Assembly (NCBI GenBank): GCA_000091205.1
Contig: AP006487.2
Strand: one strand, 5' to 3'
DNA from: Cyanidioschyzon merolae
Taxonomy: Eukaryota
Length of the DNA stretch: 64,000 bases
A program made the position numbers and the translations under genes. This document shows, piece after piece, positions 1 through 64,000 of this stretch. How positions within the stretch are numbered: the stretch's first letter is position 1; each line of letters starts with the position of its first letter. The notes beneath the pieces were generated by a model. That model did no database searches, was not told the DNA's origin, and saw only the letters and a list, made by a program, of their open reading frames with translations.

Positions 1-1437
1 GGTTGCGGCATTCTTCAGGGGCAAACGAACCATGCCCAGTGTGGTACCAGGTACAACACTGGTGGTCAGCTCACGCGTCGGTTTTGAGCCGTGGCCAGGA
101 TGCCCCCGTATGATGCGATTCAGTAGCGTGCTTTTCCCGACATTGGCGGCACCCATGATGTAAATGTGATCGGTGCGGGATTCTCGAGCAGCGGCCACGA
201 GTCCCTGGACGAAACCCCGGATGCCGAGCCCTCTCTCTGCACTGATGAGGTAGACAGCACGCGGCCGCCGTCGCATCCCCGAAGCTGCACAACGTTTCCA
301 AATCCATTGCATGATGTGGCCGAGTTTCACCGACGAGGGAAGCAGGTCTGCCTTATTGATAACAACCAGTACAGGGCTTTGGGCATTGGCCAGCTGAGAA
401 ACCTCCTTCAGCATCGAACTGGACAGATCCAGAATGTCGAGCATGCAAACCACCACTGCGCGCTGTTTTGCCAACGGGGCGAGGATCTCCCGGAATTGCT
501 CCGGGGACATGAGCGTCAGCCCTTTGGCACTGATTTTCGAATAGTGCGTCAGGTGGAAGCACCGTTGACAGACCTTCGACGTCAGCGGTTTCTCGGCGTT
601 TTGCCCTTTCGGCCTCAGGGCCCGTGCGGGTAAGTAACCGGGGGCGTCCGGATCATCATCCTGGAGATGTGCACCGCATCCCGGGCAGGGCAACTGAAGC
701 AGGGCTTGCGTTCCCGGAGTGCCAGCAGCATCGGGACCCTCAGCGGATGACGAATCATCGAGGTGCTCAAGATCTAGCTCCCAGATGCTTGCATCGCGCC
801 CAACGTCGGTGTCGGTCTGCGTCGTGTCGCCGTCCTGCGAAGCGCTGGCGCTCCTGTTCTTGACGTATCTTTCCCAAAACGTATCCGCATCGCCGTATTC
901 AGAGACGTCGAAAGCTCCGGATGCCGCCAAGCGGTCTAGTTCGGCGACCACTTCATCAGGATCGTACAACTGGTACGTTTTCGGCGGGCCCGGCTCCTGG
1001 GGCGGCCTCTCCTCTCGGCAAAACGCGTTTCGAATACTCTCCTCGAGGGGGTCTTCACGATCAAACTCCGCCTCAAGCGCTGCGCGGAACTCGTCTGACA
1101 TGCGACGCTGGAACTCTTCGGAGAAGAATTGCTGCTCGGATTCTTCCGGTGGCTGCGCGTCTTTTCCGGGCTTTGCAGAATTCGGAGGTTCGCTCGCGCA
1201 GCAGCGAAGCTGCCGGTACTGGAGATTGTTCACCGGTACTAGTACAGGATAACCGGGTCGCTGTCGAAACCCGACATTGGTCTTCCTGCGTTCAACGCGG
1301 AGTAGATGAGTGCTTTTTCGAAGCTCGAGTGCAGCGACACGCGACGCGCTTCGTTGGCAGAACTGAGTGCTCGCGTGCAACGCACCAAGCAGGCATCCAA
1401 AAGCACACCGACTGTCAACGTAGTGGCTGGCCCGCAT
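1..1437 (-). CDS. NOA1/YqeH-family circularly permuted GTPase, 3'-partial (C-terminus continues beyond window start). An R/S-rich presequence and an acidic extension precede a CPGC...CQRC zinc-finger, then G4 (VVINKADLLP) ahead of G1 (IMGAANVGKSTLLNRI) and VPGTTLG
   Basis: Manual minus-strand translation gives one continuous frame from ATG at 1437-1435 to position 1 with no stop: ...LQLPCPGCGAHLQDDDPDAPGYLP...KVCQRCFHLTHY...AVVVCMLDILD...PVLVVINKADLLPSS...AVYLISAERGLGIRGFV...HIYIMGAANVGKSTLLNRII...TTSVVPGTTLGMVRLPL. The G4-before-G1 order and N-terminal Zn-ribbon are diagnostic of YqeH/NOA1. It is absent from the ORF track because no stop lies within the window. Confidence 0.8.
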   Translation of the reverse strand, partial: MRASHYVDSRCAFGCLLGALHASTQFCQRSASRVAALELRKSTHLLRVERRKTNVGFRQRPGYPVLVPVNNLQYRQLRCCASEPPNSAKPGKDAQPPEESEQQFFSEEFQRRMSDEFRAALEAEFDREDPLEESIRNAFCREERPPQEPGPPKTYQLYDPDEVVAELDRLAASGAFDVSEYGDADTFWERYVKNRSASASQDGDTTQTDTDVGRDASIWELDLEHLDDSSSAEGPDAAGTPGTQALLQLPCPGCGAHLQDDDPDAPGYLPARALRPKGQNAEKPLTSKVCQRCFHLTHYSKISAKGLTLMSPEQFREILAPLAKQRAVVVCMLDILDLSSSMLKEVSQLANAQSPVLVVINKADLLPSSVKLGHIMQWIWKRCAASGMRRRPRAVYLISAERGLGIRGFVQGLVAAARESRTDHIYIMGAANVGKSTLLNRIIRGHPGHGSKPTRELTTSVVPGTTLGMVRLPLKNAAT

Positions 1438-3988
1438 GCTCAGGTCCTCCGGAGGCAGCGCACGCCTTGGGAGCGCTCGTAAAGTTCCGCGCACGAGCTG
1501 CAGCGAGCTCGCGCCTATGGATCTGTTCTGCTTGAGAGCAATGTGATGGATGATTTCGATGCTTGCCGTCACCAGTCGTGCTGCTGGCGTCCTGTGTACA
1601 AGAGGTGCGCGTAGGCGGCGTCCCAAAAGTGCTATTTTTATGGTCCGGTTCCCCCGAGTTCTCTTGGTGCGCCACGTCGATCAGGGCAAGCCTCAAGGGT
1701 TTCGTACACCGAATTTGGAAATCTCTATAATAATGCGGTGCACGTGAGCCCGCGTTCACCACAAACCTGTGCCCTGTGTCGTCAAAAGTTTCGCAGCCGG
1801 GCAGCTGGTCGTACTCGGTCTCTGTTCTGTTGCGTCCGTGTAAAGAGAACAAGTGGAACGCGTTCACCACGGTAGCCGTACACCGTGGCGAAAACCTATG
1901 GTGTCAAGTCGATCCAGACTCTCCTTAATCGCGCCGTCACTGCTCCACAGTGAGGAATCAGCCGTTCGCACGAACTTGATGTAGTTTCGGAGACCGCAAC
2001 AATGTTGTGTTCGAAGTGGACGCCTCGTCTGGCTGCCAACGAACAAGGTTCTATTTTGTCCGTATATGATCCGAATTTCTGGAAGTGCGTCGCACAGCGG
2101 TGCTGCAGACCAGCCTGCAGCAAAAGCGTTAGCGAAGCAGCGCCCTGGACCCTGTCCACTTGTGCACCTGATTCATGGATGGTGTACGAACGCAGGACCT
2201 CTCGATGAACAGACAGCAGCTGTGATGTGGATCGCATTCTGCGACATGACTGAACGTATCGGTAGCTCTAAACACGGTCAGCATCGTGGTCGTTTCCCTG
2301 TGTACAACTAAAAGTTACGCATCTGGGAGAATCCGTGTAAATTTATCGATTGCACAGTATTAGAATCTGAAAGAGCGTTCATGATATGATACGTTGGATA
2401 GCGTCTCTCCACAACAAATACACATAACCTTCTTGATGGGTGTGCGGAACTTTGCCTATTCGATGCTCATGTCCCTGTGAAGTAAAGCTCGTCTACGCTA
2501 CGCGTCCTGATTGACGACGCCTCTTCCAGGATCAAGGCCGGCACTGCATCGAACGCGCTTTTGCCATCGTGTGTTGCACAGCGTTTGTGCAGTTCACTGG
2601 CGTTTTGTTCTCTGCCCAAATGCCAATCGTGGGCTATACGAAGCAGCAACCGCGAGGAGCGGGAGCCTTCAGTTGGTTGCACCAGATATCTGGACGCCGG
2701 GAATGAACTCGTTGGAACTCGCCAGGCGCCATCATCGGGGCTCGCTGTGCTGCAACGTGCATGTTTAGCACGCCTCTGCGCTCGCCGCGGATCATCGATA
2801 CATCGTTTGGCGCTCCCCGAGTCGACGCCTGCAGGGTCACCGCAAAGCTGCCTCCCTGGACAGAGGAATTCGTTAAACGCGACGTTTTCCATGACCAATC
2901 GACTTGCGAAAAGCAAATCCAGGCTGGAGATCAAGTCGAGAGATTTCGATCGGTCTACACTCGCTTCACGACAAGAGGGTGACGCATGTGGCACTAGAAG
3001 TGATCGCTGCCACGACTGCATTCTCCCTTCTATACCGTTCTGCATGCAAACACAACTGACGTGAACCTCTTGGAATGTGTCTCGTGGCATGTCACATGTT
3101 CGCGTCAAACGCTTTTTGTGCATGGAGACACAGCTATGGGTCTATAGATTCGGAACGGAATCGCTTATCTGACGTGACTGGTTTAGTGAGCCAATCGGCA
3201 TGAGCTTCTGAAAAGGACGCCTATGGGCGACAACACGCTACATCCATCGCCAAAACAGTGACGCACATTGCTACGTCTACAAGTTGGCTTGAAGCCGAAT
3301 CATCGAAAAATTGAAGCTTGCATCATTTCATCACGCTACACGTACGGAGACGAGAAAACGGGAAGCTTGCACGTCCGCATCGCACCATGCTATCGGTTAT
3401 TTCACGAAGCCGAGGTCGATGGCTTTGCGGATCATCTTGATTCCGACGCAATACCGCATTCCAGTGGCATATACTCGAATACATCTCGCCAGGAAGACGA
3501 CCGAGAACCCGTAAACCCACCGACAGATCCATTCCTCTCGATGGAGACACCTCGAATATCGCACCTCGATATCCAGAAAACCCGTTCGGGAGAAAACGGT
3601 ACACAGGAACATAGCCAGCAGTTCAGTGCTCTCTTCTGTTCTCTGGTACCGTCGATCGCCGCTGGTGCCGTGGCGCTGCGACAGGCCCCGATCGCGCTAC
3701 TCAGCGCTAATGCAGCACCATTATCAACATACTTTCTGTTGCAACTTGTGTTGGCTATTCTAGCCAAAGACGGGGTGGACGGCTGTTTCAGGCAAAGTAC
3801 TAGGAACCTGCAAATCTGTTACAGTTTTCGAGACTAGTTTTGAATAGAATACTTGGGCAATAGCGCGTGGCTTTTCGTTGCGCGATCCTGGGAGCTGTTT
3901 GTCAAGCGAACACGAGCGGGGTGGCCCCATAGCGACGACTCTAGACACAGCGTGTGGTACGAGCAGTGTTGGCCAGGAGCGATAAATC

Positions 3989-6424
3989 ATGCCTCGCAAG
4001 CGTTCGCGTCTCGATAAGGCTTCTTCTGATATGGGTGCTGGCAAACCCAAGGTCTACACTGGCGCAGAGCGCGTGCCGGCGAAACGAGGTGCGGTAAGCG
4101 TTGCGCCGACTCGCCGGAATCAGGCCGGAGAGGCGCACCCCCGAGACGCACAAGGCACGAAGCGGAGCAAGCGTCTCATAACGTCAACACGAGCTTCTAA
4201 CCTTGAGGACGACATTGAGGATGACTTTGTGTGCTCCGTTTGTGGTTCTGGGCACGACGAGGACCTCCTTTTGCTTTGCGATGGCTGTAACGGGGCTCGA
4301 CACACGTACTGCTGCTCGCCCCCGTTACTCCAGGTCCCTGAGGGAGACTTTATCTGTCCGGATTGTAATTCGGATCAGCAGTGGAACGCGGCGCCCAGCG
4401 CACTGGCGCCTTGTGAGCGCTCAGACAAGCATGCACGAATGCGTTCAAACGCGTCAGAGACTAGGGCACCGGCAATCGCTGCAGCTGCTGCTGGACAAGG
4501 CTTTTCATATAACAAACAATTCACTGGCGACAGCGATGCTGGAGAGCGTGTTCCCCAGAGGCCCGCGGTTTCCTCCATGATGATCTCTGGAGACTCAAGG
4601 CGTTCGCCTAGTCCGCATATGAGACTGGCCAGTGCGGAGCTTTCGCAAGCTGAGCCTATGCCTGGAGCGCATTTGCGCGAAGCGGATGCCGCTGTGGAGG
4701 CCATTTCTCTGGGTACCGCCAGTGACAGCAGGCTGACACTTGCAGAGATCGGTGCACCGCCGGCGTCCTTCCCGTCTCCGCACAGGCGCGCACCTGCGGA
4801 TACGCTCCGCGAATGCGTCGAGAAGAGCTCTGATAGCGAGTCGGCAGCATCGCAACTCGTCGCAATACAAAGCGCACCCACAGAATCTGAAGGCAAGCTG
4901 CGTCACGATTCATTTGCGAGCGCCCAAGTCGTACGGCAGACGACCGTTGTGTCGGCGGAGGGTGCGAGCCCGTCGACAGGGGGCTGCGAGGGATTCCCTG
5001 GTCATGCGTTGCCCGCGCAGAGCGAATCCACGGGTCTGACCCAGACCCCAGTGCACGCTGATCTGCATTCCACTGCATCCTCGAATGCGTCTGAACTGGA
5101 GACCGGCGCAATCGAAGCCGAACACATCGCTCCGTGCGGTAGCGCTTTGGGAGCAACTGCACGAGCAGGGGGCCAGGTGCCTGCCGCGACTGGCCCTGCT
5201 GCCGAACTCGTCTTGCAAGCGCCATCAACGCTGTCGAAACGGCCATCTATGCAGATGCCGTTGGCGCATCCAGGGAGCATGGTGGCAGTCGGCGATGCCC
5301 CGGAGCACCAGACATATGAGCGACATGCGGTAGACCTCGACTCTGTGGCAACCGAAACGCTTTTGAAAGACACGGGAGCTTTGGTATGCGTGGAAAACTC
5401 GTCCATATCATCGAATAGCGCTGTCCAGCTTGACAGCTCAGTTGACGCGACGCAAGTTTCCTCCAAGCCGGATTCGGCGGCCATTTCTGTGGAGGGCGTG
5501 CGACTGCGCGATTCCCTTGGGCGAGAGTCGGACGGCGCTGCCGCGTCACTGGGCCAAGCATCAGACGCAGCATCTCAACCAGAAACTGCGTCTCGGCTAG
5601 TTCGCAGCGTGCCAAGTAGTGCGGCCGGTCGTCCGGCTCGCCGCATCATGCCCCGGGTTGGTGAAGCCTTTCAGGTCCCCGAAGCCGCAATACCTGCCGA
5701 CTTTCCAGATGGCGAGCAACGCGGATACGCAACCGACAGCGAGCGTATAGCGAGTCTCGAGGCGTTGCGAAAACAGATTCAGCGGCATATTGAAACGTAC
5801 CTGGAGAAACCTGGCTCGGTATACTGGTATGCGGGAAAGATACCCGAGGCGCAGCTGCGTACCTACCTAGAAAAATGCAGCGCATTTATTGAAAAGCGCT
5901 GGGGTCTACCGGCGACCGCTGAACAGGAATTTGTGCTCCACTGCATTCTACACGAGAACAACTATGATGTGGACGCTGCCTATGTCGTGGTCACTGAGAC
6001 CGAGCGTTTGGCTCCACAGGCGGTGGATCCCACTTGCTGGACCAGTGAGGATCGTTCTTTATTTGCGCGAGGGATTTTCGAGTACGGCAAGCAGTTTTCC
6101 CTCATCCAGCGTTATTTGCTCCCGCATCGTCGCGTACAGGATCTAGTGCGCTATTATTTCCGAAAATACAAGCAACTGGTGGAGCAGCAAATGAATAGTG
6201 CTCAGATGGAGTTTGGCTATCTCTATGACACTGGCGAGGAGCCGGTACCACATGCTCGGCCCTTTCCCAGCTGCGTCTTTGTTAACATGTTGCGAATGCA
6301 GGCGCGGACGGCAGGCGATGGATTTCCCTTTCCCGGATGGTTTCGCCAGCACCTGGTGGCGGTTCGCGAAATACGTCGCCTGCGCACCGTGGAGGCCCTA
6401 GGCCGCAGCTTTACTGCCCGCTGA
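3989..6424 (+). CDS. Chromatin-associated protein with N-terminal basic region, C4HC3 PHD finger, long A/S-rich low-complexity linker and C-terminal ELM2-like plus SANT/Myb-like domain
   Basis: 811-aa ORF. PHD signature: CSVCGSGHDEDLLLLCDGCNGARHTYCCSPPLLQVPEGDFICPDC. ELM2-like: RVGEAFQVPEAAIP. SANT-like: WTSEDRSLFARGIFEYGKQFSLIQRYLLPHRRVQDLVRYYF. Confidence 0.65.
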   Translation: MPRKRSRLDKASSDMGAGKPKVYTGAERVPAKRGAVSVAPTRRNQAGEAHPRDAQGTKRSKRLITSTRASNLEDDIEDDFVCSVCGSGHDEDLLLLCDGCNGARHTYCCSPPLLQVPEGDFICPDCNSDQQWNAAPSALAPCERSDKHARMRSNASETRAPAIAAAAAGQGFSYNKQFTGDSDAGERVPQRPAVSSMMISGDSRRSPSPHMRLASAELSQAEPMPGAHLREADAAVEAISLGTASDSRLTLAEIGAPPASFPSPHRRAPADTLRECVEKSSDSESAASQLVAIQSAPTESEGKLRHDSFASAQVVRQTTVVSAEGASPSTGGCEGFPGHALPAQSESTGLTQTPVHADLHSTASSNASELETGAIEAEHIAPCGSALGATARAGGQVPAATGPAAELVLQAPSTLSKRPSMQMPLAHPGSMVAVGDAPEHQTYERHAVDLDSVATETLLKDTGALVCVENSSISSNSAVQLDSSVDATQVSSKPDSAAISVEGVRLRDSLGRESDGAAASLGQASDAASQPETASRLVRSVPSSAAGRPARRIMPRVGEAFQVPEAAIPADFPDGEQRGYATDSERIASLEALRKQIQRHIETYLEKPGSVYWYAGKIPEAQLRTYLEKCSAFIEKRWGLPATAEQEFVLHCILHENNYDVDAAYVVVTETERLAPQAVDPTCWTSEDRSLFARGIFEYGKQFSLIQRYLLPHRRVQDLVRYYFRKYKQLVEQQMNSAQMEFGYLYDTGEEPVPHARPFPSCVFVNMLRMQARTAGDGFPFPGWFRQHLVAVREIRRLRTVEALGRSFTAR

Positions 6425-7143
6425 AGCACGCGATTCATCAACGCTTGCCGGATGAAAGCCAACGATGGCCTCCTGCTCCGTCATGCACACCATTCGTGCT
6501 GTTTGCTGTGGCAGTCGAGGGTTCTCTGTATCCCTGTACACAAGAAACGTGGCGCACGGTATGCCATGGTAGTGGATGCCCGTCCAGCAGCCGATCCCCG
6601 AGGGTGGTTCGCAGCGGCTGTGCACCCGTCCTGATCGAAGGGCGCTGCGATGCGCATGGACTCTGGGAGATTCATCCCAAAATAAACATATTTGAATCAT
6701 GCGTGTCTCGCCTCGCTACATGCACGGCGAGGCGCGCGCGCATGCCGCTTCGGCGTGCATCGACGATGCAGGATGCCTACGTCGCATTCGAAGCTTCCAG
6801 ATGCATGAGCGTTCCCGGGGACCAAGGCAAAGATTCTGTTGCTTTCGTAGACATTTCTGCATTCGCTGAACTTTATCGCAGTGTTCCTGAATGGAATGGA
6901 GGCCTGCTCGATTCGACCAGTATATGAATGCGAAGCGTCACGCGATGTCGTGCTGGTCGATGAGGATGTATAGCGCACCGCCGCCTTGCGGCAGGCGCAT
7001 TCGCCCCTGCTCAGTTTGGAGCTGATTCAGGGCAACGCTGCTATGGGCGACACGTACGCAGGATCTGAGCATTTGGTGCTTTGATTTACTTCGAGAATAA
7101 GGGCACATTCGAGTTGGAGAAAGAGGCTGGTTCGCGCTGTCGC

Positions 7144-7153
7144 ACCACCACCA

Positions 7154-7185
<32 letters not shown>

Positions 7186-7203
7186 ATCGCCAGCAGCAGC
7201 AGC
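7144..7203. repeat. (CCA)n/(CCG)n/(CAG)n compound microsatellite in intergenic region
   Basis: accaccaccaccaccaccgccaccgccaccgccaccgccaccatcgccagcagcagcagc. Confidence 0.9.
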
Positions 7204-7991
7204 GTGCATTCTGTGCTCAGGAAGCGTGCGTTGACGCACAAGCCACGGCACAGCGCGGGAACATCGAATAAAGCTCCGAGAAGCTCTTCATCCAGGGGAT
7301 GGGCAGCAGGCCCATGCGATACCGCACCTGTGCGCGCTTCAACGTGTTTGGCCTGCGGCAGCGCTGGTTCACCGAAGCGACCCTGGCGCGTATACTGTCA
7401 ACCGAGGATGTTGCTGGTGCGGCGGCTGGCGCCTTCTGCACCCACTGGTACCAATGCTGCGCGGATTCCGCCGCCTGCAGAAGCGCTTCGCCTCATATCG
7501 AGGTCTTTGATGTAGGTAGCGAATCCTGGAATGGTGGCACACTCTGCAGCGCTCGCGTCCCAGCGGGATTTTGGATATCACATCAGCTCTCGTCGATACC
7601 GTGCACCGGGTACTTGGACTTACCCAATGCCAGCGGATACCTGACGAGATCGTGAAGGCACCAGCGCTTCCTAATACGGGCATAAATACCGTCCCAGAGA
7701 AGGGCGCTATGTAGACGCGTCATCCTTCTGAATGATCAGGAACCCGTTCCAGCGTTCGGTAGTCGGGTACCAGTCCTGAGCATGACGGTGCGCCTGCAGT
7801 CACGTGGCGACATGTTGGCCAGCATCACCGGCAGCGATACGTCGCGTAAAACGCACCACTTGTCCATATCGCCACACTTGAGCCACTGTAATCGAGAGAG
7901 GGTGCGTCGGCTGTCGTTCCTGGCGGCTCGTCTCTCGAGCTGGGCCTGGACTCGAGACCTGTTTCCGATGCTCGTTGATAGTCGTGCGACC

Positions 7992-8819
7992 ATGGAGCCG
8001 AGTACGCGAGCACAGCCCTGTGTGTCGTCTTTGGAGTCGCTGTCAGCGCTGCGGGTTTTGCTCGTGGGCGCCGGCGGCATCGGTTGCGAGCTCGCCCACG
8101 GTCTCGTCCAGCTCGGGGTGGGCTGTCTTCATCTCGTTGATCTGGACCGGGTGGATGCCTCGAACCTGAACCGGCAGTTTTTGTTCCGGCGTTCGGACAT
8201 TGGTCGGCTCAAAAGCGAGGCGGTGGTGGCGAACCTCGGCCGGACGCTGCCCGGCCAGGGACTCGAGTTGGTCGCTCACGCAGGTGATGTTCGGGACACA
8301 ACAAAGTTTTCATGGAACTTTTTTCGCTCTTTTGATGTTGTGCTGAATGCGCTGGACAACCTGGAGGCTCGCCAACACGTGAACAAGATGTGCATAGCCA
8401 CCCGGAGGCTCCTGATCGACACTGGCAGTGCTGGTTACCTGGGTCAGGTCGTGCCCATCCTGCCGGGGGTCAGTGAGTGCTACCAGTGCACACCCAAGTC
8501 GGGAACGCGTCAGTTTGCGGTTTGCACGATCCGCTCCAATCCCGAAAAACCAGCGCATTGTGTTGCCTGGGCAAAACATCTCTTCAACCATCTTTTTGCA
8601 CCAGAGTCAGCGGCTGAGTCCATGCTCAGCGACTTGGACTGTCGATGGGACGGTCAGGAGACACCTGCGGCGTATACTGTTCGGTTATTGAGGTTCTTAT
8701 TCGTGGAAGAGGTGACACGACAAGCCGCGATACGGCAGGAGGCGGGTGAACAACGACGACCTCGACCATTGGAGGGCGCGCTGCTCGACGACCTCGAGAC
8801 GCTGACTCAACAGCAACAG

Positions 8820-8850
<31 letters not shown>

Positions 8851-10037
8851 GCCTAGAGGCACTAGATGAGCGATTTGCGCAGCAGACCAGTGCCTGGGAT
8901 GTCTCTACGTGTTTAGCGGTTCTCAATGAGGTGGTTCCGCGACTATGTAGCTGCTCGAAACCTCGCACCTTTGATAAGGATGATGCTGAGGCGTTGGCGT
9001 TCGTCACAGCCATGAGCAACTTACGCGCACACTGCTATCGGGTAGAGCCGCTGCAGAGCCCTTTCGAAGTCAAAGGTATTGCCGGTGGAATCGTACACGC
9101 GATCGCTGCCACGAATGCTATGGTGGCTGGGCTAGCACTCACGGAGCTCTGCAAATGGCACCAACTGGTGCAGCGGACAGATAACGCCACTGACTTGAAA
9201 CGCGCGCGAAGTGTACTCCGCTGCGTCTTTGTGCTGCGAACACCAACCCCATCCCGAAGTCGCTCTGAATCCGTGCTGCTGCTGCCAGAAGCGCTCGCAG
9301 CGCCCAACAAAGATTGTTCCATATGCTCCCGCGGCAAATTAGCCATCGCGTTGACCAGCGCCCTAACGCAGGTTACGCTCGGGCAATTCATACGCGAGTG
9401 CTTGCACGGTCAGCTTGGTATCGGTACAGAAGCCGCGCTTCTGATTGGCCTCTGTACACGAGACGCGCGCGGTGAACCCTGCGTTGCGCTTTTGTATGAG
9501 GACCCGGACCCTGCGGATGCGATCACCGCACTGGCGAACGGCGACTCGCCTAAAGATATCGGCAACAACAACGACGATGACGATGATGATGAAGACGAGC
9601 GATGCTTATGGCGTGCAAACTGCGAGAGATCTCTGGCGTCGCTTGGAGTCGAAGCATCGGCGGAGCTGCAGATCGATGCCGTCCAAAGAAAAGAAGAACA
9701 TGGGACGCAGTTTCAGCGACTGCGTTTCGATGTGTATCTGGTGCCCGGCACTGAGAACACTGCTGCGACAGAAACAAACTGGCGCATCCTCGAAGGCAGC
9801 AGCATCGGTGAGTGGGAAACCCTTCCTCTGCCGTCGTCAAATGATCCGGATAATGAGCGCGATGAGAATAAGAGCAGCAGACCGGACTCGGAAGTTGACC
9901 TCATCGAAATCGACGCAACTGACTCGGAAACAATGGCTCCCGCTGAGGATGCTGCCGAAGCCTCCATTCCGCGAAAGCGGTATCGAGCGTCGACCGAATC
10001 CCCCGACGCGGATACCGTGCTGCTCATTGACCCGTGA
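7992..10037 (+). CDS. UBA2: SUMO-activating enzyme subunit 2 (UBA2/SAE2), ThiF/E1 fold with in-frame poly-Q and D-rich acidic tract; alternative upstream in-frame ATGs at 7782/7812/7967
   Basis: LLVGAGGIGCELAHGLVQLGVGCLHLVDLDRVDASNLNRQFLFRRSDIGRLKSEAV...NALDNLEARQHVNKMCIATRRLLIDTGSAGYLGQVVPILPGVSECYQCTPKSGTRQFAVCTIRSNPEKPAHCVAWAKHLF aligns closely to UBA2, not to UBA3 or UBA1. The start was chosen at MEPST... just before the GAGGIG motif, as in orthologs. Confidence 0.85.
8808..8851 (+). repeat. (CAG/CAA)n microsatellite encoding Q14 inside UBA2
   Basis: caacagcaacagcagcagcaacagcaacagcaacagcagcagc read directly from the sequence. Confidence 0.9.
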
Positions 10038-10815
10038 CCAGATGAAAAATCGTCTTTTTGCGCTGCAAACGAGGCCTGTGAACTGATCGCTTTATCGTTG
10101 ACTTGCAACTTGGCGAAACCGGCGATTTGTGCAAGCGTGTTGCTTCTAGATCTGATGGTGAAGGACGAGAAATACGTTAGTGAGCCCAAGCATCGAACGA
10201 GCGGAGGAGTCTCTGATCGACTCGCACCTGAGCACGCGCTCCCTTCACCCATGGACGCTTTGAACATAGATCCATTGGTAATAGAAAAACAGGAGCAAAC
10301 GGATATGATTTTCGGATGGAATTGCGTCTGAGCGTTTGCTCCTTGCACCTGCACGCGCGTCCAGTATGGATCCAGTGGCAATAGGGAATCGAGAGCAAAC
10401 CGACATCGTTCTAGAGCAGATGAATGCTGCCGACGTTCCGCCGTGATCTCGGTGCGTTGTCGACGCCTCTGGGGCATAGCGCGAGCCTCGGAGTGCTGAC
10501 GCTTGCCCCGCGTTGATCACGACGAGGTCACTTGCCATGGTGCACATTCTGGTTCGCAGCTGACCTGCAGATTCGTTTAGCGGATCGTACGTACTATGCA
10601 TAGGTCGAGCAGGTAGCGTTGGCGGCTTCATACGCGACTGTTTTCCGAGCACCTGACCTGCTGCATCTGGACGAGGCGCGTTGCATTCGCGAGCGTCTCT
10701 CGGTACCGTGGAATGGTCCTCAGAGCGCGTTTCGCTGTATGTTCGCAGTGGAGGAAGCTCGTGCTGAACGCGCTCCCTACGCTGCACAGGACGACTAGCG
10801 GCGTTTTCGGAGTCA

Positions 10816-11205
10816 GTGCAGCTGCCGTGGCGCTTGGTTTCCCTGTTGTTTGCGCTGGTGTTGCTATTGTCTCTCCTGCAAAGATTCGGAAAGCCGCTGC
10901 CATCGCTAGGAGTCCTGGACGCTCAAACTGGTGCGGTATACGTCCAAGACGAAGGTGCAGGTCGCGTGTACGCCTCAGCATCAGACCTGCAGTCATATTC
11001 GGTGTACACGCGCGTCGGGTTGCCTTCGGATAACGCTAGGGAGCGAGGTTCTCAGCGGGCGTTGGGGCCGGGCCCCTGCTCGACAGCGGCGCATACCAAA
11101 GTCGTGAACACTCGTGAGGTGTCGGATCTCCCGCAGGGCGCGAGTCGCAGAACCCGGACCGTTCGTTCTGACAAGATTCCGCCGACGCTACCTCATATAA
11201 ACTAG
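10816..11205 (+). CDS. Hypothetical small protein with predicted N-terminal signal peptide (candidate secreted protein)
   Basis: 129-aa ORF begins MQLPWRLVSLLFALVLLLSLLQRFGKP, a hydrophobic h-region. No recognisable domain. It lies in a 1.3-kb spacer between convergent genes. Confidence 0.25.
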   Translation: MQLPWRLVSLLFALVLLLSLLQRFGKPLPSLGVLDAQTGAVYVQDEGAGRVYASASDLQSYSVYTRVGLPSDNARERGSQRALGPGPCSTAAHTKVVNTREVSDLPQGASRRTRTVRSDKIPPTLPHIN

Positions 11206-11374
11206 ACGCGATTCCAATCATTTTACGGATGGCGCTCGTCGATCGCGTGCTCTGCAGTATCCCTTTCGAGTGTGCAGGTCCCGTCCTTTGCATTCTGCCG
11301 GCAACTAACGACTTTCGATCGACTCGCTGGATCATGTTTCGTTCCCCCCCGGAGTGTACATGTCTGACCAACCC

Positions 11375-12457
11375 TCAGTACTTGTAGTCCTTCACATACA
11401 GCGATTCCTGGCTGGCACCGTCGGCGTCCACGAGTTTCCCGAGTTGCGCCTGGCCGTTCGCTCGACAACGTTTCAGAAACGCCTCCTGTGCTGCCGCCAC
11501 ATTCGCCGGATTGCCACTCCAGGCCTTGAGGCAGGACTGCTGCAACGCGCGTCCGTAGCTGAAGCTCAGCGCCCATGGTCTCGAGACGTTCTTCACATTG
11601 TTGATGGCGGCGAGGTTTTGCGTTGCTTCGATTTCACTCTGGCCGCCGGATAGAAACACGATTCCTGGCACCGCCGGAGGTACCGTGCGCGATAGCGTAC
11701 GTACCGTGTAAAAGGCGATCTCAGCGGGTGTCGCTGCGGGTTTGTGCTCTGCTCCTGGCGTCGTCATGGCTGGCTTTAGGAGCGTTCCCTCCAGAAGCAG
11801 ATTCTGGTCTTGGATGGCTTTGTAGACTGCTGCCAGCACCCGCTCCTGTGCGGCCGCCGCCTGCTCGATCGTATGCGACCCATCCATGAGGACTTCGGGC
11901 TCGATGATCGGCACCAGACCTGCCATCTGTGAAATAGCACCGTAGCGTGCAAGCGTGTGCGCATTCTCCGTGATCGCCTGCTGTGACGGGCAACCTGTGG
12001 CGGGATCGATCTTCAAGACCGCACGCCACTTGGCGAACCTCGCACCCGCCTCGTAATATTTCTTAGACCGCTCCAACAGACCATCAAGGCCAAGTGTTGC
12101 GGTCTCGCCGTCGGTTCCTGGTAGCGGCGTGGTGCCCTTGTCGGTTTTGATGCCAACGATGATCCCTTTCTCTCGCAGTAGGTCACAGAGCTGTTTCTTC
12201 CCGTCGGTCGTTTTCGCGAAAAGAGTTTCCTCGAATGTGATGACACCACTGATGAACTCCTCAATACCTGGAGTGCTGAAGAGAAGCTCTCGATACGCAG
12301 TCCGGTTCGCTTCGTTGTTCTCCACCTGGATGCTGCTGAAGCGTTTCCCAATGGTGCCAGTGCTTTCGTCGGCAGCCAGGATGCCTTTCCCGGGCGTTAC
12401 GATTTTTTTCGCTGTTTCAATCAGCTCTGCAGCGTAAGGTGACCAGTGTTCCGGCAT
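11375..12457 (-). CDS. FBA: Fructose-bisphosphate aldolase, class I
   Basis: 360-aa ORF: ...[18 protein letters not shown]...IVGIKTDKG...LKPAMTTPG...[21 protein letters not shown]... shows the canonical class-I aldolase Schiff-base region and full-length collinearity. Confidence 0.9.
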
Positions 12458-12750
12458 TGCGTATTCTTGCTTGGGTCGTGCTCAGTAGGCAAGAAAACAC
12501 GACGTTGTCCTCGTCCTTGTCGTCGTCACAACCGTACGCTGTATATCGCAGGAATTCGACACGAGTCCGCGATTACGCGTGTGGAGCGCACGGCGCCGTT
12601 GCGTCGTCGCAATCCATCACTGCGCTTCGTCGATCGACGCCTCGCGAGGAGAGCAGCGGCCTGGAGCGCGTCTCGTGACAAGCGTGACAGCGTGCGGTGC
12701 CTGCATGATCGCGCGCGCGCCTCCTGTCGCCTGATCTGATCGGGCACCTC

Positions 12751-12956
12751 GATGGTTCCATTGATGGATGTGGATGCGAGTTGCACCTCAACATGCGTGT
12801 CCGTATTTCTCCGTGCGTGCTTGCCGATGATTCCATTGATGTATGTGGATGCGAGTTGCACCTAAACATGCGTGTCCGTATTTCTCCGTGTGTGCTTGCC
12901 GATGATTCCATTGATGTATGTGGATGCGAGTTGCACCTAAACATGCGTGTCCGTAT
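12751..12956. repeat. 75-bp tandem repeat, about 2.8 copies, 290-500 bp upstream of the aldolase start
   Basis: Unit GATGATTCCATTGATGTATGTGGATGCGAGTTGCACCTAAACATGCGTGTCCGTATTTCTCCGTGTGTGCTTGCC at 12751, 12826 and 12901 (third copy truncated). Flanked on both sides by (N)GATC pentamer runs containing GATCTGATCG (12733-12745 and 12972-12988). Confidence 0.85.
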
Positions 12957-14021
12957 GGATCCGTACCTGTAGGATCGGATCTGATCGCCTCTCTGCTGCC
13001 ATCGACCGCGCGTCCATGCTCGGCGGAGGCTCGATACCGCGCCAAGCCCCGATCAACATTCCAAGAGCTCTAGTCCCAATTTCTAGGTATAGCAGAAAGG
13101 CATCAATACAAGCGAGTTTACGTTGCCTATCGACGGGAAGAAGCCTGTTTCGCGGAGCAGCCGCGCGTCTAGCGAAAAACATGGAAAATCTTCCCCTGCG
13201 GCCGGAAAACTACGGTGCACTGCCTGTGACTGGTTGTAGACCGATCCGAATCGGTGGCATTTTTGACGACTACGCTTCTTGAACGATTCCAGGTATGGAG
13301 GTTCTGCGCTTCCCACACGCCCTCCAGGCGCAATGCGACTCTGGACGCTTCTCTCTTCGCGCGCACGGGCCAAAGTGCACGGGCACTCGAATTCGCGGGA
13401 GTGAAGCACGCAAGCGCGCGACCGCTTCGCCCTATTGCAAGTGGCTGAGAAGCTCGCAGACGCGAGGCAACCTTTAGACGGTCATGCATAGCCTAGGGTG
13501 ATCGATACCGTACCGATGCGAGCGCAGAAAAAAATACACAACGGCCCGTGCCAATTCCCGGCGGGTGTCGCGACCAACAAGTCTCGCACGCTCCGCGTCG
13601 CTTCGTAGGGTCACGCATCCGTACCTGACCACAGCATGTACAGGGATTCCGCGCACGGCACGCATCCTCGAACTAGATGGTGACAGGCAGCTAAGCGTAG
13701 CTGTTTGGTAACCACGCATTCCGAGTTTCGCCACCGGGAACACCCACCGGCACTTGAAACCAAGGCACGAGTCGCAAACCCGAACGATGGTGCCTTTTCC
13801 CAAGACCGATTGCGTTACTTGCTGAGCGCGTACCGTCTAGCGCGCTTCATACGCGTGCTCAACCAGTAGACTGCAGTCGATGCTGCATGCAGAGAATGGG
13901 CAGCAGCGGCCGCAACGGCGCTGAAGAACGCGAGGTCGCGACCTGTGCAGCGTCGCACCGCGGGCCACGACTCGCGAGATAACGAAGCACCGAGCAACAC
14001 CACGTCCTCGTGTACGGCTGC

Positions 14022-16670
14022 TTAGACTTGCGCTGGCGGAACCGGTTGCTGCTGCTGTTGTTGTTGTTGTTGCGTCAAATGCCCCAAGATATCACGTAAA
14101 TAGCGGAGTCGCTTGACCAATTCGGGACAGTTGGGAATCGCATGAAGCCGAAGTTGGATACGTCGCCCGAGTTTGTCGCGGTACGTCACAATACCGTGGC
14201 CTGCCGACAACACCAGCTGTGTTGTGTCGAAAAAGTCGACCTGAATCACACGGTTGCTCAGCCGAAAGATCATTGCATGGCGCGTTCGCATCCAGCGCTT
14301 GAGGTAAATCGGCCGCTGGACTGCAGCAGCAGCACCTGCGCTACCCGGAACGGTACCCTGCGCCACTGGCGGCTCCTGGCCAGGCGGCTGGTGTTCATCC
14401 AGGTGTTGGCGGAAATGCCGCAGTAACGTTACCTTCTTACGCAGGCTCTCTCGATGGTCATTCCAGGTGAAAATCTGCCAGTCGTCGTAGCTTCCAAACG
14501 CCAAGCGTTTTCGCTCCACATACTCGATCGCACTGGCATCGCCGCCCGCATGCAGCATGATTTTGGTTGCATCGTTGAAATAAACCCCGTAATCACCATT
14601 CGAAAGCTGATACCCAACACCGTACTTGGAGGTGTAATCCACCCATTTGCAGATCCAGACTTCGGGTGGCGTGGTCTTGCAGTCGGCTGGCAGGTCGCCC
14701 ATATGAACGGTGCGCGTCGGATCCGCAATCTGGAACGGCGACGCGAGCACACCGCCTCCGCAGGCACCTCGCTGGTCACCCGCTTGCGCGCAGGCAGCGC
14801 TCGAGGCACTACTTCGAGACTGAGCCCCAGAGCGCGCTCCAGGGGGTCCCAGTACCTCCGATGGCGATGCACTGCGAGCAGCCGAGGTCGGGATCATGGC
14901 CTCTGGCGGCAAGCGTGCAAAGCTCGTGGCTAGTTCGTGCTGGGCGCGTCTGAGCATGCCCCGCTCCTCCTCATCCATATCGGCTGCGTCCCAGTGGCCG
15001 CCAGCATCGTTTCCCGCTGCCGCAATGATCTGTCGATCGTGCCGACTGGCGCTCTCGCATGCGGGCGGAGGCATTGCACACGCACGCGCGCCGCTCATCG
15101 GGGTCAGGTTGGCGCTGCCGTCCGTGTGCATGCGTTCGGCAGTGGTGTGTGCTGGCGCTTCTGCGGTACCAAGCTCCATACGCTCCAGCAGGTGCACGAC
15201 ACCAAGGGCATTCCCAGGCGCTGAACCTGCATGCGGCTTCTCCAGTGCTGCGACCGGCCCGGTGCCTGTATGCTTCTTCGTGAACGGATTTCGCGGAAAG
15301 GTTCCCTTTTGAGTGATGCCCTGTACCGCAGGGAGGTTTCTCTCTCGTGCAGAGGTACTTGAGCAAGCCTGTTGTTGCACGCTCTGAGCCGCACTGGGAA
15401 ACCGGGGGCCCGTCGCGCCATCCGCGCTGTCATGATACCGCATACCAGCTGCTTGGACGGCCCCAGACGCGAAATCGAGACCTATTTCTGCGAGTGTTGG
15501 TTCCTCATCGAGCGCCTTGCGCGGCAAGCAACGGGGCACAGGGCCTTGCATGAACTCGCTGCACCAGATATCAGAGAGCTGGGGCCGGCCCTCTGGCGCT
15601 GCATTCAGGATGGACACAATGAGATCACGAGCGGGGCGGCTAATCTGTACCTGCGAAGGGAACGTATAGATGTTGGCCTTGATCCGTTTGTAGGTTGTCT
15701 TCACATCCGCGGTCTCGAATGGCGGCTTGCCAATCAACATGGTGTAGAGAACGACCCCGAGACTCCAGATATCAACCTCGTAACTGTGTCCGTTCTTGCC
15801 GCACAGGATCTCCGGTGCGATGTAGTTCGGGGTGCCGCACATGGTCCGCTTGCGCTCATTATCGTACTCGAGCTTTGCCGCGAGGCCGAAATCTCCAATT
15901 TTGATCTGCAAATCGCTGGTCAAGAATAGGTTCCCGAGTTTAATATCGCGGTGGATGACGCGATTGCGATGCATGTACTCCACCGCCTCCAGGATTTGCA
16001 TCATAAAGTAGCGGCACTCGGGTTCCGTCAGACGTTTGCGTCGTTTCAAAAGTTCCATCATGCTCTGTGCGTCGCACAGCTCGAGTAAAATGTAGACGTG
16101 ATCCTCGTCCTCGAAAAAGTGCTCGAAGCGCACAATATGCGGATGTCGCAACGATCCATGGATTTGGATCTCGCTCCGAAGTTTCTGGCGAGCTCGCAGC
16201 TTCGTCACGGTGCTCTTGTCAATAATTTTTCCAGCGTAGACGCGCTGCGTGCGCGCATCCGTCATTTCGTAGCATTTCGCAAAGCCGCCTTTGCCGAGGA
16301 AACGGCCGCGAATATACGTTGCCACAACCGGCCCGAGAATGTAGCCACTGCCGTCGCTTTGCTCCGTGTTGGAGGTGTCCAGATTCTCCTCAGTGCGCTC
16401 ATTTCCAGCAGCTCGCTTCCGAATGCGCTGTCGCTCTTCAATGATCGCAAAAGCCTGACGCTCAGCTGCGCCGCGACCCGCACCAGGCGAAGCAGCAGCG
16501 GCACTCGAACCCGTGGGAGAGTCGACCACTGCCCTCACCCGCCCGGAACCAGCTTCAGGCCCAGTGCGACCACCGCGCTGGGATGTCGGTGTGCTGCCTG
16601 TGGTAGCTCCAGCGTTAGCGCCACTGCCACCGCCGCCGCCACCTGTTCGGAGGCCCAAGAAAGCCATCAA
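14022..16670 (-). CDS. PLK: Polo-like kinase (Ser/Thr kinase domain plus two polo boxes), G/S/A-rich N-terminal extension, C-terminal poly-Q
   Basis: Kinase domain: FLGKGGFAKCYEMTD...HRDIKLGNLFL...IGDFGLAAKLEYDNERKRTMCGTPNYIAPE. Polo box 1: WICKWVDYTSKYGVGYQLSNGDYGVYFNDATKIM. Polo box 2: IFRLSNRVIQVDFFDTTQLVLSAGHGIVTYRDKLGRR. Confidence 0.9.
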   Translation of the reverse strand: MMAFLGLRTGGGGGGSGANAGATTGSTPTSQRGGRTGPEAGSGRVRAVVDSPTGSSAAAASPGAGRGAAERQAFAIIEERQRIRKRAAGNERTEENLDTSNTEQSDGSGYILGPVVATYIRGRFLGKGGFAKCYEMTDARTQRVYAGKIIDKSTVTKLRARQKLRSEIQIHGSLRHPHIVRFEHFFEDEDHVYILLELCDAQSMMELLKRRKRLTEPECRYFMMQILEAVEYMHRNRVIHRDIKLGNLFLTSDLQIKIGDFGLAAKLEYDNERKRTMCGTPNYIAPEILCGKNGHSYEVDIWSLGVVLYTMLIGKPPFETADVKTTYKRIKANIYTFPSQVQISRPARDLIVSILNAAPEGRPQLSDIWCSEFMQGPVPRCLPRKALDEEPTLAEIGLDFASGAVQAAGMRYHDSADGATGPRFPSAAQSVQQQACSSTSARERNLPAVQGITQKGTFPRNPFTKKHTGTGPVAALEKPHAGSAPGNALGVVHLLERMELGTAEAPAHTTAERMHTDGSANLTPMSGARACAMPPPACESASRHDRQIIAAAGNDAGGHWDAADMDEEERGMLRRAQHELATSFARLPPEAMIPTSAARSASPSEVLGPPGARSGAQSRSSASSAACAQAGDQRGACGGGVLASPFQIADPTRTVHMGDLPADCKTTPPEVWICKWVDYTSKYGVGYQLSNGDYGVYFNDATKIMLHAGGDASAIEYVERKRLAFGSYDDWQIFTWNDHRESLRKKVTLLRHFRQHLDEHQPPGQEPPVAQGTVPGSAGAAAAVQRPIYLKRWMRTRHAMIFRLSNRVIQVDFFDTTQLVLSAGHGIVTYRDKLGRRIQLRLHAIPNCPELVKRLRYLRDILGHLTQQQQQQQQQPVPPAQV
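14046..14073. repeat. (CAA/CAG)n microsatellite (minus-strand sense) encoding the C-terminal poly-Q of PLK
   Basis: gttgctgctgctgttgttgttgttgttg on the + strand. Confidence 0.85.
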
Positions 16671-17509
16671 GCTCGTTTGAAAGTACGCCGGAGGTCAAAT
16701 ATTCGGCTAAAAAGAAGGAACACCAAACGTTTGTGTCGCGTCCGAGACCCTTGGACGATTCGATGTATGTTCTTCGTTGGAGTCACTCGTATTCAGAAAC
16801 TGTTCGGAAGGCAAGCGCCGTCTAGTGAGCAAATACGCTGCGTACGCTTGCGTCTAGTACTCCAAGTCTGACGCAGCGAGCACCGGATGCAACGTCCTGA
16901 AACGGCTCCCGCGACGCACCCAGAGATCCGCGCATGCGATCGCCTCATCGCCCGCCTCGGGCGCGACGCAATCGTGCAACGCTCGGTGCGTCACGCGCGC
17001 ACAGCCAGCGCACCCATCCCTGATTTCGTTTCGCAGCAGGAAGCGGATGCATACGTGGCGGCGATGCTGCAGCAGGCGTTGCAGGAGCTGTACGTTGAAA
17101 ATATGGACATAAACGGACGGAGCAGATCGAAGCTGAATTAGGGATGAAGCCTTACATCCATACACATCTCTTTACTTCATTGGAAAGCGATGCACATCCT
17201 GTGTGCCTCCGGTCATCAACGCCTGCTTCACGAAACGGATGATTCGGACGGACGGGCGATGACGCTGCCACGAACGCTCTTGGATTTTGGGTACTTGAAT
17301 CCGCAGGTATCCTGTGTGGCTTGTTTCGTTCTTGCATGGATGCAGTGGCCTTCCTTGTTGCGGGCGCTTGCGCTTTTATGTAAAGAGCTACAAGCACGGT
17401 CGTCACTGTAGGGCTGGCGGGTCCTGAGTCACCGATTCAACCGTTTCTGGAACTGGTCCAGCGGCCTGACAAACCGCACCCGGAAACTTGCTCCACAGGA
17501 CTTGCACCT

Positions 17510-17538
17510 GGTCGGTCGGTCGGTCGGTCGGTCGGTCG
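17510..17538. repeat. (GGTC)7 tetranucleotide microsatellite in the divergent PLK/transporter promoter region
   Basis: ggtcggtcggtcggtcggtcggtcggtcg. Confidence 0.9.
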
Positions 17539-17610
17539 ACAGCGGTGCCTACACGTTACGCCAAACACGCGCGATATCCCTGGCGCGAGCTCGTTCAATA
17601 GATTGTCGCG

Positions 17611-18837
17611 ATGGTACTGAGCGGTTTCACGCGGTTCCGCTCGCAGCTTGTTCTGGGAGTGCTATGCATCGCTTGGTTCTGCTGCAGCGCGCTAATCATT
17701 CTATGGACAAAGTATCTGCTTTCAGGGGGTGCTATCGTGCCTGCCACTCGTGATCAGCGCCCGCTTTTCCCCTTTCCCTTGTTGATAACGCTGTCGAACA
17801 ACACTGGTTGTGCACTGATTGGCGCGGGGCTTGTTCTGGGGAGCTGGCTGCGTAGCAACCTGCACCGCGGCGAGCCTGTGCCATGGTCGCCACCGGTTCG
17901 ATGGCCGACGGGCCCACGTTGGTGGCGGTTTCTCGTGGCAATTGGCGCGTGTACCGCGCTGGAAATAGGCTGCGCCAACTGGTCCCTGCAGAAGCTCACG
18001 GTAGCCTTCAGCACGCTGCTCAAGTGCACCGCACCTTTATTTGTGCTTTTCTGGTCGATTTTGCTCGGCATCGAATTGTTCAGCTGGGTAACTCTCGGAT
18101 CGCTTTTCCTGATGTGCATGGGTGCAGCGCTCATGACAACTGGAGACTCGCTGCAATTCTCAATAGTCGGGGCTACGGTTTTGTTGGCAGGAATCGCATT
18201 AGGTGGATTTCGCTGGGCGCTAAGCCAGGTGATTCTGCAGAGAACTGTACGTGATGGTTCTGCGGACCCAGCGACGAAGACGGCTCAACAGACACGAGTC
18301 GACAAAAGATTGACGCCTTTGGAAGCAGTCGTCCTTCTGGCACCTGTAACGGCGTTTTTTCTGGCACCGGCTGTCTATTTGTTGGAGCTGCGTCCGCTCT
18401 GGGAGTCGCTTCGAGGTCCATCGCGAGAGACGAGCGAGATCTTGGCGATTTTCGGCTCCCTTGCTGGTATCGCTGGTCTCGTTTTTGTACTCTTATGGCT
18501 CGAGTATGCGATTGTCCAGCGAACCTCTTCGCTGGCAATCTCCGTAGTGAGCATCATGAAGGAATTGCTCACGATTCTTGCGGGGATGGTGACGTTCGGG
18601 GACCATGTCGGATGGCGAAGTTTTCTGGGTCTGGCGCTTTCGCAGGGCGGATTCCTGGCTTTTCTGCGACACCGGCAGGGCTGGCTCCAGCGAACCCCGG
18701 ATACAGATGCACCCAGCGAGAACAGCTCTGTCTCGCAACTGGTGCCGACGCAGCCCAGAGATCACCTGGCGCCGTCGGAAGTCATCGAAGCCTCCGATGA
18801 ACCACACGCCGTTTTGCTGGATGTGTCGATGCCCTGA
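17611..18837 (+). CDS. Multi-pass membrane transporter of the DMT superfamily, triose-phosphate/nucleotide-sugar transporter (TPT) family-like
   Basis: 408-aa ORF with about 8-10 hydrophobic segments; FSTLLKCTAPLFVLFWSILLG resembles the TPT KxxxP signature. Family-level call only. Confidence 0.55.
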   Translation: MVLSGFTRFRSQLVLGVLCIAWFCCSALIILWTKYLLSGGAIVPATRDQRPLFPFPLLITLSNNTGCALIGAGLVLGSWLRSNLHRGEPVPWSPPVRWPTGPRWWRFLVAIGACTALEIGCANWSLQKLTVAFSTLLKCTAPLFVLFWSILLGIELFSWVTLGSLFLMCMGAALMTTGDSLQFSIVGATVLLAGIALGGFRWALSQVILQRTVRDGSADPATKTAQQTRVDKRLTPLEAVVLLAPVTAFFLAPAVYLLELRPLWESLRGPSRETSEILAIFGSLAGIAGLVFVLLWLEYAIVQRTSSLAISVVSIMKELLTILAGMVTFGDHVGWRSFLGLALSQGGFLAFLRHRQGWLQRTPDTDAPSENSSVSQLVPTQPRDHLAPSEVIEASDEPHAVLLDVSMP

Positions 18838-21800
18838 TGAGTTTGCGTCTACTCATGACGGTTTCTCTGTATGAGATGCTGTTGGTCCGGCGGCTTCCAT
18901 TGCTAGAGCAATGACAGCCTCGAAAACAAGCTGTAAAACGCCGGCGATACGAGGTTTCACTGATTGGCAGGTTGTTCGTGATCATCGCGCACCGGACGCG
19001 GGGATTGGTTGACGACGTTGAGGATACCTTAGTGTCTGTGCGGAGGCATTATTCTGTCAGATTGTGCAGCTATGTATTGTGAGAACGATCTGGTCTCGTG
19101 CGTGGCAACAGGGACTTGGTGAAACCAGAACCTCAGCGTGACAACTGAAACAAGTACGCTGGCACATGAACGGTACCATAGACTCCGCGATAGGTCAATG
19201 GGGCGCGCAACGTGATCCAGAGGGGCGTTTGTGGCGCGAACAAGTCGCAGCGCTGCTGGCAAACGCTGCAGGATCGTGTGCTCGCATGCTGACTTTGGAA
19301 GCTTCCTCGGCGATACCGGTAAAGAAAACATCGTATCGTTTATAGCGCTGTTGTCTTCGCCTTATATTCGTTTACGGACTTGCCCTGTGTATGCATTAGG
19401 AGCATCGGCACTGACGACCGAGTTCTTCTGGACATCGTCGGCGTTATACTCAGTCATATCCAACAACGGAACGCGGTTATCGTGCAATAGCTCACAAGAA
19501 TAATCATCGCTGGTGCATATAGATGTATATGGCGCTTCAGATTCCATAACTTGCCGAATCCTATCATATCAATGCGTTATTACTGGCGGGCATCCGATTC
19601 TATCTCATGCTCAATGATCTTATGCATCGGACGTCGTCAGCGTTTCAACACAAAACCCAGATTAAGTACTCGACCATTACTTTGATAGTGCGCTCAGCAG
19701 CAAGCCATTGGACGCTCCGAATCCAAGAGTCACTTCCGGATCGTGATCGAGGAACTCAAGCCTCGATACAGAACGTGCTTCGACGCATGATTGCTGGTGA
19801 AATTGCGCTATCGTACGCTTCTCAACTTCGAGTCGCTCGCTTTCTATCCAACTGTCCGCTTACCGCACAACACCTCGTGCATCCGTCTCTTTTCCGCGTT
19901 CTTACACTCGACGAGTTTCAGCATGTACACACACTCGTGATGCGTTCGTTTCGTCCTGACGGCACCTGTGGTGACTGGACAGCATCTGTCCCAGTACGCG
20001 TTGAGCGCACCCGTCGAATGCGCAGAAATGCAGTATTTGGGTGCCACAGTACGTCCAGAGCCATCGACTAGCACCAAACGATTCGAGGGGTCGCTGAATT
20101 CCCCTTCCAACCCACTGAGTAACTTAGTGAAGGTTGTTTTGTGGCATCCGTGCACCCGGAACCGTTGCTTACCTACCGGGATCTCACATTCTCCCGCGAA
20201 GGATCGTTCGCTTGAGTCATCTAGAAGTTGGTTTACGCTCTGAATGAAGCGTGCAACGCATCGGCATCTGCTCTGGACGGTGTCGAGAGCGTCGAGATGG
20301 ATCGCGAGGCCATTATTATGCCACGTGTTGGTATGTTCGCTGATGCACATGCTTTCGGACTCTTGATTATACCAAGCCCTGAAAATGTCAAACCGAATTC
20401 CATTTTCTCTCTCAACCATCAGTAATCAGGAGCAAGGTTTCATCGAAAATATCGGGAGGCATGAGGGCCGCTAACACCTTCCTATCTCGCATGCCCACTG
20501 AGAATCGCCTGGCGAGGTGCTACCCGGTCAGGGACGCTGGGCTAGCCTTCAGCACGTTACGCGGTTGGCGATATCTAATGATGTCCTGCATTTCACAATT
20601 TTGGAAGATTCCCCTCATTGATGTCTGGTCGTTGTGGGGCCTTTACAACAGCTTTTCCACGGAAATTCCCGATAAGAAAGTTTTTTTCATGCACTACGTC
20701 GTCCTCACGTAAAAAATATCATTTTCTTTACTTCCTGGTGGTTCATTCTTCCACTCCTTGTTCGCCTTGCCATCTACTTGATGGGTTGGCAAGAGTGTGA
20801 TCGCTGCACGCCAAATACGACGCTTTACCAGGGACCCAGACGCACCTGGGGCACTGTCAGACCGAAGCTTTCCTGCTTTCTGCATGTACCTACTATACTT
20901 CAAGAACGTTTTCGTCGCCGTGTCCGTCGCGAGCATGCCCACGAACAGGGATGTGCTCCTTTCCGTATCTCCTCGCGCCCGTCCGGTGAAGCAACTCATC
21001 AGTTCAGGGAAAGCGAAGATAGATGGTGATTTGTCGAAGAACGATGGCACGGATGCAAATTTCCCACATAAACATATTTCAGCGAAAAAATGGCGTTATG
21101 CAACAGTGAACTGCGCCGTTGACTGCGTGGAACAAGGGAGAATCGGCTGACACGAGGAGGACCTCGAACCCATTCTGAGCTGCGTCATCCCTGACCGCTT
21201 TTGATTGATGGAAACCAACGCGCGATAGAGGCAGCACAGAAGCCTGCGCGATGGAGAAGCCACGCACAGCTTCGACGAAGGATGAGGTGTCGGACGATGC
21301 CATCCGTGTTGCGACTTGCAAGCGACCACACCAGAGTATTTCTCGTGATGCTTTTGTTGTCGAAATGCTCGCTTGGTTCTTCTTCACGAACTGTACTTGG
21401 TCCTTTATTCTTTGAGTACCCATAGACAGGTGCACGGTTCTTCCCGAGTACAGTCTCATCGAAGGAGACAAAATCCCGTCGCCTATGCAAGAAGCGTTCC
21501 CCCTCTCTCGTACGAAATCGATCGAGTGCTGTTCAGCGCGCGACGGTCTCATATAGGAGCGCGCCGACCTCTCTGTCGATTTGTGTCATCAATGTCATTC
21601 GTATGAGAGATACAAAAGCTTGGCATCGTGTGGAGTGTTTCGTGCTTTTCCTCAGAGACAGTATGGAGTGGAATGAGCAGTCAAGGATATAGTCCTGAAG
21701 ATACAGCTTAACCGGTTCGGTATACATTGGACAAGGTTCAGATCAACCTCTGAGACAAGGCTGGTTTAATCTCGTGCGGAACTCCTTGAAACTGGCGTGT

Positions 21801-22050
21801 ACATGCAGGGCGGTTTCTCGCAAGCTACCAGCGGCAACATCAAGTCTTCCGAGGATTTTTCTTCATTCTACAGGATACATTTCTTCTGTCGAATGCCTCT
21901 CAGAATAACGAAAGCGGGCATGTGTGGGCGCACATATGCAGCGTTCACTGCCCTGAGTATAGCCAAGCGACTGCGACATCCCATCGAGCTGTCCAGTCAT
22001 GATCTGTGCGTATGGCATGCGTCGTGTCTGGTGCCCTCACGGAACTTCAC

Positions 22051-23637
22051 TCATTGCTGGGCTGTCGACGACGAGCCCGCACCGGCACCAGCCGATGAGA
22101 CTGATCTCGCGGCTGCTGCTGCGCTCGCTCGAAGCACCGCTTCGATGCAGCGATCCATTTCCTGTCCGCCGTCCAAGAAATCGCTCACGTTTCCGGTTTC
22201 CCAACCGTTCCGCAGATCCTTCACCAGCTTGTATGGGTGCAGAACGTAATTACGGATCTGCTGACCCCAGGCTGCTTCGACGGCTTCGCCTCGAATTTCC
22301 TCCCAGCGGCTGCTGCGCTGCTCCTCCCGAATGACGAGCAGCTTGGCCTTGAGAATCTGCATCCCCTTGGTGCGATTCTGCGACTGCGATCTTTCAGACG
22401 AGCAGCGCACAGATACACCGGTCGGGATGTGTACAATGCGCACAGCGGTTTCGACTTTGTTCACGTTCTGACCGCCGCTGCCTCCTGATCGCATCGTCGT
22501 AATCTCCAGGTCCGAGTCCGGAATCTGCAGCTCTTCCTCCTCGTCTTCAAGAATCGGAAGCACCTCTACCCCTGCGAACGACGTCTGACGTTTCGCATCC
22601 GCGTTAAATGGTGACTGTCGAACGAGTCGATGCGTGCCCTTCTCCCATCGCAGATAGCCGTATGCGTACGGAGCGTTCACCTCCAGAACGGCTGACTTGA
22701 TGCCCGCCGTCTCACCTGGTGACAGGTCGGAGACACGAACAACCTTACTGGTTCCACCGCTCTCCGATGCGGCATTTCCAAACTTTCTTTCACACCAGCG
22801 TGTGTACATGCGCAGCAGTATCTCGGCCCAGTCCTGTGCATCGGTGCCGCCGGCGCCCGCCTGGACGGTGACGCGTGCTCCAAACCGATCGTATTGGCCG
22901 GAGAAGAGTCGTTCCAGCTCGAAGCTTCCCAGGTCGCTTGCAATGCGTTCGAGTTCCGCCAGGGTCCCATGGAGCAGTACTCGCACATCGTCCAGGTCCT
23001 GGTTTGCGGTGGCAGACGTCTGTACGCCAGTGGTTCCTGGTTCGTGCGTGGCTGGCAGTTCCTGCAACTCTTCGATGGTGGCAGTTGCGAGCTGCACCAC
23101 GGAATCGGCGTCTGCAACAGCTCGGAGCCAGCGTTCAGCGCGCTCCACAAGCGCCTTTTGATGAGCGAGTGCGCGAAGTTTTCGCTGGGCCTCTTTCGCG
23201 TCGTTCCACATCTCAGGAGAGAGTGTTGCACGTTCGAGCTCTTTGAGCCGTTTCCGCTGAGCTTCAAGGTCCAGCAGTTCTGAAGTTCGATGAACCTGCT
23301 CCTGCACAGACTGGCGCAGTGACGAAACCTCGTGGGCAAGGTCTCCAATAGCGGTAACGCTCTGGTGTATCGGTTGAGAGCATGCGCAAAGGCCGCTCGC
23401 ACCCCAGCTTGCCGCTAACGCTTTCGGGTATCGGGGTTTCCCCAGGGCGATGCCGCCCCATCGCCCGCGTGGTCGACTCCAGCGTCGCGAGTTCAACGCG
23501 GAGCGCTGTTTTCCGAACCGCTGGTGGAGCTGTGCACAGTTCAAGCCACAGTTGCTTGATACCAGCACTCTATCACTTGGACAGGGCGGTGCGAACATTC
23601 CAGCGCAGCAGCGCCTCTCCCTCGCCAACATGTCCAC
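22051..23637 (-). CDS. Class-I peptide chain release factor, RF2 type (organellar, probably mitochondrial) with GGQ and SPF motifs and an N-terminal presequence-like extension
   Basis: [51 protein letters not shown] (GGQ/PCRF core) and [24 protein letters not shown] (the SPF tripeptide is RF2-specific; RF1 has PxT). Confidence 0.85.
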
Positions 23638-24147
23638 AGTGCACGCCAGAACACAGACGCACTTGCGTCTCTGCTTCGAATGTGCGCGTTAGCCAAAGCG
23701 AACACCTTCAGTCCCCAGCGCGTTATTGTACGTCGCACGCTGTCTCTCTCCGGTGTACGGTCGGTGCGTTGAACGAGGCTCCCCTTCGAAGCGCAAGCGC
23801 TCCAGATAACACGTCACGAGCTTCCCCAGTTTCTCCGTAGACGCTTCCACGTTTCAAAAAACTCCACACAAGTCTCTCCTCTGCCAGAGTGGAAGCTTGA
23901 GCGTTCCACCAGCCTCGTAGGCGCTGATCCCTCCACTACAGACAAGCGTGTTTGCTGGTGTGCTTGAAACGCTCTGCTGCGTTCCCTGCACAAACGCAAC
24001 GAGCAGCGCGGCGCTGCTCGTAACCGCATGCCGCACGCCATTCCCGCAGCTGCAGTCGATCTGGACAACGCTCACTCCTTCAGGTGTTTGCGGTATACCA
24101 GCGGGAACTGCTGGAAGTGCAGCTAAACCGGGATAAAACATTACAAG

Positions 24148-24981
24148 ATGCGCGAATGGAAGAGTCAAGATGCCTGGAAACAACACAGCCTCAGGCTGTG
24201 CTTCGGCGTATGGCCTGGCACGGAGTTTTTGCATCGACCGCGCGCTGTTCACCGTCGCTCAGGGGTTGTGTGCTCACAAATGCAAACAGAAGACTCGCAT
24301 CCTGAGACACCGCAGGTACCCAAGGAGTCTCTTCAAGAGGAAAAGGATTCATCACCTGCTACAGATGCCTCTTTTATCCAGTCTCAAGATGGGAAAACCG
24401 TTTTTCTTGATCGGCGAACGGAGCGTCGGATTCAGCGAGGCTTCGTGCTCACGGAGCGCGGTCCACGGTCTATCTGGAAGCCAGCAGGCACGAGTTCTCA
24501 GCGTAACGAACGAGTGCCGCGGCGTGCAGCTGCACGTGGCGGGGCTGGTCCACCAGATACCACACCGCAGCTCGCGACTGTTCGTGTGCTCGTTTTGGGG
24601 GCGAATCACGTCGCACAGCGCTTAGCGGAGCTGCTTTCATCGCACTCACGGGTTTGCGGCTGTTACTTTGTGAGTGAAACTACCGATGAAGCAGCGATTG
24701 AGTCGATGAAAAAGTATGCGTACGCGTTACCGTTGCGCAGTGCACTGAATGACGACGAAGTCGTGCGCGTTGCGGAATGGGTGCTCGCCGATTATGTATT
24801 TCTGGTACCGACCGGGGAGACGCACGATGACGGAGTCTCCTTGAAGGATAAGGAAAGATTAGAACGCACGCTGGCACAGAATCGTGTCACGTTCATGGAC
24901 GAAAACCTAACCGGCTTGCTTCTAGAGAATCCCAGTCTGATAGATGCGCTATTCCGCGCTCGTGATAGTCTAGAGGCATAG
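24148..24981 (+). CDS. Hypothetical protein; possible Rossmann-like segment VRVLVLGANHVAQRLAELL
   Basis: 277-aa ORF, no confident family assignment. The true start may be an internal Met. Confidence 0.3.
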   Translation: MREWKSQDAWKQHSLRLCFGVWPGTEFLHRPRAVHRRSGVVCSQMQTEDSHPETPQVPKESLQEEKDSSPATDASFIQSQDGKTVFLDRRTERRIQRGFVLTERGPRSIWKPAGTSSQRNERVPRRAAARGGAGPPDTTPQLATVRVLVLGANHVAQRLAELLSSHSRVCGCYFVSETTDEAAIESMKKYAYALPLRSALNDDEVVRVAEWVLADYVFLVPTGETHDDGVSLKDKERLERTLAQNRVTFMDENLTGLLLENPSLIDALFRARDSLEA

Positions 24982-25022
24982 ACTTGGCGCAAGGCTGACG
25001 AGGCATTGGGATGCAGTGTAGA

Positions 25023-25023
<1 letters not shown>

Positions 25024-25058
<35 letters not shown>
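25024..25058. repeat. (CAG)12 microsatellite, intergenic
   Basis: gcagcagcagcagcagcagcagcagcagcagcagc. Confidence 0.9.
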
Positions 25059-25059
<1 letters not shown>

Positions 25060-26678
25060 CTAGTTGGGAACGCAAAGGTTCATCATGGGCATGATGTCGA
25101 AGTGAGCAGCCAGAAACTTTTCTGGATCGAGTTCTGTTGTGCACTTCCAGGCAGTACGGGAGTCTATTCGCTTCGATAACAAGGTAGGAGCATCGCGAGA
25201 AGCCTGGTAATCTTGGGGTTTTCATGGACGCCCGAGTTGGAGGCGGATTCAAAACACGGTTCTTGAATGAGCCGCGTTGCACGCAATTTTGAATAGATTC
25301 GCGATTGGTTGCTTCCCAGCGCATTTCCATCCTTCTTTTCATGACGAGTAGAGCGCAATGCTCTGAGGTCGACGCAGCAGAATAGTTGCCCTGGTGCCGG
25401 ATCGGTGCCGAGCGCGTCTGCATGGCGCATAATTGGAAATGCATTCAATCGTGTGATCCCTTCTACAGAATGACCTGCATCTTTTTCGCTTTCATTTTCA
25501 ACTTATCTCGACGCAAGGGCCTCGGCTGGCGTTGTCCATTCATGGACTATCGGCCATTGTACCGTATGCAACACCGTTCCACGTTTTCGCGGTTGCAATA
25601 GCACGTATGGAATCTGATCGGAGTGAGGATCCTCGAATTTCTTGTCTTCCCTGCCAAATATAGGTAATGTGAGCTCGGCATTGTGCTTGGATCCGGGTGT
25701 TCAACAAGCACAAACTCCTGATTCGAGCGCTTGCATCATGTTATGGATCGGCGGCCTCGCTCGTAATTCTCTTGGAACGCTTCGAATAGCTCCGGGGCGG
25801 CGACTTTTTTCGCAGTCTTGCATCAAGACGAGGAACCAGATCCCATCGGATGCGCAGTTGCTTCGTATTCATGGTATCGTCTCCGTGAGTCTCATCAGAT
25901 TCTGCTCGATGCATAGTACCCGCCCGCTCACGATGTCGAATCGATGCGCATAGCCAAACTCCCGCGGATGCGCGAGCGCTACCGCCGCCATCCCGAGGCA
26001 GAGAGGACTATCATCTCCGGCAAACCGTTGCACCTGCCGACAGGTCCATGCTGGAGTTCCTATCAGAACCAGAGCCATTTTCGATCCATTGACACCGGCC
26101 TTCCAGGCACTGAACATGCCGAGGACGCTGGCTGCTTCGACATGCCGTTCGCCTAACGGTAACAGAGCGGCTTTGAGGCGCCTTTAAGGGCGCCGACTCG
26201 AGACGCAGTCGGAATTCGCTTTCGCGTTCGACAGTGTCTAGGCGAGCAGCAGCGCCATGCGCATCCCAGCTCCTTACAGACCGCAGTTGCGAATCGTAGC
26301 CCTGACTCGGTCCTCGCTGGTGTTGCTGGTTTTCGATAATGACCGAATCGTGCGACAGCTTTCTCTGTTGAGCAGAAGGAATGCATACGAGCTCGCTGGT
26401 CACGATGCTGCTCCCGCATGGACAATGCTGACAGCGCCTGTGCATCAAAACGTGAGACGCATTGCGTCCGTGAGCCAGCGTTCCATGGCCAAGGCACGGT
26501 GCGGACGCTGCCTCCAGTCAGGGTACCGCTCGACACGAATTTACGCTCGGTAAACAAGTTGAAACGTACTTCCTAGCATCATTTGAGCGCGACTCGTAGC
26601 GAACACGATCTTTCTGCTCCAGACGGTTCATGTAGCATGCCAGCATCTTCTTTTGCTCGGCAAGATAGCATAAAACGA

Positions 26679-27623
26679 TCATGAACGACGCTCTAACGCA
26701 AGCTGATGAGCACGAGCAAGCATCTGATCCATTGCTTGCAAAACTCGATCATACAATTCCTGCCGAAGCGTCAGCAGTTTTTCGGCTCGCTCGAGGCCGC
26801 GCGTCCGCGTAGCCTGGAGTGCACAACCATCCAGCTCCTCCAACGCTCGGACAACTTTGCGGTACGATTCCATGCCCGGCTGCGTTGCTGAAGCAGTGTT
26901 TGCATCCAGTTTGTCCAACATACGGGCGAGATCGAAAAACTTTCGCCGCGTCTCCGAGAGTGGCACTCGTCGAAGACTCAGTCGGAAGGCCTCGATTTGA
27001 TCACGTTGCTGGTCAGGAGAAGCGGTTGCTGTGGGCTGCCGCCGCTGCTGCTGCTGCTGTTGCGGCTGGGGCGCTGCGGTTTCGACCACCGGCAGGCTGC
27101 CGCGCAGCAGCTCCAGCGCTTCCCGACACCGAGTTGCTGCGTCGATCAGCTCCTGCAGGGAGGAAACTTGCGTTGGGGTTTCTCGAGCCCGGCTACTTGT
27201 GTACCGTGCGCGCTCATCTTGAACATTTTCGTCCGCAACAAACACGGACTGAACGGGCTCCCGCTCCCAAACCGCATGGACACTGGTCGTCGGGGCCTGC
27301 AGTTCTGCCGGTGTCGGCGTCGCGGCGGTAAGCTCCGTTGCACCAAAAACCAGAGCGGCGTAAACCGTTATGCTGCATGCTAGCACATTGGCTTTTGCTG
27401 TGAAATGCTGCAATCGCCGCTGCTCTGGTTGTACCTTGCAAGCCTCCGCAGCGGTTGCATCAACGCTGGCGCCTGGCGGGTAAGCTAGTCGTCCTAGGCA
27501 CCTCAAGTGAAGTGGTTGGTGCCCCTCACTCTTTGAGCTAACAGTTCGTCGAATTCCGCTCCACCGATGCCGTAGTCGCTGGGAGAATGCCACTGAGTTT
27601 GCAAAGCCGAGCGCACACTGCAT
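26679..27623 (-). CDS. Hypothetical protein with N-terminal hydrophobic anchor, poly-Q tract and C-terminal helical/coiled region
   Basis: 314-aa ORF; LACSITVYAALVFGATEL hydrophobic segment; QQQQQQ from (CTG)n at about 27040-27060; no confident homolog. Confidence 0.35.
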   Translation of the reverse strand: MQCALGFANSVAFSQRLRHRWSGIRRTVSSKSEGHQPLHLRCLGRLAYPPGASVDATAAEACKVQPEQRRLQHFTAKANVLACSITVYAALVFGATELTAATPTPAELQAPTTSVHAVWEREPVQSVFVADENVQDERARYTSSRARETPTQVSSLQELIDAATRCREALELLRGSLPVVETAAPQPQQQQQQRRQPTATASPDQQRDQIEAFRLSLRRVPLSETRRKFFDLARMLDKLDANTASATQPGMESYRKVVRALEELDGCALQATRTRGLERAEKLLTLRQELYDRVLQAMDQMLARAHQLALERRS

Positions 27624-27804
27624 CAGTGTTTCCGAACCGCTGCTCAGGAACAGCGTGGAGCGAAGCTACGACTCGGACGAAGCGGACGTCGTGCCCAGAC
27701 GGGCACAGCGTCTTGTCCGCGTATACGCGCTCTAGCGTCGCTGTTCGAGGGCCTTTGACGCTCGTTTGCCTTGTGGAACGACTGGTAGCGATTGTCTACC
27801 CTGA

Positions 27805-29307
27805 TTGGCAGGCACGTGCTTCAGGTTTGTGCCTTCTGAGGCACCCGTAGACGTTGAACCTTGCAAACTTGGACGGCACGTAGATCTTCCAGCGCTGCGC
27901 TCTCTATTCTTAGCACGCTGGACAGAGACCCGACACCAGCTGTTCGCTTCAGGTAAGGTCGAACGCTCCTCGGCTGACGCTCTGCTTGCCTGGCGAGACG
28001 AGATGCACGTCAAGCGTAACTTTCAGGTTACGCACACGAGTCCTGGATCCCAGCAGGCGCGAGCAGAGCGTCTTGAGTTCTTGCCGCAAAAGAGGAGTAC
28101 GGGGAACTCGCCACGGGCCCGCGGTCCCGCTTTCACCGACAGCGCACGCGTCTCTAGTCGAGTGCAAGTATTCCATACTGCGCTTGCTTTTTGCTCGGTT
28201 CAGGGTTGGTTGGCAGGACGCCCTGTCTGGTCCGCAACAAGGCAGTGCTCGCAACGCCCTGCCCGTGAACGCGGTATGCGCTACTTACGGGTGCAACGTA
28301 CCAGGGGCATCGCACTGAACCTCTACGGCAATCAAGCCTTACCCAGTGATGAAGCGTTGCCCCCAGGCATGCCACCGCCGGTGTCGAGTTGGTTTCCCGG
28401 ACATATCGCTAAGGCGATGCGAGAGCTGCGCGACCGTCTCTCCCTGATCGACGTTGTCATCGAGGTCGTTGACGCCCGAATCCCTCGAACAACGTTTCCG
28501 CAATTCGTTCACGATATCCTTGGCACAAAAAGCCGCGTCATTGCGCTCAATCGTACGGACATGGTGCCCGTTGCTGCAAGCCGACACTGGCTCGCTGCGT
28601 TTCGACGTGGTGCACTGGACCGCGCGAGCGCAGCGTCCCAAGTCGAGCACCAGGCGAATGCACCCTGTTACCCAACCGATGGTAAGCTTGGAACCGGCAT
28701 TCCTCAACTACGGCGTGCGTGCATTGCTGCAGGGAAAACCGTGAATGAGCGGAGGGCGCGTCGAGGCCTGCTTTCTCGACCGATTCGTGTGGCGGTCATC
28801 GGCTATCCAAATGTTGGAAAATCAGCGGTGATCAACCGGCTCTGCAATCGCCGAGCAGCGGTATCTGCTGCACGTCCCGGGGTCACGAGGCAGCTCCAGT
28901 GGGTTCGGATCGCCCAGGATCTGGAACTGCTGGATACGCCAGGCGTCATTCCACCGAAACTCGAGGAGCAAGATGCTGCGTCGCGGTTGGCCATGTGTGA
29001 CGATATTGGTGAGACGGCGTACGATGTGGAGCGCATCGCGAGCCTCCTGATCGACACGCTGCTGACGCTGGATGGATCCTCCTGGATTGAGCATCCGTCG
29101 CTGCCAGCCAATGAGCGGCACGCTGTTCGATCAATCTTGCAACATCGGTATGGGTTTACGGATTTCCAGAATGGCGAGGATTTTCTCTATCTTGCGGCAA
29201 GGCAGTGCACGCAGAGGGACGTGGACAAAATGGCTCGTCGCCTGCTGACTGACTTTCGCCAACTTCATTTGGGGCGAATTTGTCTGGAGCCCTGCAAAAC
29301 CGACTGA
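27805..29307 (+). CDS. MTG1: MTG1/RbgA(YlqF)-family circularly permuted GTPase (mitochondrial ribosome large-subunit assembly factor) with roughly 170-aa N-terminal extension
   Basis: WFPGHIAKAMRELRDRLSLIDVVIEVVDARIPRTT...RVIALNRTDMV then RVAVIGYPNVGKSAVINRLCNRRAAVSAARPGVTRQLQWVRIAQDLELLDTPGVIPPK match the RbgA G4-G1-G3 order. Confidence 0.8.
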   Translation: MAGTCFRFVPSEAPVDVEPCKLGRHVDLPALRSLFLARWTETRHQLFASGKVERSSADALLAWRDEMHVKRNFQVTHTSPGSQQARAERLEFLPQKRSTGNSPRARGPAFTDSARVSSRVQVFHTALAFCSVQGWLAGRPVWSATRQCSQRPARERGMRYLRVQRTRGIALNLYGNQALPSDEALPPGMPPPVSSWFPGHIAKAMRELRDRLSLIDVVIEVVDARIPRTTFPQFVHDILGTKSRVIALNRTDMVPVAASRHWLAAFRRGALDRASAASQVEHQANAPCYPTDGKLGTGIPQLRRACIAAGKTVNERRARRGLLSRPIRVAVIGYPNVGKSAVINRLCNRRAAVSAARPGVTRQLQWVRIAQDLELLDTPGVIPPKLEEQDAASRLAMCDDIGETAYDVERIASLLIDTLLTLDGSSWIEHPSLPANERHAVRSILQHRYGFTDFQNGEDFLYLAARQCTQRDVDKMARRLLTDFRQLHLGRICLEPCKTD

Positions 29308-31632
29308 GAAGGCATCGGACTTGTACTGCAGCGCGCAAGCTAAGCGGTGATCTCCAACGGATGCCATATGGCCATTCGGGCCTGTTTTGGTTCCGCAAAT
29401 GCTCATTGAGAATTGCATCTGCGGGCAAGCAGAATCGTACCTGATGCTTGCAACCGCAACGACAACGAAATCAAAGACAATTCCGATCAGGTGAGCATAC
29501 GTGACAGTACGCGTCTGTCTCCGGTGGCGCTCGGCCGCATGCCTGTCATCCACATGAACTTGGTGGCAATGATATCAAGTGACTGGATCGCGGGGCGTCT
29601 TGGGCGCATCTTTTTCGATGAGGTTACGTGCCACGGGGAAACCTGGTTGGCGTTGCCGCCAGCGAGAAGCTCGCTGTCGTGCACTGCGCGCCGCCAGGGC
29701 TGGTACGGTCTCGTACAGTCCATCACCACACCTCTTTCCGTATCGATGGCACTGTGGTGTCATTTTGTGGCATGCTGCTGGGGCCTCTAAGGCATAGACA
29801 CGTCGCCGGGCCCGTACCCCGGGACACGTGTATCGATAGGATGTGTTCGTTTCAGATGAATATGTCCAACATGGTTGTTTATGTTGTTGCATATGCTGGT
29901 GCGCCGGGTTCACGACGCCCAAATGGACGCGCGCACACGCACTGTGCATTTCCATCTTGCGAGAGTTCAAACGAACTGGAACGCTTCTTGGCGATTTCTA
30001 TGGGTCTGAAGCATACCTCTACCCGAGACTCGCTGCACGTGCAGGTGCTGACTAGCGAGCGCACGCTGGTAACCGTTCCATCTTTTGTTCGCTGCTGGAG
30101 CAGCTTGGGAATCTGTGCCCTCCGGATGACATCGGCAGCACGCGCTCTCAAGGCGCATGGCGCTGATGAAGCCCCTGAATGGTGATGACGAACCTGATGC
30201 CATTGACGGAGGCGAGTTGCACGGCGACGTATCACGCTTCTCCGTTACCCGACGTGAAGTCGGTGGCAAAGCGCAACGTTTGGACGAGCATTTCGAGCGC
30301 AGGTTCACCGGAGCAAAGCCCCGGACCCCAGGAAAGCGTTCTGCTGGTGCTTTTCCCGGCCTCGACGCGCAGCGGCAAGTCGCAGGTGCCCTGTCGCAGG
30401 CGTGATATCGAGTGTGCAGCAGTCGCTGCGCCTCAAGTACGGATGATTGCATCCTGTTGGATCGCGTCGTGCACGATACGATCTTGATGGCTCTGCAGCG
30501 GCCTCGAATTCAGCCAGAAACTGATGCAGGAATGGAATGTCGCTTCATCACTTGTCTTGGACTATGTGCTGAAAATTCGTCGTCAGCGTGATGTCTAGAA
30601 AACGCCTCTCTCGGCAGAGGGCCCATGGAAACGAAATCCTTTTGGAAGGTTTGCGGAGATTGTCTCGCCAAATGACTGCACAGGCGTTCCGACGATGCGT
30701 GTTCGTCACAGGCTTGACGTGCAATGGACACCACTCGGTTCGAGAAGTTGCGCTTGTGTCCAGCACTTGTCCTGGCCCCTAGCGACGAAAACGCCTCAGG
30801 TCGCACGTGGCGCATCAGCTGTGCACGGGAACAAGCCGAGCGGCTGGCCCTGTACTTGTACCAGATGCGAACAGAACATTGAAGTGATCATGCGGTTCCA
30901 GCGGCTCGAATTTTTCCAATTTTTTTCTAAATAAACAGCGTCGACATTTATAGTGCAGCAGAAAAGGCGTACGGCCTCTTATGCAGGTCTGGGATGATCG
31001 CTTGTCATGTCGAAGAGGCGCTTTCGACGTTGTCCAGCTGGCAATCATTACATTACTGTCATCGAGATGATTCGCGATGCGCTCGAACAAGGGTTCGTAT
31101 AACAATCGATATCATTTTTCAATTCATAGATAAAGCCGCCTCTATTTTTTCGTTACGTGCAGTTCGCTGAAATCACACATTTTCTACGTTTCCGATCTTG
31201 CTTTTGAAGAAATCTTGTGGGCACCGCAATTCGCAACCCACTGGATTCACGAGAAAAACTCGATTGCACCCACTGAGGTCACGTTCACAAGCTCGTGCAG
31301 AACATTCACTGTACTGGTGTTGTCAACTGATCAGGTCAGGTCGAGAAACGAAAGCCTCTTCTCTCTGCAGGCATCGCCGCAAAAGGCAGTCGACAGCAGC
31401 GTCATAGATCTCGCGCTAGACGCTGTCAAAGTCTCCGGTCTTTTCCGTTCGCATTTCAGAGGGTCCTGGGCTCGGACCTGGCCACTGCAGCGATCGCGTC
31501 CTCGGGGAGCGCGCGTCACCGCTCTGCACGAAGGAGGCGAAGACAAATCGAAATTTTTTGACTTGTTCCGCATCCTGGATTCTCTTAACGGTACTCGTTC
31601 CGAAACGGACATCATTGCTTGCCCCAAGTCTT

Positions 31633-31668
31633 CTAGCAAATGGAACAGCGTTCGCTTGTGTCTGTGTC
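31633..31668. repeat. About 32-bp segment shared (about 80% identity) with 54973..55004, which lies immediately 5' of the Tc1-like relic; followed by a (GTCTGT)4 microsatellite
   Basis: CTAGCAAATGGAACAGCGTTCGCTTGTGTCTG versus CTACAGAATGGAACAGCGTACGCTTGTTTGTA; the core GCGTACGC is palindromic. Confidence 0.5.
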
Positions 31669-32597
31669 TGTGTCTGTACGTCGCAGACAGCGTACGCATC
31701 GATGGGAGCGCTCAGAAGAAACCCATGGACATGGGAGATGGCACGTGCGCCCTAACTAACGAAGGCATCAAGCCGACGCCGCTGTACTCGTCAAAGCCAT
31801 GGTCCGGGCGATGAAACAAGCCTTCCCGTGTCGTAATTAGTCCCTCATGTGAGGGTTTTTTAGGGACATATGGAAAGTCTTGGCCATAAGCAAGTGTTAC
31901 CGCTGCGTGCGCGTATTCAGCTAGCATACAAAGAAGATGAAAGGGCAAGGCGGGCATAGGTCGTATCTGGCGCCTGTGCATGACATGCGTCAACAACCGC
32001 CGGGGTCTGTAAAATCGGGACATGAACGCCATCATCAAATCATTCGAATGCTGAGAATGGAGCTTGACAGAACGGAGCGACCGGTGTATTGTATGGCAGA
32101 GAAAGCGAAAGGAGGCAGTTACAGAAAATTCCGCAAGATCTGGTATTGATGCCATTTGGAAGAGACCCAAACTTTCGCAAGTACGTCCGCGTCCACCAAG
32201 TCGTCCTCTTCGATTTTATGCTGACACGGGTATAAAAAGTCCAGTGATGAGATGAGCGGAACCTCTCCCAGATTCGCGGTTTCTTCGCTGGGGTACCTCT
32301 GGGATGGACGGCACTCACGCATGTATACATGCATGCGCATGCTCACCCCGAGAAAAGCATACATAAAAAGGCAGCAACCTCATTCGTAGAACGAGGGCAG
32401 CGGGTGATGATGCTCGTGACTGAATCAACTCATCATCGAGTCGCTCCTGGCAGGAGTATCGGGTACCGTGCCCAGTATGCCTGTAAGCAGACGCCATTTC
32501 ATGGCTGTTTCGCAGCGCCGCCTAGCGGCCTCGTCACTCCACCCGGACGCATGCACGCTGCCGACGCAAAGGCGAACCGCAACCTGCTGCGCAAACC

Positions 32598-34901
32598 CTA
32601 ATGAGAGCCGTTGGAGCCATCGAGGTCGCGGCTTGTCCGGATCGGGAGCTCAACCGGGTTGTATGGAACAAAAACGTTCTGCATATATTGCAAGAATCGT
32701 CGACGATAGAAAGCTGGCGGGCAAACCGATGGCGCTGCACCGCAATAAATAAAGAGTTTCCAGCCAAACTCCAGTCTTTTGGGTACGCTGTAATCCTGCA
32801 GTGCATCAATAATGCCGAGGCGAAGCTTGTATCCAACGTAGTTGCCAGCCTCTCGGCGAAACGCGATCAGATCCCGAAAAAGAAGCTTGTCTTCAGTGGC
32901 ATCGGTGATTCTCTGGGCGAGAGTTGGACTTTGCGGGGCCATCCCGGGCGTCGAACCTGGCAGCTGCAGTGTAAGCTTCGCCAGCGGCGACACAGTGCTC
33001 AAGAGAAGCCCCTCCTGGTCTGTGTTTGTTGATTCCAAAATGACCGGCAGCGATTGCTTCTGCGTCTCATCGGCAAACGGGATTTCCGATCCATGCGCTC
33101 GTCCTTCGTGAGTCGCACTGTGCGTGCGTTTCCATAATGGTGCCGGGATCGGTTCCGAGAGCCCAATGAGAAGCGAGTAGTCCATAATATGGAGCTCCTC
33201 CAGGAACGCCGTGTCCCTCTCGATCATGCGCATGAGGATGGTGTAATCATTTGCGCGAATCAGAAACGGTGAGCGAATGTCATCCTCTCTGAATATCGGC
33301 ACCGCAACCAGTTGAGAGAATGCAATTCTCTCTGACCACTCATGCTCCACGAAAGACGTTTGGGGCACCTGCAAATGCAATGGAGGTCTCTCTGTTCCGG
33401 TCTCATTTGAAGCAGCTGGTGATTTGCTTGAGCGAGTGCGTGCATCCGCAAGAGACGCACTTGCCTTTTTCTTGTACCGTTGAGGAAGGCTCCGTAGCGA
33501 CCTGGGGCGCGGCTTCGATCGCCGGCTTCCTTTCAGATCGTACTTTTCATGCAAGCGAAAAGCGGACGGGAATAGGTCCGGGACGACAACGAAACGAATA
33601 TGGTGTCTTTGTCGAGTCCGGATCTGAAACAGCGCTAAGTACTGCGGGAGCAGAGTGCCCAACGGATCTGAAGAAACGTAAGCGAAGTATGCTGGTAGCA
33701 GTTGAATCAGCTTCGAGTACTCCTGTCGCGTAATGGTCTTGAGTAGAAACTGCTGATCGTGCGTCAGGAAGAAAAGTGCCTGGGAGTTACCTGGACTGGG
33801 TATCTCTACCAGTCCTGCTGGGTTGCAGAGCGACCCCAGGAACTCATCGTCAGTGTAGCCGAACACGCGACGCAGACGTGCGAAAACGCGCGGTGCCGAA
33901 AACTCCCATTTGATCGAGTCGCTAAGAGGTTCTATATACCGGTTCGGTACTTCGCGGACACGGTCTCCGGCTTCCACATGGCATACAAAGGCTGCCACAA
34001 AGTCCGCATCCTGCAGAGGGGCATTGCGCTGCTGCCGCTCCTGCTCGTGGAGGACTTGAAGGGATCGGCGCACACCGGCCTGAATATTCAGCGCAATAAA
34101 CCATGAAGGATTATCCTTGAATACAGTAATCCCGGATTTGTTCCGCCGCATCACTTTCGGTTGCAGCGGGCCCCGCAGAAAAGTCGGAAGACTTCGCCGC
34201 GAACCAATACGAAAAACTCCCAGGCGCTGGAAGGTGCGCAGAAAGTCCTCCCTCAGGTTCACTTGTTCACTGAGAGAGTACTCTCGCTCAAAAGCTTGTG
34301 TCAGTTGATCGAGGCCCAAATACTGGACTCGCCGAGCCCCAGTAGAACAGAGCCGATCTCCGCCTGTCCCAGGGCTGTTGGCGTCTGTCGGCGTTGCGTG
34401 CTCGTCGCTTCGAGGGTCATCAAAGTAGCTGTTTCGCAGGTGACCATCATCAATCAACCAAAAGCCGCCTTCGTTCCCTGTATCGATAAACCGTCCGGGT
34501 TGCGGATGCCGTTCACGAACGATCCGTTCGAGCTGTTCGCGATCCATGTCATACACTCGCTTCGCATATTCGTAACGCACTCGCGTGTTTACAGGGAGCT
34601 CAACAAGCGCCTCCCACACCGGGTATGTGCTGGGTGAGGTCTCCAGCGCCACAGCGCGCTCCGCGTCCCAACAACCAAGCGATTCACATGAACCGAGTAA
34701 GATGATGTCCTCGTTCGCGATGGTGTACGAGCGAACCCGAAATACGGCTTCGCAGGTGCTAGGACTTTGGTTTTCGTCAGCATCCACGTTCGAAACGCTC
34801 ACTGAGTTCGAACGAGTCTTCGAAGCGTGGGTTCCTCTGCCTCTCAGGAGGCCGCTCACAGCGGGAATCAGAGACCAAGGCCGTCTCCTCGGCCTCTTCA
34901 T
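32598..34901 (-). CDS. Phosphatidylinositol-4-phosphate 5-kinase (PIPK catalytic domain) with N-terminal CBM20-like starch-binding domain
   Basis: CBM20-like: CEAVFRVRSYTIANEDIILLGSCESLGCWDAERAVALETSPSTYPVWEALVELPVNTRVRYEYAKRVYD. PIPK core: EFSAPRVFARLRRVFGYTDDEFLGSLCN...FFLTHDQQFLLKTITRQEYSKLIQLLPAYFAYV...HIRFVVVPDLF...MDYSLLIGL...GIIDALQDYSVPKRLEFGWK. Confidence 0.8.
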   Translation of the reverse strand: MKRPRRRPWSLIPAVSGLLRGRGTHASKTRSNSVSVSNVDADENQSPSTCEAVFRVRSYTIANEDIILLGSCESLGCWDAERAVALETSPSTYPVWEALVELPVNTRVRYEYAKRVYDMDREQLERIVRERHPQPGRFIDTGNEGGFWLIDDGHLRNSYFDDPRSDEHATPTDANSPGTGGDRLCSTGARRVQYLGLDQLTQAFEREYSLSEQVNLREDFLRTFQRLGVFRIGSRRSLPTFLRGPLQPKVMRRNKSGITVFKDNPSWFIALNIQAGVRRSLQVLHEQERQQRNAPLQDADFVAAFVCHVEAGDRVREVPNRYIEPLSDSIKWEFSAPRVFARLRRVFGYTDDEFLGSLCNPAGLVEIPSPGNSQALFFLTHDQQFLLKTITRQEYSKLIQLLPAYFAYVSSDPLGTLLPQYLALFQIRTRQRHHIRFVVVPDLFPSAFRLHEKYDLKGSRRSKPRPRSLRSLPQRYKKKASASLADARTRSSKSPAASNETGTERPPLHLQVPQTSFVEHEWSERIAFSQLVAVPIFREDDIRSPFLIRANDYTILMRMIERDTAFLEELHIMDYSLLIGLSEPIPAPLWKRTHSATHEGRAHGSEIPFADETQKQSLPVILESTNTDQEGLLLSTVSPLAKLTLQLPGSTPGMAPQSPTLAQRITDATEDKLLFRDLIAFRREAGNYVGYKLRLGIIDALQDYSVPKRLEFGWKLFIYCGAAPSVCPPAFYRRRFLQYMQNVFVPYNPVELPIRTSRDLDGSNGSH

Positions 34902-37456
34902 TGTAAGCGTAGGGTACTCTTAGCTGTGCCAACCTCTCCCGACACCTTTACATATCCCAGAGCGTGCGAGTTCTGAACCCGAAACGCTACTCAGTGGAAA
35001 GCGCTTGTCGAGTGTCGACACGAGCGCCGCTTCCCGTTCCCCGGCAGCAGACCAGCGGCAGCAAGCGACGATTCGGGGGTTCAGGGAGGTGCCGATCCGC
35101 AGCCTGCTGGGACGGGTGCGCGCTCGCCAGCAACGCAGGCCGCCGGATACCGGGGCATGTCCACGGTGCACTCGCAGACGGCGTCGGGGTAGGCACGGAC
35201 GGCAGAGTGGGTATCCGTATGGGCGCTTGAAGGGAGCCTGATTGCCGCAGAGGTCCTCTTCGTGATTCATGGAACTTGAACGAATTTATGCGGCATGCAT
35301 CTTGCTTCGCTGGCTCTCGATAACAATCGCGCAGCCGTGGAAACCTTTGTTCGACGCATTGATGCCGCACCCGATAAGGACTAGGGAATGGAGTATGCGA
35401 GAGCCCGCTCCGTGCATCGCTGATGGTGTACGCAGCCGATAGCTCTGTTGCGCGCTTTCGCTTCAAGGAGCATCGCTGGGGACGCATTCGATGCATGCTG
35501 GTCGGTTTCATACCGAACAGAATTTGCGGTCGATCGACGATGACTCCAGAGCGTTCGACCCGAAGTTGATCGAGCACCAAATGTTGTTCAGCAGGTAGCT
35601 TCTGATGGAAGCTTTTGTTGCTGGTTCGCGGTGATGGACTCGGCGGTTGCCGATGTCTGGTGTGTTCTCGTGCGTTGCACGTTCGCGCACTGCGCCTTGG
35701 TCAGATACGAACGAAGCACGGATGTGCTCGTTTTGTTTCTGCGTTACGATCTTTTCTGCAGTTTTTGAAGATGAACTGCGCCGTCATTGGAAGTTTGCGT
35801 GTAAGAGCTTATGGACTTGCATGTAGCTCTAGGACTTTCGGTCGACTTTTTTGGAGTTGATGCTTCTCCGCTCGAATTCTGTTCTACACGGGAATCGAGA
35901 TGATTCTCGTCGCTCCTGGACCAGCATTCGTGCAAGAACTGATATCACGATACAACTCGCACGTATAGGCTTCCATTTTCCTCCTCGCCTTACGTGCAGC
36001 ATATTCAGATCACGGAAAAATCAGTTGTTCGATGTTGCTGTTTCAACGCAAGTTGCGTGCGCTGCAATTGGCGCCACTGGATGGACATGACACAAAAATT
36101 TGGTGTCGTCCATTGACGATTCGTTGAAAAGCACATGTGAAATGTTCTCGGAACATGTCACGTAAAATAACCAATTCCATTCCAAGTCCGTATTCTTGTA
36201 AGTTTTCGATCAAAGATGAGACGGTGCTCCAAAAGAGTATGGTACCTCCCAGGGGATATGCCTCCAGAATCACATGGTTTCGCTGTTTGCATGGAAAAAA
36301 GTTCTTGGGGCTCGGATTTTCCGCAAAGAAACGATCTCTCTCAAGGAGAAAAGCGTCATCGCTTTGCACGAAGCAAGCGTGGACGGATCCGAATTCGTCG
36401 AATTTTATCCATTCCGGACGCTTTTCCAGGTACTTGTTTCTTCATGGACAACAGCGTCGCGTTCCGTAAATCCTCGATCGAATGGGGCAACGAGCGTTTC
36501 TCTGTGCTGCGGTCAGAACACTCGCTGAAGAGATTTGGTAGCAGAAGCCCATTTTCGTACGGTACGGAGCTCGCGGGCAGGGTAACCGTAGACGGAATCC
36601 AATGGGACCTTCTGAGCCCGTCAAGCACATGTACCGAATGATATGGCAAGCGTTTGCACGCAACGCGGCAGCTTCACGAGCAGGAGATGTGCTTGACATT
36701 TGGGATCACTTGACGACCGTCAAGTTTCACTGCTGCAAAGCTAGCACCGAGGCAATATACAAAAGCATGAAAGCGGCAAAAAAGCCTCGATCGCATCTTG
36801 TGTCTGTGCATGAACTGCGTCACCAACAGGCGGATGCTGCGAAATCGGGAATCAAACGCCGCCACCTGCATCCTTCGGCTCTTGACAACGGAACTGGGAT
36901 CACAAGACACTCGTGCGCATTCAGAGCCGTAGACTAGAGATAGCAAAAGGAAGCTGTGCCCAAAAATTCCACAAACGCCGGTGTTGATCGTATTCAGAAT
37001 AGTCATAAACTTTGGTGTGAACGCCCGTGTTTTTCCCAGTGCACTTTTTTTCAAGCACGATTGCAATAGCAAAGCGTCTGGTGCAAGAGCGTTGCAATCG
37101 CCGTCGCTCCCAGGATACCGATCTGCCGTACGCGCCGCTGCAGGGTCCGCGGATCGCGCGCCCGTGCCAAGCAACGCATCCGCCCTTGGAGCGTTACGCG
37201 CAATGCATCGATGCGATGCATTGCGCTGCGCGCTGCAGGATACCCGCCTGCAGCCGATGCCGTGCGGTGTTCGATCTCCGCATCGACTTGCGTTCAGCGT
37301 TCCAGGGGTTTCGGTTACCGCTCAGCGGCACCTAGGAATCAGAACGCTGTGGAACAGAGCGGTTCTAGGTCTAGTGGACTGTGCCATTTAAATTCTAGGA
37401 AACTTGAACGTTTCTACGGGAGCAATACATCGTCAGGAACCCCAAAACATTAAAGT

Positions 37457-38302
37457 GTGGGAAGCTGTCGCCACGCGCTGCAAAGGTGCCCGCGTACGGG
37501 TGCGAGCTGCCGACTGTACCGAACAGAATTCGGTCTGAAAATGTTTAAATCTAAACTATATCGACGCTCTTGGCGGAAAAGGCGACAAGATAATCAGCAG
37601 ATCCTGAGAAATCGGGTGCTCAAACGCAAGCAGCAGGGGCAGGAACAGCAGCAGGAACAGCAGCAGGAACAGCAGCAGGAACAGCAGCCCTGGCGACTAT
37701 GCGCGGACGTGCACGCCCTGTTCCATCGCCTGAGTGAGCACAACGCCCCCGGCGAGAAAGATATGGCACACGCTTCTCCTATGCAATCCATTACGAGGCC
37801 CGGTTCGTTGACATGTACCAGTCCGGCGCTTCGCAAAGTTCTTTCTGAGACCCGGGCAGAACTTTTTCGCACGCGGGATCGTCTCCGGGAGACGCAGCAG
37901 CAGGTCCGTGAACTGGAACATGATCGGACGAGCCTCGAGCAGGCGCTCATGCGTGTCCTTGAGTTGGATCAAGTCCTCCAGAATGGGCAGACGCCATTCC
38001 GTGCTTCCCACGTCTGGGAAACTCCACGAGAGGATCGATTGTTTTCACGTGTCGGGGTGGCGAGCACCCCATGGCTGGAGCGGAGCACGGTGTGGTTCTC
38101 CCCCCGAGAACCCAACTCTGCGAAACGAGCGTTGATCATTCAAGAGGCCCTCGAGAAACGATTTCCTCAGGAAAGGGCCCCTCGTGACGAATGGGACTGT
38201 TCACCTGTTCTCCAAACGAGCGATCTGACAGCGGACCACATTTCTTTACCTAGGAATGACACATCCGCAGCATATGAACACTTTGCCGATCGATCTATAT
38301 GA
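37457..38302 (+). CDS. Hypothetical coiled-coil protein with (QQEQ)n repeat
   Basis: 281-aa ORF; QGQEQQQEQQQEQQQEQQ from the (CAGCAGGAA)n repeat; LRETQQQVRELEHDRTSLEQALMRVLELDQVLQ heptad-like. Confidence 0.3.
   Translation: MGSCRHALQRCPRTGASCRLYRTEFGLKMFKSKLYRRSWRKRRQDNQQILRNRVLKRKQQGQEQQQEQQQEQQQEQQPWRLCADVHALFHRLSEHNAPGEKDMAHASPMQSITRPGSLTCTSPALRKVLSETRAELFRTRDRLRETQQQVRELEHDRTSLEQALMRVLELDQVLQNGQTPFRASHVWETPREDRLFSRVGVASTPWLERSTVWFSPREPNSAKRALIIQEALEKRFPQERAPRDEWDCSPVLQTSDLTADHISLPRNDTSAAYEHFADRSI
37630..37688 (+). repeat. (CAGCAGGAA)n 9-bp tandem repeat inside the ORF
   Basis: cagcaggaacagcagcaggaacagcagcaggaacagcagcaggaacagcag. Confidence 0.9.
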
Positions 38303-39384
38303 CTAGGGGCGCGCAGTGTTCCCTTCGATCGCTGACTATAGATCCCATGTATGATCGCGTGCGAGTATGTCGCCATCCGAAACATTGCAGCTCAGTACAG
38401 GCAGCGATTCACTTGCTCTGGCGATGAAGAAAGATCCTGAGAAACTGCATGGAATGCTCGTTAAACCGCATGGGAAGCAGTGCGCTGCTGGTGATATGCG
38501 CCTGTGGTATGCGCCGCGAGGTCCTCAGACACCGCTGCCGCTGGCGTCACCATGGCAGCGCCCTCTCGACTCGAACCGCATATGCTGTTGAAACGGCGTC
38601 GATGGATACCGAGGCCAATGCTCCACCGTCTCCCAATAGCACCTCAACTTCTGGGCTACATGGCTGTGGGTCCATCCAAGTTCCGAAGATGCTTCGCAAG
38701 TCGTCTTTGCCGGCCGCTATGTTTGCGAGGAAACAGCACTCGGCCACCTTAAAAAGCTGCAGCATCAACACGGCGTCGGGAATGGCTCGCATAACCTCCG
38801 CCTGTTCTGCAGCGCGACACGAAGCAAGCTTCGAGGCTGGTGGTAGTAGCTGGTTGCGTCCACGCTGCAGTTTGTCGGAAGCGAGGAAGCTGCAAGCGCC
38901 CCGTATCCGGCCAAGCTGGGGGTGCTGCGAGCTCTCCTCTATTCCCTTCAGGACGATATTGCTTTCGACCAGTGACTGAGCGCTGGTTGATGCGTCTGAA
39001 GTGCGAACGAGATAAATTAACAGAAAAACGTCAGCACAGGCGTCCGTTCACAGCTCCGTTGTATCGCCACCGCAAACGCAGTGAGAGTGCGTCGGACGCA
39101 TTCAGCGTTTCTGCAGTCATTGTTTCCTCCTGTTTCCCAAGTGCCAACGTATCAAGACGTGGGTGCTTCAACGCACACAAAGAGCAGCAGAGGAGGGTTC
39201 TCTCGATGATGAAATACGCCAGGTGTGCGCGCCGAGGACGCTGGTGCAGCGCTGACGAGCCCCTACGACCGTAGGCTGCGCGGCGAGCACATCTGTCGTA
39301 CCCCTAGGTTTGATTGGGTTCGTTCAAGTGAGCAACCGCAAAAACTAAAGCCGTGCGAGCTTTGGGCAGAAGACCTCTATCTCA

Positions 39385-40689
39385 GTGATGCTCGCAAGTG
39401 CCCGCGCACTGAACCGATCGCTGACTCAGCGAACTTTTTCTTTTGCTGGATTCGGGGACTCGCGAGTAACTGGACCTCACGCGAGCTCTGTCCGGCGCCT
39501 CTGCACTGGGCGCTTGGGTGCTGGGGCAGCTCGGCTTCCCGAGAACATTGCGCCAAACATCCTGCGGGAACTGACAAGTGCATTCAGTGCAGGTAAAGAA
39601 AGCCCGGTTTCGATACGAGAACTGCGCCGGGCGCTTTTTGACACTGTGACAGGACTTTCACCTGCATATGTCGGTCACGCCAAGGCGCTGGCGCTTCTCG
39701 CCTGGAAGGCACCTGGGCACTATGCTGCACTGCGCAGCGTCTTGTTGCGTTTATCCATAATGCGACCAGCCTGGTCACCGAAGCATATCCTCGATATTGC
39801 GAGCACCTCTGGGGGAATGGGCATCGTAGCTGCTCAGGCAACATGGCCCTCTACGAAACTCGATGCCGTGCTCCTGCACTCACACCTTGAGGCGACCGCG
39901 GCGTGCCAAACGTGGCTGCGTGCGGATACGAAAACGCGTTCCTATTTGGAATCCCCTGACGACTATGACCTAATCACCGCCGTGCATTGTCGATCTGATG
40001 GCGGCGCTTACGAACGAAGCCTCGACTTCTTCGAGCAGCTTTGGATGCGCTGTCGGGGGATGCTCGTGATCATCGAGCCCGGTTGTGCTGAAGGTTTTGC
40101 CCGTATGGAAGCTGTGCGCAGCCATTTACTGCAGCGCTTCCATTCCTCCGTGAAAGTCGCGGCACCGTGCCCCCATTCCGGTCCGTGTCCGCTGAGCACG
40201 AAGCACAATACCAAGATCGCGGCGGAGCGGGGCGAACACGGCTACCGCCACAACTTTTGCCATTTTGCTCAACGCTATCATCGAGATCCATCCCTGAAAG
40301 CGTTCGGCGCTCTGGATCGCGAAGGAAAACGTATGATGCCCTCGCATCGGGGTCATGCTCTGCGCAGATACGCTTACGTTGCGCTGGAACGAGTCCAGGA
40401 GGACGACGGCGACGACGCTGCGCGCGCCGCAACGCAGTCACAGGCTCCACCAGGTCGAATTCTGCGGGAGCCGCTACGACGTGGAGGCCACGTTGTCATG
40501 CATGTCTGCCAGCGCAACGGCCAAATTGAACAGCACACATATACGCGTCGCAAGCACGCAGACGGAACCTATCAAAGAGCGCGGCATGCTGCCTGGGGCG
40601 ACGAATGGGACGCTTCTGATCGAGACGCAGCATGTGGACTCGCTGATGCAGAGACACCGCTCGACCGTGCAGGGACGAATGTGTCCTGA
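39385..40689 (+). CDS. Rsm22/METTL17-family mitochondrial ribosomal small-subunit methyltransferase-like protein
   Basis: GMLVIIEPGCAEGFARMEAVRSHLL plus the C-terminal Cys cluster VKVAAPCPHSGPCPLS...NFCHFAQRY characteristic of Rsm22-type proteins. Confidence 0.6.
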   Translation: MMLASARALNRSLTQRTFSFAGFGDSRVTGPHASSVRRLCTGRLGAGAARLPENIAPNILRELTSAFSAGKESPVSIRELRRALFDTVTGLSPAYVGHAKALALLAWKAPGHYAALRSVLLRLSIMRPAWSPKHILDIASTSGGMGIVAAQATWPSTKLDAVLLHSHLEATAACQTWLRADTKTRSYLESPDDYDLITAVHCRSDGGAYERSLDFFEQLWMRCRGMLVIIEPGCAEGFARMEAVRSHLLQRFHSSVKVAAPCPHSGPCPLSTKHNTKIAAERGEHGYRHNFCHFAQRYHRDPSLKAFGALDREGKRMMPSHRGHALRRYAYVALERVQEDDGDDAARAATQSQAPPGRILREPLRRGGHVVMHVCQRNGQIEQHTYTRRKHADGTYQRARHAAWGDEWDASDRDAACGLADAETPLDRAGTNVS

Positions 40690-40818
40690 TCAGAGCCAGA
40701 AACAATGATTGTACCAGTCGCTCATGATCGAGCGGCCCAAGCGAAGGTGGCGGACAGCCGACTGCCTCGCGAGCAGTGCCCTACGCAGCAGTAACGCGAG
40801 GAACGTTTGCTGTAGCGC

Positions 40819-40857
40819 GCTGTGCTGTGCTGTGCTGTGCTGTGCTGTGCTTTGCTG
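40819..40857. repeat. (GCTGT)n pentanucleotide microsatellite
   Basis: gctgtgctgtgctgtgctgtgctgtgctttgctgg. Confidence 0.9.
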
Positions 40858-41567
40858 GATGGGATACATCTTGCACAGGGACGCGCGATAAGCTCCTGTC
40901 GCATGGCTTTTAGAGCTCAGTGATGAACCGGCTCCAGGTGGGCGCTTCTATCGGCACCAGGTGTGAAGGCGCGGGCTTCTCTGATGCTGCTTCTCGTCCA
41001 GAAAAGGATGTCGAAGCCCGTCCTCATCACCGGGCAATCGGTATGGGTACCTCACGGGCGCTGCGCTGGAGCACTTTATGGATCCCCACTACCGAATACG
41101 ATACGCACCACGCCGTCGGCGATGCGCCACCGGCATGCCCTCATCTAGTGCGGACACGTTGCACGACGACACGCATGCGGCCGTGCGTGTGTTCCGCGCT
41201 GCCCATCACCGCTGGACACGTGCACAGCATCAGTTCGCGAACGGTGCGTGCGCGCGTGCATGGCTTCCGAGTGAGCGGCGGCGGGATATGCGTGCACAGG
41301 ACACGTGTACAGGTCGCATGCGTGCGTGCATGCGTGATAGAAACGAAAACACGGCGGCAGCGCCCTGGAGCATCACATCGTGCTTTCTTTTCTTGCTGTC
41401 GTTCATTCACCAAAGCGCATTCTTTTTCGGGATGTTACCGCTTTCACGGATAGACCGGAATCAGTTCCGCAATGAATTACGTGTGATCGGAGTATAGCAG
41501 GTGATCTGGAGTATCGATTACGATTCGCAATTGTCGGCAAGAAACTCGTGGGTTTACTGCGTGTGCG

Positions 41568-43130
41568 TCACTGCTGTTCGTGCAGTTCACGATCGAGTGT
41601 TTCCGATAAAGCCGTCCCGATGTCTGGTGTGTATTTCGCATCGTCCGGCGCGAGGAGCTCCTCGTCGCTAGCGCGCTCCTCTGCCAGCGACACGAAGAAT
41701 CGGATGGCTAACTGTTGTGCATACGCCGGCGTAGCGTCGTCCAGGGCGTGCGCACCCGGGGCCCCCAGATGGCTCTGGAACCATGCCTGGACGCCAGCGC
41801 TTAACTGCTCGACCCGCTCCGTGGGGTACAGACGCAGAACGGCAAGCCACTGGTCCGGAGAACCTGGCAGAACGGTTTCCGATTCTCCGAGGACAAGCCG
41901 GGCCGAGTCCCCAGCAATGCACAGCGGGATACAGCCAGCGCTCATGGCCACGGCGATACGTCCCTGCCAATGCGGACTCGCCGAAACCAAGCAGAAACGA
42001 GTGCTCGACGCCAGCGACCAGAGGTCCAGAGCGTCGCTGCTGGTGAAGAAGCGAACGTCAGTCTCGGCATACCAGGACGCCACGTAGAGTGATTCGGACG
42101 GCAGCAGCTGCGTCAACACGGAAACCGTATACGGCCGCGATTCCGTTGTCTTTTGTCTGGAGCTTGGCGCGTCGAATGCATTCGGAAAAGGCGGAACGAG
42201 CCAGCGCACTTCCAAGCTTGGCACGCTAGTGTCGAAGAGCATCTCAGTGGAGGACACGATAAGCGCAGTCTCGCCTGCGAGGATGACATGGCGACAGCGG
42301 CGACAACACGACTCTGAGCCACGGTTCGCCGCCAGTGCGCGACAAAGCGCTCGTGCAGCTTCGATGGGGCCGCGCGATGCAACGCTGGGCGAAGCGCTCG
42401 CCAGTAGCGTCACCAGGATATCAGCGGCGTCCGGGTCAACAGTGCGGTACGGATAGTGCAGCGCATACTGCTGCGCCGCATTCGCTGCCAACGCAGCGTA
42501 CGCTGGTACGTACTGGGATGCACTGCCGCCCCAGAGTTGACTATACAACCACCCAGGATACACGAAAATGCGTGGGGGCGTCAGATTCTGGGCCTTCGAC
42601 GTCCAGGCCCAGGACGTCGTTGACAATGTGGCAAGTGATTCGAGCGCACTGATGCGTCCCAGCTGAGCGTTCGGCGCTGACGCGGGTTCCGCGGTAGCCG
42701 CTTTCGCCCGGAACGGCGCCGAGGGGGTGTCCCAGAACGCCGCCGACGGGCTATCGCGGCTGGCGGCTAGCGCATCCAGCCAGTCCGCGAGGTTACCTCG
42801 ATCCGGAGCCATCAGTCGCAGCGTCGAATAGACTGCCAAGCATGCAATAATAAGGTGCACAGCCCAGCGTCGTAGGTGGTAGAGACTTGCGTTGGCGGAC
42901 CAGCGCCGCAGCAGCGACGCGTACGGCGTGACGCTACCTGGAAAAGGTGTCCGCAACATCGGCTCTTGCGAGGCTGCTACGTCGCAGCTGCGAAGAGCGA
43001 CGGTCGGCCTAGGTCCTTTCAGCGCACGCGCACCGTCTATAAGCGTTGCGCTTTGCCCGAGGAGCGTTCCCGGGCTGGCCGAGTGTAGCGCGCGCGTCCG
43101 GCGGAGGGCCAGGGCTTCGTGCCGGCGCAC
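41568..43130 (-). CDS. Type-II membrane glycosyltransferase, exostosin (GT47)-like
   Basis: N-terminal signal-anchor WAVHLIIACLAVYSTLRLM. C-terminal RFCLVSASPHWQGRIAVAMSAGCIPLCIAGDSARLVLGESETVLPG resembles the exostosin C-terminal GT47 motif. Family-level call only. Confidence 0.5.
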   Translation of the reverse strand: MRRHEALALRRTRALHSASPGTLLGQSATLIDGARALKGPRPTVALRSCDVAASQEPMLRTPFPGSVTPYASLLRRWSANASLYHLRRWAVHLIIACLAVYSTLRLMAPDRGNLADWLDALAASRDSPSAAFWDTPSAPFRAKAATAEPASAPNAQLGRISALESLATLSTTSWAWTSKAQNLTPPRIFVYPGWLYSQLWGGSASQYVPAYAALAANAAQQYALHYPYRTVDPDAADILVTLLASASPSVASRGPIEAARALCRALAANRGSESCCRRCRHVILAGETALIVSSTEMLFDTSVPSLEVRWLVPPFPNAFDAPSSRQKTTESRPYTVSVLTQLLPSESLYVASWYAETDVRFFTSSDALDLWSLASSTRFCLVSASPHWQGRIAVAMSAGCIPLCIAGDSARLVLGESETVLPGSPDQWLAVLRLYPTERVEQLSAGVQAWFQSHLGAPGAHALDDATPAYAQQLAIRFFVSLAEERASDEELLAPDDAKYTPDIGTALSETLDRELHEQQ

Positions 43131-43237
43131 GTCGCCGCTGTCTTTCTTCTCCAGCGGTGGCGCTCGACGCTGCTGCGTTCCAGGTACACCCGCGGCCGGC
43201 GACCAGGATCCAAACTGGTGGTCCGCTTGCGCAACCT

Positions 43238-44689
43238 ATGGATGCGGATCTGCTCGAAAAAGCCCGAGCACTAGCGGATCCGGCCTACGTTACTGTCGCC
43301 GAAGCCGCCCGCCGAAGTCGCACGGCGCTATTTCGTCAACTCCTTACCCAGCGAAGACTTTTGCCTCAGGGACTCGACGAGCACACCGTTCGTCTATTGG
43401 TCGACGAGCTCGCCGGCCTGGACGCAAACCAGTTTATAGACCAAGCCAACGTCGGCGAGCGCGAAGGCCGTATTTACAGCGAACTCGTGCGGGCGCGCCA
43501 TTTCGGAATGGCGCACGGCATGGGCCGGGCCGGCGACCTGGCTGCCTCGCAGCCCAAGGCCTGCGGTGCATCCATCCTCGTGCGTTTATGCGCGGCGCTA
43601 TTGCTGGATGCGCTCCATGTTGCCGGTTTCAGGAGCTGCCGTCGGGTCGCGCTGCTGCCGATCGCCACCGGCATGGCGATGACGCTGTGCCTGCTGGCGC
43701 TTCGCTGGCAGCGACCCGCCGCAGATCGCGTCCTCTGGATCCGCATCGACCAGAAAGCATGTCTGAAATGCATCAGAGCCGCTGGCTACCAGATTGATGT
43801 TCTGGAAAACAAACTCGATGGCGACCAGGTCGTCACCGATATGGAGGCGTTGGAGAAGCGTCTGGCAGCGAGCGACCCCAGCCGCTACGCTGCCGTCATC
43901 AGCACCACATCGTGTTTTGCGCCGCGTGCCCCTGACCGTGTTGTTGCTATCGCTCAGCTTTGTGCACGTTACGGCATACCGCACCTCATTAACCATGCCT
44001 ATGGCGTGCAGAGCCGCCGCTGCAACGGGCTCGTGTGCGCAGCGTGTCGCCTAGGTCGGGTCGATGCCGTCATTTTCTCGTTCGACAAGAACTTTATGGT
44101 GCCCGTCGGCGGCGCCGGCGTTGCTGGCACCTCCCCCACGTTCATCGAGGCAGTGGAGTCGTTATATCCGGGTCGCGCCTCCGTGGCACCGGTAGTGGAT
44201 CTGTTCATTACACTGCTCCAACTCGGCCGCGACGGCTTCTCGGGACTGCTGCGCGAACGCGAGCGTCGTTTCCAGCGCTTCCAGGCGCAGCTGGCGCCAG
44301 TACTCGCCAAGCACGGCGAACGACTATTGCACACGCCCGATAACCCAATCTCATTCGCAATCAGCCTGGAACACACCATGCTCGAGGGCGGCATCGAGCC
44401 AACGGCGATCGGGAGCATGCTGTACGCGAGGCGCTGTTCAGGGCCGCGCGCCGTGCTCGGCACCGAGCGGCGTCTCGTGCAGGGGGTGCTTCTAGCCGGG
44501 TACGGTGCGCATATCGCGGATTATCCGGTGCCGTACCTCAACCTGGCAGCAGCCATTGGGATCCGGGATATCGACATCGAACGATTCTGTCGCCGCCTGG
44601 ATGAGGTGCTGGGGCAGGTGCGCGGCACTCGCCACGCCTCTGCAGCTAGCGCGGCGCTTGGGCCCCGAGCCGATCCAGGTCCGCCATGA
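43238..44689 (+). CDS. SEPSECS: O-phosphoseryl-tRNA(Sec) selenium transferase (SepSecS; selenocysteine synthase)
   Basis: ANVGEREGRIYSELVRARHFGMAHGMGRAGDLAASQPKACGASIL...IRIDQKACLKCIRAAGYQ...ISTTSCFAPRAPDRV...INHAYGVQSRRC...FSFDKNFMVPVGGAGVAG...SLYPGRASVAPVVDLFITLLQLG is collinear with human SEPSECS, including the PLP-lysine region. The start was set at MDADLLEKARALADPAYV; the longer ORF from 43046 would overlap the upstream gene. Confidence 0.9.
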   Translation: MDADLLEKARALADPAYVTVAEAARRSRTALFRQLLTQRRLLPQGLDEHTVRLLVDELAGLDANQFIDQANVGEREGRIYSELVRARHFGMAHGMGRAGDLAASQPKACGASILVRLCAALLLDALHVAGFRSCRRVALLPIATGMAMTLCLLALRWQRPAADRVLWIRIDQKACLKCIRAAGYQIDVLENKLDGDQVVTDMEALEKRLAASDPSRYAAVISTTSCFAPRAPDRVVAIAQLCARYGIPHLINHAYGVQSRRCNGLVCAACRLGRVDAVIFSFDKNFMVPVGGAGVAGTSPTFIEAVESLYPGRASVAPVVDLFITLLQLGRDGFSGLLRERERRFQRFQAQLAPVLAKHGERLLHTPDNPISFAISLEHTMLEGGIEPTAIGSMLYARRCSGPRAVLGTERRLVQGVLLAGYGAHIADYPVPYLNLAAAIGIRDIDIERFCRRLDEVLGQVRGTRHASAASAALGPRADPGPP

Positions 44690-45761
44690 GGCGCGGCAGG
44701 CGCACCAGTCCGCGGATTCGTGCACCGACGCGACCGTCCCTGCGAATGACGAACGTGAGATCATCGCTCGGTTTCACATTCGATGCACGCGCACACTCTT
44801 CCCGGATCCAGGCAAGCCATTCCTGAGGATTCGCTGGGGTTGCGATCCAGAATGCATTCGCTCGTCTGCGGGCGGCATCCAGGGCAACGAGCCAAGCATC
44901 GAGCACACCTGAAGCAGACCGCGTTTCCGCGCTGGACGGCACTGTAGGCGTTTGTCGGGCCGCGTCCCAGAGGACTGGCACCCAGACAACGCTCCGCTGA
45001 ATGAGTGCATCCGAATGCGGCTCGGCCTGAGCGAGCCACTCGCGCGCTTTCTCCAGACTCGTGACAGTGATGATGACTCGATACTGCCCTCGCAGGGAAG
45101 CGAGGGGAAAGCGCCAGCGAGGTCCCGGCTCCGACTCTAGCTGTAGCGCAGCGAGGCGCGCTCCCTGTTGCATGCGCTCGAGGCGTCGCTTGGCAGCCAC
45201 ATCGTCCCAGCGGTAGAGTGCTGCACAGAGCACACCAGAGGTCACGTCGATACCGAGGTTGCGCGCAGCCTGCCACCAGCTCTCGGTGGCGGTTGCACTG
45301 CCCGTGAGGGCCACCAGGCTACTCAGCGCGATAACGCTGGCGATGGTTGCACTCGCAACGCCGCCGGCATAGAGAAACTGGCGCGCTTTGCGGAACGGTG
45401 CCTCGGCCTCCTCGCGTAGCTGCCGTCGCTGTGCGGCACTGAGCGCAGCACTTGCTGGTGGTTCCCGGATAGTGCGCGCCTCCCGGAGCTGCGGTTTCGG
45501 ATAGCGGCTCTCGGGCTCCGTTCCCTGGTGGCTGCTCACGCTCGCACAGGCAACTGGCACACGCAAGTGCTTCTTGTGTGTAGGCGAGGAGCGTGCCGAT
45601 GGCATAACTGCCGCGGTGCGCGTAGCGCATGCCGCACCATGCACCCACGCGGAGCGCGAGTACCTGCACTGCCGTGTGCACACCGCAGGTACAAAACCGA
45701 ACCACAGCGACTCCACGGTAAAAGCAAGTTGTCTCTGATGACGTGCCGGTCTCGAAACCAT
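44646..45761 (-). CDS. Hypothetical protein with one predicted transmembrane helix; its 3' end overlaps SepSecS by 44 bp (convergent)
   Basis: 371-aa ORF; FLYAGGVASATIASVIALSSLVALTG hydrophobic segment; no confident family. Confidence 0.35.
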   Translation of the reverse strand: MVSRPARHQRQLAFTVESLWFGFVPAVCTRQCRYSRSAWVHGAACATRTAAVMPSARSSPTHKKHLRVPVACASVSSHQGTEPESRYPKPQLREARTIREPPASAALSAAQRRQLREEAEAPFRKARQFLYAGGVASATIASVIALSSLVALTGSATATESWWQAARNLGIDVTSGVLCAALYRWDDVAAKRRLERMQQGARLAALQLESEPGPRWRFPLASLRGQYRVIITVTSLEKAREWLAQAEPHSDALIQRSVVWVPVLWDAARQTPTVPSSAETRSASGVLDAWLVALDAARRRANAFWIATPANPQEWLAWIREECARASNVKPSDDLTFVIRRDGRVGARIRGLVRLPRLMADLDRLGAQAPR

Positions 45762-45983
45762 AAACTTGCAGCGGAGTTTGCTTTAAGTCAGTTCCCCGAA
45801 AGGCGTCGTGCGCTTAACCTGTTGCACAGGCGCACGTGCCAGCACAAAGTGGCAGCGTTATGGATCGGCGCACACCTGCACATAGCAGCGTTCACGTTTG
45901 TACCCGTGGCTGTGCAGCCCAGTGTTGTTGCAGAGTCTGCGTCCAGGAGAGTGCAAGGAAGCGGCATGGAACCGCACACCGAA

Positions 45984-47340
45984 TGAGGTCTCGTGATCGA
46001 GTCATCTACGAGTTTGACTCCGTTCCCGCTAAACTCTGTCTAATAGAAACATACATCGACTGAGGTCTCGTGATCGATTCATCTACAAGTTTGACTCCGT
46101 TCCCGCTAGACTCTGTCTAATAGAAACGTACATCGACTGAGGTCTCGTGATCGATTCATCCACGAGTTTGACTCCGTTCCCGCTAGACTCTGTCTAATAG
46201 AAACATACACCGACTGAGGTCTCGTGATCGATTCATCTACGAGTTTGACTCCGTTCCCGCTAGACTCTGTCTAATAGAAACATACACCGACTGAGGTCTC
46301 GTGATCGATTCATCCACGAGTTTGACTCCGTTCCCGCTAGACTCTGTTTAATAGAAACAAACATCGACTGAGGTCTCGTGATCGATTCATCCACGAGTTT
46401 GACTCCGTTCCCGCTAAACTCTGTCTAATAGAAACATACACCGACTGAGGTCTCGTGATCGATTCATCCACGAGTTTGACTCCGTTCCCGCTAGACTCTG
46501 TTTAATAGAAACATACATCGACTGAGGTCTCGTGATCGATTCATCCACGAGTTTGACTCCGTTCCCGCTAGACTCTGTCTAATAGAAACATACATCGACT
46601 GAGGTCTCGTGATCGATTCATCCACGAGTTTGACTCCGTTCCCGCTAGACTCTGTTTGATAGAAACATACATCGACTGAGGTCTCGTGATCGATTCATCC
46701 ACGAGTTTGACTCCGTTCCCGCTAGACTCTGTCTAATAGAAACATACACCGACTGAGGTCTCGTGATCGATTCATCCACGAGTTTGACTCCGTTCCCGCT
46801 AGACTCTGTTTAATAGAAACAAACATCGACTGAGGTCTCGTGATCGATTCATCCACGAGTTTGACTCCGTTCCCGCTAGACTCTGTCTAATAGAAACATA
46901 CACCGACTGAGGTCTCGTGATCGATTCATCCACGAGTTTGACTCCGTTCCCGCTAGACTCTGTTTAATAGAAACATACATCGACTGAGGTCTCGTGATCG
47001 ATTCATCCACGAGTTTGACTCCGTTCCCGCTAGACTCTGTCTAATAGAAACATACATCGACTGAGGTCTCGTGATCGATTCATCCACGAGTTTGACTCCG
47101 TTCCCGCTAGACTCTGTTTGATAGAAACATACATCGACTGAGGTCTCGTGATCGATTCATCCACGAGTTTGACTCCGTTCCCGCTAGACTCTGTCTAATA
47201 GAAACATACATCGACTGAGGTCTCGTGATCGATTCATCCACGAGTTTGACTCCGTTCCCGCTAGACTCTGTCTAATAGAAACATACACCGACTGAAGTCT
47301 CGTGATCGATTCATCTACGAGTTTGACTCCGGTCCCGCTA
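45984..47340. repeat. 77-bp tandem satellite, about 17.6 copies, with 6-unit (462-bp) higher-order repeat structure
   Basis: Unit CTGAGGTCTCGTGATCGATTCATCCACGAGTTTGACTCCGTTCCCGCTAGACTCTGTCTAATAGAAACATACACCGA. Unit starts at 45984, 46060, 46137, 46214 and so on, period 77. Variant order A-B-A-C-D-E at 46214-46675 recurs exactly at 46676-47137. No ORF is open across the array. Confidence 0.9.
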
Positions 47341-47985
47341 GACTCCATGTTTCGTACGAGGCGCTCGCGAGGATCACCCGCGTGATACTGGGACGCGCTC
47401 GAATGCGTTGCACTCACAGAGCCTCAGTTCTCACTGGTCCCCGTGGGGCATCGTATTTGGGACGGCTTCTGCCGATGCATCATGAATCTAATCGATATAT
47501 GTGTATCTTCAGTCAGCGTGGTGATTGCATCTGTATCGCTCTGCGAGGTGTCTGGGCTCTCCGCGAATGCGTATGGTGCCCGCATCGAAAGTTTCGACAG
47601 ACGGGGTGCCAGTGGTAAAGTGAGGCTGTAACCAGGCTCTTGGAAAGACGCGTTTATCGAACAGCGCTCTGTTCATGATGTAGAACGTGTAAACACGAAG
47701 CTGCAGTCACGACATGTGCTCTGTGAAAAACAACGAGGGCCCAGGTATGCTCTGGGCCATCGCTTGGAGACAGGCTCCCTCATCCTCCATCTGTTTTGCA
47801 CAGGAGAGAGGCCGCATAGTCAAGAGATCAGCGGCCTGACATGTGTACGATGCAAAGGTAGCAGTCAGAGCCTTCTGATCCACCGGGTGTTTCCAGGACG
47901 CCCGGCGCTGCACCTACGGAGCTCGCGCTTGCGCTGGACTCTAGGGTTCAACACCCGTAGCGCTTGTCTGTTTGCGGTCGGTACT

Positions 47986-48600
47986 ATGCTGCGTCTGGCC
48001 GAATGGAAAGACGCACAAACCACAGACGATGCAGACAAAAGTGACGAAGTTCGCAGCACCTCGCAACTGGCGAGCACCCCGCCGCAACCGAGTTCCCAGG
48101 TAGCTGGAGTGCCAACACCCGCGTCGCTACGCTGGCTGAGTCAACAGCGTCTCCAGCAGGACTTGACGGAGCTCGGCGTGACTGCACCGGAACTCGAGCT
48201 GCAGTTTCCGGACCTTTCGGATATCTCCCGGTTTATCGTAACGCTGTCTCCAGCAGAGGGCTGGTACAAGGGTCTGTGCTTTCGCTTTGCGTTTACGGTG
48301 CTGGAGACGTATCCTTTCGAGCCGCCACTGGTTCGCTGCCTCGACGCTGTCTGGCACCCTAACCTGGACGAACACGGTGCGGTCTGTCTGAGTATTTTAC
48401 GTGAGGACTGGCGACCCGTGTATACGCTCGTATCGCTAGTTCAAGGGCTTTTGCACTTGTTACTGGAGCCGAACCCGAACGATGCTCTAAACGCTGCAGC
48501 CGCCGAGATGCTGGTGCAAGACCCCGCCGCCTTTCAGGCTCGTGTTCACCAGCAGGTTCGGGAGCGCCAATACCATTTCGAGAACGCTGCACCTCCATGA
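47986..48600 (+). CDS. UBC12: NEDD8-conjugating enzyme E2 (UBC12/UBE2M)
   Basis: SPAEGWYKGLCFRFAFTVLETYPFEPPLVRCLDAVWHPNLDEHGAVCLSILREDWRPVYTLVSLVQGLLHLLLEPNPNDALNAAAAEML closely matches the UBC12 catalytic core (HPN...CLxILREDWxPV...LEPNP). The in-frame upstream ATG at 47716 would add 90 non-conserved residues; I prefer 47986. Confidence 0.85.
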   Translation: MLRLAEWKDAQTTDDADKSDEVRSTSQLASTPPQPSSQVAGVPTPASLRWLSQQRLQQDLTELGVTAPELELQFPDLSDISRFIVTLSPAEGWYKGLCFRFAFTVLETYPFEPPLVRCLDAVWHPNLDEHGAVCLSILREDWRPVYTLVSLVQGLLHLLLEPNPNDALNAAAAEMLVQDPAAFQARVHQQVRERQYHFENAAPP

Positions 48601-48808
48601 GACATGCAGACCGGAAACGGCTTCCTGCGTCGCTTATGCATATCTGCAGTGTCGCTGGGGCGCAGCTCGCCGGTGTCTGAAGTCTGCGCACTTTAGACGC
48701 TGCCGCCGAAAGCATTTCCAGTCTGGAAGGGTGGCTCGTTCACAAGCTATGGCCAGCGTACACCAATGCAGGATCCGCTCACGATACCGTGCGAGTGTCA
48801 GCGCGCAA

Positions 48809-50395
48809 CTAGCCGTACTGTGTGCTTCCCAGCAGGACGTCGCTTCGCGCTGCAGATGTGGATGCTCCGAGGTCAACGAATTGTGTGTCCAGAAAAGTTT
48901 CGAGCGGCAGCTGCTGTTCCGTTGCCGCTAAAAGCCAATCTATTCGATATGCTCGCGCATATCGACACCGAAACCACGCCGTCACCGGAGGTGTCAGCGC
49001 TTCCTTCATGCCGATCAGGCTGCCGATTTCGAGACGACCATGCGTTTCATTCAGATTCTCTTGTCCTGGAGCGGATCGCATTTCTACGAGGAACCACGGC
49101 AACGCTGGCCCATTCATCTGGGCATCCGTCGCACCAGCGGTATCGCCAGGAGCATCTGATGTATCCCACGGTTCGAGCGCATTTCGCTCAAAGCGAGGAC
49201 ATCCGCGACCTTTCCACACCATCCATCGATGTTCTTCGTCTTGGCAAATATGTCGAAGTACATGGAGAGAACGAGGACTCGTTAGGTGTTCCAGTCGCTG
49301 CCATATCATTTTCCGCAATGAAACCCATGAAGGATGGTCAACGCGCAGGCTAAACATCCAAATCCGTAACAAAAGCAAGAGCTGGAAACAGTCATCCGTG
49401 CGAAGTTGCTCCAGAAGGCTGGCGTCGAGAGCGCCCACCGCACAGGCCTCGACCCAGTTGTAGGTTTGGATGAGCGATCGCTGAACACCAGCGAAATGAA
49501 TCGATCGATGCCAACTCGATATGTCGGAGCTCTTGTCTTCAACGCCATCGCCAGGTGCAGGGAGAAAATCAGTCAGAACGCGGCTGGCGTCAGTTGCGTC
49601 CACAGGAACGTTACCTCCGAGCATCCGCAACAGAGCTGCAAGTGCAGTCGGACTCGGTGCCATGCTCGGCTGCTGCTCCGGGCGAGTAGATTCCGTGCTC
49701 ATTCCCTGCGTAGAAGCATGCGTTCGCTTCTGCTGATCATCAGAGTGATTCGTTGTGTCTGCGTGGGACTGCTCGGGACCAGACATCGTTATCGTCGTCG
49801 TTTTGGTAATATCCGCCTTTGTATCTGTTTCATTGGTCGAGCGCGATGATCTGGATATAAATGCTGACGCGTGGAGCGCCGCTCCCTCTTTTTCAACGTT
49901 CGGGATCTGCCGAGGCCAGTGCGAACCCGGTGCCAGAGAAGCATACGCATTCCGCAAGTTCACGTGCGAGCGATCGTCAACTGGTAGCGCTGCACTCAAC
50001 AGTCGCATAGCTCGAGCACGCAACTGCCAGTCCCGCATTCCAGAAGTGCGAGCCATGAGTCCACGCCAGAGCGCTCGAATGAGCGTCAGACCCTCCCGCG
50101 GTGTCAACGGTTCCCCGCGGCGTGCTGCGACGTACCCCTCTAGCGCTTCGAGGACCGACTCAACCTGGGACGCTCGACTGATCGTGACAGGGACCGCTTC
50201 CAACCATTCTTCAATAGTTTTCCAGTCGCCTTGGGCAAGTTGATCACGCAAAAAATCGACCGGGGAGCTCGTAGCGCCATCAGAGGCCGCAGCCGGCGCT
50301 GCCACGAAAACGCTTGCCACTTCGGTCGTCTCCGACCCGGAGGCACGAGACGCTGCGGTTGCTTTTCCTGTGCGTTGCCGTTTGGTCCCGGGCAT
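48809..50395 (-). CDS. Hypothetical protein (528 aa), helical-repeat-like, no confident family
   Basis: Long ORF with moderate codon-position GC bias and no low-complexity dominance; no motif recognised. Confidence 0.4.
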   Translation of the reverse strand: MPGTKRQRTGKATAASRASGSETTEVASVFVAAPAAASDGATSSPVDFLRDQLAQGDWKTIEEWLEAVPVTISRASQVESVLEALEGYVAARRGEPLTPREGLTLIRALWRGLMARTSGMRDWQLRARAMRLLSAALPVDDRSHVNLRNAYASLAPGSHWPRQIPNVEKEGAALHASAFISRSSRSTNETDTKADITKTTTITMSGPEQSHADTTNHSDDQQKRTHASTQGMSTESTRPEQQPSMAPSPTALAALLRMLGGNVPVDATDASRVLTDFLPAPGDGVEDKSSDISSWHRSIHFAGVQRSLIQTYNWVEACAVGALDASLLEQLRTDDCFQLLLLLRIWMFSLRVDHPSWVSLRKMIWQRLEHLTSPRSLHVLRHICQDEEHRWMVWKGRGCPRFERNALEPWDTSDAPGDTAGATDAQMNGPALPWFLVEMRSAPGQENLNETHGRLEIGSLIGMKEALTPPVTAWFRCRYARAYRIDWLLAATEQQLPLETFLDTQFVDLGASTSAARSDVLLGSTQYG

Positions 50396-52506
50396 GCTCC
50401 AGACCTCACTGAAAGCACGTCCGTAACAGTCGCACTGATGGACTTGGCCCTGAAGCGCTCACCGAGACGCAGCGACAGTACGGCTAGGCGCAAGCGCTGC
50501 GCCCTGGCGATGGAGGCGCCCTCACAGAGCCGCTGTGCCAAACTGCCGAGCGACTCTCCCTCTACAAGCAAGATCGAAGCGCCGAACTAGAATTCGGTCT
50601 GACTTGGGGAGTTGCAGACTGTGGTCAGGGAAGAGAGCTTCATCTCTCGGAAGGTGACTGAACACGCCGCAACTGCTCGACCCCGTCTTCTCGCCGGGCA
50701 CGATCACAAGGTGAGAGCCGCGCAACGCTACGGGTATCCAGCCTTGCCCAGAAGGTCGTAGCGACACCTGCAACCTCAATGGTGTGAGATGCATGAGTCT
50801 GAACAGGTTCGCATTGGGTGCTAAAGTGGTTTCGGGGAATACGAAAGGGATCCAGGTTCCTGCAGGTACACTGCTGCTTACGACAACAGTCTGAGTACAA
50901 TTGCTCCGTGGAAGTGAGGCCGCGTCCGTGTCAGCATTATTTGGAACGGGTCGTGCGTCTCTGGCGTATACGCTAAACTTTGACGCTGTTTGCAGTGGCT
51001 TGAACACTGGTCGAGCTGTCTATATCTGCTTCTACTTCCTATTCCTCTCTGTTCCCTCGGATGGAAACGCGCAGGTCTGTCGATTACGTCTAGCTCCGTT
51101 GCCAGCAGTCGAAACATGTTGGTGGCAGCCTTGCAGTCCTGATTTCGCCGCATTCGGCTCTTGTCAACACATCGCAGAGAAAGACAGTAGTTGCGGTCTA
51201 GATTTCGCTTTCCATGTTCATCTTCTTTGGACACAGCGAGGCGCTTCGCAAAAGGTGAAATTCGGCGACGCTCAGGTGCTCCAAGATGTCAAGCACACCG
51301 CTTTTGCCTACGAGGATCATCCCGTGGCGCGTGAACGCTTACTTCATCGCACGCTACATGCCCTTGACGGGAACTAGAGGCTCTACTCGATGCCTTGCTC
51401 CATTTCGGCGCCTGGTACCGCACCTTGGCATCACGGGCTTTTCCTGGGCGATCCCCTTGACGAGTACTCGGTTCGCTGCAGAAGGGATACGCCACTCTAC
51501 TCGATAGAGGATTTGTGGAACGCACTCATGTCTGTCAGAGCACAAGTACTGGAAGGAGAATCTAGGCTGCAGATCGCGTCGAGAAATTTCGATCGGTCTA
51601 TGCTGGCTTGTACACTGCGAGGACGCACGCTCTGCTGGAAGTGATCGCGGCAGTGATTGGATTCCAAATGCAAGACTCTTTGCCACGCAAACGGGCAAGA
51701 TGATAGCCGCTGTGAGCATATTCCGTGAGAGCTATCAAGCTGCAATGGAATCCCGTTTCGTTTACAGGCACGAACATGCAAGTATTCGTATTTCGAATGG
51801 AAACGATTACTGGATGTGACAAGTTCAAAGAACTTTCGGCATGCGCTTGTGAAGAATCCGTCAACGAACGTCGTCAGTTGCGTTACCTAGTCCATCCAGC
51901 GCTGCACATTGCTGCACCTTCGATTCGACTTGGAATCGAAAAATCGAATTCTTGGAGAATGCATGATTTGAGCTTGCTAAACGTCAGGAAAGGAGAACAT
52001 CGGAGGCCTGCACCCATATATTGGATCACGATATCGGTTAGGTAACGAACGCTAGTTCGAGGGCGTCGCCAATGGTCTTGACGCCGGTAACGTCACGAAC
52101 TCCAGTGGGAAAGCGTCGCAGGAGCCACTCCAATGAGACGACCGAAAATCCTCGTTCTACCCATGAATCCAGCATAGCTCTGCCATGCATTTCAATGTCG
52201 TAGCCGTGCAACTAAGAAAAGTTCCGGAAGAAAATCGAAAGGTAAAAATAGATGGACCCGTGCTGTTTTCCATTGTCATCGAACATAGGTATGGCATAGC
52301 GTGGACTCCTGCATGTAGCGACGTCGCCGCCGCCGCCGCCGGCGGTGCGCTTTAGAGACACGCCGAACAACCCCAACGACAAGGCTGCTTCTGTCTGTAG
52401 CGTTTCCGCGTTCTGGTAGCCGTCAACACGTTTCGCTTCGTTCGATGTACAAAGCTTTCGACGGTGCAGCGAACGCTTTCCCGTGTCCATGAAGAAGCGC
52501 TTTTAG

Positions 52507-53592
<1,086 letters not shown>

Positions 53593-55055
53593 AAGCCGGG
53601 TTTTGGCTCAACGGGGTACGAGCGGTGCGCTCTGGAAGAATGATGCGCAGGCGTTGTGCGCGTTCGGCGGCAATCGCTGAAAGTGAAATGTGCAGATAAT
53701 GCAAAGTGTCCAGTCGTCCGATTAGGCTCCATGGATGAATGAGGAAGCGGAAGGCGTCCCTGCCATGGTTTTCCCCAGCGTCTACCAGCTGAGTCTATTT
53801 TGGGCGGCACTACTCGAACGCGTCGGGGGAAAAGACGACCCCAGACTCCGGAAAGGCGCCACAGTGTACACCATTTTGGCTATGTTGTGGCGAATCTCGT
53901 GTATCTGTTCGTGTGGATCCACTTCGGGCTGCAGGCAAAAATGGGTACGTCGCACTAACGCGCTATCCTTCATCCGTGGGTCTGAAACACCACTGCGCGG
54001 GAGATCTTTTCGCCCCGTGGAGCATGCCTCCGATAACTTAAGCTTGTCAAAGACGGAGAGAACCATAGCTTACCTATGTGCGCGTAGGAACGCGTATCTG
54101 CCATCAGCACTAGTCGGGAGAACCTGCATGGACTATGAGTAGCCTTGTGCACGGAGCAAGTTCCCTGAAAAACTACCCACCCATGCCCCCGTGTCAGATT
54201 CAAATGGAACACGAAACCGCTTGCTCTGTCGCAGCCTTTCTATTTTGGCAAAAATTGGTTTAGATATACAGCCCCGGCATTCGAAGTTTATCAGTATGGG
54301 CTAGCGGATCTACGGGTGGTATTCGGATTCTCGGTCACCTTTACGATGTGGCTCTTTCGACGCTTTGCCGCTGGAATTCGTATATTACCGGAACCGAAAT
54401 GATTCGCAATGGCATCGAATCATGATTCGAAAAATAATCGATGTCGTTCCCCAATTCCTATGTACAAGTCTCTGCACTTGTCTTTTGCTATGTGAAGCGT
54501 GCTCTTGTCACGCATTATGCCAAGTTTTCGAGCTTTCTGTTCCAAGGCGACTCGAGGGCACAGCAGTTTGCGCACCTGAATTCACGACGGAAAGAGAAAA
54601 CGACGTCGTCTCTCGACGGCTCTTTCGCAAGGCTCCTCGCGAACATTCACCCCACTGCTGACGTGAAATTATCGATTCCATGCGAACAACATATGCGTCT
54701 CTCTTGTGGCCGTCGACTAGACGAGATTCCACAACAGCTGGAGACCGCTCACGGGATATGCTTGCAGAGGCGCCCATCTCTTTTTTTTTTGCGTGGAGAA
54801 AGACCCCGGACTCCGACTTGAGACATTCCAGAGATCAGTACCAGTGGGGCGTGCGTCGCTGCTTTGCTTGAAGCAAGTGCAGACGAAGCGAAAGCTCTCG
54901 TCCTGGTCTCGAGCCTGCATTCGCTTTTTCATAATTGTTTCATCATGGTCAACATCGGATTCCACAACTCGTCTACAGAATGGAACAGCGTACGCTTGTT
55001 TGTACCGCGGACAGAGTACTCGCCAATGGTATCGCTCAGAAAAAGTTCATGATCG

Positions 55056-56451
55056 TTGTGCATTGCACTGGGCAGGAAACCGAGAAGAGCAGCGAGGCGA
55101 AACCTCTGCTCTCTGACCTGGATGTATCGGACGGTAAAGCAAGCATTTTCGCGCCACAATGCAGCACTCGTAGGGGAAAGCGTAGCGGACATGCGGGAAC
55201 ACCCGACCACAACCTCCGGTCACTGCGACGAACGGAGTACCAGGACTATTTCCAGAAGTGATGAACGCAGATGGCGACGCATCGTTCACAGATGCTTTGG
55301 GGTCATGAAATGCGTCAATCACAGCCGCAAGTGTCGAAATCGGTACTCGAACGCTGCCACCAAAATGCTTGGATCGCTGACAACGGACCTGGAAGCGCAG
55401 CAGAGAACCTACTAATCAATGCCGGATATGAAAGATGGGAAAAGCAAGCAGGCATAGAAAACGTTCGCAAAGGCCAATAAGGATGGTATGGAGAAGACAA
55501 CAGCATTTGAATATGTATGCCCGAGTTATAGGGCCCGTTCTGTTTTCTAGTCTTCCAACTCAATTGTGTTTCCCCTCAGATGCGGTGAATAGCAGGAGGT
55601 CGAAATCACGATGGCATGTGTTGTATAGCTTGCAGACGAGGTGACTGTAGGATATATTCGTTACTGAATAGTTCAGGGAGAACTGCATTCCTGCTTCGGG
55701 TGAATCATAACACTGTGCTCAGATATCTGAGGAACACTGAAAGAAACAGGTACATGCGTTCCGCGCCAAAACTGGCTCAGTGAAAAACTGCCCGCAATCA
55801 ATCGTATGAAACGGCTCTTTAATCGCCTTACGGAGAACAAAAGCGACGACAGTAGCTGCCAAGAGCGTCTACGTATCTGAATACCTCGTTGGTGCGGTCC
55901 TGAAAATACTTGGGTACAGTCGCATATAAAGTCCAATGTCATTCACGGCCATCTTCAACCGAAATGTCCATTACAGCATTCCAGGGAAGTCGCCATCCGT
56001 ATGAAGCACAGGGATGTGGGTTTGTTTTTCCAGTCGATGAAACTTCCTTCGAACAGAACGGTCAGAGCATGTATAGGTACCCGTGGAGACGGAGCCCGTT
56101 GTATGTGCGATCGAAATCGAAGCGAACTGAGACATCATCACCTGTTCTCGCTACAGTAGATACATTTGGCGGCCTTCGTTTCTCTCCTAGAGAAGGCTCA
56201 TGCAACAGCACCATGCATTTTGTCAAATCACTGAGGACTTTTCTCAGACGCCTGGCGACATCTTTCTATTGGACAACGAGGTATTTCATCTTTCCTCCTC
56301 CGTTCGAGATTTTGCCGATTCTATAGGGATAGGCTTGCTTCTCGTTCCGCCGTACGCTCCGTGATTCAAACCAATCGAACGGGTGTTTCCTATCGTGAAA
56401 CGTAATGATCGCTTCACAGAGCGACTCACTGAAGCGTTCAGCACACGGTGA
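55056..56451 (+). mobile_element. Degenerate Tc1-like (Tc1/mariner superfamily, DD34E) transposase relic, split over at least two frames, with an in-frame TGA within the catalytic triad region
   Basis: N-terminal piece SGHCDERSTRTISRSDERRWRRIVHR (cf. Tc1 SGRPRKLSPRDARHLIRL). DDE core in ORF 55910..56326: FVFPVDETSFEQNGQSMYRYPWRR...ATVDTFGGLRF. After a frameshift: GDIFLLDNEVFHLSSSVRDFADSIGIGLLLVPPYAP*FKPIERVFPIVKR (cf. Tc1 FVFQQDNDPKHTS...LLDWPSQSPDLNPIEHLWEELER). The D-to-E spacing is 34. Confidence 0.65.
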
Positions 56452-56586
56452 TTCCAGGGCAAATGCCGTCTTGCTTCCGCAAATCCTTCTCGCTCCGAGG
56501 GGGGTCCTCTGGCGAGAGCATAAAGGAGTAAGCTCATTTTAAAGAAATTAAGGGATGAGCCGGGATGTAAACTCCTGAAGGCCGAA

Positions 56587-56850
56587 ATGGAGGAACGTCA
56601 GCGAAGCACTTCGGATATAGAAAAGCCCGGAGCGCTGTTCGAGCAGCAAATGGCACAGAGGGCACGAGTTCGAGGACTCCGTGCACTGGTGCGTTCAACG
56701 AGCTCCAACAAACGCATGGAGTTCGTGAACAGGGACGAAAACGCTGCTATCAATATCAGACGATTTGCGGTGCCAAAAACGGGACCCGATGAGCAGACCC
56801 GATCCAACGTTGTGGGGTCAGCGTCTCAAACTCGAATTGCATATGGATAA
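56587..56850 (+). pseudogene. Short ORF carrying a TnpB/Fanzor-like RuvC-III signature (NRDENAAINI), in the same frame as and immediately downstream of the Tc1-like relic; candidate decayed OMEGA/Fanzor-type nuclease fragment
   Basis: ...LVRSTSSNKRMEFVNRDENAAINIRRFAVPKTG. The (D/N)RDxNAAxNI motif is the conserved C-terminal RuvC-III block of TnpB/Fanzor/Cas12. The upstream zinc-finger cysteines are not intact (only PGCKLL remains). Confidence 0.35.
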
Positions 56851-56868
56851 ACAGAAACAGGTAGCAGC

Positions 56869-56888
56869 CGGCAGGCAGGCAGGCAGGC
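56869..56888. repeat. (GGCA)5 microsatellite
   Basis: ggcaggcaggcaggcaggcc. Confidence 0.9.
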
Positions 56889-57234
56889 CGTGCAACACTG
56901 GAAGGCGGCAGCACGTCGGTATACATTGAGCGTAACGACGCGAAGCGTTTTCGCTCTGATAACCACATAGCCCAGTCGTCGTATGCTTTTTCTGAGAACC
57001 GTTTCTCGTGATAGTGAAACGCATCGCAGTGGTACTGGTTGCGAATACTTCGCCAGGAAGGGTTTAAAAATCTAGTGACAAGCTGGGGCGTCTCTCCACA
57101 CTCTTGAACGGACACCGGGGACGCCTCCAGTTGCAGCGCACAGTCGTATGAGCTGCTGCCGCGTCGCACTGTACTCTTAAACGGACACGTGGGACACCCT
57201 AAGTTGCAGATCGCGTACCGCTTGTGGCTCTTCG

Positions 57235-59349
57235 GTGCACCAGCTGAACGCCAGGCTCTCAGGCAGAGGGCGAGCGATGCGACAGCAAACGAACGCAACG
57301 GAGCTACCAGCATGGAAGCACCGAGACGAAATCATCCACGCCGTCAAGAACCACGTTGTTGTGCTTCTACTAGGCACCACTGGTTGCGGCAAGACAACAC
57401 TCGTGCCCCGCTTCCTCGATGAACAGGGCTTCGGTCCCGTCGCGATAGCGCAGCCACGTCGCTTGGCAGCCATCAGCGTCGCCAGACGCGTCAGTCAGGA
57501 GCTATCCTGTCGACTCGGAACATACGTGGGGTATGCAGTCCGCTTCGACGACTGCTCCGATCCCGAGAAAACTCGTTTGCGGTACGCCACAAGTGGTGTA
57601 CTCTTGCGCGAGGCCATCAGCGATCCGCTTTTTCGTCGCTATGGGTCTCTGGTCATCGATGAAGTACACGAACGTCTCATACAGACGGACATTTTAATGG
57701 CGGTTGCACGTCGAGCGCTTATCGAACGCCGCAAGCAGCCGACCTGTGCGACGGACGCTTTCCGGGTGGTGCTCATGTCAGCAGCAGTGGACGTGACGAC
57801 GCTATTGCGCTACTTTCAAAGCGCAGCGATCGGGCCGGTCAGCGTGTGTTCGATACCAGGGAACCTCCATCCGGTCGATATTCTCTACACAGCGGACTAC
57901 TGCGCAGAGCATCTGGATGCGGCGTTGAACCTGGTCCTTCAACTTCATCTCCATCTGGAAAACGTGCCTGGGGATATTCTAGTATTTCTAACTGGCCAAG
58001 AGGAGATCGAACTCGCCGTCAAGCTACTCCCAGAAAGGCTCCGGCGACGGGGTCCGGGAAGCGCGCCGCTCTTTGCGGTACCCTTGTACGCTACGTTGCC
58101 TCCAGCGCAGCAGCTAGCTGCGATCAATCAGAGCCGTCCGCAGACGCTTGGATCCGTTGCTGCTCGCAAGGTCATTTTCGCGACCAATGTTGCCGAGACA
58201 TCGCTGACGATTCCCGGAGTGCGTTTTGTTATCGATACAGGCTTGAGCAAACAACGCATCCTGGATCCATCCCTGGATGCGGATGTTTTGCAGGTTCGTC
58301 CCATTAGTCGAGCACAAGCCTTGCAACGGGCGGGGCGCGCTGGACGCGAAGCCGGCGGTGGCATCTGCATTCGGCTCTATCCAGAGACGCTGTGGCCAAA
58401 GCTCAGCGCGTATCCAGTCCCCGAACTATGCCGTTGCGATCTGGCGAGCACACTCTTGCAACTGTATGCCATGGGTATGGATCAGCCCTGGAAACTGCCG
58501 CTTGTGAATCCACCACCGCGATCCAGCATGGAACGCGCACTTGTTCACTTGCACGAGCTTGAAGCCCTGGACGATCAACTTCAACTGGACCCGCTGCTCG
58601 GTCGACAGATGGCTGGCCTGCCGTTGGAGCCGATGGAAGCGCGTATGGTGTTGGCCGCCAAGGCGCTGCACGAGCCTATGGTGCTCTCCCAGGTAGTGGA
58701 GATTGCAGCGATGCTCAGTGTGGATGCATGGAGCAGTGGACTCTTGGTTGTGCTGCCCGGGGAGCGCCGGATCGATGTTCAGAGGCACTGGCAGCAGCTC
58801 TTTGTCGAGGAGCGTGCTGGCGACCTCGTTACCGCTGGGCGCATACTGCACCAGTATCTGCAGCAGGCACCGCCGCTGCGAAAGCGCTGGTGCATCCAGC
58901 ATCATCTCAATGAACGTTTGCTGTCCGCTGCTGCAGATGCTTTCACTCAACTCATGCAGCTGCTGGAGTGCACCCCGCTATACGCAGCGAATGCGCCGCA
59001 GCTGGACGCGTTGGCAGCGCAGGTCTCTGCGAGCATACCTGCGGAAGTCTCAACGAGAGAACGATTGTTGGAGCTCGTTCAAAGATGTATCTGTGTGGGT
59101 TTCTTCCGGCATGCAGCGCGTCGGGAAGGTCAGCGATCCTATCGGATCATCCGTACAGGGTATCATCCTGTCGCTCTACATCCGTCATCGCTGTACGCCA
59201 GCGGTGCATATCCCGAGTGGATTGTTTATCGAGATTTCATCTACACAAATAAGCCCTATTTACGAGGCATCACTGCGTGTGAGCCCATGTGGATCCAGAG
59301 TAGTCGCTGCTCGACAGCGACGTTTGCATCTCGCGAAGCCTGCAGGTGA
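57235..59349 (+). CDS. DEAH/RHA-family ATP-dependent RNA helicase (DEVH variant)
   Basis: Motif I LLGTTGCGKTT; motif II VIDEVHER; SAAVD (SAT-like); FLTGQEEIE; TNVAETSLTIPGVRFVIDTG; QRAGRAGREAGG; helicase-associated/OB-fold C-terminal region present. Confidence 0.85.
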   Translation: MHQLNARLSGRGRAMRQQTNATELPAWKHRDEIIHAVKNHVVVLLLGTTGCGKTTLVPRFLDEQGFGPVAIAQPRRLAAISVARRVSQELSCRLGTYVGYAVRFDDCSDPEKTRLRYATSGVLLREAISDPLFRRYGSLVIDEVHERLIQTDILMAVARRALIERRKQPTCATDAFRVVLMSAAVDVTTLLRYFQSAAIGPVSVCSIPGNLHPVDILYTADYCAEHLDAALNLVLQLHLHLENVPGDILVFLTGQEEIELAVKLLPERLRRRGPGSAPLFAVPLYATLPPAQQLAAINQSRPQTLGSVAARKVIFATNVAETSLTIPGVRFVIDTGLSKQRILDPSLDADVLQVRPISRAQALQRAGRAGREAGGGICIRLYPETLWPKLSAYPVPELCRCDLASTLLQLYAMGMDQPWKLPLVNPPPRSSMERALVHLHELEALDDQLQLDPLLGRQMAGLPLEPMEARMVLAAKALHEPMVLSQVVEIAAMLSVDAWSSGLLVVLPGERRIDVQRHWQQLFVEERAGDLVTAGRILHQYLQQAPPLRKRWCIQHHLNERLLSAAADAFTQLMQLLECTPLYAANAPQLDALAAQVSASIPAEVSTRERLLELVQRCICVGFFRHAARREGQRSYRIIRTGYHPVALHPSSLYASGAYPEWIVYRDFIYTNKPYLRGITACEPMWIQSSRCSTATFASREACR

Positions 59350-59414
59350 CGCGGAGAGCCGCATGCGTCTTCCGAGGCCAACGATGGGTGTCATCGAGGG
59401 TATTCTAGTTCATG

Positions 59415-60170
59415 CTAAATGCATGGAACACTGACGTCTTCTTTCCAGATAGGTACATAGCGCTTGAGAGCCTCAAGCGCCAGACGTACGCTCTCCACTG
59501 AGGGGCCAGTCACCAGCACGGAGACGGAACCCACGGGCACGCTTCCTGCAACAGTATGGACAAACATGTGGAGGTTTTGTTCTGCAGCGATGCGATGTAT
59601 GTAGAGCATTGCCATTTCTCTGTAACTTTCGTAAACAAGTGCCGACACGACCCTATCGCTGGAAAGTCGATCCTTGCGTACCAGACCACAAAAGCTCACT
59701 GCTGCGTTTTCAGCTTTCTTCAAGTACGCTGGGGGCACAGGCTCTTCGAGCAAAGCGACCTGCGGTATCTGCAAACTCTCTGTCCCGGTTTGAGAGGGCG
59801 CTTGTGCACCATAACCGGACAAGAGGCATTCTTTCTCGAAAACGGGATCATCTTGACTCGACTTCTGAAACTCCAGACCGCGCCCATGGTCGCTTCGTTC
59901 CATTGGAGTGCGTCCGTTCGCAGGAAGGCGATCCCAGTACTGTGGCTTTTCGAGACCAAGACTTGGCTCCTCTTCCCTTGCTTCCATCGGAACGCATCTG
60001 TTGATCAAAAAACTCTTCAACACGGTCCATGCCTCTTGACGGTGACTCGTCGCAACCACGAGCTGCTCTTCACCGACCGCGCACCGGACGACTGCCCCAA
60101 CGTTTTCTCGTGAGACTCGCTGAATCACTTCGTCGAAACTGATTGAAGCAGGCAGCCTGTAGACAGTCAT
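59415..60170 (-). CDS. MOCS2B: Molybdopterin synthase catalytic subunit (MoaE/MOCS2B) with a roughly 125-aa in-frame insertion after the N-terminal GAVV motif
   Basis: N-terminal FDEVIQRVSRENVGAVVRCAVG and C-terminal ALVYESYREMAMLYIHRIAAEQ...VHTVAGSVPVGSVSVLVTGPSVESVRLALEALKRYVPIWKED align to MoaE (LEYEAY..MA...HRxG.V..GE..V...V.S.HR..A....A.D.LK...PIWK). Residues about 33-157 have no MoaE counterpart. Confidence 0.7.
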   Translation of the reverse strand: MTVYRLPASISFDEVIQRVSRENVGAVVRCAVGEEQLVVATSHRQEAWTVLKSFLINRCVPMEAREEEPSLGLEKPQYWDRLPANGRTPMERSDHGRGLEFQKSSQDDPVFEKECLLSGYGAQAPSQTGTESLQIPQVALLEEPVPPAYLKKAENAAVSFCGLVRKDRLSSDRVVSALVYESYREMAMLYIHRIAAEQNLHMFVHTVAGSVPVGSVSVLVTGPSVESVRLALEALKRYVPIWKEDVSVPCI

Positions 60171-60262
60171 AGAGAGCGTTCCCCAACGTAGGTCAACGCA
60201 CCGCTCAGTGACGGTCTTTAGAACAGCGGGTCTACGGTCTGCAGTGCTCCGTTCCTGTAACG

Positions 60263-61444
60263 TTGCTCTGCAGCCGCATTCGTACTGACGCTAGAGAGTA
60301 TCGCGGTTCGCTGGGACTCGGGCCAAGCCGACCTATGACCGCGGGGCACGACCCAGAACAAACTAAACGCTCTGGGGGCCTGACGGTGCTCTGGTTGACG
60401 GGCTCTGCAATAGCACTGCGACTGATAACCCTTCCACTGGAGGCCTACCAGGCCCGTCAGTGGCTACGCTTGCGTGAGGCGCAACGACTCGCTTCCGCTG
60501 CCTACCAACTGCTGACCCGTTCGAGCCAAGTACAACTGAATCATCGGACCAGTGCCTCGAACGATGACCTTCTTTCGAGTTTGACGTGCTTGCAACGAAA
60601 AGCGTTACAACGGTACGGCACAAGTCGCTGGAGAGCGCTTGTACCTTGGGGACGCGTTGTCGGCTTGCCAGCTTTTGTCTTCGCTGCACTGCGAGTTCGA
60701 CAGCTCGCTTTGGCAGGTGACCTTGGCGGGACGCTGCCGGGTCTTTGGTTGAAAGATCTCTCCGAACCGGATCCCTTTTACTTGCTGCCGTTATGCAATA
60801 TGGTGCTCATGTTGCGGAACTTGGAGTACAGCTTCCCCTTGATGCCTTTCAGTAAGGCCGGAAATACCTCTGCTGAAACGCGATCGCCTCCTACACAGCA
60901 GTACTGGCTACAGAGCCAGTCGCTGAAAGTGTTGCTCCAAGGTGCGGTGCTCGTGATAACGCCGGGGGTCGTGAACCTGCCCTCGGCGGTGTTGCTCTTC
61001 TGGTTGACAAACTCGTGCATTCAGACGGCACTGACGAGCGCATGGTGGCGCCAACGATGGCACCGATGGATACAGCAGACCGCGCTACCTGATAAGCAAC
61101 GCGAACTAGACAAGTTCAGCGATTCAAAGGAGGAGCCTGCAAACCGTCTTGAGGCGCAGCTCGATCAGGCACTGGATCAGGCTAGCAGAGAGATACGCTG
61201 GGTCAACCGAGCAATTGCTGATGTTGTTCGACATCGACCAGTCACGCCATCCTTGCTGAAACAGGTAGAGTTTGAGCTGCAGCGCTGGCGAGCACGAAGG
61301 CTTATTCAGCTGCCATGGCGCGCAACTGTTCGTGACGCCCCGTCCGGGAGGCCGATGTTGGCCCTGTATCTTGAGAGCTCGGGTTCAGAGGGCGAGCACG
61401 CTGCGGCTTCCGAAACCCCGAGCAGTGCCTCTGTAAAGCACTGA
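60263..61444 (+). CDS. Oxa1/YidC/Alb3-family membrane insertase-like protein (mitochondrial inner-membrane OXA1/COX18-like)
   Basis: LTGSAIALRLITLPLEAYQARQ..., GLWLKDLSEPDPFYLLPLCNMVLMLRNLE and VVNLPSAVLLFWLTNSCIQTALTSAWWRQRW parallel the Oxa1 TM1 loop, the W..DL...DP(Y/F) segment and the C-terminal P....L.L(Y/F)W..N...S..Q block. Confidence 0.55.
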   Translation: MLCSRIRTDAREYRGSLGLGPSRPMTAGHDPEQTKRSGGLTVLWLTGSAIALRLITLPLEAYQARQWLRLREAQRLASAAYQLLTRSSQVQLNHRTSASNDDLLSSLTCLQRKALQRYGTSRWRALVPWGRVVGLPAFVFAALRVRQLALAGDLGGTLPGLWLKDLSEPDPFYLLPLCNMVLMLRNLEYSFPLMPFSKAGNTSAETRSPPTQQYWLQSQSLKVLLQGAVLVITPGVVNLPSAVLLFWLTNSCIQTALTSAWWRQRWHRWIQQTALPDKQRELDKFSDSKEEPANRLEAQLDQALDQASREIRWVNRAIADVVRHRPVTPSLLKQVEFELQRWRARRLIQLPWRATVRDAPSGRPMLALYLESSGSEGEHAAASETPSSASVKH

Positions 61445-64000
61445 CGCCACAGGCAGTACAACCGAGCATTTTGCCAGCAGCACCGCGCATGAGACGCAAA
61501 TCTACAGTTGTTGTGGCTGCATTCCTGTGCAATGACGACGGTTCCTCAGTGTATCGATCTGGACCTGGAATGTACTACGAAATGCTGCAAGCATCGAAGC
61601 GATGCTGTGTCGATATGCACCGGTTCCCCGCTGTATTCATATGCTCGATTCGTGCGGGACACGTGGAGGCTTCGACTCTCTGCGCCACCCTGAACAGAGA
61701 GCGTGCCCGCTACCTATCGCTTGTTACTTGCTACCGGTCTGGTTGGAGCGCTTTCATTGATCTCCTGGGGAACGCAGGAAAAAAGACCAGTTCGAGTCTG
61801 GCAATTGGAAAAGCGTGCCCCAAGTTTGACGCCCGTCTGAAGCATGCCATCACATCCTACGTCGCTGCTAAGGTCGTTTTCCGAATAATTAATTTCAGTT
61901 GGGGCTGCGTCGCCAAGCCGCGGACCCCGGATTTTTACTACTGTATCCATAGCGAACAGCGTAGTGCACTCCACTATAGGAAAACGACGAGTTGAGAGTC
62001 TCCTTTGGCACCTTGCTGACTATGATTTGGATTGCGAACTCCATGTGGAGTCGGTGCTGATCCGTTTTGCGCCAAGGAACAGCAAGTGTTCCATCCTTTT
62101 CCATAAGTGCTGTGGTGCAACGAACCACTTCAGCGAGCTCGAGTTGTAGAATCTCTTCGACAGTCCCTGTATACAGAGCAACTGCCTCTACTGCGCCAGC
62201 AAATGCGCTGATTGCGACTACGCAAGCGGTTCCCTGCTGACCGCAACACTGTGCAAGCGATGCTCAAGATACCGAGCGGTGCTCGGTACGTCCAAGATTC
62301 ACAGCTCCCAAGCTGTCGATTTCGCTTCAGAAAGCTGATCAAGTGGATGCTCCGTACAGCTGCGATTCGTAATGCAAACAAAGCACCAGGATACGCCTCG
62401 AGCGACATTGACCACAGACAGCTTGTAAATATGTCGCGATCGAGTCTATACATCGACTTTAGGGCAATTTGGGTTGAACGTGGGCATATTGCGCCACCCT
62501 CTTGCGCATCTGAGAGCACACCAGCACCCCAAGCATTCGACGCATAGAGGAATAGATCGCAGGCGTCGGGATCAAGCCGTGCCGCTTCCGCATGTCCGGA
62601 ATTTTTGCCGGCGATTGGCCAGATGCACGCTGCTACTACTGGAGCCAGCGCCTGCAGTATCTTGAGTAATCGTCAATTCCTGAGATGTTTTTGGTTGCAA
62701 TCAGAGCAGCGAATGTCCGATTACCCGTACCAGCACGCTCTTTTGGTTATTGTTTGGTTTTCTTGCAGGTATTCGATAAAAAGAATGCATCGTGTCGATC
62801 CGATTACAGTCGCTGGATGAATTGGTATTGTCTGTGGTAGCTCGCGAAAAGAACGGCCCCACCTGTGCCTGTCCTTCTATAATGAACTGGGGCATGAACC
62901 GCTTTTCTCATCGCTCTGATCCGACACGTCAGTCTCCCGCAGTAGAACCCTCCAGAACCTCTCTTCGACTGTTTCCTTGCCGATTGATTGTGTAGCGTAC
63001 TTGGATGAAGAAATACTACCAAAGTCACCGCTGGATTTTGACGCCTCCGTACCGCTAATGACAACGGTGATGAAGAGACCCAGAAATACGAATCGAAAAG
63101 CACGCCTGTATGCTAGATAGTCACGCGTCGAAGAGCGCAAGACTGATCTCGTCGTGAAACGCGAGCGCTTATCACAGGACGAACGAGAGTTCATCTCGTG
63201 CAACGAAATGTCCTTCGGGGGAAATGGTACACCTGCACTTGGCTACGCAAACCGGAGCAAACCACTGTTCTGAAAGACGAGCGAAACGGGACGGACGACA
63301 ACACCAGCCCTAGCAGCGATTTAATCCCTTGATCACCGAATCGTCGCCGAACGGACAAGATCGTTCAACAACTCGTGCTTGGTCGACGTATTCTGTGGCT
63401 TCTTTTTTCCCATTTTGTTCCGTCCGGCTCGTAGGTATCATCGGATTGCGTCAATCAGGAGCGGTCAAGGACACCGCAGCTGGCATCGCAGTTGAGCTGG
63501 TCTCTGTGCTGGCTTGTTTTCTCTGGCTCAATCGAAACGAATTCGTTTTTCCAAGACATCCCAGAGCATTTCTATGTTCATCGATGATTAAACGAATCTT
63601 TCGCGTTCGCGACACCAAAATATGCTGCGTACTTTTACGGATCGCAACCCCCCTTCACCGCGCTCGTCTTGCCTGGCTTTTCTGTTTCCTGCCTCGACGC
63701 GTCTCCTCAACCGATTGTTCATACAAGTTTCGGAAGCGAGATCGCCAGTTGTCTACACTCCACTCGATTTTTCGATCAAACCTTCGCGCGACAACACGAC
63801 ACAAATGTTCAGAGCAGATGATGCGATTCGACGTGAGCGAGGCATCAGCGTTTTGCGCATATGCGTACCAGCATATCTTGCCGCGTCGCCGCGCCATCTC
63901 GACGATCGAAGTATGTGAGGTGCCGGTCCTAAAACGTACCAGGCAAACCTCAGAAAGCAACATCATGTCCGGGTTCAGTTCGGGCGCTTTATGAGGCGCG

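Follow-up and report, generated by a model that had tools for sequence, protein, structure and literature searches.

Minisatellite or VNTR loci have units of 10-100 bp and arrays of 0.1-20 kb. Eukaryotes have many minisatellites with internal block duplications, and a further array of this kind is of small significance alone. [quoted passage not shown] The array lies between two divergently transcribed genes and has the structural properties of a minisatellite: its period of 77 bp falls within the ~10-100 bp range, its units run head to tail, it occupies a single locus in the window and in metagenome contigs, and it is non-coding and holds no RNA gene. Our literature search returned no paper that describes it.

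Tandem Repeats Finder (TRF) delimits the array to positions 45976-47345, with 17.8 copies of the 77-bp unit, 96% matches, 0% indels and a score of 2537. The initial annotation had recognized the 77-bp array but placed it at 45984-47340 with ~17.6 copies; the repeat itself stands, and its edges and copy number are those given by TRF. The consensus 77-mer, allowing up to three mismatches, matches 16 times in the window, each time within the array, compared with no match in 100 dinucleotide-preserving shuffles. The units follow one another head to tail in an exact 77-bp register and vary at few positions (4, 32, 57, 65, 67 and 77), with mostly transitions that are combined in differing orders. 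A unit-by-unit table shows that the interior units are homogenized and that the edge units are the most diverged: the left edge unit (45976-46052) carries 5 differences from the consensus, more than any other complete unit, and the diverged right edge unit (47285-47345) is truncated to 61 bp. By inspection, each unit also contains a short inverted repeat at unit positions 15-37, consisting of CTCGTG, 11 nt and CACGAG (for example at 46529-46551). By our own estimate, a 6-bp inverted repeat is expected by chance in about one-third of all 77-mers.

The spacer between the flanking genes measures 2,224 bp, and the array takes up 1,370 bp of it (62%), in agreement with the earlier statement that it fills most of a 2.2-kb spacer. 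The remainder is unique sequence, 214 bp on the left (45762-45975; GC 57.5%) and 640 bp on the right, upstream of UBC12 (47346-47985; GC 55.6%). In neither part is homology to the unit better than in shuffled sequence, and a search of the flanks for a sequence from which the unit might have arisen likewise gave local alignments that score no better than shuffles. The array has a GC content of 46.8%, compared to 56-57% for the unique flanks, 56% for the window and ~50% for the spacer as a whole.

On the left, the minus-strand gene at 44646-45761 encodes a 371-aa DUF3493/LPA1-Rep27-like protein (Pfam PF11998, E = 2e-19) equal to BAM79372.1. On the right, the plus-strand gene at 47986-48600 encodes UBC12, a 204-aa Rub1/NEDD8-conjugating E2 (Pfam PF00179, UQ_con, E = 2.1e-32) equal to BAM79373.1, which is annotated as 'Rub1-conjugating enzyme E2'. 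Because both open reading frames are identical to annotated proteins, the gene starts given by the initial annotation, 45761 on the minus strand and 47986 for UBC12, are correct. Further along the window lie CYME_CME163C (48809-50395, minus strand; exact match to BAM79374.1) and a dimethyladenosine transferase gene (52519-53592; exact match to BAM79375.1). On the other side, the SepSecS open reading frame (43046-44689, plus strand) and the DUF3493 gene (44646-45761, minus strand) overlap tail to tail by 44 bp at their 3' ends, and the two gene calls overlap likewise in relatives.

Within the array, units of the types A-B-A-C-D-E occur in this order at 46214-46675 and again at 46676-47137. The order had been noted from the sequence and holds, but the accompanying claim of base-for-base identity does not: two positions out of 462 distinguish the blocks, 46238 (T/C) and 46417 (A/G), which gives an identity of 99.6%. 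In the TRF register, the first block corresponds to units 4-9 (46207-46668) and the second to units 10-15 (46669-47130), with 3 differences in 462 bp. Five pairs of units are identical (5/11, 7/13, 8/14, 9/15 and 10/16). Identity is 97.8% at a lag of 462 bp, 96.5% at 77 bp, 97.5% at two units and 96.7% at three units. A recent duplication of the six-unit block, as proposed earlier, is borne out by the 99.6% identity of the two copies versus 96.5% for adjacent units. Judging from the 0.4-0.65% divergence between blocks, compared to 0.7-1.1% between strains (see below), this duplication would have occurred after the strains diverged or at about the same time. From unit 5 through unit 15, alternate units carry the T65 variant. 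With the six-unit duplication allowed for, this two-unit (154-bp) alternation rests on three units and is suggestive.

We examined the array for coding and RNA-coding capacity. All six frames are interrupted by stop codons, as the initial annotation had stated, and no open reading frame wholly inside the array exceeds 44 aa, the longest having a GTG start; a coding repeat can therefore be set aside. Neither this 44-aa frame nor a 77-aa frame at the array edge is recorded as a called gene. ARAGORN found no tRNA or permuted tRNA in any register, on either strand or anywhere in the window, a result that matters because permuted tRNA genes are known in C. merolae (PMC3728597). Rfam gave no match to the array at E values up to 10, and none in the window at the gathering threshold. 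Folding of one and two units on both strands gave z-scores of +0.27, -0.50, +1.44 and -0.01 relative to shuffles. The array is non-coding. A scan for promoters and terminators used bacterial models and is uninformative for a eukaryotic host.

Is the unit part of a dispersed or high-copy satellite, an outcome that the initial annotation had named as one that would make the promoter location incidental? It is found at one locus only, both in the 64-kb window and in JGI metagenome contigs. Elsewhere in the window there are no copies of the unit, only chance matches of 9-12 nt. For the wider scans we used as query a 20-mer core that 16 of the 17 complete units share without change. In the JGI metagenome contigs this core occurs in three stretches, all at the DUF3493-UBC12 locus, so that locus specificity is shown as far as tested. 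Exact scans with the same core returned 0 matches in both a viral and a prokaryotic collection, and we found no terminal inverted repeats of a mobile element around the array.

The three JGI stretches come from strains 99.1-99.3% identical to 10D, one of them on a 103-kb contig (99.2-99.3%), and the unique flanks differ by 0.7-1.1% between 10D and the wild strains. The array is thus present in wild populations. In these strains the variant states C4, T32, A57, T65, G67, A77 and G48 recur in differing orders, and the first unit differs from that of 10D (C4 only, or C4 together with A34). The truncated right edge unit ends the array identically in all wild-strain contigs. Because the order of units and the edge units differ among wild strains, polymorphism in array length, predicted by the initial annotation, appears plausible; the copy number of 17.8 is that of the reference assembly alone.

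To place the array among related algae, we used UBC12 in a homology search, which returned orthologues from Cyanidiococcus yangmingshanensis, at 64% identity, and from a second cyanidialean lineage, at 58% identity. Cyanidiococcus retains the gene order Rsm22, hypothetical gene, SepSecS, DUF3493 (minus strand) and UBC12 (plus strand), with a 448-bp spacer in which TRF detects no array and BLAST no match to the unit. In the second lineage (contigs L016 and L017), the spacer measures 501 bp and has no significant homology to the unit. By this comparison, the short, array-free orthologous spacers show the array to be specific to the C. merolae lineage, apparently added there and absent from relatives, rather than a conserved part of the promoter. 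Synteny between C. merolae and Cyanidiococcus stops directly downstream of UBC12 (window 47986-50395 versus contig L015 10001-12620), where C. merolae carries CME163C (minus strand) and Cyanidiococcus an RRM-domain gene (plus strand).

Overall, these data favor a reading of the array as a young, non-coding, single-locus minisatellite that is neutral or nearly neutral, to which we assign a probability of roughly 0.7. Within the short spacer that holds the bidirectional promoter of the DUF3493/LPA1-like gene and UBC12, a 77-bp segment would have been amplified head to tail, by replication slippage or unequal sister-chromatid exchange, and the same processes would later have reshuffled the array. 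In 10D, the latest visible step would be an unequal exchange that duplicated the six-unit, 462-bp block. Through these events the spacer would have grown from ~450-500 bp, the length seen in related genera, to 2.2 kb. This mutational mechanism is likely, and neutrality is probable given that we see neither conservation nor a signal in the array. As the array most likely lacks a function of its own, its effect on both promoters would be passive. It could influence the promoter of the minus-strand gene, because it begins 214 bp from that gene's start codon.

The alternative with the most in its favor, though an unlikely one, is that the array is an amplified cis-regulatory module in which factor-binding sites such as CTCGTG/CACGAG drive the bidirectional promoter; in that case, expression of the DUF3493 gene, of UBC12 or of both would depend on the number of units. 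Its location fits: the two start codons that flank this spacer of divergent promoters are 214 bp and 641 bp away from the array. Moreover, 7-mers of the CCACGAG and CACGAGAC type are common to the orthologous spacers of Cyanidiococcus and the L017 lineage. The unit's CCACGAG and CACGAGA/ACGAGAC, which derive from the arms of the inverted repeat, occur in both (three shared 7-mers versus 0.28 expected; three or more in 2 of 500 shuffles), and the only CCACGAGA in 20.7 kb of Cyanidiococcus DNA falls in the orthologous spacer. CACGAG is absent from the non-array part of the C. merolae spacer. Unit positions 48-54 (TTCCCGC) presumably resemble an E2F core.

The shared 7-mers carry less than their number suggests. 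As overlapping products of one 6-bp inverted repeat, the three represent a single coincidence; at least one shared 7-mer would arise by chance with a probability of ~0.25. CCACGAGA is not enriched, with 3 seen versus 2.9 expected in the window and 1 seen versus 1.09 expected in the Cyanidiococcus contig L015. Position 32 of the unit, where the CACGAG arm has its first C, is itself variable, and the sister genus does without the array. A 7-mer is the only sequence that the unit shares with the orthologous promoters, and we regard this sharing as a weak lead that may point to a regulatory element.

It is also quite improbable, to a slightly greater degree, that errors of assembly account for part of the copy number and of the higher-order block, a real array having been misjoined or miscounted in a Sanger assembly of near-identical units. 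Two 462-bp blocks at 99.6% identity are close to the resolution limit of Sanger reads. Besides the three JGI stretches, protein look-ups in ENA, JGI and Logan yielded ~25 more contigs, which either end at or within the array or span it. The spanning contigs, all from short-read assemblies, hold 1.8, 2.8, 3.8, 4.8 or 6.8 units, so that independent assemblies contain at most 6.8 units; across the array they are shorter than the reference sequence by a whole number of 77-bp units (11, 14, 15 or 16). The first C. merolae release is also known to have contained >20 kb of misassembled or incorrect sequence (PMC1955436).

Three lines of evidence run against such an artefact. First, contig breaks together with shortfalls in multiples of 77 bp are the pattern expected from the collapse of a long array. 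One JGI sample series, apparently from a single population, has identical left-edge units yet yields 1.8, 3.8, 4.8 and 6.8 units, and the differing unit counts are therefore likely to reflect short-read collapse rather than alleles. Second, the differences between the two 10D blocks use the variant states T32 and A57, which are also found in other units and in wild strains, and are not random errors; such shared states speak for two genuine copies of the block rather than a duplicate created in assembly. Third, the C. merolae genome was finished from BAC clones (PMC1955436). Separately, contig L030 (reverse complement, 2558-2649) leaves the array after ~2.3 units and continues into 70 bp that have no matches in the window or at the other loci compared; this 70-bp sequence may stem from a chimeric assembly or represent an insertion allele.

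Tandem repeats of similar period occur elsewhere in the Cyanidiales DNA that we examined. The window contains a second intergenic repeat with a 75-bp unit, 2.8 copies and 96% identity (12750-12956, with a partial third copy to 12974). Contig L016 has a 74-bp repeat of 3.4 copies between Rsm22 and the next gene (4967-5221) and, in the orthologous DUF3493-UBC12 spacer, a 76-bp period present twice (L016 9795-9944, equal to L017 2314-2463). The Cyanidiococcus spacer carries a 94-bp period, also present twice, which overlaps the start of UBC12 (L015 9899-10040); this duplication places a copy of the first UBC12 codons upstream of the annotated start. The DUF3493-UBC12 spacer therefore shows a local tandem duplication in each of the three lineages, which hints at a local propensity for duplication or at selection. 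In ~95 kb of non-redundant DNA, four of five strong long-period repeats have periods of 74, 75, 76 and 77 bp, a small sample in which two of the five lie in orthologous spacers. The 77-bp unit is not detectably homologous to the 74-, 75- or 76-bp units: none of 12 tests is significant after correction, and in the best of them, the 77-bp unit against the reverse strand of the 76-bp unit, 14 of 1000 shuffles scored as well.

We consider it a long shot that tandem duplication recurs at the DUF3493-UBC12 promoter, having arisen independently in each of the three lineages, and that long-period repeats of the Cyanidiales favor a ~75-bp unit. Such a preference could stem from chromatin-templated duplication, with a unit matching one nucleosomal gyre or half a nucleosome repeat, or from selected promoter modules. 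If the recurrence of 74-77-bp periods were genome-wide, it would be the more interesting finding, as it would indicate a length-selective duplication mechanism.

A related proposal, which we judge very unlikely, is that the array phases chromatin, with the 77-bp unit or a 154-bp sub-period positioning nucleosomes or insulating the divergent promoters from one another. A length of 154 bp is near the nucleosome repeat lengths of compact genomes. The proposal would draw on the higher identity at a lag of two units (97.5%) than at one (96.5%) or three (96.7%), on the alternation of T65, and on the recurrence of unrelated repeats with periods of 74-77 bp in the Cyanidiales DNA examined. After correction for the six-unit duplication, however, the alternation involves three units and would arise by chance with a probability that we estimate at ~0.1, and in relatives the two genes are separated by 450-500 bp that contain no array.

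There is only a slim chance that the spacer is the CENH3-binding region and thus the centromere of chromosome 5. By a published account, each C. merolae chromosome has a single centromeric region of 2-3 kb with a mean GC content of 48.4%, compared to 55% genome-wide (10.1101/096016, citing Kanesaki et al. 2015). The 2.2-kb spacer with ~50% GC, and the array with 46.8%, resemble such a region. The same account, however, reports the centromeres without repeats and with 'no other apparent pattern' (10.1101/096016), and a satellite of 18 copies would have been remarked in published descriptions. Low GC is also undistinctive here: 2.5-kb windows over the array have 51.2-51.6% GC, compared to 49.5% at 54000-56499 and 50.4% at 19500-21999, and we put the prior at about one in 25 low-GC spacers on the chromosome (own estimate). 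The 77-mer is found at no other locus in the window or the metagenome contigs, so that instead of a satellite family shared with other centromeres, or long arrays, we find one locus of 1.4 kb. The orthologous Cyanidiococcus spacer is just 448 bp long.

We can all but dismiss the idea that the units are tandem small-RNA genes (C/D snoRNA, tRNA-like or permuted tRNA), for which the tRNA-sized unit and, by inspection of the plus strand, CUGA and GUGAUCGA with a loose resemblance to D and C boxes might speak, as ARAGORN and Rfam (E up to 10) are empty, folding is no better than chance, the C-box-like element is non-canonical and CUGA is absent from the minus strand.

Elsewhere in the window, positions 53600-56900 form a stretch of ~3.2 kb without a long open reading frame, which includes the lowest GC content of the window (49.5% at 54000-56499). 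Its open reading frames have no Pfam match and are absent from the protein collection searched. One of them (56587-56850) contains NRDENAAINIRR, which we take to resemble the RuvC-like motif of TnpB/Fanzor transposon proteins. This stretch may be a decayed transposon or an interspersed element of the kind described for the C. merolae genome.

The 77-bp array is a candidate marker for strain typing in C. merolae populations, and a site at which short-read assemblies of the locus are known to break. Because C. merolae supports targeted homologous recombination, the effect of a promoter-embedded array on two divergent genes can be tested easily.

Three known systems offer a comparison. Like the centromeric higher-order repeats of primates (alpha satellite), the C. 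merolae array combines diverged monomers into a multi-unit block whose copies are far more identical to one another than adjacent monomers are; unlike them, it has two block copies in 1.4 kb rather than hundreds to thousands, and sits at one locus between two genes. The promoter tandem repeats of yeast, the human INS VNTR and the enhancers of rDNA spacers resemble it in that the array lies in a promoter near a start codon, where a change in the number of units might, in principle, affect promoter spacing or how many binding sites are present. The closest match is with the minisatellite or VNTR loci of humans and yeasts. The C. merolae unit differs from these in having no G-rich or Chi-like core, and its host, a haploid alga, has a genome very poor in repeats, with 0.7% transposable elements (PMC1955436). 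It shares with them a 77-bp unit repeated head to tail over 1.4 kb at a single locus, variant units that are shuffled as in variant-repeat maps, diverged edges, and a block duplication of the type produced by unequal exchange.
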